Below are positions 1 through 64,000 of a stretch of DNA of 64,000 nt, one piece after another. The position numbers and the translations under genes are program-made. The stretch is from Octopus sinensis (lineage: Eukaryota). The stretch lies in assembly GCF_006345805.1 (NCBI RefSeq), contig NW_021833695.1:1-64000 (forward strand), in the 5' to 3' direction. The notes under the pieces are model-generated. The model searched no databases, was not told the DNA's origin, and saw only the letters and a list, made by a program, of their open reading frames with translations. Each line of letters begins with the position of its first letter. Within the stretch, counting starts at the first letter, position 1.

Positions 1-231
1 ATCTATGTGCATATTTACACCACCAGATGTCTGCAGAAGTGAGAAAGTTTAGAGACAAGAGATGGGTGCAAAGAAAGGAGAGAGAGGAAAGAAAAAGATG
101 TTGCGAAAGAGAGCAATTGAAAGGCCAAGAGAGACAGAGAGATAGAGAAAGAGAAAGAGAATTAGAAACAGAATTAAAAAGTATGGGAGATGGTTAAGCG
201 ATAGAGAGGGCAAGAAAGAGAAGAATATACG

Positions 232-283
<52 letters not shown>

Positions 284-745
284 AGAGAAAGGGACTGAGA
301 GCTTTTGAATTCGTGTAGAAATATAGTTAGAAAAGAGGAGGTAAAAAAACTAATATATATATAATAAAAATTGTTTTTTGTTTTATGATTGTTTTTGTCT
401 GATTTTATGTATAGGTTCATAGGCACACACACATACGCAAATGTGCATGTGCATACACACACACACACACATATATATATATATGTATATAAATATGTGT
501 GTGTGTGTGTGTGTGTTCATATGCGTGTATGCCTTTGTACGTAAATGTAATCGTGTGATATGTTACAGTATTACATCGAAAGTACCTATGCTTAAGAAGA
601 ACAAGAACGGTGGGAGAGGAGGGAGGAATTGGGAGAGGAAAAGTGGGATGAAAGTGGCAGGGGGGAATGAGAGGGTGAAAGTTTATATGCGACACTGAAA
701 CAGACATGTGAAATAGCAGCAATATATATATATACATATATATAT

Positions 746-778
<33 letters not shown>

Positions 779-1980
779 TATATATACATATTTACATGTG
801 TTTGTATATTTATGTATTTATATGTTATGTATAATATATATATATAATCTATGTATATTATATATATTAAAATATATACTGCATACATACATATATTTAT
901 ATATATATATATATAGTATATATATATATTATATATATATATAATATTATATATATATATATTATATATATTATATATATATATATAATACGTACATGTA
1001 CACATACAGTTTTATAATATAGATAAAGCAAAGTTTCCACTTGTTACATATTGCTTGATATTCTTCGTATAAGCTGTCCGTCCACTTCTTAACCATAAAT
1101 TATGTTTGTTTTCTTTTTATCATTTTTTATTATTTTTTTTTGTATATATATATATATGTCTGGTGTTGCCATGTTGTGCTGACAACACACATTTGACCAA
1201 TGTCTCATGACTATGTGGCTTTCCTTCTCTCTCTCTTTCTCTCCCATTCTCCTTCTTCTTCTCTCTCTCTCTCTCGCACGGATACACAAAATATACACGC
1301 ACACGTGAACACATATAAACGCTCATACACATACATATGCACACGCAATTCTCTGCCGCGACATTATGTTCCCTCTAAAGAAATAATGCTTTCAATTTAT
1401 TTGTAAAGGTTAGCAATGACTGTTTACATCAATGGACAAAGGTTGACTTGAAAAACACTCATTCAAACATGTGTATTACCTTACTTTATTATCAGTAAGT
1501 ATCACAAGACTGGTAAATAATGTTGTTCTTACAACAGCATAAGGTGGGGGGACGGGGCCAGACGTAAGGGAAGGGCGATATTCCTTCGAAATAAACGATT
1601 TAAGCGACCATATGTAGTAGTTTGGAATATATTAGAATATAAACGTTAGCTGGACGAGTTCTATTCTTTATTACTTAGTAAACGGAGAACAGGCCTTTTT
1701 GAAACTATTTACAAGATCTTGTCCCAGATATATGGGTATTTTACTCTAACTAATTCGACAGATACCCGTCCTGAACTTCGGGTAGGTTTCAGTCTACAGA
1801 ATTAAACAGAATTAGAGGTTTGATCAAAATACTTGAACTTGGGTCAGAAGCATTCCAGACTGTGCCGTCCGTCATTGGCAGACTGGGTAGATTCTCAGAG
1901 ATCTCACTGGTTTAAGGGCCAAATATGTATCTTGATATTAATAAATAATATATGAAATCCTTGTCTCAGATTAATGATTA

Positions 1981-2386
1981 TATTCTTTTCTACTCTAGGC
2001 ACAAGTCTCGAAATTTTGGGGGAAGGGACCAGGCCATTAGATAGACCCCAGTACGCAACTGGTACTTAATTTATCGATTCAGAAGGGATGAAAAGCAAAG
2101 TTGACCTCGGTGGAATTTGAACTCAGAACGTAAAGACAGACGAAATACTGCTAAGCATTTCGCCCGGCCAGCTAACTTTTCTTATTTCTTTACTGCCGAC
2201 AAGGGGCTACAAGGACAAACAAGGACAGACAAACAGATTAATTCGATCATATCGACCTCAGTACGCACTGGTACTTAATTTAGCGACCCCCGAAAGAATG
2301 AAAGTCAAAGTTGACCTCGGTGAAATTTGAACGTAAAGACAGACGAAATACCCGGCTTTCTAACGTTTCTGCCACCTTGCCGCCTT
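1981..2386 (-). mobile_element. Two fused or nested family-B tRNA-derived SINEs with different tails (Meta/MESC-like central domain)
   Basis: Two copies of the ...ctggtacttaattta(t/g)cga...gatgaaa..caaagttgacctcgg.g.aatttgaac block. The pair is flanked by a 12-bp direct repeat AGATTAATGATT (1968-1979 and 2387-2398), a candidate TSD. Confidence 0.8.
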
Positions 2387-2446
2387 AGATTAATGATTCT
2401 ATTATATATATTATATTGTAATTATATTACAAAATATCATAAATAT

Positions 2447-2919
2447 AAGGTGTAAGGGTGGCTCCGTGGTACGAAGCTTGCTTCCTAACCACATGGTTCC
2501 GTGTTCAGTCCCACTCTGGCCGACCAAAATTTTGTGAGTGGATTTGGTTGTCGAAAGCTGATAGCCCGTCGTATATATATATATATAAAGATATAATATA
2601 TATATATATATATTATATATATATATATATATATTTAATATATTTATATAATATAAATATATATATATATATATTATATCTACATGCGTGCGTTGTATGT
2701 GAGTGTAGTATGCATTTGTACTCCAAGACTGCTTGACAACCAGTTTTGGCATGTTAATTTTCCTATAACGTAGTGGTTCGGCAAAATAGAGCGATAGAAT
2801 AAATACAAGATTTTCAAAATAGAAAATACTACGGTCGCGTCATTCGACTAAAGAATTCTTCAGTGTGGTGCCCCAGAATGGTCGCAGTCTAATGACTGAA
2901 ACAAGTAAAAGGTAAAAGG
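2447..2919 (+). mobile_element. Family-A tRNA-derived SINE, internally deleted, with internal (TA)n
   Basis: Matches the other family-A copies (aaccacatggttcc..ttcagtcccact; gtgagtggatttgg; gcagtc.aatgactgaaacaagtaaaag tail). Confidence 0.8.
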
Positions 2920-3305
2920 CCAGGATGCAAGTGATTCATTTGACATCCGTTTTAAACGTATTTAAGATAAATCCTACAGGAGGAAACGTAACAAGTGTTT
3001 GATATTCATACTCGTAACAGAGTGATCACTGCTACAAGCATTCAGAGTAGAATATGAGAAGTTTGGAGCAGCCATTTTAGCATCGTTCGTTGGACACTGA
3101 TTGAAGAGACGTTTTGACATTTCTCTCGTTCTCCCCACTACTCTGTTTGTGTGTGTGAGCATATTTCTCCTTAAGTGTGATGTGAGGGAAAACGTTTATG
3201 CTAATCATGTTCAATTACTATATTGAAATCTCTCTCTCTTTCTCTCTTCTTTCTCTCTCTATCTATCTAGTTATCTATCTATCTATCTAGCTACCTATCT
3301 ATCTG

Positions 3306-3692
3306 GACAGTTGTACATTCACTGCGGAAGTATCGTGTTCCTGGGGTATGTGGATCTGTTGGTAATTATATGCATATGGTTGTGTTATGCTGATGAAGAG
3401 AAATAGATTCTCTCTGTCATTCCGAAATCAATTGATCCATAGCTGAACCTATTCATGAATCTTTTCGTTTACTTCCTCGCTTTCAGTGCGTGTTTATATG
3501 AGGTAGTTTTGCACCATTTCGCATCTTCTTTTAGCATGTGGCTTAGTCTATCGTAAGACTCTGTTTTTATCCCTTAATATGGTTTTATAAATATAGTTAT
3601 AAAATTATACTTTCTATGAAATTTTTAACTTAATTCGTTATGACATTCTGGCTACTTGATAAAATCAAATATAGAGGTTATCCTTAATTTTA
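3306..3692 (+). mobile_element. Penelope-like pseudo-LTR fragment carrying an HHR
   Basis: Contains the HHR at 3384-3443. The downstream ttcctcgctttcag block is shared with the cassette at 31684-31910. Ends in a TA-rich tract. Confidence 0.6.
3384..3443 (+). ncRNA. Type I hammerhead ribozyme motif, canonical core
   Basis: Stem I GUUAUG/CAUAGC; CUGAUGA 3390-3396; hairpin AGAGAA/UUCUCU plus an unpaired CUGUCAUUCC in the stem II region; GAAA 3424-3427; palindromic stem III A-UCAAUUGA-U; predicted cleavage after AUC (3437). Confidence 0.65.
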
Positions 3693-3720
3693 ATATATAT
3701 ACATACATATACATACATGT

Positions 3721-4052
3721 GAAGGCGCATGGCTCAGTGGTTAGAGCGTCGAGCTTACGATCGTGAGGTTGTGAGCTCGAATCCCGGACCGGGCTGCGTG
3801 TTGTGTTCTCGAGCAAGGCACTTTATTTCACGTTGCTCCAGTTCACTCAGCTGTAGAAATGAGTTGCGACGTCACTGGTGCCAAGCTGTATCGACCTTTG
3901 TCTTTCCCTTGGATAACACTGGTGGCGTGGAGAGGGAGCTGGTATGCATGGGCGACTGCTGTCTTCCATAAACAACCTTGCCCGGACTTGTATCTAGGAA
4001 GGTAACTTTCTAGGTGCAACCCCATGGTCATTCATGACCGAAGGGGGTCTTT
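3721..4052 (+). mobile_element. Family-C tRNA-derived SINE (V-domain-like), near full length
   Basis: Pol III A box TGGCTCAGTGG and B box-like AGCTCGAATCC, then gtgttctcgagcaaggcacttt. A second copy is at 57537. Confidence 0.85.
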
Positions 4053-4094
4053 ATATATATATATATATATAATATATATATATATATATAGTAG

Positions 4095-4133
<39 letters not shown>

Positions 4134-4224
4134 ATAGTACATACATATATACATGTGTGTGTATAAGTATATATATACATACACCCACACATATATATAT
4201 GTATTATATATATATATATATATA

Positions 4225-4460
4225 TTAAGGTATGTAGAAAAATACAACATGGACAGAAACGTATAACTCATAGAAGACGATCCAATAAACATGCCAGGAC
4301 ATTCGAACCCCTCCTCAGTCTTCAGTCAAGAACCGGATCATCGTAGTAATTTCGGCTGATTAATCTTGAGATTAATAATATCTATATATCTATATATATA
4401 TATTATAGTATAATATAGGTGAATGAATTATCCCATGTTTCTCGTCAGCATGGAATGCGT
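4225..4460 (-). mobile_element. Decayed PLE pseudo-LTR fragments between (TA)n tracts
   Basis: The minus strand carries CTGAAGA/CTGAGGA, CCGAAA and CCATG-CTGACGA-GAAA-CATGG, an HHR relic lacking stem II. TA arrays adjoin. Confidence 0.4.
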
Positions 4461-4577
4461 TTAAAAACGAAACCTGGGTAGCAAATTCACGTCAGAAACA
4501 CGGTTGAAGGCGACCTGTCCAAGGGTAGAAACTCCGGGTTCATGTGCAGAGATTTTGTTGTGTTGTATATGAATAAA

Positions 4578-4769
4578 TAAAGAATGGAGTCGAACGAAGA
4601 TGTTAACAAAATTCCTTTAATCTCGACATATGTCGAGGCTCCCTTTCTTTCCTGATGCGAATATTGCATAATGCACCCTTTATTCCTTTGGAATGAAAAC
4701 ATGTTGTCTTCGAAACGTATGTCGAGAGTAAAGGAATTTTGTTAACATCTTCGTTCGACTCCATTCTTT
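4578..4769. repeat. Inverted-repeat (fold-back) cassette of PLE pseudo-LTR type
   Basis: Arms of about 54 bp (4578-4631 and 4717-4769) are near-perfect reverse complements. The spacer has CTGATGC...CGAAACGTA, a decayed HHR. Confidence 0.8.
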
Positions 4770-4784
4770 CATTTATTTATATAT

Positions 4785-4833
<49 letters not shown>

Positions 4834-4916
4834 CGTGTATGTATGTGTGTGTGTGTGTTTATATATGTATGTTGTGTCCAAGGAGAGTCATTATGCAAAT
4901 CAGATACATAAATGGA

Positions 4917-4950
<34 letters not shown>

Positions 4951-4952
<2 letters not shown>

Positions 4953-5410
4953 TGATAAAAATGGTAAAACAGCAAAAGAATGAAAGAGACCTCGATATTA
5001 TATAAATGGAGGAATTTATCTGTAAATGTAATATGTGACAATTATTCGGTAGCCATGAAAAAACTCCGAGTTTCGGATGCCGTCATCTCTTCAGTTAAGG
5101 GCTAATACACCTTATTTTGGAAAGTCGCCAGACATCGGTTGAGGACTCTGCCCCGTAGAAGAATTCAATGTGGACGCCTACTACATCGATTATTCTATGA
5201 AAAACATACCTATACCATCAAGGGAACTATACTCTAAGAAACTTTTGGAGATTATTACAGACCTGATTAAGCGATGGAAAGCTTTCTTTTATAACATGGA
5301 AGAATGGCCGGATAACTGAAGAGATGGCGGCGTGGATTTCCACGTCGGCATCCGAAACTCGGAGTTTTATCATGGCTACCGAATAATTGTCACATATTAC
5401 ATTTACAGAT
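4951..5410. mobile_element. Fold-back PLE cassette: inverted HHR-bearing arms around a PLE ORF N-terminal fragment
   Basis: Arms ~5017-5097 and ~5313-5410 are reverse complements. The spacer (+, 5161-5318) translates EFNVDAYYIDYSMKNIPIPSRELYSKKLLEIITDLIKRWKAFFYNMEE, resembling the YSxKNIPIP...LIKRMRWKAFF N-terminus of PLE ORFs. (TA)n on both sides. Confidence 0.75.
5311..5371 (+). ncRNA. Type I hammerhead ribozyme motif, canonical core
   Basis: Stem I GAUAA/UUAUC; CUGAAGA 5316-5322; long stem II GAUG..CGUGG-AUUU-CCACG..CAUC; GAAA 5354-5357; stem III ACU-CGG-AGU; predicted cleavage after GUU (5366). An inverted copy with a shortened stem II lies at ~5057-5097 (-). Confidence 0.7.
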
Positions 5411-5669
5411 ATATATATATATATCTTATTTATCGATATACATACTCACGTGTTTCAAACAATAAGTACTATTCGAACGTTAACACACATTCCCCCCCCA
5501 CACACACACACACAGAAATCTACATACACATCCCGAAATATTCAGTTACATAGATACAAATCTTTAATTCTATAAACTCAAAATAAGATTTATATTAACA
5601 CACGCGCGAACACCAACATCAGTACACAGTTCTCCTGGTTCTACAAAAATGCATATATATGTATCAATG

Positions 5670-5703
<34 letters not shown>

Positions 5704-6689
5704 TGCATGCATGTATGCATGTATGTATGTGTGTTTGTATGTATATGTGTGTGTGCGTGCGTTGGTGTGCTCATATATATGTCTGTGTGTGTGTGTGTAA
5801 ATATGTATGTATAATGCATGTAATTATATGTATAGGTATATTTATATATATATATGTATCTGTATATACATATTTGTACACATATATATATATACATATA
5901 TGATTACAAATATATATATATATGTTTGTAATTATGTATGTATACATATGTGAGTGTACATAAATGTATATATAGATACATACATTCACGCACATGTACG
6001 TATGCATATGTATGCATATACACCTACATACATACATACGTGTATGCGTGCGTGTGAGTCTTTTTCTGTGTATGTATTATTGCATCCAAGTATGGGCATG
6101 TGTTTGTGTTTGTGTGTATGGGCATAGGTGTATGTGTGTGTGTGTGTACGTGTATGTAACTATATATGTATATATGTATCCGTGCGTTACTATATTACCC
6201 TATGAAATGCTTCGCTTTAGAAATTCTCTCTTTATAAATTTCTCTATTTTTCTCGAAGTTTCTTCACTTTTCTGTCATCTGCAACATTTCCAAGAATTTT
6301 CAAGAATTTTTGCCTCAAGTTTATTGAGAGGAATGCATCAGCATTTACGTATAGAATTTTTCAATTCTTTCATTAGGATTGTCCTTGCAGTGAATATTTT
6401 ACACATGAAAGAAAGTATTATAAAATAGCAATGTGAAACAAGCAGATACAATCTATTGGCGAAGTTTATATCCCGAAGAATTCTTCAACGATTTAATACT
6501 TTATAAGATGTCATTTGAGTACATTTTAGAATACGCTACTGTTTCTACAACGGCGCTGTTCTGTCGTTCTACCATTCTGTCGTTCTGTTGTTCTGTCGTT
6601 CTGTTCTGTTATACATACTCTTATATCTGTCTCGTTTGTAACCTTGTAAATTTCAGTGTATATGCACACGCAAAGATCGCTTACAATCC

Positions 6690-7062
6690 TGTGAAACCTC
6701 GTGGTTTTGAGGTTCGATTCCACGGAGCAGCATCTTGGGCGAGTATCTTCGATTACAGTTCCGGACCGACCAACGACATGTGAGTGAATTTGGTAAAAGA
6801 AAACTAAGTGAAAGCCCTGCACATGTGTGTGTCTGTGTGTGTGTGTGTGTGTGTATGCGCACGTGTCTGTGTGCTTCTATGTGTATGCTTGTCGCCTCTT
6901 CACGACTTGTGTTCGTTTGTTGATGTCCCCGTTGCCTACTAGTTCGGTAAAAATGATCGACATAAATACCAGACTTTAAAAATAGTACTGGATTCGATCT
7001 GTTCCGATAAAACCCTTCAAAGTGGTGCCCCTGCTTGGCCGCCTTCCAGTAACTGAAACATG
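6690..7062 (+). mobile_element. Diverged family-A SINE
   Basis: gtgagtgaatttgg, internal (TG)n, and an ...aactgaaaca tail. Confidence 0.65.
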
Positions 7063-7081
7063 TATGTATGTATATATATAT

Positions 7082-7312
7082 GTTTCTTTATTACCCACAA
7101 GGGGCTAAACATAGAGGGGACAAACAAGGACAGACAAACGGATTAAGTCGATTACATCGGCCCCAGTGCGTAACTGGTACTTAATTTATCGACCCCGAAA
7201 GAATGAAGGGCAAAGTCGACCTCGGCGGAATTTGAATTCAGAACGTAGCGACGGGCGAAATACCGCTTAGCACTTCGCCCGGCGTGCTAACGTCTCTGCC
7301 AGCTCGCCGCCT
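7082..7312 (-). mobile_element. Family-B SINE, full length
   Basis: The minus strand reads ggcggcgagctggcagagacgttagcacgccgggcgaa...cccttgtgggtaataaagaaac. Confidence 0.9.
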
Positions 7313-7320
7313 TATATATA

Positions 7321-7757
7321 GGCGTGGCTAGGTGGTAAGAAGTTTGCATGCCAACTCCATGGTTCCGGGTTCAGTCCCACTATGTGGCAACTTGGGCAAG
7401 TGTCCTCTGCTATAGCCTCTGGTTGCAAAAGCGTTGTGAGTGGATATAGTAGACTGAAACTGAAAGAAGCCCGTCGTATATGTTATTGTATGTTTGTGTG
7501 TGTGTTTGTCCCTCCTTCATCGCTTGACAACCGATGTTGGTATGTTTACGTCACTGTAACTTAGCGGTTCAGCAAAAGAAACCGATAGCATAAGTACTAG
7601 ACTTAGCATAAGTACTAACGTAGTGGTTCGGCAAAGAGACCAATAGAATAAATACTAGGCTTACAAAGAATAAGTTCTGGGGTCGAATCGTTCGACTAAA
7701 GGTGGTGCTCTATCATGGCCGCAGCGAAATGACTGAAACAAGTAAAAGACTAAAAGA
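7321..7757 (+). mobile_element. Family-A SINE
   Basis: Full family-A organisation with a small internal duplication near 7560-7660. Confidence 0.85.
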
Positions 7758-7809
7758 ACAACAGAATATATATTTAACGTCATAAAAATGTATAAACTTC
7801 AAGAGAATT

Positions 7810-8400
7810 TGAAAGACATTGTAGCAGCGTATATTGGATTTTAGAAAAAGAAACTCATTGGTTAGAAAACGCTGAAGGCTGCCCGTAGAACCCAAATCCT
7901 CATTTCCTCTAAGCATTTGCGAGTTTGTGGGCGCTGTATCAAAATCCATGTCTTCTAACAACTCATCTAAATTAGAAGACTGGAACCCGCGTTTTCTGCC
8001 TCTGCTTCTTTTACAACTTTCATTTAAGGACCTTTATTGTTTTCCTACATACCCATCTCTGTGCCTCTCCAGCTATCTATCCTTTTCTTATCTTTCTACT
8101 TAGTGGCTACCTAACCACATCCACTTTATTTGTATTTTGGGCGTCCCTTTCACAAGCTGAAATTTTCATTTCTCATTTGATTTTGTTTTTTATTTTACTT
8201 TTTTTCTTTTTAGCGATTGGCCATTTTTTCGCTGACTTATTCGTTCACTCTTTTGCTTACCACTTGAGGCAATGCATACTTCGTTGAGATGTGATGATCA
8301 GAAGATTAACTCAGCTGCGTTGTGTTCGTTACTACATACTTAACGGACTTCAGATAGCTATGAAACAATTGTAGTCGTTATGCTATCTGTTCCATTGATG
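7810..8400 (+). pseudogene. Possible heavily decayed PLE 3' end (GIY-YIG relic plus HHR relic)
   Basis: One frame gives YIG...SKHLRVCG...IRRLE with stops. At 8341-8380, TAACGGAC...GAAA-CAATTG-TA-GTCGTTA keeps HHR stem I/III geometry with a broken core. Confidence 0.3.
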
Positions 8401-9479
8401 ATATTTTTATAGTGATCAAAAGTGTTCACTGCATATTAACCCACTTTCGCCCCGAAAAATAGCAGAAGAACCAGTGATAAGGGAAAGCGAATTATTTTAC
8501 GTGTCCTTTTGCAGTGCGAAATACACATGTACATGTATGTAACTATATGTGTATATATGTATCCGTGCTTAACTATATATGCTATGAAATGCTTCACTTT
8601 AGAAATTCTCTCTTTGTAATTTCTCTATTTTTCTAATTTTACGTGTCCCTTTGCAGTGAGAAATACACTAAATTCAAATGTCTCTGAAACCACCCTATAC
8701 TGCCTTATGATGGAAGGCCATTTTGGGTAAAACGCAGTACGGCATATATTATGACGTCTGAGAATAAAGATTTATGTTTCGCCTGAGAATAAGACAAGGT
8801 GAGAAAAGTTGAGGTGTTTTTGACTCTATTTTTGCTCCATGAAATCTTGCCTGGAGTTAAAAATAAAAACAAGAACACAGATATAAACTATCCCTCACAC
8901 TTAGTCTATACAGTAATGTAACAGCAGCATCAATGAATTCACTACATGAAAACATGTTATACAAGAACACACGAGACAAATGACCGTTGCACAAGGACAA
9001 CATCTGTCCATTAAACCTATCTCCATTTTAGACGTCAACAGAACTTATACAAATATACGAAATCTGGACGTTATACCAAACGTGGCCGTGATTGAATGGT
9101 TTAAAAATGAACTTTTTACTACATGACATCAGGTTAAATCCTATTATTTTCTGTTATAACTTCGGTTTAAAAAATGTCTTGCAAGGATTTTCTCCACATT
9201 AAATATTCCATCGTTAAACCAGACAACAATTAGTACAATGAATGGGCAGAAATAGAGCTCCATATTTAGATAGCTAACAATCTGAATATCCCTTGCCAAT
9301 TGAATATTTAGATAGTTAACTATCGAGACCAGTGATTCTCAGCCATTGTTTTATTAATGACCCTCTTTATTCGTATTTTACTCAAGTAGACCTCGGTAGC
9401 CATTTCATGCTTAAAATGTCCAATCATATTTTTATAATTAAATATTATAAGATATTGTTTTAAAAAATTATCAAAATTT

Positions 9480-9632
9480 ACATAAGAAGTTTATTTCCCA
9501 GTGACATGGTTCCGAGTTCAGTCCCTCTGCGTAGCACCTTGGGCAAGTGTTTTCTACTATAACCTCGGGCTGACCACGACCTTGTGAGCGGATTTGGTAA
9601 ACGGAAACTGAAAGAAGCCCGTCGTATATATT

Positions 9633-9689
<57 letters not shown>

Positions 9690-9910
9690 CTATGTATGTG
9701 TGCCTGTGTTTGTACCTCCATCACCACTTGACAACCAGCGTTGGTGTGTTTATGTCTCTGTAAACAAGTGGCTCGGCAACAGAGACCGATAGAATAAAGT
9801 ACTAGGCTTAAAAAAAATAAGCTCTGGCGTCGATTCATCTGACTAAAAATTCTAGGTGGTACTCCAGCATGCCCGCAGTCAAATGACTGAAACAGGCAAA
9901 AGATAAAAGA
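9480..9910 (+). mobile_element. Family-A SINE
   Basis: Consensus blocks plus internal (TA)n(TG)n. Confidence 0.85.
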
Positions 9911-9952
9911 TATATTATTTTGTGTATTGAAGGAGTATAATCAATTTATTAC

Positions 9953-9997
<45 letters not shown>

Positions 9998-10000
<3 letters not shown>

Positions 10001-10258
10001 TCTTTTACTCTTTTACTTGTTTCAGTCATTTGACTATGGCCATGCTGGAGCACTGCCTTTAGTCGAGCAAATCGACCCCAGGACTTATTCTCTGTAAGCC
10101 TAGTACCTATTCTATCGGTCCCTTTGGCAGAACAGCTAAGTTACGGGGACGTAAACACACCAGTATCGGTTGTTAAGCGATGTTGTGGGGACAAACACAA
10201 ACACACAAACATATACACACACACACACATATATATATATATATGTATGTGTGTGTGC

Positions 10259-10296
<38 letters not shown>

Positions 10297-10443
10297 TGTG
10301 TGTATATACTAATTCTACTCACAAGGCTTTGGTAGGCCCGAGGCTACAGTAGAAGACACTTGCCCAAGGTGCCACACAGTGGGACTGAACCTGGAACCAT
10401 GTGGTTTGTAAGCAAGCTACATACCGCACGGCCACTCCTTGCA
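9998..10443 (-). mobile_element. Family-A SINE
   Basis: Full reverse-complement copy, tail-to-tail with 9480-9910. Confidence 0.9.
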
Positions 10444-10639
10444 CATAAATTTTAACAACAATATCTTATATGGACCATCAAGTGCCATACGGACCCGGTT
10501 GAGAACCTCTGATCTAGATGACTATATATCTTACTTTCTAGATAGCGATATAGCTAATAATATAGATAGTAAGGTGGCTAATTTTCTAGAAAGCTATGTA
10601 GGGGGCTTTACAGCTTAGCAGACAAATGTGAGTTTACTC

Positions 10640-11060
10640 ACAGAGATAGAAGACACGCATATATTCTGAAAGCCTCATTAACATCTATTATTGTTAAATC
10701 AAACCAGTCAGGTGTTATCAAAAGGGAGAGTGGCGAGTATGTAGAACAAATGGATCAGAGAATGTAAGGAGCAAAATCTTGACGAAATTACACCTATTGA
10801 TGCTTTGAAGAGAGTAAGGACAAGGTTCCTGACTTGAGATGATAAGCTTAATAAAATTAGAAAGTAAATAGCTGGAATAGATATTGAATGATTTTACAAT
10901 GGGTTGTTAACTGTCTAGAGTGAAGAAAAGTAATTTTCTGGGTGAATGATCACTCAGCTGTGAACGTCCAAGAAAAGGATTTTAATAATTCCGAGTTTCG
11001 GAGATCGTTTATATGACAATGGACACTGCAAATGCAGAGTAATTAATGTTGGCCTACATA
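10640..11060 (+). pseudogene. Possible decayed CR1/L2-type LINE RT fragment
   Basis: Frameshifted peptides ILKASLTSIIVKSNQSG, DKVPDLR and LQWVVNCLE*RKVIFWVNDHS occur in the order expected for CR1 RT domains 0-3. Confidence 0.3.
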
Positions 11061-11100
11061 ACTTTAACTAAGAAGTGCTAACATGTATGCTGTATGTATG

Positions 11101-11137
11101 TATGTATATAAATCTACATGTAACTATGTGGTGCTTG

Positions 11138-11170
<33 letters not shown>

Positions 11171-11206
11171 AAGCACCACATAGTTACATGTAGATTTATA
11201 TACATA
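11101..11206. repeat. Perfect 43-bp inverted repeat centred on (TA)n
   Basis: 11101-11143 is the exact reverse complement of 11164-11206. Confidence 0.95.
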
Positions 11207-11231
11207 TATACATACATATGTATATATATAT

Positions 11232-11275
<44 letters not shown>

Positions 11276-11390
11276 TACACATATACATACATACATACAT
11301 GTATACACAACTATGTGTGTATATGTTTGTGTGTACATATGGGCTTACGTATGGGTGATTCTGTGTATGTGAGTGTTTGTGTGCGTGTGT

Positions 11391-11520
<130 letters not shown>

Positions 11521-11569
11521 ACTATATATATATATATAATATTATATATATATATATATATACATATGT

Positions 11570-12392
11570 AGTTGTTCGACTCACTATCTCTCCTTTTTCC
11601 ATTAACAGACAAAGGCTGTTCTTCCTCTCATTGGCTCCCTCGTTGACAATATGGAGCATCAGTTTGGCAATAACCAAAGCTCCGCCTACTAAACATTGAC
11701 GTAAACCGAAGGGCAACAGATCCGGCCTATGCGATGGGCGGGGTTCACTGACCACCCCACTTTGCCGATTGCCTGATTTGTCGTCAAAGATGTCTGTGGT
11801 AACACATTGTCATTGTTAATGTGAATCGTTTTCAGATTCTTGTTCGGTCACTTCATTCTAATGGATTCTATAAGCTTTCTGGTTGTCTCAATATACCACT
11901 AGCTGCTACTGATATAGCCATTCTTCAGGAAATCAAGGATCAAGGAAAATGATGCCCTTGTAAGCCTCCAAAGCAATCACTTCGACATTTGCGCCGCTTG
12001 CAGGCTCTTGAGGTTTACCTCTATTCCATGGACCGAGGTTTCGTTTCATGATCATAAAAATCCAACCACGTTTCATCCCTTAAAACACTTCCAGCAGGTA
12101 CATGAACGTTTTCTCCCTTTTCTGTTTTGAATCGGGTGTCAAGTACCGAGGTACCCAATTTGCACGCATTTTCTCGTGCCCAAAGTCTTCCCCCTTCTTC
12201 GGTAACGGATTCTGGCCATTGTTCAGTTGTGAAAAAAGCTCGCGGATTGTGACTCGTCTGTCCAAACGAATCAGATCGTCCAGTCGGTGGTCATTCATTG
12301 TCAACGGTAGCAGTTGATGGTTCCCAACTGCGTAGTTTGTGGTCATTCATTGTCAACGGTAGCAGTTGATAGTTCCCAACTGCGTAGTTTGT
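11570..12392 (-). pseudogene. Decayed mariner transposase fragment
   Basis: RLDRRVTIRELFSQL...ANWVPRYLT (WVPxxL motif) and a degenerate HPPYSPDL-like SEPRPSHRPDL. A 52-bp tandem duplication lies at 12287-12390. Confidence 0.7.
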
Positions 12393-12394
12393 GT

Positions 12395-12692
12395 AAGTGG
12401 TTAGGGCAGCGGACTCGCAGACGGAGTATCGCGGTTTCCATTCCCAGACCGGGGCGTTGTGTGTGTTTATTGAGCGAAAACACCTAAAGCTCCACGAGGC
12501 TACGGCAGGGGGTGGTGGCGACACCTGTTGTACTCTTTCGCCCCAAATTTCTCTTACTATTTCTTCCTCTATTTCTTGGGTGACGCTGCTATGGACTGGC
12601 GTCCCGTCCAGCTGGGGGGAACACATACGCCACAGAATCCGGGACACCTGGCCCATGAGCCTGGCTAGGCTTGAAAAGGGCGCGTAAATAAA
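12395..12692 (+). mobile_element. Family-D tRNA-derived SINE
   Basis: agtggttagggcagcggactcg...ttgagcgaaaacacct...gctatggactggcgtcccgtccag. Homologous to 34673-34990. Confidence 0.85.
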
Positions 12693-12777
12693 TGTGTAGT
12701 TTATCTTGTGATACTGGTTTTCTCATCTTTAATTGTATACATCCATCTGTCTATATATACCTTATCAATAACGTCAT

Positions 12778-13166
12778 ATCTTTTATCTTTTATCTTTTAT
12801 CTTTCATTTGTTTCAGTCACTTGACTGCGGCCATGCTGGGGCACCGCCTTAAAAGGTTGTAGTCGAAAAATCGACCCTAGGACTTAGTATTTTTTTAACC
12901 ATAGTACTTATAACATCGGTCCTTTTTGCCGAAACGTTAAGGCACGGGGACGTAAAAACACCGGCGGTGGAGGACAAACACAGACATACACGCACATACA
13001 CACACGTATACGTCGGGCTTCTTTCAGTTTCCGTCTACTAAATCCACTCACAGGGCTTTGGTCGGCCCGAGGCTACTGTAGAAGACACTTCCCAAAGGTG
13101 CCACGCAGTAGCACTGAACCGGAAACCATGTGGTCGAAGCAATCTTCTTACCACACAGCCACGCCA
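12778..13166 (-). mobile_element. Family-A SINE
   Basis: Reverse-complement consensus match. Confidence 0.85.
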
Positions 13167-14034
13167 GATTTTTCTGTGGAGATTTAAGAGCATGACCACT
13201 CCTCGTAAAAAACTCAATGCAGGCACATTGCATCAGTTTTCAGACCATTATTTGCCTACAATGAAGATCAGAACAACAAAAACAAAAGACTTATTATAGA
13301 GGGAGAGTGCTCTACCTATAATTACAATTTGAAAAACCTGTCAATTAATGAAATATTTTGCTCACTTTTGCAATACTTTCGGCGCAGACGCGTTCGTTAC
13401 TTTGAATAGATATTAATAATAAATTTTACCTAACATCCCTAACTTAATGAAATACAGGTTTGCGGGAAATGCTTCATATGTTTGGATACATATACTAAAT
13501 ACTATTAATGATAGCTATTACATCCCAGTATTTTCGTCCTACCTATGTACTAATGCATAGCGACATGTCATAGTTAAAATTTACCTCCCACGTTATGCTA
13601 CTGAGGTAGCTAACAATACCCGCATTACGTATTTAGAGATGTTTCAGACACCATTGTAAGTCTTCTTTACGATAAACCCTGCAATGTAGGACATTGTAAT
13701 TCTTCTTTTGTAACAGAACTCCGCAATGAAATTACACGTCATTATACTTTCCGTTCACGATAGATTGTACAATACAACGAAGAAGAACAGGCTTCATGAA
13801 AAGAAAAAGAGTACATGTTGATAATGTTGTTAGTCCTCGATAGATTAGGAGTGAATAAAATAAACGGGGTGGTCATGGCATGATTGAATTTGATGATAGT
13901 GATGCTCGATTTTTACTGAACTAAAGTACATCAGAACCTAAAAGTATGACAAATAACGAAAACAGATTCTATCGCAGCATTAAACAAAGATTTAAAGCAG
14001 AATGCTTTTAACTAACGATTTCATACACACACAC

Positions 14035-14094
<60 letters not shown>

Positions 14095-14097
14095 GTA

Positions 14098-14128
<31 letters not shown>

Positions 14129-14202
14129 GATATATATATGCATATATCAATATATGGATATAATACGATATATATAAAATAAAGGTAAAATCATATACGC
14201 AT

Positions 14203-14267
<65 letters not shown>

Positions 14268-14719
14268 GATATATGATATATATATTAATATATTCCGAAT
14301 ATAGGTATATTTTGTTCAAAAATCAAAAACGAGAGAAAAATATTGAAAAAGCAAAATAAAGATTTACAACAAAGAAATAGGTCGTATCGTATGTCAAAGA
14401 AAAATTTTTCTGTTTTATGCGATTATTTTGGTTTATCGAATAAATTTAGAATTATTAGCTAAGATATTTGTTTGACAAGTAAGAAATTCTGTATTGGCCG
14501 AATCTGTCAAAATGATTTTCTCTAATTGTGTTATACTGTCACACGTCTAAACGACTTCCTCGTTAAATTGCTATAAATATCAAACCGAATCGCGTTTCAT
14601 AATTAGGTTATAAGTGAATTATTATACACTTGGAATGATGGTAATGAAACCGGTGATGGCACTGGTGCGGATGGTGATGGTAGTATTGGTGTAAGTGGTA
14701 GCGATGGTGTTGGCAAGTA

Positions 14720-14782
<63 letters not shown>

Positions 14783-14783
14783 T

Positions 14784-14845
<62 letters not shown>

Positions 14846-15218
14846 GATTAACATAGTATTTGTATGTTGTGTTCAGGTGTATATATATTACACATAGTTA
14901 CACATCTACCTATCTATTTATCAGTCTGTCTGTCTGGCTGTCTGCTTGTCTGTCTGCTTGTCTGTCTGCTTGTCTGTCTGTTTTTCTCTGTCTGTCTATT
15001 CATATGTCTGTTTGCCTGTCTATCTATCTAACTAACTAACTGTCTATTAACCAATGAATATACTATATATAATTGAAGGACTCTTGACGAAATTGCAACG
15101 AAATTGCAATGCATAATTGCATACGGAGCAATGTGCAGCTGCTACATAGAAACATATGTTGGCATTTGTAACATATTTTGGATGTGAATAAATCTCCGGT
15201 CTCTTCTTGGCTTTTAGT

Positions 15219-15277
<59 letters not shown>

Positions 15278-15283
15278 TATATA

Positions 15284-15442
15284 GGAGAGTTTACGAAAAC
15301 AAAGACGAAGACAAGTGGTGTACAAAGCAAACAGATGTTATTAGTATAACGCTCAGGAACAGAAAAATTCTTTTACGTTTCGAGCCTACGCTCTTCTACA
15401 GAAAGGGACACAGGAAAAACAAGGAGAGAAAAAATGTGCGTG
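15284..15442 (-). mobile_element. PLE pseudo-LTR fragment in (TA)n with a minimal HHR (core CUGUAGA)
   Basis: Minus strand CUUU-CUGUAGA-A-GAGC-GUAG-GCUC-GAAA-CG-UA-AAAG (~15370-15405). Homologous to the fragments at 24919, 41869, 45097 and 57057. Confidence 0.7.
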
Positions 15443-15629
15443 TATATATATATATATATATATGTATATGTATGTATATACACATGTAATATGTGTGCGT
15501 GTGAGTGTATGTGTTTAATTATTGAAGCTATTAGCATCAATGTTGTATAGAGCATATAAAAGTTATACGAGTTCAATTTTCATTAGAGTACAATTACTTC
15601 ACTTCACCTAGTTTTAAAAACTAGGGATA

Positions 15630-15955
15630 CGTTTTCTGGGAAAAGAAAATCCGCTTCTTATAAAACGGAAATCTGTCACTTTAGGTCAAAAATGACAACA
15701 GAAGCACATGCCAAAGTTACGTTCCTTGATTTAGAAATGTCGTAAGCGACACACCAAGTAATAATAAGGACAACGACACCAACACAAATAACAATTATAA
15801 TAAACTAATAAAGAAAGAAACTTAAGCACATTTTCTGGAAGTGGAAAACACTTGTCTTATAGAAACAAAAATCTGTAATTTCGGATCACAGACGATGGAA
15901 GAACGAAAACCGAAGTTGCCTCCCTTGTTTTATAAATGTTGCAATCGATACGCCC
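15630..15955. repeat. Diverged tandem duplication (two ~120-bp units, ~200-bp period)
   Basis: ttttctgg..aaaa..tcttata.aa...aaatctgt...aagtt...ccttg.ttta.aaatgt occurs twice. Confidence 0.6.
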
Positions 15956-16642
15956 ACCTTTTAATCAGCACCCAATTTTGAATACGGAAACTCTGTCAGC
16001 GTAAACCGGATCATGGTCAGTTAATATAACATTTTTTCGTCTACTACAAAACGCCTTTTAACTGCAAAACACACAAGAACCTTTTTCTACACAAAAGAAA
16101 CGAAGCAATACATGAATTTTTATTATTATTATTCTCTCCTTCTTACTTATGATATATATGTCAAACTTACCTTATGAATACATACATCAATATATTTTCA
16201 ATTAAACTATAATACGGAAATATTTCTGAAGTCTTATTTTCATACATATGACTACACAGAACAAAATTATTTCCACGTTAGATCAAAAAATCAAATTTGT
16301 TTTAATAAAACAAGTATATATGTTTGAAAAGATATCACGCATTTTGAACCGTTTCTCAGTATTTTTTCTATATAAATGTATGTGTGTAAGAGCGAGTGCA
16401 ACAAACTCTTCCTAAACTGCAAACTCTTAAATAAGTATAACCCTAGCCATAATGTAATTATGATGCCAATGAAGGATAATCATGTAGTACCAACATAATA
16501 TATAGAACAGTAAGATTTGCATTTTAGTAACGTTAAAAAAATTGTTATATATTATATACATCCGGAAGACTGTCACTAACAGGCAGCCCAACGGCTCCAG
16601 GGCTGATGAGGCTCTTCAGTTCTTCAGTTGCTCATCTTAGAA

Positions 16643-16860
16643 GAGGTGGCAAGCTGTCAGAAACGTTAGCACTCCGAGCGAAATGCTTCGCGGTATTTCG
16701 TCTGTCTTTACGTTTTGAGTTCAAATTCCGTCCAGGTCGACTTTGTCTTTCATCCTTTCGGGGTCGACAAATTAAGTACCAGTTGCATACTGAGGTCGAT
16801 CTAATCGACTGGCCCTCTCCCCCAAAATTTCGGGCCTTGTGCCCAGAGTAGAAAAGAATA
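16643..16860 (+). mobile_element. Family-B SINE (alternative tail)
   Basis: Family-B head and core with a ggccttgtgcccagagtagaaaagaata tail. Confidence 0.85.
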
Positions 16861-17445
16861 TCATACAAATCCTGAATCTAGGTAATTATTGGGGTCGTGG
16901 CTGTCGTTGCACCAGACAAATATACAGTTTTGGAGGACGAGAAAGCAGGACTGGATCTGCACATAACATACCCCCAGTAATAACAATAATGGAGCCTCTC
17001 AAAATTGCGCTGGACGCAATTTAATGTCGTAGCTAGGAGAATCTATTTAACCATAGATGGACGCCTGACAGGTACAACCGTTTCGGGCCAGAACGGACCT
17101 GAGAGAATATTATTTAAGTCGTGATTCCACACTCCTCACAACGCTCGAACTTTTGAAATGAAGCATCACCACCGGTTGCACTTCAATGTCGTACTCATAT
17201 TCATACATAAATCCATGCTTACATTCTTGTGTATGCATTAATACAAATAAGAACATTGGAATTGTTCAAGCATAATCAAATTCACAAATGTTAAACCACC
17301 GCACGATGCATTCGAACCCGTTATGATAAGAATAGAAATGGATATAGAATTGGAATCACCTGGAACATTTTTTAAATCACGTTTTAGAACGAAATTATGG
17401 TTTCATTTATTAGTATTAAACAAATTTATTATTCTTAAACAAACA

Positions 17446-17855
17446 GGCGCAGGTGTGGCTGTGTGGTCAGAAGATGCTTCCCAACCACATGGTTCCGGGT
17501 TCAGCCCCACTGCGTGGCACCTTTGGCAGGTGTTTTCTACTATAGTCTCGGGCTGACCAAAACCTTGTGAGTGGATTATTTAGTATTCAGAAACTGAAAG
17601 AAGCCCGTTTTGTGTGTGTGTGTGTGTGTGTACCTTTGTTTCAGTGTTTGTCTTCCCCACCGCCACCATAACTTAACAACCGATGTCCGTGTGTTGCTTA
17701 CGTCCTCGTAACACAGCGGTTCGGCAAAAGATACCGATAAATAAGTACTAGGCTTACAAAATAAATATGTCATGGAGTCGATTCCTTCGACTGAAACCGT
17801 TTGATGCGGTGCTCCAGCATGGCTTCAGTCAAATGGCTGAATCAAATAAAAGATT
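17446..17855 (+). mobile_element. Family-A SINE
   Basis: ggcgcaggtgtggctgtgtggt start and a full body. Confidence 0.85.
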
Positions 17856-18111
17856 CAAGAATATGGTTTCAATCTTTTTTGCTGCGTAGTACAGTTTATC
17901 TCATTGCAACACACTTCATTATAAAGCAAAGATGTTCGTAGCTTTCCACAGACAAATAATCTTATATGAAACAAAAGATCCATACATTAATGTTCTTATA
18001 AATATATTTATTTATTATTGTTAAATAAGAATATTACTGACAGTGACTTCAAAGTTTCGGTTAGCTAAGTCAACGACCGACGACGGTTTAGCTGGCCCGG
18101 GACAGATATCT

Positions 18112-18196
18112 GCAGCTGGCGGGCTTCTGCTACTCTAGACCGATGATGGACAAAGATCCTGAAACATGCGTGTCTCTAGATGCAGGCCTGGCTGCT
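18112..18196 (+). ncRNA. Extended type I hammerhead ribozyme (U4C core variant)
   Basis: Stem I UCUAGA(18134-39)/UCUAGA(18175-80), extended by CUGC/GCAG and GCAGCU/GGCUGC; core CCGAUGA 18140-46; stem II GGA-CAAAGA-UCC; GAAA 18161-64; stem III A-CAUGCGUG-U; predicted cleavage after GUC (18174). Confidence 0.7.
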
Positions 18197-18865
18197 GGGG
18201 GTGTTTGTCTCCCCTTCGTAAATATATAAGGACACAGGAGAAAAAAAAATATGTCGAAGCCATCAGGAAGCGTCGATGCTTCCTAGGACTAAACAGCGGT
18301 GGTGTAATCCCCTACTGTCACGTTAAATTGACAGTATACAACCAAACTATAAAGTCATTATCAATAATATTTTGGTATGAGAATAATAAATATGTACTCT
18401 AAAAAATCATAAGATAACTTTCAAATTAATGTAAGACATTTTTTTTATTATGACTGAACAGAAAAACAAACATTAATATATTATATATGTGTGTATATAT
18501 GTATGTATTCTCTATAAGTGAGTTTTGTTATTGAAACCGACATTTATATATGATGTTTGTGTGAGTGTGTTACTATACACACACACACACACAAACACAC
18601 ATTGAAACAGAGATTGCATAGAAACATTTTATATATAGATGGATATATATATTATGTATACGCAAATATGCATAACTCTACATATGTGCACACACATAGA
18701 TATAGATACACGTAAGTTTACATGCATGAAAACATGTGTGAGGCGTGCTCTGTAAACAAAGCCATATGTAAAACGTCAGAAACCACAGACAGCCAAAAGA
18801 AAATTTACTAAAAATGTTATTTCAAGTTTATAATTTGTTCAATATGCCAAACATTTATCATTGCT

Positions 18866-18917
<52 letters not shown>

Positions 18918-18942
18918 CCATCATCACCATTCAGACAGATAA

Positions 18943-19083
<141 letters not shown>

Positions 19084-19096
19084 TAGATAGATATGT

Positions 19097-19130
<34 letters not shown>

Positions 19131-19379
19131 TATATGCACATAAGAATTAATGAATGTATCCAAGTCTATGTATAATTATGTATATATGTTTGTATGCATC
19201 TACCTATCTATCTATCCATATACTGTACTGTTCATGTTCGCATACGCATACGCACGCACACATATATACACCTACACACACACACACATTTTGTTGAGAT
19301 TGACTTAGAAATATCACCGGTGTTTCGAATTGTCGTCAATTCCTGATTATATTTTGAAATATGAAACATAATAATTGTC

Positions 19380-19580
19380 TCAAGTTTTGGGACAATTCCA
19401 GCAATTCTAGCATAGGACTTTTGTCAATTCACTCTTATCTTCAATGCGAAAATGCCACCTATTACTCCGAAAGGATGAAAGGTAAAGTGAACTCTGGTGG
19501 GATTCGAACTCAGATCGTAGAGCCAAAACAAATTAAGCACCTTTACTGACATGCTAACGAATTTGTCATCTCACCGCCTC
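19380..19580 (-). mobile_element. Diverged family-B SINE
   Basis: ccgaaaggatgaaaggtaaagtgaactctggtgggattcgaactcag block. Confidence 0.6.
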
Positions 19581-19761
19581 GAGAATAAAAATTAATTATA
19601 CCTGAATCTGAAAATTTATTGGCATTATGAGTATTATGCTTATAAAAACAAGACATCCTAAAGGATATATATATATATATATATCGTAAGGGCACACAAG
19701 GTGCCTACCTGCTGGGAAGGGGAGTTAAAAGTCTCTGATAAACCACCAATAATACTGATAT

Positions 19762-20138
19762 GTTTATTAGCCACACAGGGCTGCACAAAGACGGGACAAA
19801 TTACAAGGTAGAGCTTTTCTTTTGGGGATAAAAAAAGGGGGTTTTGTTTTCGATCAAAAAGGATCGTAAAAAGAAAGAAAGAGGAAAGCAAAAAAAAGGG
19901 AGGGGAATAAAATAAAAGGAAAAAAAATCGATCAATAGGGATCGTTATCACAGAAATGTCAATATAAAGTGTAAAGGGGAGGGCAGGTGAGGTTTACCCT
20001 TGGGAATAAAAGCCTACGGAAAAGACCACGGTAACCTCGGTCAATGAAGTCACATGTTATTTATTTATTTTTTTACAAATAAGCAACTCTCTGTATTAAT
20101 TTTTACGGTTCATAGGATCATAGTCAAGGTGGCTTCAC
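19762..20138 (-). mobile_element. 3' end of a LINE (ORF2 end plus 3' UTR; possibly L1/Tx1) whose tail matches family-B SINEs
   Basis: Minus strand ...EATLTMIL* then a pyrimidine-rich UTR ending ccttgtaatttgtcccgtctttgtgcagccctgtgtggctaataaac. Clade assignment is tentative. Confidence 0.55.
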
Positions 20139-20139
20139 T

Positions 20140-20185
<46 letters not shown>

Positions 20186-20610
20186 AACCCTGGAGACTGG
20201 TAGTGTTGGCCTACCTCGTATGAAAAGTAAAATTACGTAAGTTATATGGTATTATCAGGAATAATTTGGTTCTTTGGGGGTAAAGAAAAATCTGATGTTC
20301 TGTCGTTTCTTCGGCAGGAAAGAGACACCAAACGTTTTCTTCATCTCTGAAGCAAGAACTACAGATAGCATGTGTTGATATTCATGTCATGAATATGAAT
20401 ATAATTCGTAGGTGGCGCTAGTGTGTTGCTTCAGTCAATATGCAACTAGGTTGTATGGGAGTTCATGTGTGAGTCACGTGAATGACTGCGTGTGTGTATG
20501 TGAGCATGTATATGTATGTGTGTACGCGCGTGCGTGCGTGTTTGTGTAGTCATGTGATTCGGTAAGCCAATTAGTTTGGTTACATTCTAAAAGTATATGA
20601 AAAGAATCAT

Positions 20611-20672
<62 letters not shown>

Positions 20673-21027
20673 CTTGGGGCACGTGTTTGTGCATACAAGG
20701 TGTATACATTTGTGTGCGCATCAGCGAAATGTATGTCAGAGAGACAGATGAAGCAGATACATAAAGGGAGACGTGTAGAAAGAGAGCAAGAGAGAGAGAA
20801 TGAGAGAGAGAGAGAATGAGAGACAGAGAGTGAGAGACAGAGAGAGAGAAATAACGAGAAAGTTAGAGCGTGCGAACGCATAAATATAAAAAACACATGT
20901 CTTTGCTTTGATTTTCAAACGTACACGCACATCAAACGTGCACACTCTCACACAGGAAAGCGCACATGCATATACGCAAACACACACACACACACCGACA
21001 TGAACACATACACATACGTTTGCATTT

Positions 21028-21074
<47 letters not shown>

Positions 21075-21075
21075 C

Positions 21076-21106
<31 letters not shown>

Positions 21107-22015
21107 ATTGTCTGTACATATATACATAAATACCATCATACATAAACACATAGACATACATACATACATACACACATACATATATACATAAATACACACA
21201 TACATAAACACATAGACATACATACATAAACACATAGACAAACATACATACATACATACATACATACATACATACTATATACATACATACATACATACAT
21301 GCACACATACATACATACATACATACATACAGAAATACATACAGACATACATACATATTCATGTCTGTTTATATTGGTATTGCTTGTTAAGAACACAACA
21401 AAGCAAGGGCTATGTATAGTATTAGATGCAATTCAGCAGAATGGTTAATTTCGATAAAACGAAAACTGCTTGAAAGTCTATGAAAGAAAGGAAAGAAGTG
21501 CACACTCGTTGCTGACATCATATTACTAAAATTATACACGCATACATACACACAGCTATACATATGAATATATAGATGCGTTTATCATGTCACGAACCGT
21601 AGCTGCATTCGAAGAGGACCGACGACAGCGGCTCGATACTGGTATAGAAAGACGTCCACAAGGGAGCCCCTGGCTCGATCCAGTCAACAGAATATCGTTG
21701 GGATGTCTCTGGGCGCCAATGTGCTTCTAGCTTTGCACTGAGGTGTCACATGCGTTGTCTTCAGTAAAGTACACAGACTTTGTCGTCATCGGACACCGAT
21801 AGACTGCCTATCATCATGTGTATGTTAATGCGTGGGTGTGTGTGTATGTGTGTATGTGTGTGTATGTGTGTGTGTGTGTGTGTGCGCACGTGCATGTGTG
21901 TGGATGCATGCGTGTGTCGGATGTATAAGAAGTTAAGGGCCGAAACACTTGCTAGAAGGGGTGGATTCTTTTCTGAAGACCTGTTGTTCAGTGCTCTTGA
22001 GAGTTTCTTACCGCC

Positions 22016-22126
<111 letters not shown>

Positions 22127-22149
22127 AGTATATGTATATATATATATAG

Positions 22150-22180
<31 letters not shown>

Positions 22181-22184
22181 GTAA

Positions 22185-22257
22185 ACAGATAAATTCCTCT
22201 ATTTACATAACATCGAGATATCGTTTATTCTTTTGTTGTCTTAACATTTTTATCAAT
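22185..22257 (+). mobile_element. 3' tip of the PLE pseudo-LTR family seen at 4951-5020, in (TA)n
   Basis: Homologous to the reverse complement of 4951-5024 (acagataaattcctc.attta.ataa.atcgag...catttttatcaat). Confidence 0.75.
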
Positions 22258-23017
22258 ATATATATATATTATATATATATATACTACATACATGCATACA
22301 CCATACATGCTTGTGTGAGTGTGTATGTTTATGAGTGTATGTGCGTACGTGTATCAGTGTGTTTGTGTGTAAGAGTATATAGAGCGATAGATAGGTAGAT
22401 ACACACATGCATACAAGGATAAATAGATGGATGGATCGATCGATCGATGGAGAGATAGATTGATGGTCAGTCGGACAGACGGACAGATAGACAGACAGAC
22501 AGCGATATATGGTGCCGGACGACCTGGATGTTAAGAAGTTCACTTAACATCTAGTTTTCTACTATTAGATTCCAGCCTCGATTCTTCTGTGTACTTACTT
22601 CCAAATGGTTCAAAGGGAGCTTCTTAATCGTGCAGCAATACCTATCACACTCACTTCTTTATATTTCAACTATGTTCATTCTGTATCGTTTTTGCCTATA
22701 ATATGTTTGCTCTGATTGTCCTCAACTGCCAAAATGACCGACTAACGCAAATGAATTATTATCGCTAATTTTATTTTCGTGGTAAACTGTCTAATATCGC
22801 TTATTTATTTATTGAAGCACTTTGCTTCCGCCAATATTTCAACATTGCTTTTGTGCCTCATCAGTTATTGCAATGTTTTTCATTTGTTGGACTTGTATCG
22901 CACAAGACATCGTGGGCGCACGCGCGGCAGTTTGGCCAGAAGTTTATGTATATACATATACATACGCATGTATGTATGTATGTATGTATGTATGTATGTA
23001 TGGTATGTATGTATGTA

Positions 23018-23057
<40 letters not shown>

Positions 23058-23269
23058 ATCTGTCTGTCTGTCTGTCTGTCTGTATGTATGTATGTATGTA
23101 TGTATATGTATGTATTTATTTATGTATTTATGTATGTTTGTTTGTCTTTCTGTATATATATATGTGTGTGTGTGTGTATGTGTGTGAGACTTTTTTCGCT
23201 TTCCTGTCAATCTATGTATATATATCTATGTTATCTCTCTGTCTATATATATGTGGTGACACCCGTTAT

Positions 23270-23631
23270 TGGACAAGCGATTTAATTGAGCAAGGGTTAC
23301 CCAAAAGACTCGACAATGAGAAAGAATTAAAAGTGAAGGCAAACATGAATTGCAAATAAAAAAAAAACTCATCTACTGCTTCACATGCCCACAATGTAAT
23401 TAGCACTATATTGGGGAGACAGGAAGGAAACTGACCAGCGGAGTAAATGTGCATAAACAACAGTCCAGGGATTCATCTTTAAGGAATGTCCCATGCGGTG
23501 TACATCTAGATATCTATGCAAATGTAAAATTTAAAATATTCCCATTTTACAAAATAAACGACGAAAATGTATAACTACGAAAGGCAAAGGAAGAATACTT
23601 TATTAGAATTCTAAATCCAAAATTAAACCGG
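23270..23631 (+). pseudogene. Penelope-like element GIY-YIG endonuclease relic
   Basis: From 23371: IYCFTCPQCN*HYIGETGRKLTSGVNVHKQQ...CGVHLD...KFKIFPFYK...LRKAKEEYFIRILNPKLNR. This gives IY-CxxC-YIG, His residues, a catalytic-type E and a terminal PxLN, with in-frame stops. Confidence 0.85.
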
Positions 23632-23980
23632 AAAAAGCCAACACACCATATAACAAACAATGTTAAAAGAATATTTACGACTAAAACCGTAAGTCAGAAA
23701 ATAAAATGGAAATAATTAATACTACCACTACCACAAAAATAACAACTTCCTCTTCAAGAGCACGTGTGTTTCCAACGGTTAAACGAAGGCGCTCGCACAC
23801 TAGAAAAAACTCCTTCCCAAAAAGGGTTAGTAACATCCTCATAAGAGATTTTATTACATTTTTTAAAAAAATTATTCTTTAAACAATCACCTTTATGCTT
23901 CAAAGCTCTATTGAGTAATTCTCATGGACTTTCAAATATATATATATACGTATGTATGTATATCCATATATGTATATATA

Positions 23981-24222
23981 AATTATTATAAATTATAAAC
24001 ATAATTATAATTAGGGTTTAGCAAAATTGCTTCACCACATACCGAAATTTAGAAACAGTTAAACACTCTTCTACTAGATATCTCTGAAGTTGAGAGTATT
24101 GCTGTCTGGGAGATATCTTATGGTAGTAGAATAGTATTTAACTGCTATTTCTAAATTTCGGTATGTGGTGAAGCAATTTTGCTAAACCCTAATTATAATT
24201 ATGTTTATAATTATAATAATTT
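23981..24222. repeat. Inverted-repeat (fold-back) cassette with ~100-bp arms
   Basis: 23981-24084 and 24110-24222 are reverse complements (ataattataattagggtttagcaaaattgcttcaccacataccgaaatttagaaa). TA-rich flanks; no HHR retained. Confidence 0.85.
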
Positions 24223-24456
24223 TTGTATAAATTTACCGATAATGGTTCTTTTAACATACCGAACTACGTGGTAAGATTATTAATTATAAATTGATTAATT
24301 AATTTTACGCTTCATTATTATTATTATTATTATTATTATATTATTATTATTATTATTAGTAGTAGTAGTAGTAGTAGTAGTAGTATAGTAGTAGTAGTAT
24401 TATATATATATATACATATATATATGTATGTGTGTATGTATGGATATATATATATG

Positions 24457-24527
<71 letters not shown>

Positions 24528-24649
24528 AAAAAATGAAGTTCGAAAATGCTGCTGTATTATACAATTTTTAATTTTTATATATACATTTTAATTTTTATAT
24601 ATACATTATAACATGTTTCAGTTCCTGAATGAACTTTATCAAAACAAGT

Positions 24650-24680
<31 letters not shown>

Positions 24681-24877
24681 TATATATATATTATATATAT
24701 ATATATATCCGTGATATCCAGTTGCTTATCTTTATTTTATTCATCTTGCTTCGAGCTGTGCGGATAATCCCGGACTGACTTGGTGCATTAACTTAAGTAC
24801 CTAATTCAAGTGAATCTCAATTATATATATACATATACATACATACATACATACATACACACACACACGCATATATA

Positions 24878-24918
<41 letters not shown>

Positions 24919-24924
<6 letters not shown>

Positions 24925-25080
24925 AAATTTACGGAAAAGCAAAAGACGAAGACAGATGTATTAGTTTAACGCTCGGGAAGGAGAAAAAATCTTTTACGTT
25001 TCGAGCCTGCGCTCTTCAACAGAAGGGAACACGAGGAAATAAACAGAGAATCAATTAAAAAGCCTTTTAGGGCTAGCGGT
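24919..25080 (-). mobile_element. PLE pseudo-LTR fragment in (TA)n with a minimal HHR (core CUGUUGA)
   Basis: Minus strand CCUU-CUGUUGA-A-GAGC-GCAG-GCUC-GAAA-CG-UA-AAAG (24991-25026). Confidence 0.7.
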
Positions 25081-25159
25081 CAATCAAATTACAGGTGAGG
25101 ATAAAAATATCCAAGATTATACTGGTTAAATACCTAACAATATAGGCACATACATATAC

Positions 25160-25433
25160 ATTATAAATATTATTAAAAGCCAAGAGAGAAGATGGAGATA
25201 AGATTAATAAAAAATTTATCAATACATTGACAATAACAGACCTACAATTGTTTCAGTTCATCACTTTTGCACACAAAATCAACAAAATTTAATTTAATTT
25301 AACTGAATCAATTTAATTAATTACTTCAAGACTGAATATCTTCTATGAAACAATTGTAGGTCTAGTATTGTCAAAGTATTGATAAACTTTTATTAATCTT
25401 ATCTCCATCTTCTCTTTTGGTTTTTGATAATAT

Positions 25434-25440
<7 letters not shown>
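25160..25440. repeat. Fold-back cassette with HHR relics at both inner ends
   Basis: Arms 25160-25255 and 25346-25440. Both begin TGAAACAATTGTAGGTC (GAAA, palindromic stem III, UA) and are preceded by decayed cores (CTGAATA; GTGATGA). Confidence 0.8.
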
Positions 25441-25473
<33 letters not shown>

Positions 25474-25477
<4 letters not shown>

Positions 25478-26772
25478 TTTGGCAACTAAGTTCCCGCAGT
25501 TTTTTAAATTAAACATTTTAAAAGGATTAATAGAAAATAACAACTAATTAATCAATAATGTTTTCACCCTTGTTGTTTACAGCCTCTTCTCAACGTTCAA
25601 CAAGATTTTCAATACCTCGTTGATAGAAATCACCCGATTTCGACTCGAAAATTTGATCCAACTAAGCTCTCAATTCTGCATCAGTATTGAATGAACCTCC
25701 GTGAATAGGATTTGAAAGAGATCGAAAGAGGTGGAAATCCGTTGGTGCCAAGTCAGGAGATTACAGCGGGTGTGGCAGCACTTCCCAGCCATGCGTTTGA
25801 AAGGTTTTCTTGGTCATATTGGCGATATGAGGACGGGCGTTGTCATGCAGCAGAAGAAAACCATGCTGATGATTAGGTCTTATCTCTTGAATAGCCGTGT
25901 TGAGTCGTTCCATCTGTTGAACATAGAGTTCCGCGATGACTGTTTGGTTTCGTTCAAGCAATTCGTAATGGATAATCCCTTCCCAGTCCCACCATACGCA
26001 CAACATCGTTTTACGCAGATGAAGATCTTGTTTCACGCGCGGTGTCGCTTGTTTACCGGGGCTAAGCCATTCCTTACACTTTTTCATATTGATGTACAGG
26101 CACCATTTTTCGTCGCCAGTAACGATTCGGTAAAGAAATCGTTGCTTGTGTCCATGAGTTGAGTGATGATGAGCAAGCAAACCAGCGGAGATTGTGGCTC
26201 GTTGATTTTTGTTGTTGTCACTTAAAGCATGCAGAACCCATGCGCCATACTTCTAAACCTTTTACCATCGAGTGAAGATGCTTCTGTATAGCAGTGTGTG
26301 AGCATTCCATTTTCTCTGCCAGTTCCCTTTTCGTTTGACGAGAATTTTCGTGCAAAAGTTGATTTAATCGCTTTTCATCGAACTCAACTGGACGGCCTGA
26401 ACGAGGTGCGTCTTTGAGGTCAGAATTTCTGTTTTTGAACTTGGCATACCAATCACGAACGGTTATTTCAGCTATGACACCCTCTCCATTCACAGCACAA
26501 ATGTCACGAGCAGCTGCTGCGGCCTTAGAACCTTGATTAAAAGCAAAAAGAAAGAGGTGTGAAAATGCTCGTTTTCCTTAACTTGACATTCCATTTAAAA
26601 TAATCTGAAAATAAAGAAAAATTAACTAAAATTAACTAGAAAAAAAAATCAAAACAAAATAGATTCCAAAATGATTCAAAAATAGAATTCTCGAAGAAAA
26701 TAGATTCCAAAATTTAAAAACGCAATAAATTCCAAAATTTTTAAAAACCGCGGAAACTTAGTTGCCAACCCA

Positions 26773-26773
<1 letters not shown>
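25474..26773 (-). mobile_element. Full-length (1.3 kb) mariner DNA transposon with mellifera-like TIRs
   Basis: TIRs TTAGTTTGGCAACTAAGTTCCCGCAGTTTTT and AAAAACCGCGGAAACTTAGTTGCCAACCCAA. TA at the left end, TG at the right. Confidence 0.92.
25548..26594 (-). pseudogene. Mariner DD34D transposase pseudogene
   Basis: MECQVKENEHF...DAPRSGRP...IVTGDEKW...HDNARPH...HPL*SPDLAPTDFHLF...GENIID*, with frameshifts and a stop at YSPDL. Confidence 0.92.
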
Positions 26774-26815
<42 letters not shown>

Positions 26816-27368
26816 TATATATATATATATATACACACACACATACATATACATATATATATATACATAATATTCAGTAATTCAAAATACATACTCCGAC
26901 AGAGTATGTCATACTTATTGATTGCGGCATTCATTTTCACCGAATTGCTCAACAATATTCAGAAATAGTGACATATTACCATAGTGAAGGAATAAACCTA
27001 AAATATTTAATGCTCATACAATATATATATATATATATATATTAAGTAGGTGCGCATAGCGATTCCTTTTGCCAGAGAACGTTACGTTTCAAAAACTGTA
27101 TTTCTCAAAAGCCGGTGTGAAATGGAAGACGCATTCTAGCGTCATGTATTCATGTGATGTTGAATATAACACAGCACGAAATGGTCAAATGAGACACAAA
27201 ATGGACTGCTATGTATATATATATATATTTAGATAAAACAGCCCTACGACGGAAATGTCACTTAAATTACACTATATGGAATTGCTCCTTCAAGACTGCA
27301 TAATCGATAATAATATACATTCACACTCACACAGTCAGACACAAAAATAATTTGTATGATGCATATAA

Positions 27369-27454
<86 letters not shown>

Positions 27455-27624
27455 ATGCGTGTGTGTGCGTATGGGTGTATAGATAGATAGATAAACAGAT
27501 AGACATTTTTACATACTTACATATACATATATATATATATATATGCGAGTGTGAATGTATGGGTGTACGGGTGTATAGATAGATAGATAATAGATAGATA
27601 GATAGATAGATAGATAGATGGATG

Positions 27625-27658
<34 letters not shown>

Positions 27659-27735
27659 AAAACAGACAGACAGATAGACAGATAGATAGATAGACAGATA
27701 GATAGATAGATAGATAGATAGAAAAACAGACAGAC

Positions 27736-27789
<54 letters not shown>

Positions 27790-28625
27790 ACAGATTGACA
27801 GACATTTTTACATATTTACATATATATATATATATAGTTATATATATTCTATATATATATAGAGAGATAATATATATATATATACATACATATATATATA
27901 TATATATATAGAATATATATATATACGTAATTTAGAATAATATATATTTATATGGCTATTATTGATGAGAAGCATATATATATATATACACGTTATAATA
28001 CACACACAAACACACACACAAGCACGGGGTGTATAACAAACAAAGAGAAAGAAACGAAGCAATTATATTGGAAAAATTATAAAGAGGGTGCGGTAAACAG
28101 GAGAAAATAAAGATTTTTCAGAGAAAATTGTGATTCGATTTAAAAAGAAAAAAACACACATTAAGATAAGAACAAGAAGAAGAAGAAATTGTGTGCGTAA
28201 AACGGGTGTAGCATTGTTGTGTGATAGGGATGTGTGGCGTTGGGATGAAGGATTTGGGAAAAAAGCCAAATATTGGCAAATTTGATTTGCTAAAGAGTTC
28301 GCTACTAAAAAAGAAGAAGGAAAGAAAGAATTGTGATTTAGGAAATAGAATGACAAGTCTTATGTCTATAAACAAAAGATTTTGAAGAAATAAAACTTGG
28401 TGAGCAATAAAATAAACAATAACATTAAATGAATGTAAAATAAAATAAAAGCCCTCGTGACCATCTTCAGATTAAATACTCCCAGAAGAATCAAAAATAA
28501 TATCGCAGGAATAAATGTTCTTGTCAGTTCCGTAGGCAGTGCTTAAAACCAGTTTGAGAAATTATTTTAAGTATCTGCTCATTAATTCTCAAATAATATG
28601 ATGTTTCAATTCCTATCAAGTTACT

Positions 28626-28712
<87 letters not shown>

Positions 28713-28713
<1 letters not shown>

Positions 28714-28937
28714 AGCTGGCGGAAACGTTAGCACGCCGGGCGAAATGCGTAGCCGTATTTCGTTTGTCGCTACGTTCAGAGTTCGAATTCCGCCGAGGTC
28801 GACTTTGCCTTTCATCCTTTCGGGGTCGATTAAATAAGTACCAGTTACGCACTGGGGTCGATGTAATCGACTTAATCCGTTCGTCTGTCCTTGTTTGTCC
28901 CCTCTGTGTTTAGCCCCTTGTGGGTAGTAAAGAAATA
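28713..28937 (+). mobile_element. Family-B SINE inserted in a (TAG/TGG)n tract
   Basis: Near-consensus copy. Confidence 0.9.
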
Positions 28938-28959
28938 GGTGGTGGTGGTGGTAGTAGTG

Positions 28960-29024
<65 letters not shown>

Positions 29025-29533
29025 AGTACTAGTAGTAGTAGTAGCAGTAGTAGTGGGGTGGTGGTGGTGGTAGTAGTAGTGGTGGTGGTGGTAGTAATAG
29101 TAGTAGTAGTAGTGGTGGTGGTGGTGGTGGGAGTAGTAGTAGTAGTAGTAGTAACGTTATCATCATAAGTAGCATCATCATCATCTTTATTATTCGCCGG
29201 GGTCAACTTCGACTCTAATTCCTCCTGCTTCGATAAAATACAGTAAGGCTCAAGTAATACTGATGTCGAGACGATCGACTAATATCTCGTCCCGAATTTC
29301 CTGGCTTTAAGCAGGTCATTATTGAGAAGCGCGAGTACTTTTCGGACAACATAGAGATCGGCGCGAAATGGGAAATGAAACAAACGCAAGATGTCGAGCG
29401 GTTGTAACCCACTTTCGAAAACGAGAAACAAACAATAGAAAAAGAAAGAACTCTTCACAGACGAAACTGGATTCACCAGCCTTCAGGAATGCATGGAAGA
29501 ATGAAGAGGTGTGTTGTAGAGAGAATGCGTATA

Positions 29534-29952
29534 GGCGCAGGAGTGGCTGTGTGGTAAGTAGCTTGCTTACCAACCACATGGTACCTGGTTCAGCCCCACT
29601 GCGTGGCACCGTGAGCAAGTGTCTTCTACTATAGCATCGAGCCGACCAAAGCCTTGTGAGTGGATTTGGTAGACGGAAACTGAAAGAAGCCCGTCGTATA
29701 TATTCATATATAATGTGTGTGTATATGTTTGTATTCTGTTTTTGTCCTCCCAACATCGCTTGACAACCGATGGTGGTGCGTTTACGTCCCCGTAACTTAG
29801 CGGTTCAGCAAAATGAGACCGATAGAGTAAGTACTAGGCTTACAAAGAATAAGTCCTGGAGTCGATTTGATCGACTAAAAGCGATGCTCCAGCAGCATGG
29901 TCACAGTCACATGACTGAAACAAGTAAAAGAGTAAAAGAGCAAGTAAAGAGT
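29534..29952 (+). mobile_element. Family-A SINE, full length
   Basis: ggcgcaggagtggctgtgtggtaag ... gtaaaagagtaaaagag tail. Confidence 0.9.
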
Positions 29953-30065
29953 AGATATGCCAGTCTTCTACCCTGATCAACGCAAGTGAATTGAAATTAC
30001 GCTGAGGTCCATTTTGCTTTCATGTTTCCGAGTTAGATAAAAATGACTGAAGCAATTAAATCGAT

Positions 30066-30532
<467 letters not shown>

Positions 30533-30597
30533 AACTAACATTCCCCCCTACACCACTATTGTTATCTTTGTGTCTTAATTAATAGCATTATTATTAA

Positions 30598-31030
30598 GGT
30601 GTTGGGCTGGCCGATTTATAAGAGCGTCTGAATAAATGGTATTAGTTATTTGTTTCGTATCTTTTCTTTGTGTTTTAAGTTAGCTCACATCGAGATCAGT
30701 GTCCTCGAAGTTTTTTGAATGGAGTACCTATCAAGGACTGAGGGTTGGTGTTGTCGACTAAGCCTCCAACAGTCAAAATTGTTGCTCTTGCACCTAAATT
30801 AAAAACAATTGTTTTTTATCAAGTTACTGAGCTGACAGAAAGATTAGAGCGTCGACACAAACAAGCTTGTAGTACTTACTTATTCGTGCTAGAGTTTAAA
30901 TGCGGCAAGATACACGTCCCCTTTTCATCCTTTATGGGTCTATGAAATAAAGTATCAGCCAAGTACGGACGGTTGATGCATGCCAATCCTAGACCACTTG
31001 TATTTATGAAGCCAACTCTTATTGAAGCTA
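30598..31030 (+). mobile_element. Two highly diverged family-B-like SINEs
   Basis: Residual heads (gggctggcc..; gagctgacagaaagattagagcgtcg) and a ttttcatcctt..gggtc core. Confidence 0.45.
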
Positions 31031-31433
31031 TTTTGAGCAAAGAAACAATCAATAAAGAATGTATGTATGTATGCATGCATGCATATATATATATATGTAT
31101 GTAAGTATGTATGTATGTATGTATGTATGTATGGATGGATGGATGGATGGATGGATGGATGGATGGATGGACGGATGGATGGATGGATGTGTATGTATGT
31201 ATATATATATAATTCAAATAGCGGTTATGTTGTCCTCATTAATAACTTAAATATCTCCAATTTCTTATTCTTCATATAAATATGAATATATATATATATG
31301 TATATATATATAAATAATATATAAATATATGCATACACACACACGCATGCATACATGATTAAGAAGATAATCAATTAATGACCTTATCAGTGGCCAGCAT
31401 GTAATAAACACCATATAAGTAAAAATTAATATA

Positions 31434-31912
31434 AATACATAATTATATAGATATAATACTAATAAAGAGTACTGAGAAACAGCATCTACATGCTAGAGTT
31501 AGACGTCAAATGACTCTAAAAGCTACTTCGAATCACACTCCATTAGCACAAGGCTGAAAACAATGAAAATTAATAAAAGAGATTTAGTAAAAATATTTTT
31601 TTCCTTTAGGTTAATTCGAGATCGTCCGATTTTGGTATGAGTACGTATATATATTTACATTTATATACATTTTGTATATTCTACTGAGGACGGTAAAATA
31701 ATTGTATTACTAAACCAGAAATTGGATGATCTAGAATTAACCTCAAAAAATATTTTTGCAAAATCTCTTTTATTCATTTTCCTCGCTTTCAGCCTTGTGA
31801 TTATGAAATGTAATTTGAAATGGTCTTTAGAGTCATTTGAGGTCTATCTCTAGCATGTAGGTGTTGCTTATTAGCACCCGGGATTATAATTATATCTACA
31901 TAATTATGTGTG
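31434..31912. mobile_element. Fold-back PLE cassette with ~200-bp imperfect arms and an HHR
   Basis: Arms ~31434-31645 and ~31708-31912 (e.g. ctacatgctagag/ctctagcatgtag, caaatgactctaaa/tttagagtcatttg). Confidence 0.75.
31678..31737 (+). ncRNA. Type I hammerhead ribozyme motif, canonical core, damaged stem II
   Basis: Stem I AUUCUA/UAGAAU; CUGAGGA 31684-90; GGU..ACC stem II; GAAA 31718-21; stem III AUU-GGAU-GAU; predicted cleavage after AUC (31731). Confidence 0.6.
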
Positions 31913-31969
31913 TTTGTGTGTGTGTGTATAAAAGTAGAACTCAAAATATGAATATATACTCAATAACTC

Positions 31970-32310
<341 letters not shown>

Positions 32311-32317
32311 ATATATA

Positions 32318-32745
32318 CAGGATGCGTAAGATATTTGAGGATAAATTTATGTTCATAAATAAAACAGATATATAATAATAGATAATTTTATTAATCAAAA
32401 AATGCTGAGGATAAAAATAAACCTTTTCTATAATGTTATTCAATAAAGCCACCTTCAGCTACAACAAATGCTTCTATATGAGATCTAAATTATCTACTTG
32501 CTCAAATCAAGTGGTCCTGGTTCATTTTGGACATTACTCTGACTATGGCAGCTTTCAAAGAATCTTTGGTGTTATGGGTATGTTCATTGACCTCTCCCTC
32601 AACAACACTCCATGTATAATATTCCAATGGATTGAGATCTGGGGAATTAGGAGTCCAAATGTTAGGGGTTGTGTGATCATGAAAATCTTCAGCCATCCAT
32701 TCCTGTGTTACTAGAGCCATGTGTGATAGTGCATATGGCCTTCCA
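32318..32745 (-). pseudogene. Tc1/mariner superfamily (maT/DD37D-like) transposase 3' fragment
   Basis: TQEWMAEDFHDHTTPNIWTPNSPDLNPLEYYTWSVVE...KDSLKAAIVR. A TA-CAG terminus sits at 32316-32320. Confidence 0.75.
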
Positions 32746-32866
32746 TTGTATACACTGTCTATCTAGGGCTTAACAATTATCTCTATGTGGTTCGTAAGAA
32801 AGCTATTTACCACACAGCCACTCTATAGTAGAAAATATTATTATTATCATTATTTTTATTATTATT

Positions 32867-33409
32867 GAGTGAGAGAGCAGTTCATGCCATCAAAGTGAAA
32901 CTGGGGTAAAATATACGAAGCCCAATATACCCATCATGACTACCTGTCTGATAAGGGTACACCAGGCACATGCATCACAACCATATGTGCGCGACATGGT
33001 GATCTCATATCAAGATAAACAGCACATGACCTTGCAGGTGGGGCCCAGTTAGAATTTCCTTCAGGTTGAGTAGCCCATCCCGCTCAAACGGTCCCTGAAT
33101 AAGGGTTGTTTAAGGATGTTGAAAAAACCACCCATGTTTCCAGAGGTTAATTTTTTAAACCCCAAAGAATCCCTCTCAACACATGGCTATGATGCTCCCC
33201 CACTACTTCTGCTCGTGATCAGAGATGCACATACCGTCAGCCACTAAGGGACATGCTCAACTGGTTAAGGTCAAGCAACTGACAAGCAAATCTGTGGTAT
33301 TGAGCAGAATATTTGCTGTAGCCCATCTTTTATACCAAGACAAAACAATGTACATGATAACACTTCCAATCAGTTAAGATCAGAAGCCATGAGAGCCACT
33401 GCCTGGTAC

Positions 33410-33410
<1 letters not shown>
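32867..33410 (-). mobile_element. 544-bp non-coding retroposon segment in a (TAA)n array; possibly an R4/Dong 3' UTR or derived SINE
   Basis: A complex, balanced-GC block sharply bounded by (TTA)n on both sides. The minus strand ends ...ctctctcactc-AATAATAAT. Confidence 0.55.
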
Positions 33411-33466
<56 letters not shown>

Positions 33467-34155
33467 GTGAAGTTTATGTCACTATTTCGAAGCGCTCTAT
33501 AGAACTGATATATTTGTCGACATTGCTCATTCAAAAGGGTTTTTTTCCGTTGATGCGCTCTGTTCTGCAACGAAAATGACCAGTTAATCATCTAATTCTT
33601 TTGGCCCTTATTGGGATCCACACATTCCTTTTCCAACGTTCGAAAATTCTTCTTCGAAAGAAAAACAAAAAAGCAAACAAACACACAAACAAAAAAAAAA
33701 AGTTCGTGTGTTTTAATATGGCGTAGTTTGTTTCTGCAAACGATAAAGAGAAGAGAAGAAAGCAAAAAAGCATCAGGTGTGTGAAGTAACAAAGTCAGTC
33801 AGCTTTTAGAAAGAGGAAAACATGGAACTTTTCCCCCCTTTTTATTATAGAAGTTTGTTGCAGCGGCAACAACGTTACGACCGGCGGCTTCACATCACCA
33901 TCAACAATTAAGCTAGCACCGGTAATATTGAAAAAAGATAGCAACGACGATAGCAGCACGGAGAAAATGTAGAGGTTAAGTTTGGCGTTCCCGACAGATG
34001 ATATAGCCATTTTTATAGCCAGGAAGTCGCCGGTGTCAGCAACAATGGTAACAATACTATCAGCATCAGCATGCACAACACAACCACCATCCAAAACAAC
34101 AAAACAATGCCTCAGCCACAGCGGCTACCAGCATCACTATTGCCATCATCACCGT

Positions 34156-34237
<82 letters not shown>

Positions 34238-34249
34238 AATAATAATACA

Positions 34250-34352
34250 TATTTCTTTATTACCCACAAGGGGCTATACATAGAAGGGACAAACAAGGAC
34301 ATACAAATGGATTAAGTTGATTACATCGACCCCAGTGTGTAACTGGTACTTA
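34250..34352 (-). mobile_element. Family-B SINE 3' fragment
   Basis: tttctttattacccacaaggggcta...ccccagtgtgtaactggtactt. Confidence 0.8.
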
Positions 34353-34672
34353 CTAATAATAATAATACCACAACAAGCATACTAGCGCCAACGATGCAAA
34401 TAACAAAAGCACTTCTGTTAGACGGAATATCGTTTGCGCAAACAACAGGTTTCGAGAAAGATGATAAAAGTTGAGCATTTGGGGAAATAATGTGGTCCAG
34501 AAGCGAATTTCTTCTAATAGGAGAGAAGTATTATGTAGAATCTTGTTCCAAAATTCAAAGAATTTTGCATGTTGGAGCACAGTGCGAAATTCTATCCAGG
34601 ACGGAAATGTCAGCTATGGACTAACACCATAGGTGTAGATTCTTTGGCAAAATGGCATGTCCTAAATAGCAT

Positions 34673-34990
34673 GGGAGGCGCAATGGCCCAGTGGTTAGGG
34701 CAACGGACTCGTAGTCGGAGGATCGCGGTTTCGATTCCCAGATACGGCGTTGTGTGTGTTTTTATTGAGCGAAAACACCTGGAGCTTCACGATGCTCCAG
34801 CAGGGAGTGGTAGCAACCCCTGTTGTACTCTTTCGCCCCAACTTTCTCTCACTCTTTCTTCCTGTTTCTTGAGTAACGCTGCAATGGACTGGCGTCCCGT
34901 CCAGCTTAGGGGAACACATACGCCGCAGTAACAGGGAAATCGGATCCACGAGCCTGGCTAGGCTTGAAAAGGGCGCATAAATAAATAAAA
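34673..34990 (+). mobile_element. Family-D SINE, full length
   Basis: A box TGGCCCAGTGG, B box-like GTTTCGATTCC, V-like core, (TAAA) tail. Confidence 0.88.
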
Positions 34991-35329
34991 ATAACTAGCA
35001 TGAGGTTTCCATTAGTGCTTCTGTTATACTCTCTTTCTCTCCTTCAACACCAATAGTCCTTCCTCTAACACACCTCATCCTTCTCTCCCTCCCTCCTCTT
35101 CCCCCCTCTCTCTTTCTCTCTGTGGTCAGATGTAATATCCTTTTCAGAAGCGAATCATTTCTAATAGGAGAGGAGTAGTGTCACGTAGAAAGCTATGATT
35201 GGTGCTATACCTAACGCTGCGTCAAACCAAAATGTGCCGCCATGGTTTGTCGAACACCGTTCGGCAAGGCAGAAAAGGAAAACGCAACATTACAAGGAGA
35301 AAGTAAAGGCAATCTCTACAATCTAAATC

Positions 35330-35472
35330 AAGCGTGGCTGTGTGCTAAGAAGTTTGTTTCCAACCACATGGTACCGTGTTCAATCCCACTGCGTGAAACC
35401 TTCTAATATCTCCTCGGGGTGACCAATGTTTTGTGAGAGGATTTGTTAGACAGAAACTAAAAGATGCCTGTG

Positions 35473-35509
<37 letters not shown>

Positions 35510-35720
35510 TGTTTGTCCCCCACCACTATTTGACAACCCGGTATTGGTGTGTTTACGTCCCCGTAACATAGCAGTTCGACAAAGGACTGATAAAATTAAT
35601 GTCAGGTTTCACAACAAAAATAAGTACTGGGGCGATTCAATCGGCTAAAAATTCTCCAAGGTGATGCTCCAGCATGACCGTAATCCAATGACTGAAACAA
35701 GTAAAAGATAGAAGATAAAA
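35330..35720 (+). mobile_element. Diverged family-A SINE
   Basis: Consensus blocks. Confidence 0.75.
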
Positions 35721-36009
35721 CGATGCATCACGTGTGCTCCAGATTAATTTATTCAATTCATACCTGTGATTAATTTCGGTTGGAGTTACGCGACTGCATT
35801 ACTTTATACCTCTACAATTATCTTTGAGAATACTTCGCGCTTTCGGGGGTTGTTGACGCGCGCTTGGAGTGTGTTGTAGTGTTCGATAGGAAACTTAGAG
35901 CACAGAAGCCTTGCAAACATCTTCAGGTAATTCAAACTACTTGAAACGTACGAGGTTTATCAAGATTGAACTTTGAGATAAAGTTAACATTTACACAAAC
36001 AAATGTTAG

Positions 36010-36176
36010 TACAACTACCACTAGCTCTACGTTTAGCACTATTTCAACTACCACTGCCAATACTATCACTGCAGCGACTACTACCACTACTACTACTGCT
36101 GCTACTGCTGCTGCTACCACTACGACTATTACTACTACTACTACTGCGACTGCTACTGCTACTACTACTGCTGCTG

Positions 36177-36214
<38 letters not shown>

Positions 36215-36497
36215 GCGACTGCTACTGCTACTACTACTACTATTGCTGTTACTGTTGCTTCTGTTACTACTACTACTACTACTACTGCTGCTGCTGTTGT
36301 TAATGCTGCTTCTGCTACTACTACAACTACTACTGCTCCTGCTGCTGCTGCTACTACTACTACTACTACTACTACAGCTGCTGCTGCTACTGCTGCTTCT
36401 GCTACTACTACTACTACTACTACTACCACTACTATTATAGCAGCTTCTGCTGCTGCTGCTACTACTACTACACTTACTACTACTACAACTACTACTT
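36010..36497. repeat. Compound (ACT/GCT)n microsatellite
   Basis: Direct reading. Confidence 0.9.
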
Positions 36498-36599
36498 TGC
36501 TCCCAAAACTTTTCCAGATTGCTGATTTTTCGGAACCCGAGTGGTCACCTTGGTCAACATAGACTAAATTCAGCAAATATTGAATTTATTTAGATCCCG

Positions 36600-36893
36600 T
36601 GATCGTGATCGACATGACTATCGGATGCTGTTATATATCGCTGGTCACAATGCACTTTGAATCGTTTTAGCTTTTGAGCGATGCTATCCAGCTGTCGAGG
36701 CGAGCAGGCCAACGTCACCCCACTCCCCACTGATCAAAAAGCTTGCCCATCGCAGGGTTAACCATATGCAGCTGAGGGAAATAGAGCAACGTAAAATGAA
36801 GTGTCTTGCTCAAAAGCACATCACTGAGCCGTTCTGGGAATCGAAACCCCTTTCTCACGATCGTGAGCGCAACACTCTTAACCACTAAGCCAC
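36600..36893 (-). mobile_element. tRNA-derived SINE with a family-C-like head and a different tail (family E)
   Basis: Minus strand gtggcttagtggttaagagtgttgcgctcacgatcgtgag...ttgagcaagacacttc. The tail atcgctggtcacaat also occurs at 41727-41780. Confidence 0.65.
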
Positions 36894-38283
36894 TTAAAGG
36901 AAATATAGGTATCTGTATATTAGTGTAAATTAGTGAGGATTATAAGGGTTTCCGGACCTTCAGTGTCCAGAAAGTCGGTGTTGTACCTGTGATAGCTGGG
37001 TAGATAGAAGAATGGCGGGACTGTTCGCCGACGGTTCGTATCCTGTTAGAGACACTCTGCTGTGTCCAAGACCAGCAACACCTTTCATTTATTCTTCAAC
37101 AGTTCTCTTTGTCCTGGGGGAAAAAATAGGTGCTATTATACAAACACTGATATAATCGATTTATAGGTTTGGCACAAGGAGTATGATCGATTGATTGAAT
37201 TAGTTCAATACATAAACAGTACTTATCGAATCAAAATTGAGGGATGAAATACAAATTCCTATCTAGAACAAAAATGTCAGGCATGGACTGACACCATTGC
37301 AGATGCATTGGCAAAATGACTTGTCCTAAATATCCAGTAAGAACCATGACGTTTCCATTGGTGTTTCTACTACACCTTCTGCCTCTCCTTCTACACCAAT
37401 ACCTCTTTCTTTATCACTCAACCTCCTCCTCCTCCAACACAGCTCACCTCTCTACCTCCCCCTTTCTGTCTTTCACTCTCTCTTTCCGTATCTTTCCATC
37501 TTCCATCCTACTCCCCACTCTTCCTTCTCCTGTGCAACACACCTTTCTCTATCACAGCATACCTCTTCTTTCATTGTGCAAATATCATACTATCACTTAC
37601 AAGACCAAAATCAGGCGTCGAAATGGCAGAATCGATAGCTCGCCGGACAAAATGCTTAGTGACATTTAGTCCGACTTTATGTTCTGAGCTCAAATTCCAC
37701 CGCCTTTTGTCCCTTCAGGGTCGATCAAATAAGCACAGTTTGAGTACAGGGGTGGTTGTGATCGAATAACTCTTACTCTGAAATTGCTGGACTTATTATA
37801 CTTCACTAGCTGCTATTTCTAGCACTGTGAGACTGTTTAGAATAGAGGCTCCCCTCGTTGATTCGTGTTAGATTATTAAATACATTAAGTGTAAATGACG
37901 GTACTAAATCCATTCCAGCATAATATTAATATAGGAAGTGTGGTGGAGGGGAGGGCTGGTGGTAAAGGAAGATGTTATGTCGTGGTGGTGGTGGTGGTGG
38001 TGGTGGTGGTGGTTTTGGTGGTGGAAGATGGCGTGCTGGAGGGAGAGAGAGAGGTGTTTCGATTGAGCGAGGGATAATGGGAGAGAAGAGTTAGTATGAG
38101 AGAGTAGAGGGAGGAGTGGAAGAAGTTGTTTAGAAGAAAGGATGATATGAAAGGAGAGGGGATGTATTGTAGTAGAGAGGGGAGAGAGAGAGGGAGGGAG
38201 AGAGAGAGAGGTGTACCGTAATAAGGAATACGGGTATATCGTTTGGTAGAAGGAATAGAGGTTTGATAGAGGGAGAAGTATGG

Positions 38284-38328
<45 letters not shown>

Positions 38329-39039
38329 AAGAGAGAGAGACAGAAAGAGAGAGAAAAGAGGGGAGAGGTGTGCTGTGATGTAGAAAAGAGAGATGGAGAA
38401 AGAGACAGGCAGACAGACAGAAGTGTAAGGGAAAAGGGGGAGCTAATGTAGTAGAAAGGGAGAAAGTGTACTAGAAAGAGAGGGGTGATATATTGTAGAG
38501 ATAGGGGGAAGAAGGAGAAAAGGGTGAGCTGTTATGAGATTGAGAGGGCAGCGGGAAAGGTATAATATAATGGAGAGAGAGGTAGAGAGAGAGAGAGCTG
38601 AGCTTTGATGGAAAAGTGGTGTTTGAAGTGAGAGGGTGGAACATAGTATAAAAGAAGAGAAGGTAGTGTGTTGGCTAGAAAGGTGTAATACGAAGGGAGA
38701 GAAAGACAGAAAGAAAGAGGGTTGAGAGAGAAGGAGAGAGAGAGAGCGTGAGGTGAGCTTTGATGGAGGAAGAGGTAAGTGTGATAGAGTGGTGGTGGGG
38801 CGAAGGAGATAGTATAGTAGAAAGGAAGGTGGAGTATCGGCGAGAGAGGTGTGCTGTGAATGCATCTATTGATAAAAAGAAATTTTTGTGAAAAGAACCA
38901 TCGATGCGCGGTGGAGAATGTCTGAAACCAATGATTGGTTCCAAGACAAAGTTCTGATCATAAATATCGATATATAAATGGCAACAGGGATTAATCAATA
39001 ACATAAATCGACAAGTTCTTCTTGACTTATCTGCTGGTC

Positions 39040-40200
39040 TGTGTAGATGTTGTTGTAGTTGATCTTGATGTCGGTGATAATGGTAGTCGTGGTGGTGGTG
39101 GTGGTGGTTGTTCGGGTGGTTGTGGCGATAGTTTTGGTGAGAATGGTGGTGGTGGTGGGGTTTGTGGTGGTGGTTGTGGTGATAGTTTTAATGGAAGTGA
39201 TGATGGTGGTTGGGGTGGTAGTTTCGATGGTGGTGGTGGTGGTAGTCGTTGAGTTGGTTGTGTTGGTTGTGGTGGTAGTTTTGATGGGAGTGGAGATGGT
39301 GGTGGTGGTGGTGGTTGTGGTAGTGGTTGTGGTGGTGGTTTTGGTTTCGGTGAGGGAACGTGCGATGATGATGATGATGATGATGATGGTGTTGACGTTA
39401 GGTGTTGTGCAGGAAATGATGATTGTTGTAGAAGTGGTGTTGGCTGCAGTGTTGCCGGTGGTGGTATAGCGGTTGTTTTGATGGTAGTGGTAGAGATGCT
39501 GTTGTTGTTGATGCTGGTAGTGGTGGTGGTAGCGGGTGGTAATGTTACTACTTGTAATAGTACTGATGGTGAGAATGTTTTGGTGAAGGTGCAGTTGATG
39601 GCGGAGATGATGATGGTAGTGGTGGCGGTGGTGTGGATAGTAGATTTTGGTTGTGATGATGATGATGTTGACTGTAATGGAGGTGGTGGTGGTGGTGGTG
39701 GTGGTGGCGTGGATAGTAGCTTTTGGTTGTGATGATGATGATGTTGACTGTAATGGAGGTGGTGGTGGTGATGGTGATCGTCGTCGTCGTCGTTATATGG
39801 TCGTGGTAATGTGAAGGTGGTGTTGGTGATGTTGGTGTTGTTGGTGGTGGTGTTGATAGTAGCTTTTGGTTGTGATGATAATGATGATGGTAGTGGTTGT
39901 TGGTGGTGGTGGTGGTGGTGGTGTTGATACTGATGATGATGGTGACGATGAAATTGGGGTGGTGATGGTGTTGGTGGCAACGGTAACTATTGTGATGTTG
40001 TTGATAGTGCTGCTGTTTGGTAGCGATGGTGATGATGATGGCAGTGGTCTAGTCTCGGTAGAGCTGGTGTCGTTGGTGACATTATTACTTATAGTGGGAC
40101 GGCTAGTGATGGTGTTGTTAGTCGTCGTGGTGTTTGTAGTAGTCATGTTTATCATGTTCATGTGTCCATGATAGCACTATTATTGCTAGTACCAGTGACG
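39040..40200. repeat. Degenerate (GGT/GAT/GTT)n low-complexity tract with an internal ~65-bp duplication
   Basis: gtggatagtag.ttttggttgtgatgatgatgatgttgactgtaatggaggtggtgg occurs at ~39632 and ~39709. Confidence 0.85.
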
Positions 40201-40264
40201 TTCGTAGTAGTGGAGTTCATGGTGAACTATGAAGGCAATATGGCTGATATTTCGTTTTTTTTTT

Positions 40265-40641
40265 TGTTACTTGTTTCAGTCATTTGACTGCGACTATGCT
40301 GGAGCACCACCTTTTAGTCGAGCAAATCGACCCCGGGACTTATTTTTTGTAAGCCCAGTACTTATTCTATCTCTCTCTTTTGCCGAACCGCTAAGCGACG
40401 AGGATGTAAACACAGCAGCATCGGTTGTCAAGCAATGCTAGAGGGACAAACACAGACACACAAACACATACACACATGTATACATATATATATATATGTA
40501 CACATATACGACAGGCTTCTTTCATTGGTCGGCCCGGGGCTATAGCAGAAGACACTTGCCCAAGGTGCCACGCAGTGGGACTGAACCCGGAACCATGTGG
40601 TTGGTTAGCAAGCTACTCACCACACAGCCACTCCTGCGCCT
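40265..40641 (-). mobile_element. Family-A SINE
   Basis: Reverse-complement match with a small deletion. Confidence 0.85.
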
Positions 40642-40719
40642 GCGGAGATTTGGTAGCCTTGCTCTTGAGAGTGTTGGACGTAAAGGTATGAGAAAACCGC
40701 TTGTTGTTGTTGTTGTTGT

Positions 40720-40774
<55 letters not shown>

Positions 40775-40775
40775 A

Positions 40776-40819
<44 letters not shown>

Positions 40820-40865
40820 GATGATGATGATGATGATGATGATACCATTCTTTAACCCTTTAACG

Positions 40866-41235
40866 CAATGGTTCTCAACTCTGCGTCCATACAGCCGCTG
40901 GAGGGTCCTTATAAGAATTTTGGGTGTTTATGTAACAAGATAGTAAATTGGATATCCGCAATAGTATTTTAAGGGACGCTGAAAAAAAAATTCTTTAGTT
41001 GTATGTGTTGGTATTTATTGCAACCCCCCCCCCAAAAAAAAAAAAAAGGTAGGTTTCTTTCTCTAATATTTTTACATAGTTCAACCTACACAAGTTGATG
41101 TGTGGAAAACATGATAGAAATTTTGAAAGATTCTCTAAAAGTAGTTTTAAACATCGAATGACCGTGGGGTGGGGTCTACCAGAAAACAATAATATTTCAA
41201 AGGGGTCCATAGAACGTGAAAATGTGCGTAACAAT
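40866..41235. mobile_element. hAT-Charlie-type MITE (same family as 9330 and 54871, reversed)
   Basis: CAATGGTTCTCAAC terminus. atagtattttaaggg is the reverse complement of cccttaaaatactat at ~55498. Confidence 0.6.
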
Positions 41236-41817
41236 TTTGCGATAATTTTGCAGCATTAATATAAGCATATTACTCTAACTTTGACGTACCAGTAATATAT
41301 TTTCCACCTTGCTTTGCATTTATGTGCTTACTTGTGTTACTTGTGTGTATGTGTGTGTGTGTATGTGTGTGTGTGTTTGCACGTGCACACATGTGTGTGT
41401 GTTTGCACGCGCACACGTGTGTGTGGGTATAACATAGATGTGTCGAAACAATTGTGATTAATAATAAATTCTCGATTATTCCATCTGCTGTCTTTCATTT
41501 ACTATATATATATATATATATGCAAATACTCCAAGAGGACGGATATTGTGTCTAAAGCCAGCTAGAGACGACGATCTCTTGGGGCTATAAAGCTACAGTA
41601 ACACCCCCTCCCCAATGTGGTTAGCCATGATAAGATGGCTTCTATACTTTACATTATCGAGCGATTACTGTTTCAATCTCATTCTGAGATTTAATTATGC
41701 TATATATATATATTTATATAATATAATCACGTATCATGACCAACCAGACCACCAATGTGTCTACACATCGCTGGTCACAATATATATATATATGATAATA
41801 TATATATAATATATATC

Positions 41818-41848
<31 letters not shown>

Positions 41849-41868
41849 TATATTATATATATATATAT

Positions 41869-42090
41869 AGTTAATCCAAACATGAAAGCACAAAAAAACA
41901 CAACAACGAGGACGTGGAACAAATATAGTATTATTGGACGCTCAGGAAAGAAGGAAAGAAGGAGGGTTTAAAGTTTCGAGCGGAGCTCTTCGTCGGAAAC
42001 ATAGGAGAAGGAAAGAAGGAAAGATCCAGAGAAGGGAAGACAGAGGAAAAAATTCGCCAACGGTACCACGCGGTCACATGGAATGAAATT
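41869..42090 (-). mobile_element. PLE pseudo-LTR fragment in (TA)n with a minimal HHR (core CCGACGA)
   Basis: Minus strand GUUU-CCGACGA-A-GAGC-UCC-GCUC-GAAA-CU-UU-AAAC (41966-42000). Close homolog of 45097-45280. Confidence 0.72.
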
Positions 42091-42146
42091 AATATATATA
42101 TATATATATTATATATAATATATATATATATATATATATTATATAT

Positions 42147-42209
<63 letters not shown>

Positions 42210-42211
<2 letters not shown>

Positions 42212-42622
42212 CAAAGGAGTTTAATACGCGAACACCGAGAGAAACATGGAAAAAAGGACAAGTAAGACAGAGAACGACCCTTCGTCAATTGTCGGCTGTC
42301 TATCTCTTCCTCATTTCGAGTATTCAACGATAATATGAGTATTGGAAGACAGTTACTCCCATAAATTTCAAAGATAAAATTTTAGATTTGTGGAGGGTCA
42401 AACATGGGAAGAAAAACAGGACAGTGTGGACATACAAGGAAACCGAACGAAAACAAACATAGCAGGTCGTTAGACCAGAATTTGAGGGAAATAGTGAACG
42501 CTGGGAGATATATTTATTTTTATTAGAAGAGAGAGAAAGAAAAACATCCAGTCCTTAGAACATCGTGCAGGATGAGGTAGAAAACAGGATAGAGTAGAGT
42601 CGCATCAAAAGGGTTCAGGTAA
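42210..42622 (-). mobile_element. Probable PLE-type terminal fragment abutting (TA)n
   Basis: The minus strand is pyrimidine-rich with CGAAAT and TTGACGAAGG relics and ends at a TA array. No intact HHR. Confidence 0.35.
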
Positions 42623-42635
42623 ACTAACTTGGAAA

Positions 42636-42910
42636 TGGATGCCTGGCGGTCGAGGGATAGCGGGTTCGAATCTCAGACCGGGCGATGTGTGTGTTTATGA
42701 GCGAAACACCCAAGCTCCACGCGGCTTCGGCAGAAGGTAATGGCGAACTTCTGCTGACTCTTTCTGCACAACTTTCTCTCACTCTTTCCTCCTGCATCTT
42801 GCAGTTCACCTGCGACGGACAGGCATCCCGTCCAGATGGGGAATCCTATACGCCAAGAAAACCGGGAAACCGACCCTATGAGCCAGTTGTGGCTCGAGAA
42901 GGAACAAACA
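42636..42910 (+). mobile_element. Family-D-related SINE
   Basis: B box GGTTCGAATC, gtgtgtttatgagcgaaacacc, and cctgcgacggacaggcatcccgtccag. Confidence 0.75.
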
Positions 42911-43012
42911 TATGAATATATATATATGCATATATATATATATATGTGCATATATGGGTACAGGACGTCGCCAACTGTGTAAACAACATGAAATACGCAA
43001 ACAACGAGGGAG

Positions 43013-43080
<68 letters not shown>

Positions 43081-43414
43081 GAAAACAGCGTGTGCCTGTG
43101 TGTGCCTGTATGGCCGTGTGTATTAGTTCAACATATTTGGACTTATCAAAAACTAATCTTGGGGTTGCTGGGATTTTCGGGTCTTACATCATACAACCTC
43201 GTCCAAGCGACCTGACCGAAGTTGGTTAAGCCTGGATCTGTATCCATGCGATATGCAACTGACCCTACTCTAATCAGCCAGTATGTTTATAATGCTTATT
43301 CGTGTGCTACTCCGGACTAAAAATTGTCTCAATATATATTAGCTAACAGTGTACATATTAGCCATTTATAACCACCTTACTTCTATAAGTAATATGTTCG
43401 TGAATAATACATAA

Positions 43415-43600
43415 TTGTTTCTACTATAGGCAAAAGGCCTGAAATTCTAGGGAAGGAGCCAGTCAATTAGATCTACCTCAGTACGCAACTGGTATTTAAT
43501 TTATCGACCGCAAAAGGATGAAAGGCAATGTCGATCACGGTTGAATTTGAACTCAAAACGTAAAGACAAACGAAACACAGTTAAGCATTTCGCTGCCTTA
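43415..43600 (-). mobile_element. Family-B SINE (alternative tail)
   Basis: Core and tail match. Confidence 0.75.
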
Positions 43601-44608
43601 TGAATAATAAATAATATAAACAGTTATCAACTAGATTTGGATTCCATCCTATATTCGGATATTATCACTGGCTAAATGATCTCTTTAACTTCCCAGAGAA
43701 TCACCGCCTATAAAACCACTATTACAAAGGGTTTGAGTGAATCGAATAGACTGATTTGCACAGTTAACGCATTTTCTGGTATCTTGCTCGACAAATAAGT
43801 TACTGTTTTAATACTGCTTTAACAGTATTTAGTTTTAATGCAATACTGTGATATAGTACATATCTACACGTTTTAGCCTACACTTTATAAGAAAAATGAA
43901 AAAGAGACCTATATAACTCGTTCGAAATATAAAATATATTTGTGGATAATACAGCAATGAAACAAACACTTTTAATGCTCCAAAAATAATTTTTAATCAA
44001 ACTATCTACCAAGAAAGCGATACAGTAATATATCGACCTCAGCGATTTTCTCAAGATCAGTGGGTAAATATTCTGTGTCACTGGACAGACAAAAGCAGTA
44101 CTCAGTCGATCAAATCCGAACAAAGTGTCGATACGAAACCGGTTTATCTCCCTTTTCTGCGTATGAAGTTACATAGAAAGAGGTGTTTACATCATTTTTA
44201 TAATACACAGTACTGGTTAAATCTATAAATGCCCTCTATAACATGGAATAGCTTATACGCAGTTTTATATACGTCATTTCGATGAATATATACATACATG
44301 CATATACATATATATATATATATTTATATATATATATATATATGTGTGTGTGTATGTGTGTGTATGCTAATGAGGGAGCTTCTCCACAGACACTCTATCT
44401 CCCAGTATACGAAATCTCATCTTCCTCAAATCACATTTTACTGTCTTGAACAAAGTGAACGAATCTCTGCGTAATATATATATAGTATTACACCTTCTTC
44501 AAAAAGGCGTGATGGTCACGGCTAGAATATCTTTGCTCATAAATCTCGCTCAGGACTGATCACTACCTAAGCAACAACAATAGCAAGATATAGACACATA
44601 TATATATA

Positions 44609-44640
<32 letters not shown>

Positions 44641-44643
44641 AGT

Positions 44644-44687
<44 letters not shown>

Positions 44688-45023
44688 ACACACAATGGAA
44701 GAATCACTGTTTTTATTGTATCCGGTAGGTGTGCATGCTTCGATGGTTGCGTTATTTTATGAATTGAATAAAGCTTCCGGTTGAAAGGTGTGTGGCGTCA
44801 TGCACAGTCACTTAGAAAGATAATTCTTTGAAGTATATTATTTTATGAAGTAGCAAAGATTTTTCGAGTTTACGAGACTCACGTTAACCCTATGGAACTC
44901 CAAAGATGTAAGCCTTCAAGTTTAAATACCTCTGCCGAAGACCTTACTTTAACGTTGACATTATGGAAGCTGTTGGTTTCCATATTATTAACATTACTGA
45001 TCACAACTCTGGCCTCTCAATGC

Positions 45024-45076
<53 letters not shown>

Positions 45077-45096
45077 ATATAATATATATATATATA

Positions 45097-45280
45097 GTTA
45101 ATCCAAACAAGAAAACACAGAAAAAAAGAGAAAAAAAACACAGCAACGCAGGACGTGGAACAATTAAAGTATTATTGACGCTCAGGAAAGAAGGGAAGGA
45201 GGATTTAACGTTTCGAGCGGAGCTCTTCGTCGGAAACAAGGAGAAGGAAAGATCCCAAGAAGGGAAGACAGAGGAAAAAA
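45097..45280 (-). mobile_element. PLE pseudo-LTR fragment in (TA)n with a minimal HHR (core CCGACGA)
   Basis: Minus strand GUUU-CCGACGA-A-GAGC-UCC-GCUC-GAAA-CG-UU-AAAU (45203-45237). Confidence 0.72.
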
Positions 45281-45649
45281 TATATATATGAGCTGGTGGT
45301 GCTCAAGAGATCACATGTTGAAAGAACAGAAGTTGAGAGGTGAATATATATGCATATATATATATATATGCATTCACAAAACCAAAAAGAAAATGAAATT
45401 CGTATCACTAAAGCAAATAATGTCGTTAGATGGGAGGTACCGAGGGAATTACAAACTAGAAATAGCAGCTAAGTATCCTTAAATCGCACTTTACAAATTG
45501 AAAAGGAAATGGAAGGATAAACTGGATAGTGTTGTCATTACAGAAGTAAAAGACAAGATGCGGTTGGAATACCTTCGTTCAGAGGTTTTAGCCAATTGAA
45601 ATTATTGGAGCAACAACAACCACTACTACTACTACTACCGCTAATTATT

Positions 45650-45858
45650 ATTTCAAATTTTTGCCTTAAGGGCAGCTTTGGGGAGGTGGGGATGAGTTGA
45701 TTATATGAACCACGGTGTTCAACTGGTACTTATTTTATCGACCCCGAAAGGATGAACGGCAAAGTCGGCCTTGCCGGAATTAGGAACTCAGAACATAGCG
45801 TCGGGCGAAATGCCGTTATTTCATCCAGCGTGCTTAACGATTCTGCCAACTCGCCGCT
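45650..45858 (-). mobile_element. Family-B SINE
   Basis: tatcgaccccgaaaggatgaacggcaaagtcggcc...ctgccaactcgccgc. Confidence 0.8.
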
Positions 45859-45859
45859 T

Positions 45860-45914
<55 letters not shown>

Positions 45915-45939
45915 GCTGCTGCTGCCGCTGCTGCCACTG

Positions 45940-45972
<33 letters not shown>

Positions 45973-46104
45973 AAACTTATAATAATAATAATAATAATAA
46001 GAAGAAGAAGAAGAAGAAGAACAACAACAACACAACAACAACAACAACAACAACAACAATTTCTCAAAGTGCCGGAGAGGTCAGAAGTTTATGTAGCATT
46101 TTCC

Positions 46105-46244
46105 AAAGCTCTTAATGCTGGAAATGTAAGAATTTCATATGCCATTTTCCAGAGTGACTCTCTATCACCATTCCTCTGTTGTCTAGCCTTAATACACCTG
46201 TTTCGAAATTGCTCCATGATGTGCAGTACAGCTATAAAATGTTT

Positions 46245-46250
<6 letters not shown>
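46105..46250 (+). pseudogene. R4/Dong-type LINE RT fragment
   Basis: AGNVRISYAIFQSDSLSPFLCCLAL (GIFQGDSLSP motif). Paralogous to 47785-47920. Confidence 0.75.
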
Positions 46251-46645
<395 letters not shown>

Positions 46646-46649
46646 TGAA

Positions 46650-48195
46650 TAACAACATGGATGTACTACACCAGATTATCCATTCAAAAACAAATCTAAT
46701 CTAAAAACATCGGTTGAATGGGACAAAGGAACCTGTGAAAGATTTGAAGGAAGAGACCTGTTAACGAAAATAAGCACAAAAACGAAATTTTACTGCAATA
46801 CAAAGCACAATTTCTCCTTTGAACGATGTCTCAGTGAAACATGTGCGAAAGATCCATGCGAAATCAACATCGGAAAGTTTACAAATTACAAAATATAAGT
46901 GGAACAAAACAGTAAGTACATTAATTGATTACACTCGAATGTCTACACAATCATATATACATTTTAATACTCAGGGAACGAAGTTGCAGCTAAATAACAT
47001 ACTACAGAGGAAATAATTATAGACCAGCACAGGTTTGATGAAAATGCAGTAATGATAGCAAAAGTTAACATAACTGATAAGCAAAGTGAAATACTCCCTG
47101 AACTAACCATATACACCAAGGCAAATGAAAATCAAATAGATGAAGAAAGTCAGACAGAAATTGGCACAACTGAACTAGATGATCTAAAATATCAAATCGT
47201 GATTTAATGGCTGAAAATTAAAGAAACTAGTATGAATGAACGTGACACTCTCCTAAAAAAATCGCAACTCCAAACAAAACCTGAAAGTAATTGGTAAAAT
47301 CCGCCTCGCCCTTACGGATATAATTTCAGCTAATGGTGTTGATATTACAGATCTCAACCACCTGTACTATGCATCAGCGAAAATCTCAATGATTCTTTGA
47401 GGTGAAAAGATTAGAAGACGACAACATTCCCACAAAATGCCTACTTTACGACGATTTTTGCAACAACCAAGTATGATTCCCTCTTGGTTAGTTAATGGTG
47501 TTACATTCTTACTTCAAAAAAAATGAAGAAACAATTAAACCAAAAAATTATAGACCCATAACCTGCTTAACAACAATATATAAAAGACTAATATCTGTCT
47601 TGACTGAATATATTTATAGTTTTTAATAGAAAGTAGTATATTTCCTAATGAGCAAATTCTACCACATAGCTGGATTAAGAAATGTCTGGAAATATATAAA
47701 ATTGCACCTACTCTGCGAAACTTCCTGTCTGTAAGTATGAAGTCATTGGGAGCCACATTGACTTTGGACAGTGACAATGAATCTCTCGATGCTGGAGACG
47801 TAAGAATTTCATGTGGCATTTTCCAGGGTGCCTATCTATTACCACTCCTCTTTTGTCTAGCCTTAATAACTGCCTCGAAATTGCTCGATGATGTACAATA
47901 CGGCTATACAATGTTTGATAAAAATATAAATCATCTCATTTACATGGATGATTTAAAGCTATTTGCAAAAAGTGACCAACAACAACAGGGTTTACTAGCG
48001 GTTGTTAAACAATTCAGTGATGACATCAGGATGCAATTTGGCCTTGATAAATGTGCAAAAGCTACCTTTATCAAAGGAAAAATGACAGGAACAATCAGCA
48101 TTAGTCTTGACCAGCACAATGTCATAAAGGAGTTAGTTAGAACCAGCGGAGAGCAACAATTACAAGGGATATTTGAAGGTGATAGAATCATGTGA
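46650..48195 (+). pseudogene. Decayed R4/Dong-type (RLE) non-LTR retrotransposon with RT domain
   Basis: PSWLVNGVTFLL..PKNYRPITCLTTIYK, PHSWIKKCLEIYKI, CGIFQG..LPLLFCLAL, INHLIYMDDLKLFAK, FSDDIRMQFGLDKCA. Internal deletions are present and the 5' boundary is approximate. Confidence 0.88.
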
Positions 48196-48684
48196 TGTCA
48201 TGACTTACTTATGTCTGTATAGAATCTAAAACGCAGAGTTGCGTAACTTTAGCTTCCTTCTCTCTGTCCAAATCTTTGCTATGATCTACATGCGTCATGG
48301 CGTCAAGTCGACGGAAGGTCAACTCGCATATGAAGGACAAACACAATTTCTATACATCATCGTGCTTTCATCAGCATTCAAAAATACTTGCTAAAAAACT
48401 ACCGTTGTAAATGTTAGACCCATTCTTGTCCTCGCCTGCTCAATTTATCCGAGTCAATCTGCATACAAATGGTAATGTAATGTAATGGATATCTCTGGAG
48501 TCTGAAAAAGATGCTTCTTTGATTTCTAGGTGAACAACATGCACAGATATTTTGTTTATAGCGATCAAATGAATGTATTGTATATTAGCTCACCCACATT
48601 ACATGTGTACTGTGTGCCGCAGTCGTGGTCAATAGTTAGGAAAAAAGGTCTGCGAAATTGAATTTTTATATTTAGTTTGTAATA

Positions 48685-49232
48685 TTGGGTTGTCCGGAAA
48701 GTTCGTGCCGATTTATAGTAGCTTACCTTTCGACTTATTTTAGAAATTGGTTGAGTTCATAAAAAAAGGATTTGACTACACCTCCATTTAGAGCACAGTT
48801 TAAGCTATCTTTTCACGGAAGAAGGTTTATGTTTCTATAACCTGTGTTAATTCTGAAAGCATTTAAAATGGAAGATAAGAAAGTTCATTTCCGGCACTTC
48901 ATGCTTTGGGAACCAGACAAAAATTGCTGCAGCTCGGCTGGGATGTGTTACCCCACCCTCCATATTCACCAGATATTGCTCCTTCGGATTTTTACTTATT
49001 CAGGTCTCTGCAGAATAGTCTTCTTTGGATGACGTAAAAAGATACCTCGATGAATTCTTTGCCATGAAACCCCCTCACTTCTGTGAAGAGGGTATTTTCA
49101 AGTTAAAGTAAAGATGGAGACGCATTGTGCAACAAAATGGTTCATATTTGGTTGATTAAAAATGTAATGGCAAGTATTTATTGACCTTTTTCTTTCCTTT
49201 AAAAGTCGGTACGAACTGTCCGGATAACCCAG
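48685..49232 (+). mobile_element. Internally deleted mariner (548 bp) with both TIRs
   Basis: TIRs TTGGGTTGTCCGGAAAGTTCGTGCCGATTT and AAAGTCGGTACGAACTGTCCGGATAACCCAG. MEDKKVHFRHFMLWE is fused out of frame to QKLLQLGWDVLPHPPYSPDIAPSDFYLFRSLQNS. Confidence 0.9.
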
Positions 49233-49384
49233 TGTATTATTACATGGCCAAAAGTTTGGAACATAGCTCTGAAAATCAGAATTTTTATTATAGTACATGT
49301 CCAAATATATACGTTGTATATACTAGAATCGAATTGTACTCAGGTATAACAATTTTAATTTAAAAAGAAATGTTCAAAAATTTT

Positions 49385-49537
49385 GGCCACGACTGTGAGA
49401 GGTGGAACTGATTGCAGAGCAACGTGAGAGGAAGTGTTTTGATCAAGAACACAACACACCGCTCGGTGTGGGGAATGAAACCCACGATCTAGCGATCATG
49501 AGTGTAACAACTTAAATCACTAAGGTCATGCGCCCTC
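49385..49537 (-). mobile_element. Family-C-like SINE head, diverged
   Basis: gagcaacgtgagaggaagtgttttgatcaagaacacaacac...cactaaggtcatgcgccc. Confidence 0.55.
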
Positions 49538-49829
49538 GACATACTAAGGTAGATACAATCTAATTTACTGCTGGTTTTAAATCCGGTGGCTACCCTCATC
49601 TGGTTTACTGCACCTGTCAGAGTGGATTCACTTGGGTGTAGTACTTGCTCATTTTACAGCTTCTTAGTGCTACAAGTGAGAACCTGGTGGAATATGGATC
49701 CCAAGGATAAAGGACATTCTTAGGAGGATAATGACATCTGTTTCAATCATAGGTGCTATTTCACATTGATCATTTTTACACGCTGTTTTTAATGAAATAT
49801 GGTGTTGTTTTCTCCTTATGCAGAGTCTG

Positions 49830-50135
49830 GCCACCTCTTGTACGTAGTTCTATCATGGCGTCTGAGGTGGCTTTTTAAGCCAGATAATGTTTTGAAAAGA
49901 CACCCACATAAACAGTTGTTTTATAACGAACTTGCAGAAATGAAACACGATCAGTATAAACCTAAAAAGAAGTTTAAGGACTGTATAAGGACTAACATGA
50001 AGTCACTTGGAAAAGATCCAAAGGCCATAGAAATCCTTGCTTCGGATCAAGCTGGATGGTGAACAAAAGTGTGAAGTGGAGTAAAGGCTTTTGAAGAAAC
50101 TAGGATGACCCATGTGAACTCAAAAGAAATTTAAA
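49830..50135 (+). pseudogene. RTE-clade LINE ORF C-terminal fragment
   Basis: RLRW...HKQLFYNELAEMKHDQYKPKKKFKDCIRTNMKSLG...LASDQAGW*...GVKAFEE resembles RTE/BovB-type post-RT sequence. Confidence 0.75.
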
Positions 50136-50920
50136 GAAAAACGTTTAAAAAAATAGTAGTGTTAATACAACCCTATATTATGAAATATTTAAACCTGTTT
50201 CAAACGCTAAACACAGCGAGGCATATTGCATAAAGTGTGCGCCAGCAAGTCCAGATAAATGGTTTGAGTCGCCAAGTTGAATATCGCAACAGAAATTCAG
50301 TACACAATGGAACCGGGTTGCATCCAACAGAATTTGAACTGAGAATCAGAAATAAATAAAGTTCCATCTAAATATTTCAGGTAGCAAGAAATTTTGTCCG
50401 ATATTTTAATGATACCACCACTAATAAATAACTCAAAATTTAATTGAATCTGACAAAATAGCCGTGTGTCGTTTTTATTCGTGTCTCTCCGCAGCTTGGT
50501 TATTTTTTCTCTAATCATAAATGGAAATAAATGGAGTCAAAACATGAATTGAGACGTTCAAATCTCAACAAAATAAATATATATATAAATAAATAAATTA
50601 GTGAGAAAAGTTTTGAAATTTTTGCAACTATAAGGAAATTTTATCTAATATAAAAAAAAAAAATGGCGAACAGGAACAAGTCAAAAAAAAAAATAACGTG
50701 ATATAAATTCGTTCTTGAATGGTCGACTTACACTTGTAAAATAAACGAATAAACGGGTAAAGGAATAATTATATAAATATATAAACATAAATATATACAG
50801 ACATAAAGACTGAGGGAAAGAGAGAGAGAGGGAGAGAGGGAAATAGAGTGGGTGAAAGGTAGCCATTGTAGCTGTACCAGATTTATATTACACTAGAAAT
50901 TCAATCATGACCAATAAATT

Positions 50921-50957
<37 letters not shown>

Positions 50958-51451
50958 CTTCTCTTTCCTTTATTTTATTTTCCAGACAGTCGACCGATTT
51001 GCTTCAGTGCACACAGTTGGACGGCGGCGCACGAACATTGGAAATCCATCATCATAAACCCACTTGCAATAACAATAACGTTATGTAAACTTTATTTTTT
51101 TTCTCTCTCCCATTTAAACAAATTTTAACAAGGTTTTAAAGGGGTGACGGCAAATATTTGCGTTCTTGCTCTAAAGCTTACAAAAAGTTACACGCAACCT
51201 TCAACCTTGTCTGTCACTCTCTCTCTCCGCCTATGACCAAACAACATCCTCCTCGTCTGGTCTCTCTCTCTCTCTCCCCTCTCTCTTTCTCTATCTCTTC
51301 CTCTCTCGATCCCTCCCTTTTTCTCTCTCTCTCTCTCTCACCTCTTCCTTTACGCCTTTTCATATCTCTTTCTCTCTACCCCCTTCTTTGAACGTCACAC
51401 TTTCTCCCTTACATTCTCCTTTTCTCCCACTTTCAACTCTAATTCTCCTTA

Positions 51452-51488
<37 letters not shown>

Positions 51489-51707
51489 TGCATCTCTTTG
51501 TCACTCCCATTTTCTTTCTTTCTCACTTTCTTTCGACCTCTCTTTGTCATCATTCCCACTCGCTTTCTCTTCTCTTTGACCCATTCTCTCCCGTCCTCAC
51601 TCACTCACTCTCTCTCCTCCTCCCACTCCCCTATATCCCTCGCCCTCCCTCTCACTTTTCTCTCTTTCTTTCTTTCTTTCTTTCTTTCTTTCATTCTTTT
51701 TTCTCTG

Positions 51708-51900
51708 AATGCTGGCTGATGGCTGATTCGGTAAAGCGTCTAGTACAATTCAGTTACGTCTCTTTAGCATTCTGAGTTCAAACCTTGCTGACCTTCAGTT
51801 TGTTTAGGAGCAGAAAAATTAAATACCAGTTAAATAATGGATGTCTATACAATCTTTTCTTCTCTCAAATTCTATAGCCTTGAGTTGTGTTAGAAATCAA
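51708..51900 (+). mobile_element. Highly diverged family-B SINE
   Basis: ttctgagttcaaac...aattaaataccagt. Confidence 0.45.
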
Positions 51901-52124
51901 TGCCTATATTTCTTTTCCATTCCCCCCCCCCCCCTTCTCTTTTAATTCTCCTCTCCCTTCCTCTCCTTCTCTCCCTTTCTCTCTTTTTCTTGTTAGTTCT
52001 AGGTACGTCCCTTTTCTCTGTGACTCTACTGGTTCACTTCTCTCTCTGATCGCTTTCTCATACTTCTCTCTTTGCAAATATAAAAACATATATAAATAGA
52101 TAGATAGGTAGATAGATGATAGAT

Positions 52125-52155
<31 letters not shown>

Positions 52156-52896
52156 TAGATGGATGGATGGATGGATGGATAGATGGAGGGAGGGAGAGAG
52201 GGAGGAAGGGATAAATAGATAAGCGTATAATATACATACATATATATATATTATTATATATGCTATATATTATATAATATCCCTTATATATGTGTGTGTT
52301 ATTATATATATATATATGCCCTATATAGGTACTTACGTATATATATATATATCGTTTTATATACATACATATATATACATGAGTGTGTGTGAGTGTGTGA
52401 GTGTGTGTGAGTGTGTGAGTGTGTGAGTGTGTGAGTGTGTGTGTGTGGTGTGTGTGTGTGTGTGTATCCCCCCACACACATACACACTCTACTCCTCAGC
52501 AAGCACTCAGTGCTACCTATCTCTTTTACTCTTCTCACATATATATACGCACACATATACATGCATCTCTCACCTTCCCTTCTCACTCTCTCTCTCTCAC
52601 TTCCCTCCTCTCTCTCTCTCTGTTTCTCATCATCTCATTTCTCTTCCTCCCCTCCTCCCACACACAAACACCTATTTCGGGTCCTCCACCTCCCACGCTG
52701 TACCTGTTCCGATTCAGAACATTATTTGAAGTCTGCCGTTTATTTATTTTTTCCTTCCTCCTTCCCTCCCTCCCATGCCCATCCCTTATGACTTGTTTGC
52801 TATTCTTCTTATATCTATGACGTCGTCGTCATCGTCGTCGTTTTCGTAGATGCTTTAGTCTCATGTATATAATTGTTTTTGCTGTCGTTCATACGT

Positions 52897-52937
<41 letters not shown>

Positions 52938-52970
52938 GTGTGTGTTGTGTGTGTGTATGTATGTATATGC

Positions 52971-53001
<31 letters not shown>

Positions 53002-53371
53002 TATGCATATATATATGTATATTTATATATATACATATATATATATGCATATATATATATGTGCCTATATGTATATATATGTATATATATATATTTATAT
53101 ATATATATATATAAATATATATATACGTGTATGTTTGTGTGTTTGTGTGTACCTCATTTGTTTTGCTTAGTTTATTCTGTTTGCTTCCTTTTTGTTTTTC
53201 TTTTAATCAATATTTTTCTACTTCAAATACAATAAAAACAAAATTTATTCTATTGATTAATCAACAACAACAACAACAACACTACTCATAAAATAAAAGC
53301 AGCAACATAAAAAAAAACAAAAACAAACAATACGATACAACACTGTAAAACATACAACTCAACAGTCCCTT

Positions 53372-53403
<32 letters not shown>

Positions 53404-53499
53404 GTCTCTTTCTCTTCCTCCTAGAATTCTCTCAATATCTGTCTTTCATTTCATTCTGTCCCCCCCTCCCTCATACACACACACACACACACTTTACTA

Positions 53500-53584
53500 C
53501 TTTCATTTTCATTTATCATTATTATTGTCATTATTACTATCGTTATTATCATTATTATTATTATTATCATTATTATTATATTAT

Positions 53585-53635
<51 letters not shown>

Positions 53636-54165
53636 CAGCAGCAGTAGTAGTAATATTGTCATTATTATTAAGCATAACTATTATTATTGTTATCATTATT
53701 ATTATTATTATTATTATCATCATCATTATTATTATTATTAGTAATATTATCATTATTTTTAAGCATTACTATTATTATTGTTATCATCATCATCATCATC
53801 ATTATTATTATTATTATTATTATTATAATTATTATTACTACTACTATTATTATTATTATTATTATTATTAGTAGTAGTAGTAGTAGTAGTAGTAGTTGTA
53901 GTAGTAGTAATAGTAGTAGTAGTAGTAGTAATATTGTCGTTATAAAGTATTACTATATTATTGCTATCATTATTATTATAATTATTATTATTATTATTAT
54001 TATTATCATTATTATTATTATTATTATTATTATTTTATATATTATATTATTATTATTATTACAATAATTATTACCATTATCATCAGTAGCAGTACTATTA
54101 CTAGCAGCAGCAGCAGTAGTAGTAGTAGTAGGTATAGTGGTAGTAGTAGTATAGTTGTTGTTATT
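53500..54165. repeat. (ATT/AGT/ATC)n microsatellite complex
   Basis: Direct reading. Confidence 0.9.
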
Positions 54166-54870
54166 GTAAATAATTGATCAAAATGTTATTTTATGTTTTG
54201 TTTCTTGTTCTTTTTTCGTGTTTTGATTTTTGTCCTTTTCTTTTTTATATCTATTTAAAATATCTTTGTTGTATATATTTTTGTTAGCAACAAATAACAG
54301 TTTGTTTGAGAATTCTTGTTAATTCTTCTGGATATTTTTTTTTTGTTCTTGTACATATAATTTGTTTCGTTTTGTTTTATTTTTATTTTTCTTCTTTCTG
54401 TAAATCCCCTCCCACATCCCCCTTCTCTCTCTCTCTCTCTCTCTCTTTCTTTCTATCTCTACTTCTATCTCTGTTTGTCGTTGTTGTGGTTCTTATTATT
54501 TCTACGCCATTTGTCATAATTTGCGACTTCACAAGAAATTCTGAATAAATGGTAATATTTCAGTGATTAGTTGCAATAAACTGAAGTACAGATGACCGAC
54601 AGAATGAATACGGTAATACCGTGCCGTGCCGTTATTATCACACAATCAACCAACCCAGTCTTCGAGATATTGACGTAAAATAATCTTATTACTAGGCCTC
54701 TGTGTGTGTTATGTGTCAGCCGCCATTTTTACCTCACTCTTAGTCTCTTGTTGCCTTCGTCATCGTGTGACACAATTGCTGTGTTGCTGCCGTTATTTAG
54801 ATCTTACTCATCTCTGATTATACAGACCTATGGTTAAAAGGAATGCAGCTGAATCTGTTATTAAATAGAG

Positions 54871-55605
54871 CAGTGATTCTCAAAATTTCTTTCTTTTATC
54901 TATGAACCCCTTTGATTACTGTTTCACAGTGATGGACCCAACATGCATATTTAATGTTTTATAAAAACTTCTTTCAAAATCCCTATTTTGTGTATCACAT
55001 ACATGCTCCTTCTTTTACTTGTTTCAGTCATTTGACTGCAGCTATGCTGGAGCACCGCCTTTAGTCGGATAAGTCGACCCCAGGTCTTATTCTTTGTAAG
55101 CCTAGTAGTCATTTTATAAGGCCCTATTTTGCCGAACTGCTAAGTTACGGGGACGTAAACACACCAACATCGGTTATCAAGCGATGGAGGAAGGGGACAA
55201 ACACATGCACACAAACTTAAACACCCACACCAAACACACACACACACACACACACACATATACGACGAGCGTCTTTCAGTTTCCGTCTACCAAATCCACT
55301 CACAAGGCTTTGGTCAGCCCGTGACTATACTAGAAGACACATGCCCAAGGTGCCACGCATTAGGACTGAACCCGGAACCATATGGTTGGTAAGCAAGCTA
55401 CTTACCACACAGCCACTCCTGCACCTAGGTAAAGAAACCTATTTGTATCTTGCAATACATACCAATATATACATTTAAAGCAATTTTCTTTCCGGAGCCC
55501 TTAAAATACTATCGTGCATCCCTAGTTTACTATTTTGTTGCATAGACCCACAAAATTCTTATATGGATGCATAGGGGCCATATGGACCCCGGTTGAGAAC
55601 TATTT
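54871..55605. mobile_element. hAT-Charlie-type MITE with a nested family-A SINE
   Basis: Termini CAGTGATTCTCAA and GGACCCCGGTTGAGAACTATT. An adjacent partial copy lies at ~55665-55820. Confidence 0.7.
55011..55425 (-). mobile_element. Family-A SINE, full length
   Basis: Reverse-complement consensus match. Confidence 0.9.
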
Positions 55606-55833
55606 GCTAAAGGATTAAAGAATTGCAACATCATCATCATCATCATCATCATCACATCATCATCATTTTCCTATCTATGGATTCCTTTGATTCCTATTTT
55701 ACTCTGATAGACCCAACATAGCCATTCAATGTTTAGAAAAAAATAGTTTTATTGGTACTTCTTTCAAAATTCCTATTTCGTTCTTCAAACATTAACTTAT
55801 GTGAATGGGTATTACAGAATATATATATATAAA

Positions 55834-56080
55834 GGCGGCGAGCTGGCAGAACCGTTAGGACGCCGGGCGAAATGCGTAGCCGTATTTCGTGTGCCGTTAC
55901 GTTCTCAGTTCAAATTCCGCCGAGGTCGACTTTGCCTTTCATCCTTTCGGGGTCGATAAATTAAGTACCAGTTAAGCACTGGGGTCGATGTAATCGTAAT
56001 CCTTTAATCCGTGTTTCCACCATTTATCTGTCCTTGTTTGTCAACCGTCATGTTTAGCCACTTGTGGGTAATAAAGAAAC
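55834..56080 (+). mobile_element. Family-B SINE, full length
   Basis: ggcggcgagctggcagaaccgttagg... tail cttgtgggtaataaagaaac. Confidence 0.9.
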
Positions 56081-56181
56081 ATATATATATATATATATAT
56101 ATGCGTGTGCGTGATTATCTGTATGCGAGCGTCTATATATAAATATATGCATGTGTATGGCGTAGTGTGTGCCTGCGTGGT

Positions 56182-56217
<36 letters not shown>

Positions 56218-57056
56218 CGTGCGTATGTGTGTATGTGAAATGACTCTTGATGAGAACTTCCGACTATGAGTTCCCAAATGTTCCGTCTACTATGCTACCA
56301 GGTTCATTGCACTCCATCGAAACCTGTATACATAAACGATGAAGAAAAATGTTCAATACAATGTACAACCAACTAGAACTAGCGAAGGTGGTGTCCTAGA
56401 ATGGCCGTAGTCCAGTGAATGAAACTGCTGGAAAGGCAAGGAAAGAGCAATAACAAGACGACCAAACCTTTGAGAGGGAGACTGAAATGACAGAAACCGG
56501 TACCAGCTTGTTAGGGAGATATTATCTGTAATTAGAGTGCCTAGAATTGTCTCGCGCTAACTCACGGAGATTGTGAGTGAAATCTGGCATACTGCCGAGA
56601 CACAGGTTTTAAGATTTCAGGCCCAGTGTTTAAGGATTGCTGTAGGCTTAATTTTTTCAGGTTCAGATTCCAAGGTACGAAGCACAATTTAGGGTTGAGG
56701 TACAACCTTCAAGGTTTGAAACAGAGTGCTCAAAAACTGATGCACATTCCCTAAGAGTTGAGTCACAACTTCAAGGGTTTCGGTACACACTTCAAGGGTT
56801 TCGGTATAGTCTTTAAGGATAAACGTGATTATATGAGCTTTATTTCTTTGGAAAATAAGAAGAGAAGAGGAAGAGATACAAAATCGACCGAGCATAAGGG
56901 ACGAAACCGTGATGGCAGGTCGATATACCACGGTGCATTTATGTTGTGTATATGGATTTTATCAACGGAAAAAACAAATCGGAAAGAACAAAAACAGGCA
57001 CAGCTGTGTCGTTAAGAAGCTCGATGGCACAACCCCGCCCTCAAAAAAAAAAAAAA

Positions 57057-57325
57057 AAGACAGAGATAAGCGAGGGGGCAACAAACAAGATGTATCAGTT
57101 TTGATGGTCAAGAAGAATGAAGAAGTCCCTGAGGTTTTGAGGTTACGTTCTTGAACAGAAGCGCTGTCTCTTTTTCTCCGCTTATTTCCTCTCTCCATCT
57201 GTTTTCTTTCTTCATTCCTATCTGTTAAAGAGCGCAGGCTCAAAACATCAACGACGTCTCCGTTCTTCCTGAGAATCAAACTAATACACATTATTTGTTG
57301 TTCCCTCATCTGTCTCTGTCACTTT
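57057..57325. mobile_element. Old fold-back PLE cassette with decayed HHRs in both arms
   Basis: Right arm CTGTTAA-A-GAGC-GCAG-GCTC-AAAA-CA-TC; left arm (reverse complement) CTGTTCA-A-GAAC-GTAA-CCTC-AAAA-CC-TC. The downstream sequences are homologous. Confidence 0.6.
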
Positions 57326-57536
57326 TCTTGAAACATGTATATATATTTGTATGTATGTATGTATGTATGTATGTATGTATGTATGTATATATGTATGTAT
57401 GTATGTATGTATATATGTATGTATGTATGTATGTATATGTGTATGCATGTATATGTATGTGTGTATTATATATTTATGTATTTATTATGTATGTATGTAT
57501 GTATAAATGTATGTATGTATGCATGTATGTATGTGT

Positions 57537-57765
57537 GAAGGCGCGTGGCTCAGTGGTTAGGGCTTCGTGAGGTTGTGAGTTCTATTCCCGGACCGGGCTG
57601 CGTGTTGTGTTCTTGAGCAAGACACTTTATTTCACGTTGCTCCAGTTCACTCAGCTGTAGAAATGAGTTGTGACGTCACTGGTGCCAAGCTGTATCGGCC
57701 TTTGCCTTTCCCTTGGGTAGCATCGGTGCCGCGGAGAGGGAAGGCTGGTATGCATGGGTGACTGC
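57537..57765 (+). mobile_element. Family-C SINE, 3' truncated
   Basis: Homologous to 3721-3960. Confidence 0.85.
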
Positions 57766-57846
57766 ACCGGTGAGGCAACTTTCCGACCACATTTCTGCCC
57801 CGGAAGGCATTCGTGACCGACGGAATCGAGCGTCGAGAGTCAAAAG

Positions 57847-57877
<31 letters not shown>

Positions 57878-57939
57878 TGTATGTATGTATGTATGTATGT
57901 ATGTATGTATGTATGTATGTATGTATGCATGTATGTATG

Positions 57940-58180
57940 TATAGGTGCAGATTTTTATGTTTTATTTTATGTATATATTGTCATGCATATAGTTGCATAT
58001 CTAGACATGCTCATATACATTTAAATGATAAACTTCTGGAAAGTTTTACAGATTTTTACAGTTCCAGTGATGGATTGGATCTGTAGTCTCCGAATTAGTT
58101 TTCTCCTTTCTAGTTTCAAGAAGTCTAATTTCTCAAGATTGGTATTTAGGTAGTGTGTTACATATCCCAGTGTCCTAATA
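57940..58180 (-). pseudogene. C-terminus and 3' UTR of an RLE-type non-LTR retrotransposon in (CATA)n
   Basis: TLGYVTHYLNTNLEKLDFLKLERRKLIRRLQIQSITGTVKICKTFQKFII* resembles the GALG...LQ...GTxKI end of RLE domains. (TATG)n on both sides. Confidence 0.6.
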
Positions 58181-58304
58181 TGTATGTATGTATCCATGTA
58201 TGTATGTATGCATGCATGCATGTATGTATGTATATATGTGCATGTGTATGTATGTATGTATGTATGATTGTAATATATGTGTGCATGCGTATGTGCGTCT
58301 TTAT

Positions 58305-58510
58305 ATCTGAGCTTATCCGCCCACAGTTTGACAAGCGATATTGGTTTGTTCATGTATCCGTTTCCTACCATTTCGGCAAAAGAAACCGATAGAATAAATA
58401 ACTGACTTAATAAATAGGTATTGGAGAAGGAGGATATTTGTTCGACTTAAACCCTTCAATCTTGTGCCACAGAATGGCCGCAGTCGAATGACTGATACAG
58501 CGTAACAGAT
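58305..58510 (+). mobile_element. Family-A SINE 3' half, diverged
   Basis: ttcggcaaaagaaaccgatagaataa...atggccgcagtcgaatgactga. Confidence 0.7.
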
Positions 58511-58850
58511 TAGAAGCTCAATTTTCAATATTTTTACGTTCATTTATATACATTGTTATAAATTACATTTCTGCCTTGATATATGCATATTTATATCCAG
58601 AACGGGTAAAATACATTGTAATCCTTGGCCCCTTTCACTTGGTGCCTTACGCATGTGATGATATTATTGTTTAATGGCTAATCCGGGACTGCGTCGTCTT
58701 CGAAATTCAGGCTTTCTGACGTACTTCGATTGTTAAAGCTCGCTGAGAGCTTTACCTCTTATAACAAGCATTATTCTACGCTGCGCTGGCCACTGGAAAC
58801 ATGAATAATACAAACTTATAAAACTCATACATGTAATTATATTTATATAC

Positions 58851-58913
<63 letters not shown>

Positions 58914-59892
58914 CACACATATGTATGTATGTGTTATATATGGATATATATATATATATATATATATAATGTGTGTGTGTGGCTATATATCTGTAGGGTA
59001 TTGTTGTTGTGTGTTGTGTATGTGTAAGTAAGAACACTCTCACAAATACTGTAATAAAAATATTACCATATTCATATGAAATACACTGTCAACGCATTAT
59101 GTACGTACATTAATGCAATCCATATACATAGGCATTTACATATATGAGTCTGTGTGTATGTGTATTATATAAATATATATATATATATACATACATATAC
59201 ATATCTATATATATGTAATATAAATAATGTATATTTATATCTCATCTTATGCACACACACACGCATATATATATGTGTGTGTATGCATGCTTGTATGTAT
59301 GTATGTATGTATGTATGTATGTATGTATGTATGCATGCATGTATGTATGTCTGTATGCATGCATGTATGTATGTATGTATGTATGTATGTATGTATGTAT
59401 GTATGTATGAATGTATGTATGTATGTATGTGTGTGTTTAAGTCCACGTGTTCTTCCATTCAGTCATGCTGAAATATAGTTTGCTGTTGTATACGCAGATC
59501 CATAAATCGATACTATGCTGATCCATTTATATAACCACTCAGCCATACATATGACCACACACACACACCACATATATATATTCACATATTGACATACATA
59601 CACACACATACCTACACTCCCATAAACCCACACATATACACATACCTCGATATATACCAATTGCCACATATATATTCATACATGCTTGTATACGTATAGA
59701 TATGCATATACACACTGATGCACACGCTCACACACACACACATGCACACGCATACACACACGCACAAGTACAAACATGCAATACGCGACCTATTTTTACA
59801 TACATACACAGAAACTCTAACACACACATACACAATCATACACACTCATACACGTATAAACAATAGAAACAGCAAACATACTTTGACACACA

Positions 59893-59926
<34 letters not shown>

Positions 59927-59929
59927 GTC

Positions 59930-60020
59930 TTTCCGTTATCTATCTATCCGTCTGTCAGTCTATCTATCTATCGATTGATCGTTCGATCTATTTATCTTTC
60001 TGTCTATCTATCTGTGTGTT

Positions 60021-60065
<45 letters not shown>

Positions 60066-60228
60066 CTGTCTGATTGTCTATCAACTTATCTATCTGTCTG
60101 CCTGTCTGTCTGTTTGTCTGTCTGCCTGTGCGTTTGTCTATCTATTTATCTATCTTTCTATCTATCTATGTATCTAACTATCTGTCTCTCCGTCTGTCTG
60201 TCTATAAATCTATCTGTTTATCTATCTG

Positions 60229-60277
<49 letters not shown>

Positions 60278-60346
60278 TTTTTATCTATCTAATTATCTAT
60301 CTATCTGTCTTGCTCTCTGTCTCTATCTATCTATCTATCTATCTAC

Positions 60347-60380
<34 letters not shown>

Positions 60381-60531
60381 GTCTATCTATCTATCTATCT
60401 ATCTGTCTGTCTGTCTGTCTGTCTGTCTATATCTGTCTGTCTGTCTGTCTCTCCGTCTGTGTGTCTGTCTGTCTATAAATCTATCTGTCTATCTATCTAT
60501 CTATTTTTTTATCTATCTATCTGTCTTGCTA

Positions 60532-60582
<51 letters not shown>

Positions 60583-60603
60583 GTATCTATCTATCTATCT
60601 ATG

Positions 60604-60674
<71 letters not shown>

Positions 60675-60675
60675 G
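59930..60675. repeat. (TCTA/TCTG/TC)n microsatellite complex
   Basis: Direct reading. Similar tracts lie at 18935-19130, 27570-27800 and 43010-43080. Confidence 0.95.
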
Positions 60676-63349
60676 AAACTCATATACTCATATAAGCTCT
60701 CACAAACACACACAAACGCCGCATTCAGAAATATATTTACATACACATACATCCAGTTACACCTTTCTTTCTCTCTCTTTCTCCCTCTCTTCCTTTCTTT
60801 CTCTCTTTCATTCCTTCTTCCCTTTTTTCTTTCTTTCTTTCCTTCTATCTTTGTGTCTCTGTCTTTGTGTCTCACTCTCTCTTTTTCTCTCTCTCTCTTA
60901 CTCTTGCACATAGACATCCCACAGCACACATATACACATAAACACACACATACAAACATGCCAATATTTCAAATACATAAGCGAATACACTCTCACAAAC
61001 GCATACACCCCGTTACTCAATCTTTCTTCCTCTTCCTTTCTCCCTCTATGTCTCTCCCTCTCTCTCTCCCCCTCTCTCTCTCCCCCTCTCTCTCTCCCCC
61101 TCTCTCTCTCTCTCTCTCTCTTTCTCACATTCCCCCTCTTCCTCTCACACACACACACACACACGCGTGCGCGCTTCTAAACATAGACACCTCACAAATA
61201 CTCAAAACGGCACACGCACGTCCAGACACAAACACATAAGCGAATACACGTTCACAAACATACACAGCCCGTTGACCCCTCTCCTTTCTCTCTCTCTCTC
61301 TCTCTCTCTTACACACAAGGCACCTCACAAACATACAGCATTCATATTTACATTGATAAAGCTACTGATGCATGGTGCAACACCAATCCTTTGATATTTC
61401 GACATAAGCACACCGAAAGTAATATAATCAATTTAAATACGAGTGTCTCTGCGGAACTCCGACGGCCATATTGCTATCACAACTACAAGTCCGACGCAGC
61501 TACTAAGAAAGGCTCAGTTTTTGCGTTTAGACGCTTAACGTAAATCCTTTAATAGCTGTTGTCGTTGTTGTTGTTGCTGCTGAAGGTCTTGTTGTTGTCA
61601 TCGTTGTTGCTGTCGTGGTCGTCGTTATTGGTGTTGTTATTGTTGTTGTTGTCGTTGTTTCTATTGCTGTTGGTTGTTAGGTGCTGTTTGTGGTCTTTTG
61701 TTTATAATAATAATAATAATAAAAAAAAAAGCAATCGTTCATTTTTTTTCACCTCTTCCTCCTCCTCCTGTTTTGACGTTACTCCTCTTTATTACTTCAT
61801 TTACTTCTTCTTCTTCTCCATCTCCTCTTCCTCTCCCTTCTTCTCTCCTTCTTTCTTTCTTCCTTCCTTCCTTCCTTCCTTCCTTCCTTTCTTCCTTCCT
61901 GTTTTATCATTCCCATTAAGTTTATATGAGTTTTATAGGTGGGTGACCGAGTCTGCTTTTCTGTCGATCGATCACTGAGGTCGTGACACCATGTGACACC
62001 ACGTGATTGGCTCTGCAGTGGAGTGAATAGTGTCTGTCCGCCGTTTAACATAACACCGTTAAATAGTTAAACCTACACATACACACATACTCAATGAGAC
62101 GAACACTGTAAGAGTACATATACCACTATAGCGACCATAGTACATACTTCCATACAAACATAAATATATATATACATAGACCGTTAATCTACACATACCG
62201 TTATACCGTTGTTCCGCTATTCGTTAGACGAACAGCAATCCGCTATCCAATCTAGGAAAGGGCTTCTGAAACAACAAAGGTGCAATATGCGTGCTAGTGT
62301 ATGCATGTGTGTTTAAGATTGTGTGTTTATGTGTGTATGTGTGTTTATGTGTGAATGTGTGAATGTGTGTGCGTGTCTGTGAGTGTTTGAATCGTGTACT
62401 GTTATGTATGTTTGGTCATGTGTATCTCCTGTGTGTGTGTTTCCACGCATGTATGTGTGTGTGTGTGTATTACGAGTATTTTGTATCTGTGTATGTGTGT
62501 GTGTGTGCGTATGTGTGTCAGAATGTGTATGCAGTGTGTAGTTTGACCAGTAAATGTTTGTGTGTGTATGCGAGTGTTTGTATGTTTGTATATGTATGTC
62601 TCAGAGTCCATTTTGTGTACATATATGTATAAGCGCTCTTGTGTGTTTCCTATTTGTGAGTGTATATGCATGTAGGTATGCATCTATGAATATTTGCGTG
62701 TGCATATTTGTGTGTGTATGTGTGTGTATGTATGTGTGTGAGCATGCGTACCTGTGAGTTCGTTTTGTATACTTTTATGCGTGTGTAGTCAAGTGTGTCT
62801 CCTGTTCAAGAGAGTGTCTCTCTCTGTGTGTATATGTGTGTTAGTGTGTTTGTGCGTGTGTATGTGTGTGTATGTGTGTGTGCGTATGTAATATGTGTAA
62901 TGTACTGTAAGCCTGGGAGTGTAAAGCTCCGCCCAATAATGTCTGTCTGTTTGGGGTGGGGGAAGAAAGGTAATGGCGTGAGGCGTGAGGCTTGGTGGGG
63001 GTTTATCAGGTTCCCTTCTGCTATTTGTGTTGTGTTTTCAGCCTACACGCTTGACTAAGTGATTTGTAGTTGTTGGACTGTCAACCGTGTGGTCGTGCGT
63101 TCAAGCCTCACCTCAATCATGCTTCTCCTTCGTCTCTCTAATCCGGTTCCAAATCAAACATCCACGAAAGTTGTGTTTATATTTGGTTTACTGTATGTTC
63201 AACGGAAGAGAAAAAACATTCCACCTGGAAGGGATACTAGTCGACCATAAGTACTATCGGCAGTTAGAACTAAACCCAGTATTGCTAGATAACAAATAAC
63301 AAATATTACAATTCAATGCCGTATTACCACAGCTACGTACAGTCTTCTA

Positions 63350-63495
63350 AACGCCACCAATTGGCAGAGTTATTAAAGCGTCGTAAGTATTGCTTTGCGG
63401 TAATCGTTCTTGATTTCTGCCCTCTATATTCAAATAATATCGAGGTCGATCTTGCCTTCATCCTTTCAGGGTCGATAGATAAATTTCCAATCCTG
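63350..63495 (+). mobile_element. Diverged family-B SINE
   Basis: cgaggtcgatcttgccttcatcctttcagggtcgata. Confidence 0.6.
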
Positions 63496-63932
63496 GTCTA
63501 ACATCAATTCTTCGCTTCCTCTGTCTCTTTTTTGGTGATTATCTCTTCCTGCTCTTCTGTAAAAAAAAAAAGTCGACTTTGATTAGATCTGGAGAGAGAA
63601 GAGATCACCCAAGTTTAAAATGCCCATACCAGGCCCCGTATAATACAACGGCGCCTCTACAATTGCACTAAGAAGGCCCATGGTTTGGCACAACGTATCT
63701 TCCTTCGTGCTTTCAGTTACTTTAATGGAGTTATGTTGCTTTGAAAGAATTTAATCAATCACATCCGTCAGGCAATTCGTTTACGATGAAAAGTAGTAAA
63801 TTGTATTTCGACATTGCCTGCAATCCTTCGAGAGCGATAAAGTACGTATTAGTTGAACACTGCGATCGATATAATCGAACATGTCCCTTTCCCAGAATAT
63901 GAGAAAAAAACTTGTTATTGCTCTCTCTCTCT

Positions 63933-63987
<55 letters not shown>

Positions 63988-64000
63988 ATATTTCCACTTT

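Follow-up and report, generated by a model that had tools for sequence, protein, structure and literature searches.

A hammerhead motif in the Octopus sinensis genome belongs to a truncated copy of a dispersed family, probably a non-LTR retrozyme inserted by a PLE enzyme

The hammerhead motif described here lies in a 64,000-nt stretch of Octopus sinensis DNA (contig NW_021833695.1, positions 1 to 64,000; the window, to which all coordinates refer) and is part of a 5'-truncated copy of 247 nt. The family from which this copy derives is probably a non-LTR retrozyme that is pasted into the genome by the enzyme of a Penelope-like element (PLE), as judged from the scars left in genomic DNA. The features of the locus are as follows.

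18009..18097 (no strand assigned): left part of an older hammerhead-bearing inverted repeat, with core CCGACGA (18077-18083) and helix II directly before the insertion
18098..18344 (+): 5'-truncated single arm of the retrozyme unit, ending at the fixed 3' end A (genome matches, unit mapping, flanks)
18099..18211 (+): long interrupted stem with the hammerhead at its tip (fold of 18098-18215, z -4.3, 0/200 shuffles)
18108..18124 (+): unit positions 11-27, the site where L1/Tx1-like LINEs insert in other copies; empty here
18112-18117 / 18190-18195 (+): stem extension GCAGCT/GGCTGC (sequence)
18121-18124 / 18186-18189 (+): stem extension GGGC/GCCT (sequence)
18127-18130 / 18182-18185 (+): stem extension CTGC/GCAG (sequence)
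18134..18180 (+): type I hammerhead (sequence, HH9 alignment, covariation)
18134-18139 / 18175-18180 (+): helix I, TCTAGA on both strands (sequence)
18140-18146 (+): hammerhead core CCGATGA (CCGAUGA, U4C; sequence)
18147-18160 (+): helix II, three pairs and a U-U, loop CAAAGA (sequence)
18161-18164 (+): GAAA, with helix III next (sequence)
18172-18174 (+): GUC (GTC) cleavage triplet (sequence)
18265..18284 (+): internal 7-bp hairpin of the unit (z -2.9, 0/200 shuffles)
18313..18344 (+): 8-bp hairpin (18313-18336) and AC-rich tail to the 3' end A (z -4.3)
18345..18475 (+): right part of the older repeat, with remains of GAAA, helix III and GTC (18345-18356)

The hammerhead can be read from the sequence, with its core at 18140-18146 and a predicted cut after 18174, and every motif named in the first-pass annotation, including CCGACGA at 18077-18083, was found where it had been placed. 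The same applies to the GC-rich island (GC 0.50 compared to 0.36 in the whole window and 0.30 and 0.24 in the flanks) and to the second hairpin at 18265-18284, which was confirmed by the comparison with shuffled sequences. A point absent from that annotation is the U10.1-U11.1 mismatch that closes helix II. A search of the window with Rfam at the gathering score returned no match; the family Hammerhead_HH9 gave a full-length but sub-threshold match (20.8 bits against GA 52, E 0.015), the alignment of which covers the UAC bulge and the CAAA-A loop of canonical type I hammerheads. Elsewhere in the window, at 3390-3437 and 31684-31731 (+), there are two unrelated hammerhead-like motifs that have a long helix II and similar downstream sequence and are probably PLE termini.

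The element had initially been drawn from 18060 to 18325. Matches in the genome begin at 18098 (query position 59), which sets the left limit of the copy, and the real element extends from 18098 to 18344, while 18060-18097 belongs to a different repeat. The copy covers unit positions 1-242 of about 358 and carries one hammerhead. With 247 of about 358 nt and no double cleavage, it is not a monomer able to release unit-length RNA or a circle, and the term retrozyme-like unit is therefore apt for the family (tandem, permuted, ORF-less and with a covarying type I hammerhead), whereas the term monomer does not fit the window copy. The flanks at the locus contain neither an inverted partner arm nor a visible target duplication. 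Most likely, the copy is ordinary debris, one truncated insertion product and a dead end. In agreement with the earlier remark that no ORF relic is nearby, no PLE ORF was found among stop-to-stop ORFs of at least 120 aa. Recognised by eye among the ORFs were a Mariner-like transposase fragment at 25761-26252 (-) and a LINE RT fragment at 47620-48195 (+). Upstream of the copy, at 17446-17880, lie SINE-like repeats, which we take to be of octopus type; the remaining repeats in the window resemble octopod ones as well.

The sequences on both sides of the copy (18009-18097 and 18345-18475) match another repeat, with 444 candidates at 78-94% identity. Alignment of 27 loci identified it as a small hammerhead of the form CYGAYGA-helix II-GAAA-palindromic helix III-GTC that frequently occurs as an inverted pair. 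The retrozyme arm was inserted between helix II and GAAA of this older repeat, whose GAAA, helix III and GTC are now 247 nt away from its core. It follows from this position that CCGACGA is the core of the host repeat. The decayed upstream core suspected near 18077 is indeed a decayed core, but it belongs to the older repeat and is not a tandem partner. The older repeat is PLE-like and has relatives at L032-L038 and L236-L255.

A search of the species' own genome yielded 1,998 candidates, 40 of which were scored, and the long matches were 91-96% identical over 18098-18340. A 17-mer near the 3' end had 3,110 exact matches (control, 1), corresponding to about 3,100 dispersed copies, and the genome thus holds thousands of young copies of the unit. 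Mapping of 30 loci on a natural 358-nt unit revealed a circular permutation, in that the sequence past the end of the window copy recurs before its start. Natural units are 353-364 nt long and ORF-less, which places them among short non-coding elements (150-450 bp, without LTR, PBS, PPT or ORF). Twenty of 123 distinct segments, from 82 loci, are longer than one unit and wrap into the same unit. The median arm length is 154 nt and arms reach up to 2.5 units, with none longer among the loci fetched; loci and flanks fetched are a small share of the family. Two long arms (796 nt and, as the longest, 921 nt) contain no core that passes the strict pattern.

Tandem copies, which the first-pass annotation had suggested looking for, exist in a sister subfamily and not at the window copy with its single core. 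Pattern searches, which are blind to the sister subfamily, returned no exact tandem with two cores from the subfamily of the window copy; partial ones are present at L055 and L085. The sister subfamily has 477 exact core matches, and among the first 100 listed there are six pairs on the same strand, spaced by 363-366 bp. Of ten loci fetched, these six and four others, four (L196, L197, L200 and L201) have an arm with two complete cores. Units in tandem on the same arm are closely related: over 23 arms, their median rank among other arms is 2.9%. In 246 flanks, the unit ends adjoin no non-unit sequence common to several loci, apart from LINE ends and duplicated loci. A fourth subfamily, represented by 30 loci, added only a host SINE-like flank and no shared ORF. 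At L005 and L025, retrozyme copies adjoin long C2H2 zinc-finger ORFs. The predicted circles of five natural units are stable (z -6.9 to -9.0; 25 shuffles each). None of the sequencing runs that contain the unit is recorded as RNA; contigs from five runs guessed to be RNA and from two of unclear kind span most of the unit and are uninformative on ends, strand, level or circles. As far as the definition of a non-LTR retrozyme can be tested in DNA, the family as a whole agrees with it.

The C at core position 4 had been regarded as a lesion to be reverted. It is the majority state of the family: 235 cores with a fixed 20-nt context comprise 148 CCG, 79 CTG and 8 CCA, and in the sister subfamily C4 is present in 95 of the first 100 cores listed. 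Such counts rule out private damage of the window copy, and by comparison of genomic copies the CCGAUGA core is a family-wide trait and not decay. CpG decay as the only source of U4 copies was likewise ruled out, given 8 CCA against 79 CTG cores and the fact that U4 copies form their own clades; on an unrooted tree of 46 copies the C/U label changes twice, compared to a shuffled mean of 14.6. With the trees unrooted, U4 is assumed to be ancestral on account of the canonical core.

Covariation among genomic copies, to which the first-pass annotation had pointed, was found. An alignment of 25 copies chosen by core pattern shows 97% pairing in helix I, and both sides have changed at 3/6 pairs of helix I and at 2/4 pairs of helix II. 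Slid controls pair at 22-45% compared to 89%; the covarying sequences are related, and these pair counts lean high and reflect few independent events. Helices I and II covary across subfamilies, and helix III showed no compensatory change in the 25 aligned copies. The strands of helix III are self-complementary or nearly so, and the core is buried in the lowest-energy fold predicted for the monomer, which is more stable than the active fold by 4.5-5.4 kcal/mol in four C4 copies and by 2.7-3.4 kcal/mol in four U4 copies. Activation by dimerisation has been described for hammerheads with a short self-complementary helix III (PMC4209133, PMC7229834). Given the predicted misfolding of the monomer and the self-complementarity of helix III, a cleavage assay on the monomer alone may read negative even with a working family.

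The scars of insertion carry the case for a PLE enzyme. In 123 segments the 3' ends fall into two bins, A at unit positions 240-249 (55/123) and B at 290-309 (47/123), which are about 58 nt apart and together account for 102 of the segments; the 5' ends are spread. End A corresponds to the hairpin and AC-rich tail at 18313-18344, which by likeness to the PLE PAc may be where reverse transcription starts (PMC11167929). Many insertions consist of two head-to-head inverted arms, and one arm typically ends at A and the other at B. After removal of eight duplicate rows, 36 pairs included 24 that could be classified, 23 AB and one BB. Forty separate loci were then taken from the first listed 17-mer matches, 20 with two close matches and 20 with one; these held 29 pairs, of which 27 could be classified, all as AB, and two of the 27 are one local duplicate. 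A further 20 loci gave 6/6 classifiable AB pairs among eight. A motif-based recount over the pooled loci, which overlaps with the earlier counts and is not independent of them, resulted in 67 AB, one AA and one BB of 69.

The target duplication is about 11 bp long, as deduced from 30 pairs outside TA arrays, where the shared direct repeat averages 11.4 nt compared to 5.1 nt in mismatched pairs. Targets are AT- and TA-rich: (TA)4+ follows 102 of 242 3' ends, and the next 20 nt are 85% AT. A position outside TA arrays, as first remarked, is hence true of the window copy but not of the family. In 61 pairs, the arms of an insertion proved to be closely related to each other (median rank 4.5%), which could reflect a single template and is also compatible with gene conversion. 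Of 24 arm 5' ends located between positions 25 and 125, five lie near the predicted cut, at 73-79; these are inexact, two pass the cut by 3-5 nt, and 5' ends near the cut were discarded as a trace of cleavage. The arms at L136, L139, L148, L173, L194 and L068 have their 5' ends within 5 nt of the predicted cut, and none lies at 48-72. Such a cluster could stem from a cleaved template or from stalling at the ligation junction. Overlaps of 25-46 nt are frequent at inversion junctions and lie in self-complementary parts of the unit (L058, L077, L081, L084, L048 and L082), as if two cDNAs had annealed via the unit's own stems.

These scars have counterparts in elements that encode their own enzyme. 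PAc uses two adjacent RT starts that produce a 'tail', is extended on both strands and inserts into AT-rich targets (PMC11167929). Other PLEs are described with an inverted 5' copy, a tail at one end and 8-10-bp duplications (PMC8557442, PMC3846280), and most PLE copies are 5'-truncated (PMC8557442). All PLE-type scars, i.e. two 3' ends, 5' truncation, inverted 5' copy, one-sided tail and short duplication, were found at the level of the family. Owing to the fixed 3' ends, the inverted arms, the duplications of about 11 bp and the A/B pairing, a non-LTR retrozyme mobilised by a PLE is the most likely explanation. In this cycle, a tandem copy would be transcribed, and two hammerheads, each weak singly, would pair via their self-complementary helix III and cut out one unit, which a host ligase would close to a circle. 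In the lone circle the core would fold to an off state, which C4 would stabilise. The PLE RT-endonuclease would nick both DNA strands about 11 bp apart, each nick would prime reverse transcription, at site A for one nick and at site B for the other, and synthesis would roll round the unit until the enzyme falls off. The involvement of a PLE is inferred from the insertion scars, the partner PLE not being among the loci fetched: in this small share of the family, no autonomous PLE (RT plus GIY-YIG ORF) shares or is joined to the unit. PLE-like protein fragments occur in four loci (L050, L094, L053 and L161), none abutting the unit, and two PLE-like fragments, neither of which abuts it, matched no Pfam family.

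A related but unlikely explanation keeps the PLE and dispenses with the circle. The template would be a linear, uncut multimer transcribed from a master tandem, and the hammerhead would be retained for protein binding or slow, protein-assisted cleavage. The prevalence of C4 (148/235 and 95/100 cores) speaks for it, as U4C lowers cleavage in vitro, yet allowed viroid infectivity (PMC3088659). PAc hammerhead mutants still insert in vitro (PMC11167929), which together with the weakness of U4C means that no result here requires the circle step. Furthermore, arms run past intact cut sites (L085, L055 and the two-core arms), and 8/9 Xenopus dimers are reported not to have cleaved (10.64898/2026.07.22.740005). 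On the other hand, copies within the C4 lineage still show compensatory changes in helices I and II, and the largest C4 subfamily has a Watson-Crick pair at 10.1-11.1. The 25 copies do not vary in core, GAAA or GUC, partly by construction through selection on the core pattern, and no array above 2.5 units exists in the loci fetched.

It is improbable that the copies are what remains of the pseudo-LTR from an autonomous PLE with its ORF elsewhere. The insertion anatomy is identical, 5' truncation is the rule among PLE copies (PMC8557442) and PLE fragments do occur in the four loci named above. However, the unit is always preceded by the same unit, up to 2.5 turns, and no common non-unit sequence is found at any end apart from LINE ends and duplicated loci. 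A TA array separates the RT fragment at L050 from the unit, and the hammerhead is canonical (6-bp/4-bp helices, HH9-like loops) instead of the minimal type described for PLEs (PMC4209133).

A second class of elements meets the unit close to the hammerhead. LINEs, L1/Tx1-like as classified from Pfam domains, insert 29-36 nt upstream of the hammerhead in this family and in distantly related ones. A two-ORF LINE carries Exo_endo_phos, RVT_1 and zf-RVT domains, and an ORF1-only relative has a weak zf-CCHC below the cut-off. Both break the unit at position 10-11 in the same orientation in all subfamilies (L129-L133, L099-L128 and L256-L285). With LINE-only queries, the unit follows 13/30 and 16/30 best LINE 3' ends, shares that lean high as both queries came from target-inserted copies. 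More than 20% of the LINE ends in the sampled best matches thus lie beside one repeat type, with target duplication. In 5/7 loci the LINE is framed by 13-19-bp duplications of the unit, the 5' junction being beyond reach in the other two; the LINE interrupts the unit and duplicates part of it, and the unit is therefore its target. Tx1 LINEs are described to target other repeats as well (PMC4494074). The abutting LINE ends would also be expected of a SINE-like repeat moved by this LINE, a view made very improbable by the interruption and duplication of the unit and by its two 3' ends, inverted arms and lack of a poly(A) or LINE-like tail.

Of the other 14 ORF1-only ends, six lead into distantly related U3-A8 units, the hammerheads of which lie 29-34 nt downstream of the LINE end, and one leads into the target and another LINE. 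Four of the six were detected by scan and two by eye, and the background of the U3-A8 scan was 0/710 tiles. These loci (L257, L260, L283, L268, L276 and L285) represent two further distant retrozyme-like families with U3-A8 cores (UUGAYAA) and a canonical loop 2, which look as if they had the same two 3' ends. At L264 and L190 the site holds LINEs in tandem, and alternating unit-LINE arrays were seen at G000:C6:84.71 Mb.

The proposal of the first-pass annotation that the window holds a domesticated, host-serving intronic hammerhead can hardly be upheld: the fold is intact and there is a weak likeness to Rfam HH9, but the copy is 98% identical to its nearest dispersed sister, interrupts an older repeat and is one of thousands of young copies instead of single-copy, and no host exon was recognised among the window's long ORFs, a search that short exons would escape.

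Taken as one joint claim, a three-tier system of parasites composed of retrozyme, PLE enzyme and LINE is conceivable, and we put it forward tentatively. A superfamily of retrozymes would replicate as circles, with hammerheads (CCGANGA and U3-A8 cores) that are attenuated and become active as dimers. A dimeric PLE enzyme would integrate it and would have to prime at two sites, the two nicks of an 11-bp staggered cut starting at different RT sites of the same RNA, and such priming would explain the PLE 'tail' and the inverted repeat in one step. An L1/Tx1-like LINE lineage would have followed the retrozymes as these diverged, with every insertion 29-36 nt upstream of the hammerhead, and would use the ribozyme of its host to cut the 3' end of its own RNA.

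It has been proposed from co-occurrence and sequence kinship that PLEs mobilise animal retrozymes (10.64898/2026.07.22.740005, PMC7229834). Here, PLE-specific insertion scars sit directly on an ORF-less hammerhead unit and can be counted over hundreds of insertions. PLEs have a tail and an inverted repeat that lack an explanation, and the near-strict A/B pairing yields a precise prediction on both for the in vitro PAc assay. The natural C4, U4 and U3-A8 families provide a ready series on how much cleavage a retrozyme needs, and a LINE that inserts at one fixed position next to a ribozyme would extend the known classes of targets. A literature search mainly outside subscription journals found no description of a cephalopod retrozyme, no report on the paired use of two PLE ends and none on a LINE targeting a retrozyme; the main text of a paper on Octopus vulgaris repeats (PMC13282606), in the portion available, does not mention ribozymes. 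The family may already stand under another name in Repbase, Dfam or the supplements of papers.

Known metazoan non-LTR retrozymes, such as those of mussel (350-390 bp) and axolotl (Rtz353) (PMC7229834; see also 10.64898/2026.07.22.740005), share with the family the ORF-less unit, here of 353-364 nt. According to the descriptions in PMC7229834, a GC content under 50%, a canonical type I hammerhead with a short self-complementary helix III, tandem copies, a stable predicted circle and a target duplication of more than 4 bp are also shared, and the axolotl HHR_Amex2 has the same U-U at the base of helix II. In contrast to these retrozymes, the octopus family consists mostly of short dispersed arms (median 154 nt) and not of long arrays, has U4C fixed in several subfamilies, displays explicit PLE tail and inverted-arm scars and is known from DNA. 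The C at core position 4 is shared with the viroid U4C variant (cited in PMC3088659), but is fixed here in hundreds of genomic copies across subfamilies, as known from sequence.

The associated LINEs resemble those of the Tx1 clade (Tx1L into Tx1D, Tx1-Mar and Keno; PMC4494074) in their APE, RT and zf-RVT architecture, the presence of an ORF1-only derivative, the single site in a multicopy non-coding repeat, the 13-19-bp duplications and, in the samples taken, a share above the 20% rule given there. They differ in that the target is a hammerhead retrozyme, of a kind absent from the targets in the accessible part of that paper. With endonuclease-bearing PLEs (Penelope/Poseidon PAc, PMC11167929; Adineta Pen2a, PMC3846280; Naiad, PMC8557442), the family has in common two adjacent 3' ends, the inverted 5' copy, the one-sided tail, an 8-12-bp duplication and AT-rich and microsatellite targets, as well as the hairpin with an AC-rich stretch at end A (PMC11167929). 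Unlike these elements it is devoid of an ORF and its tail measures about 58 nt instead of 30-40 nt. Finally, the tail is called optional in the passages of these papers that address it, whereas A and B are paired in 67/69 inverted insertions of the octopus family.
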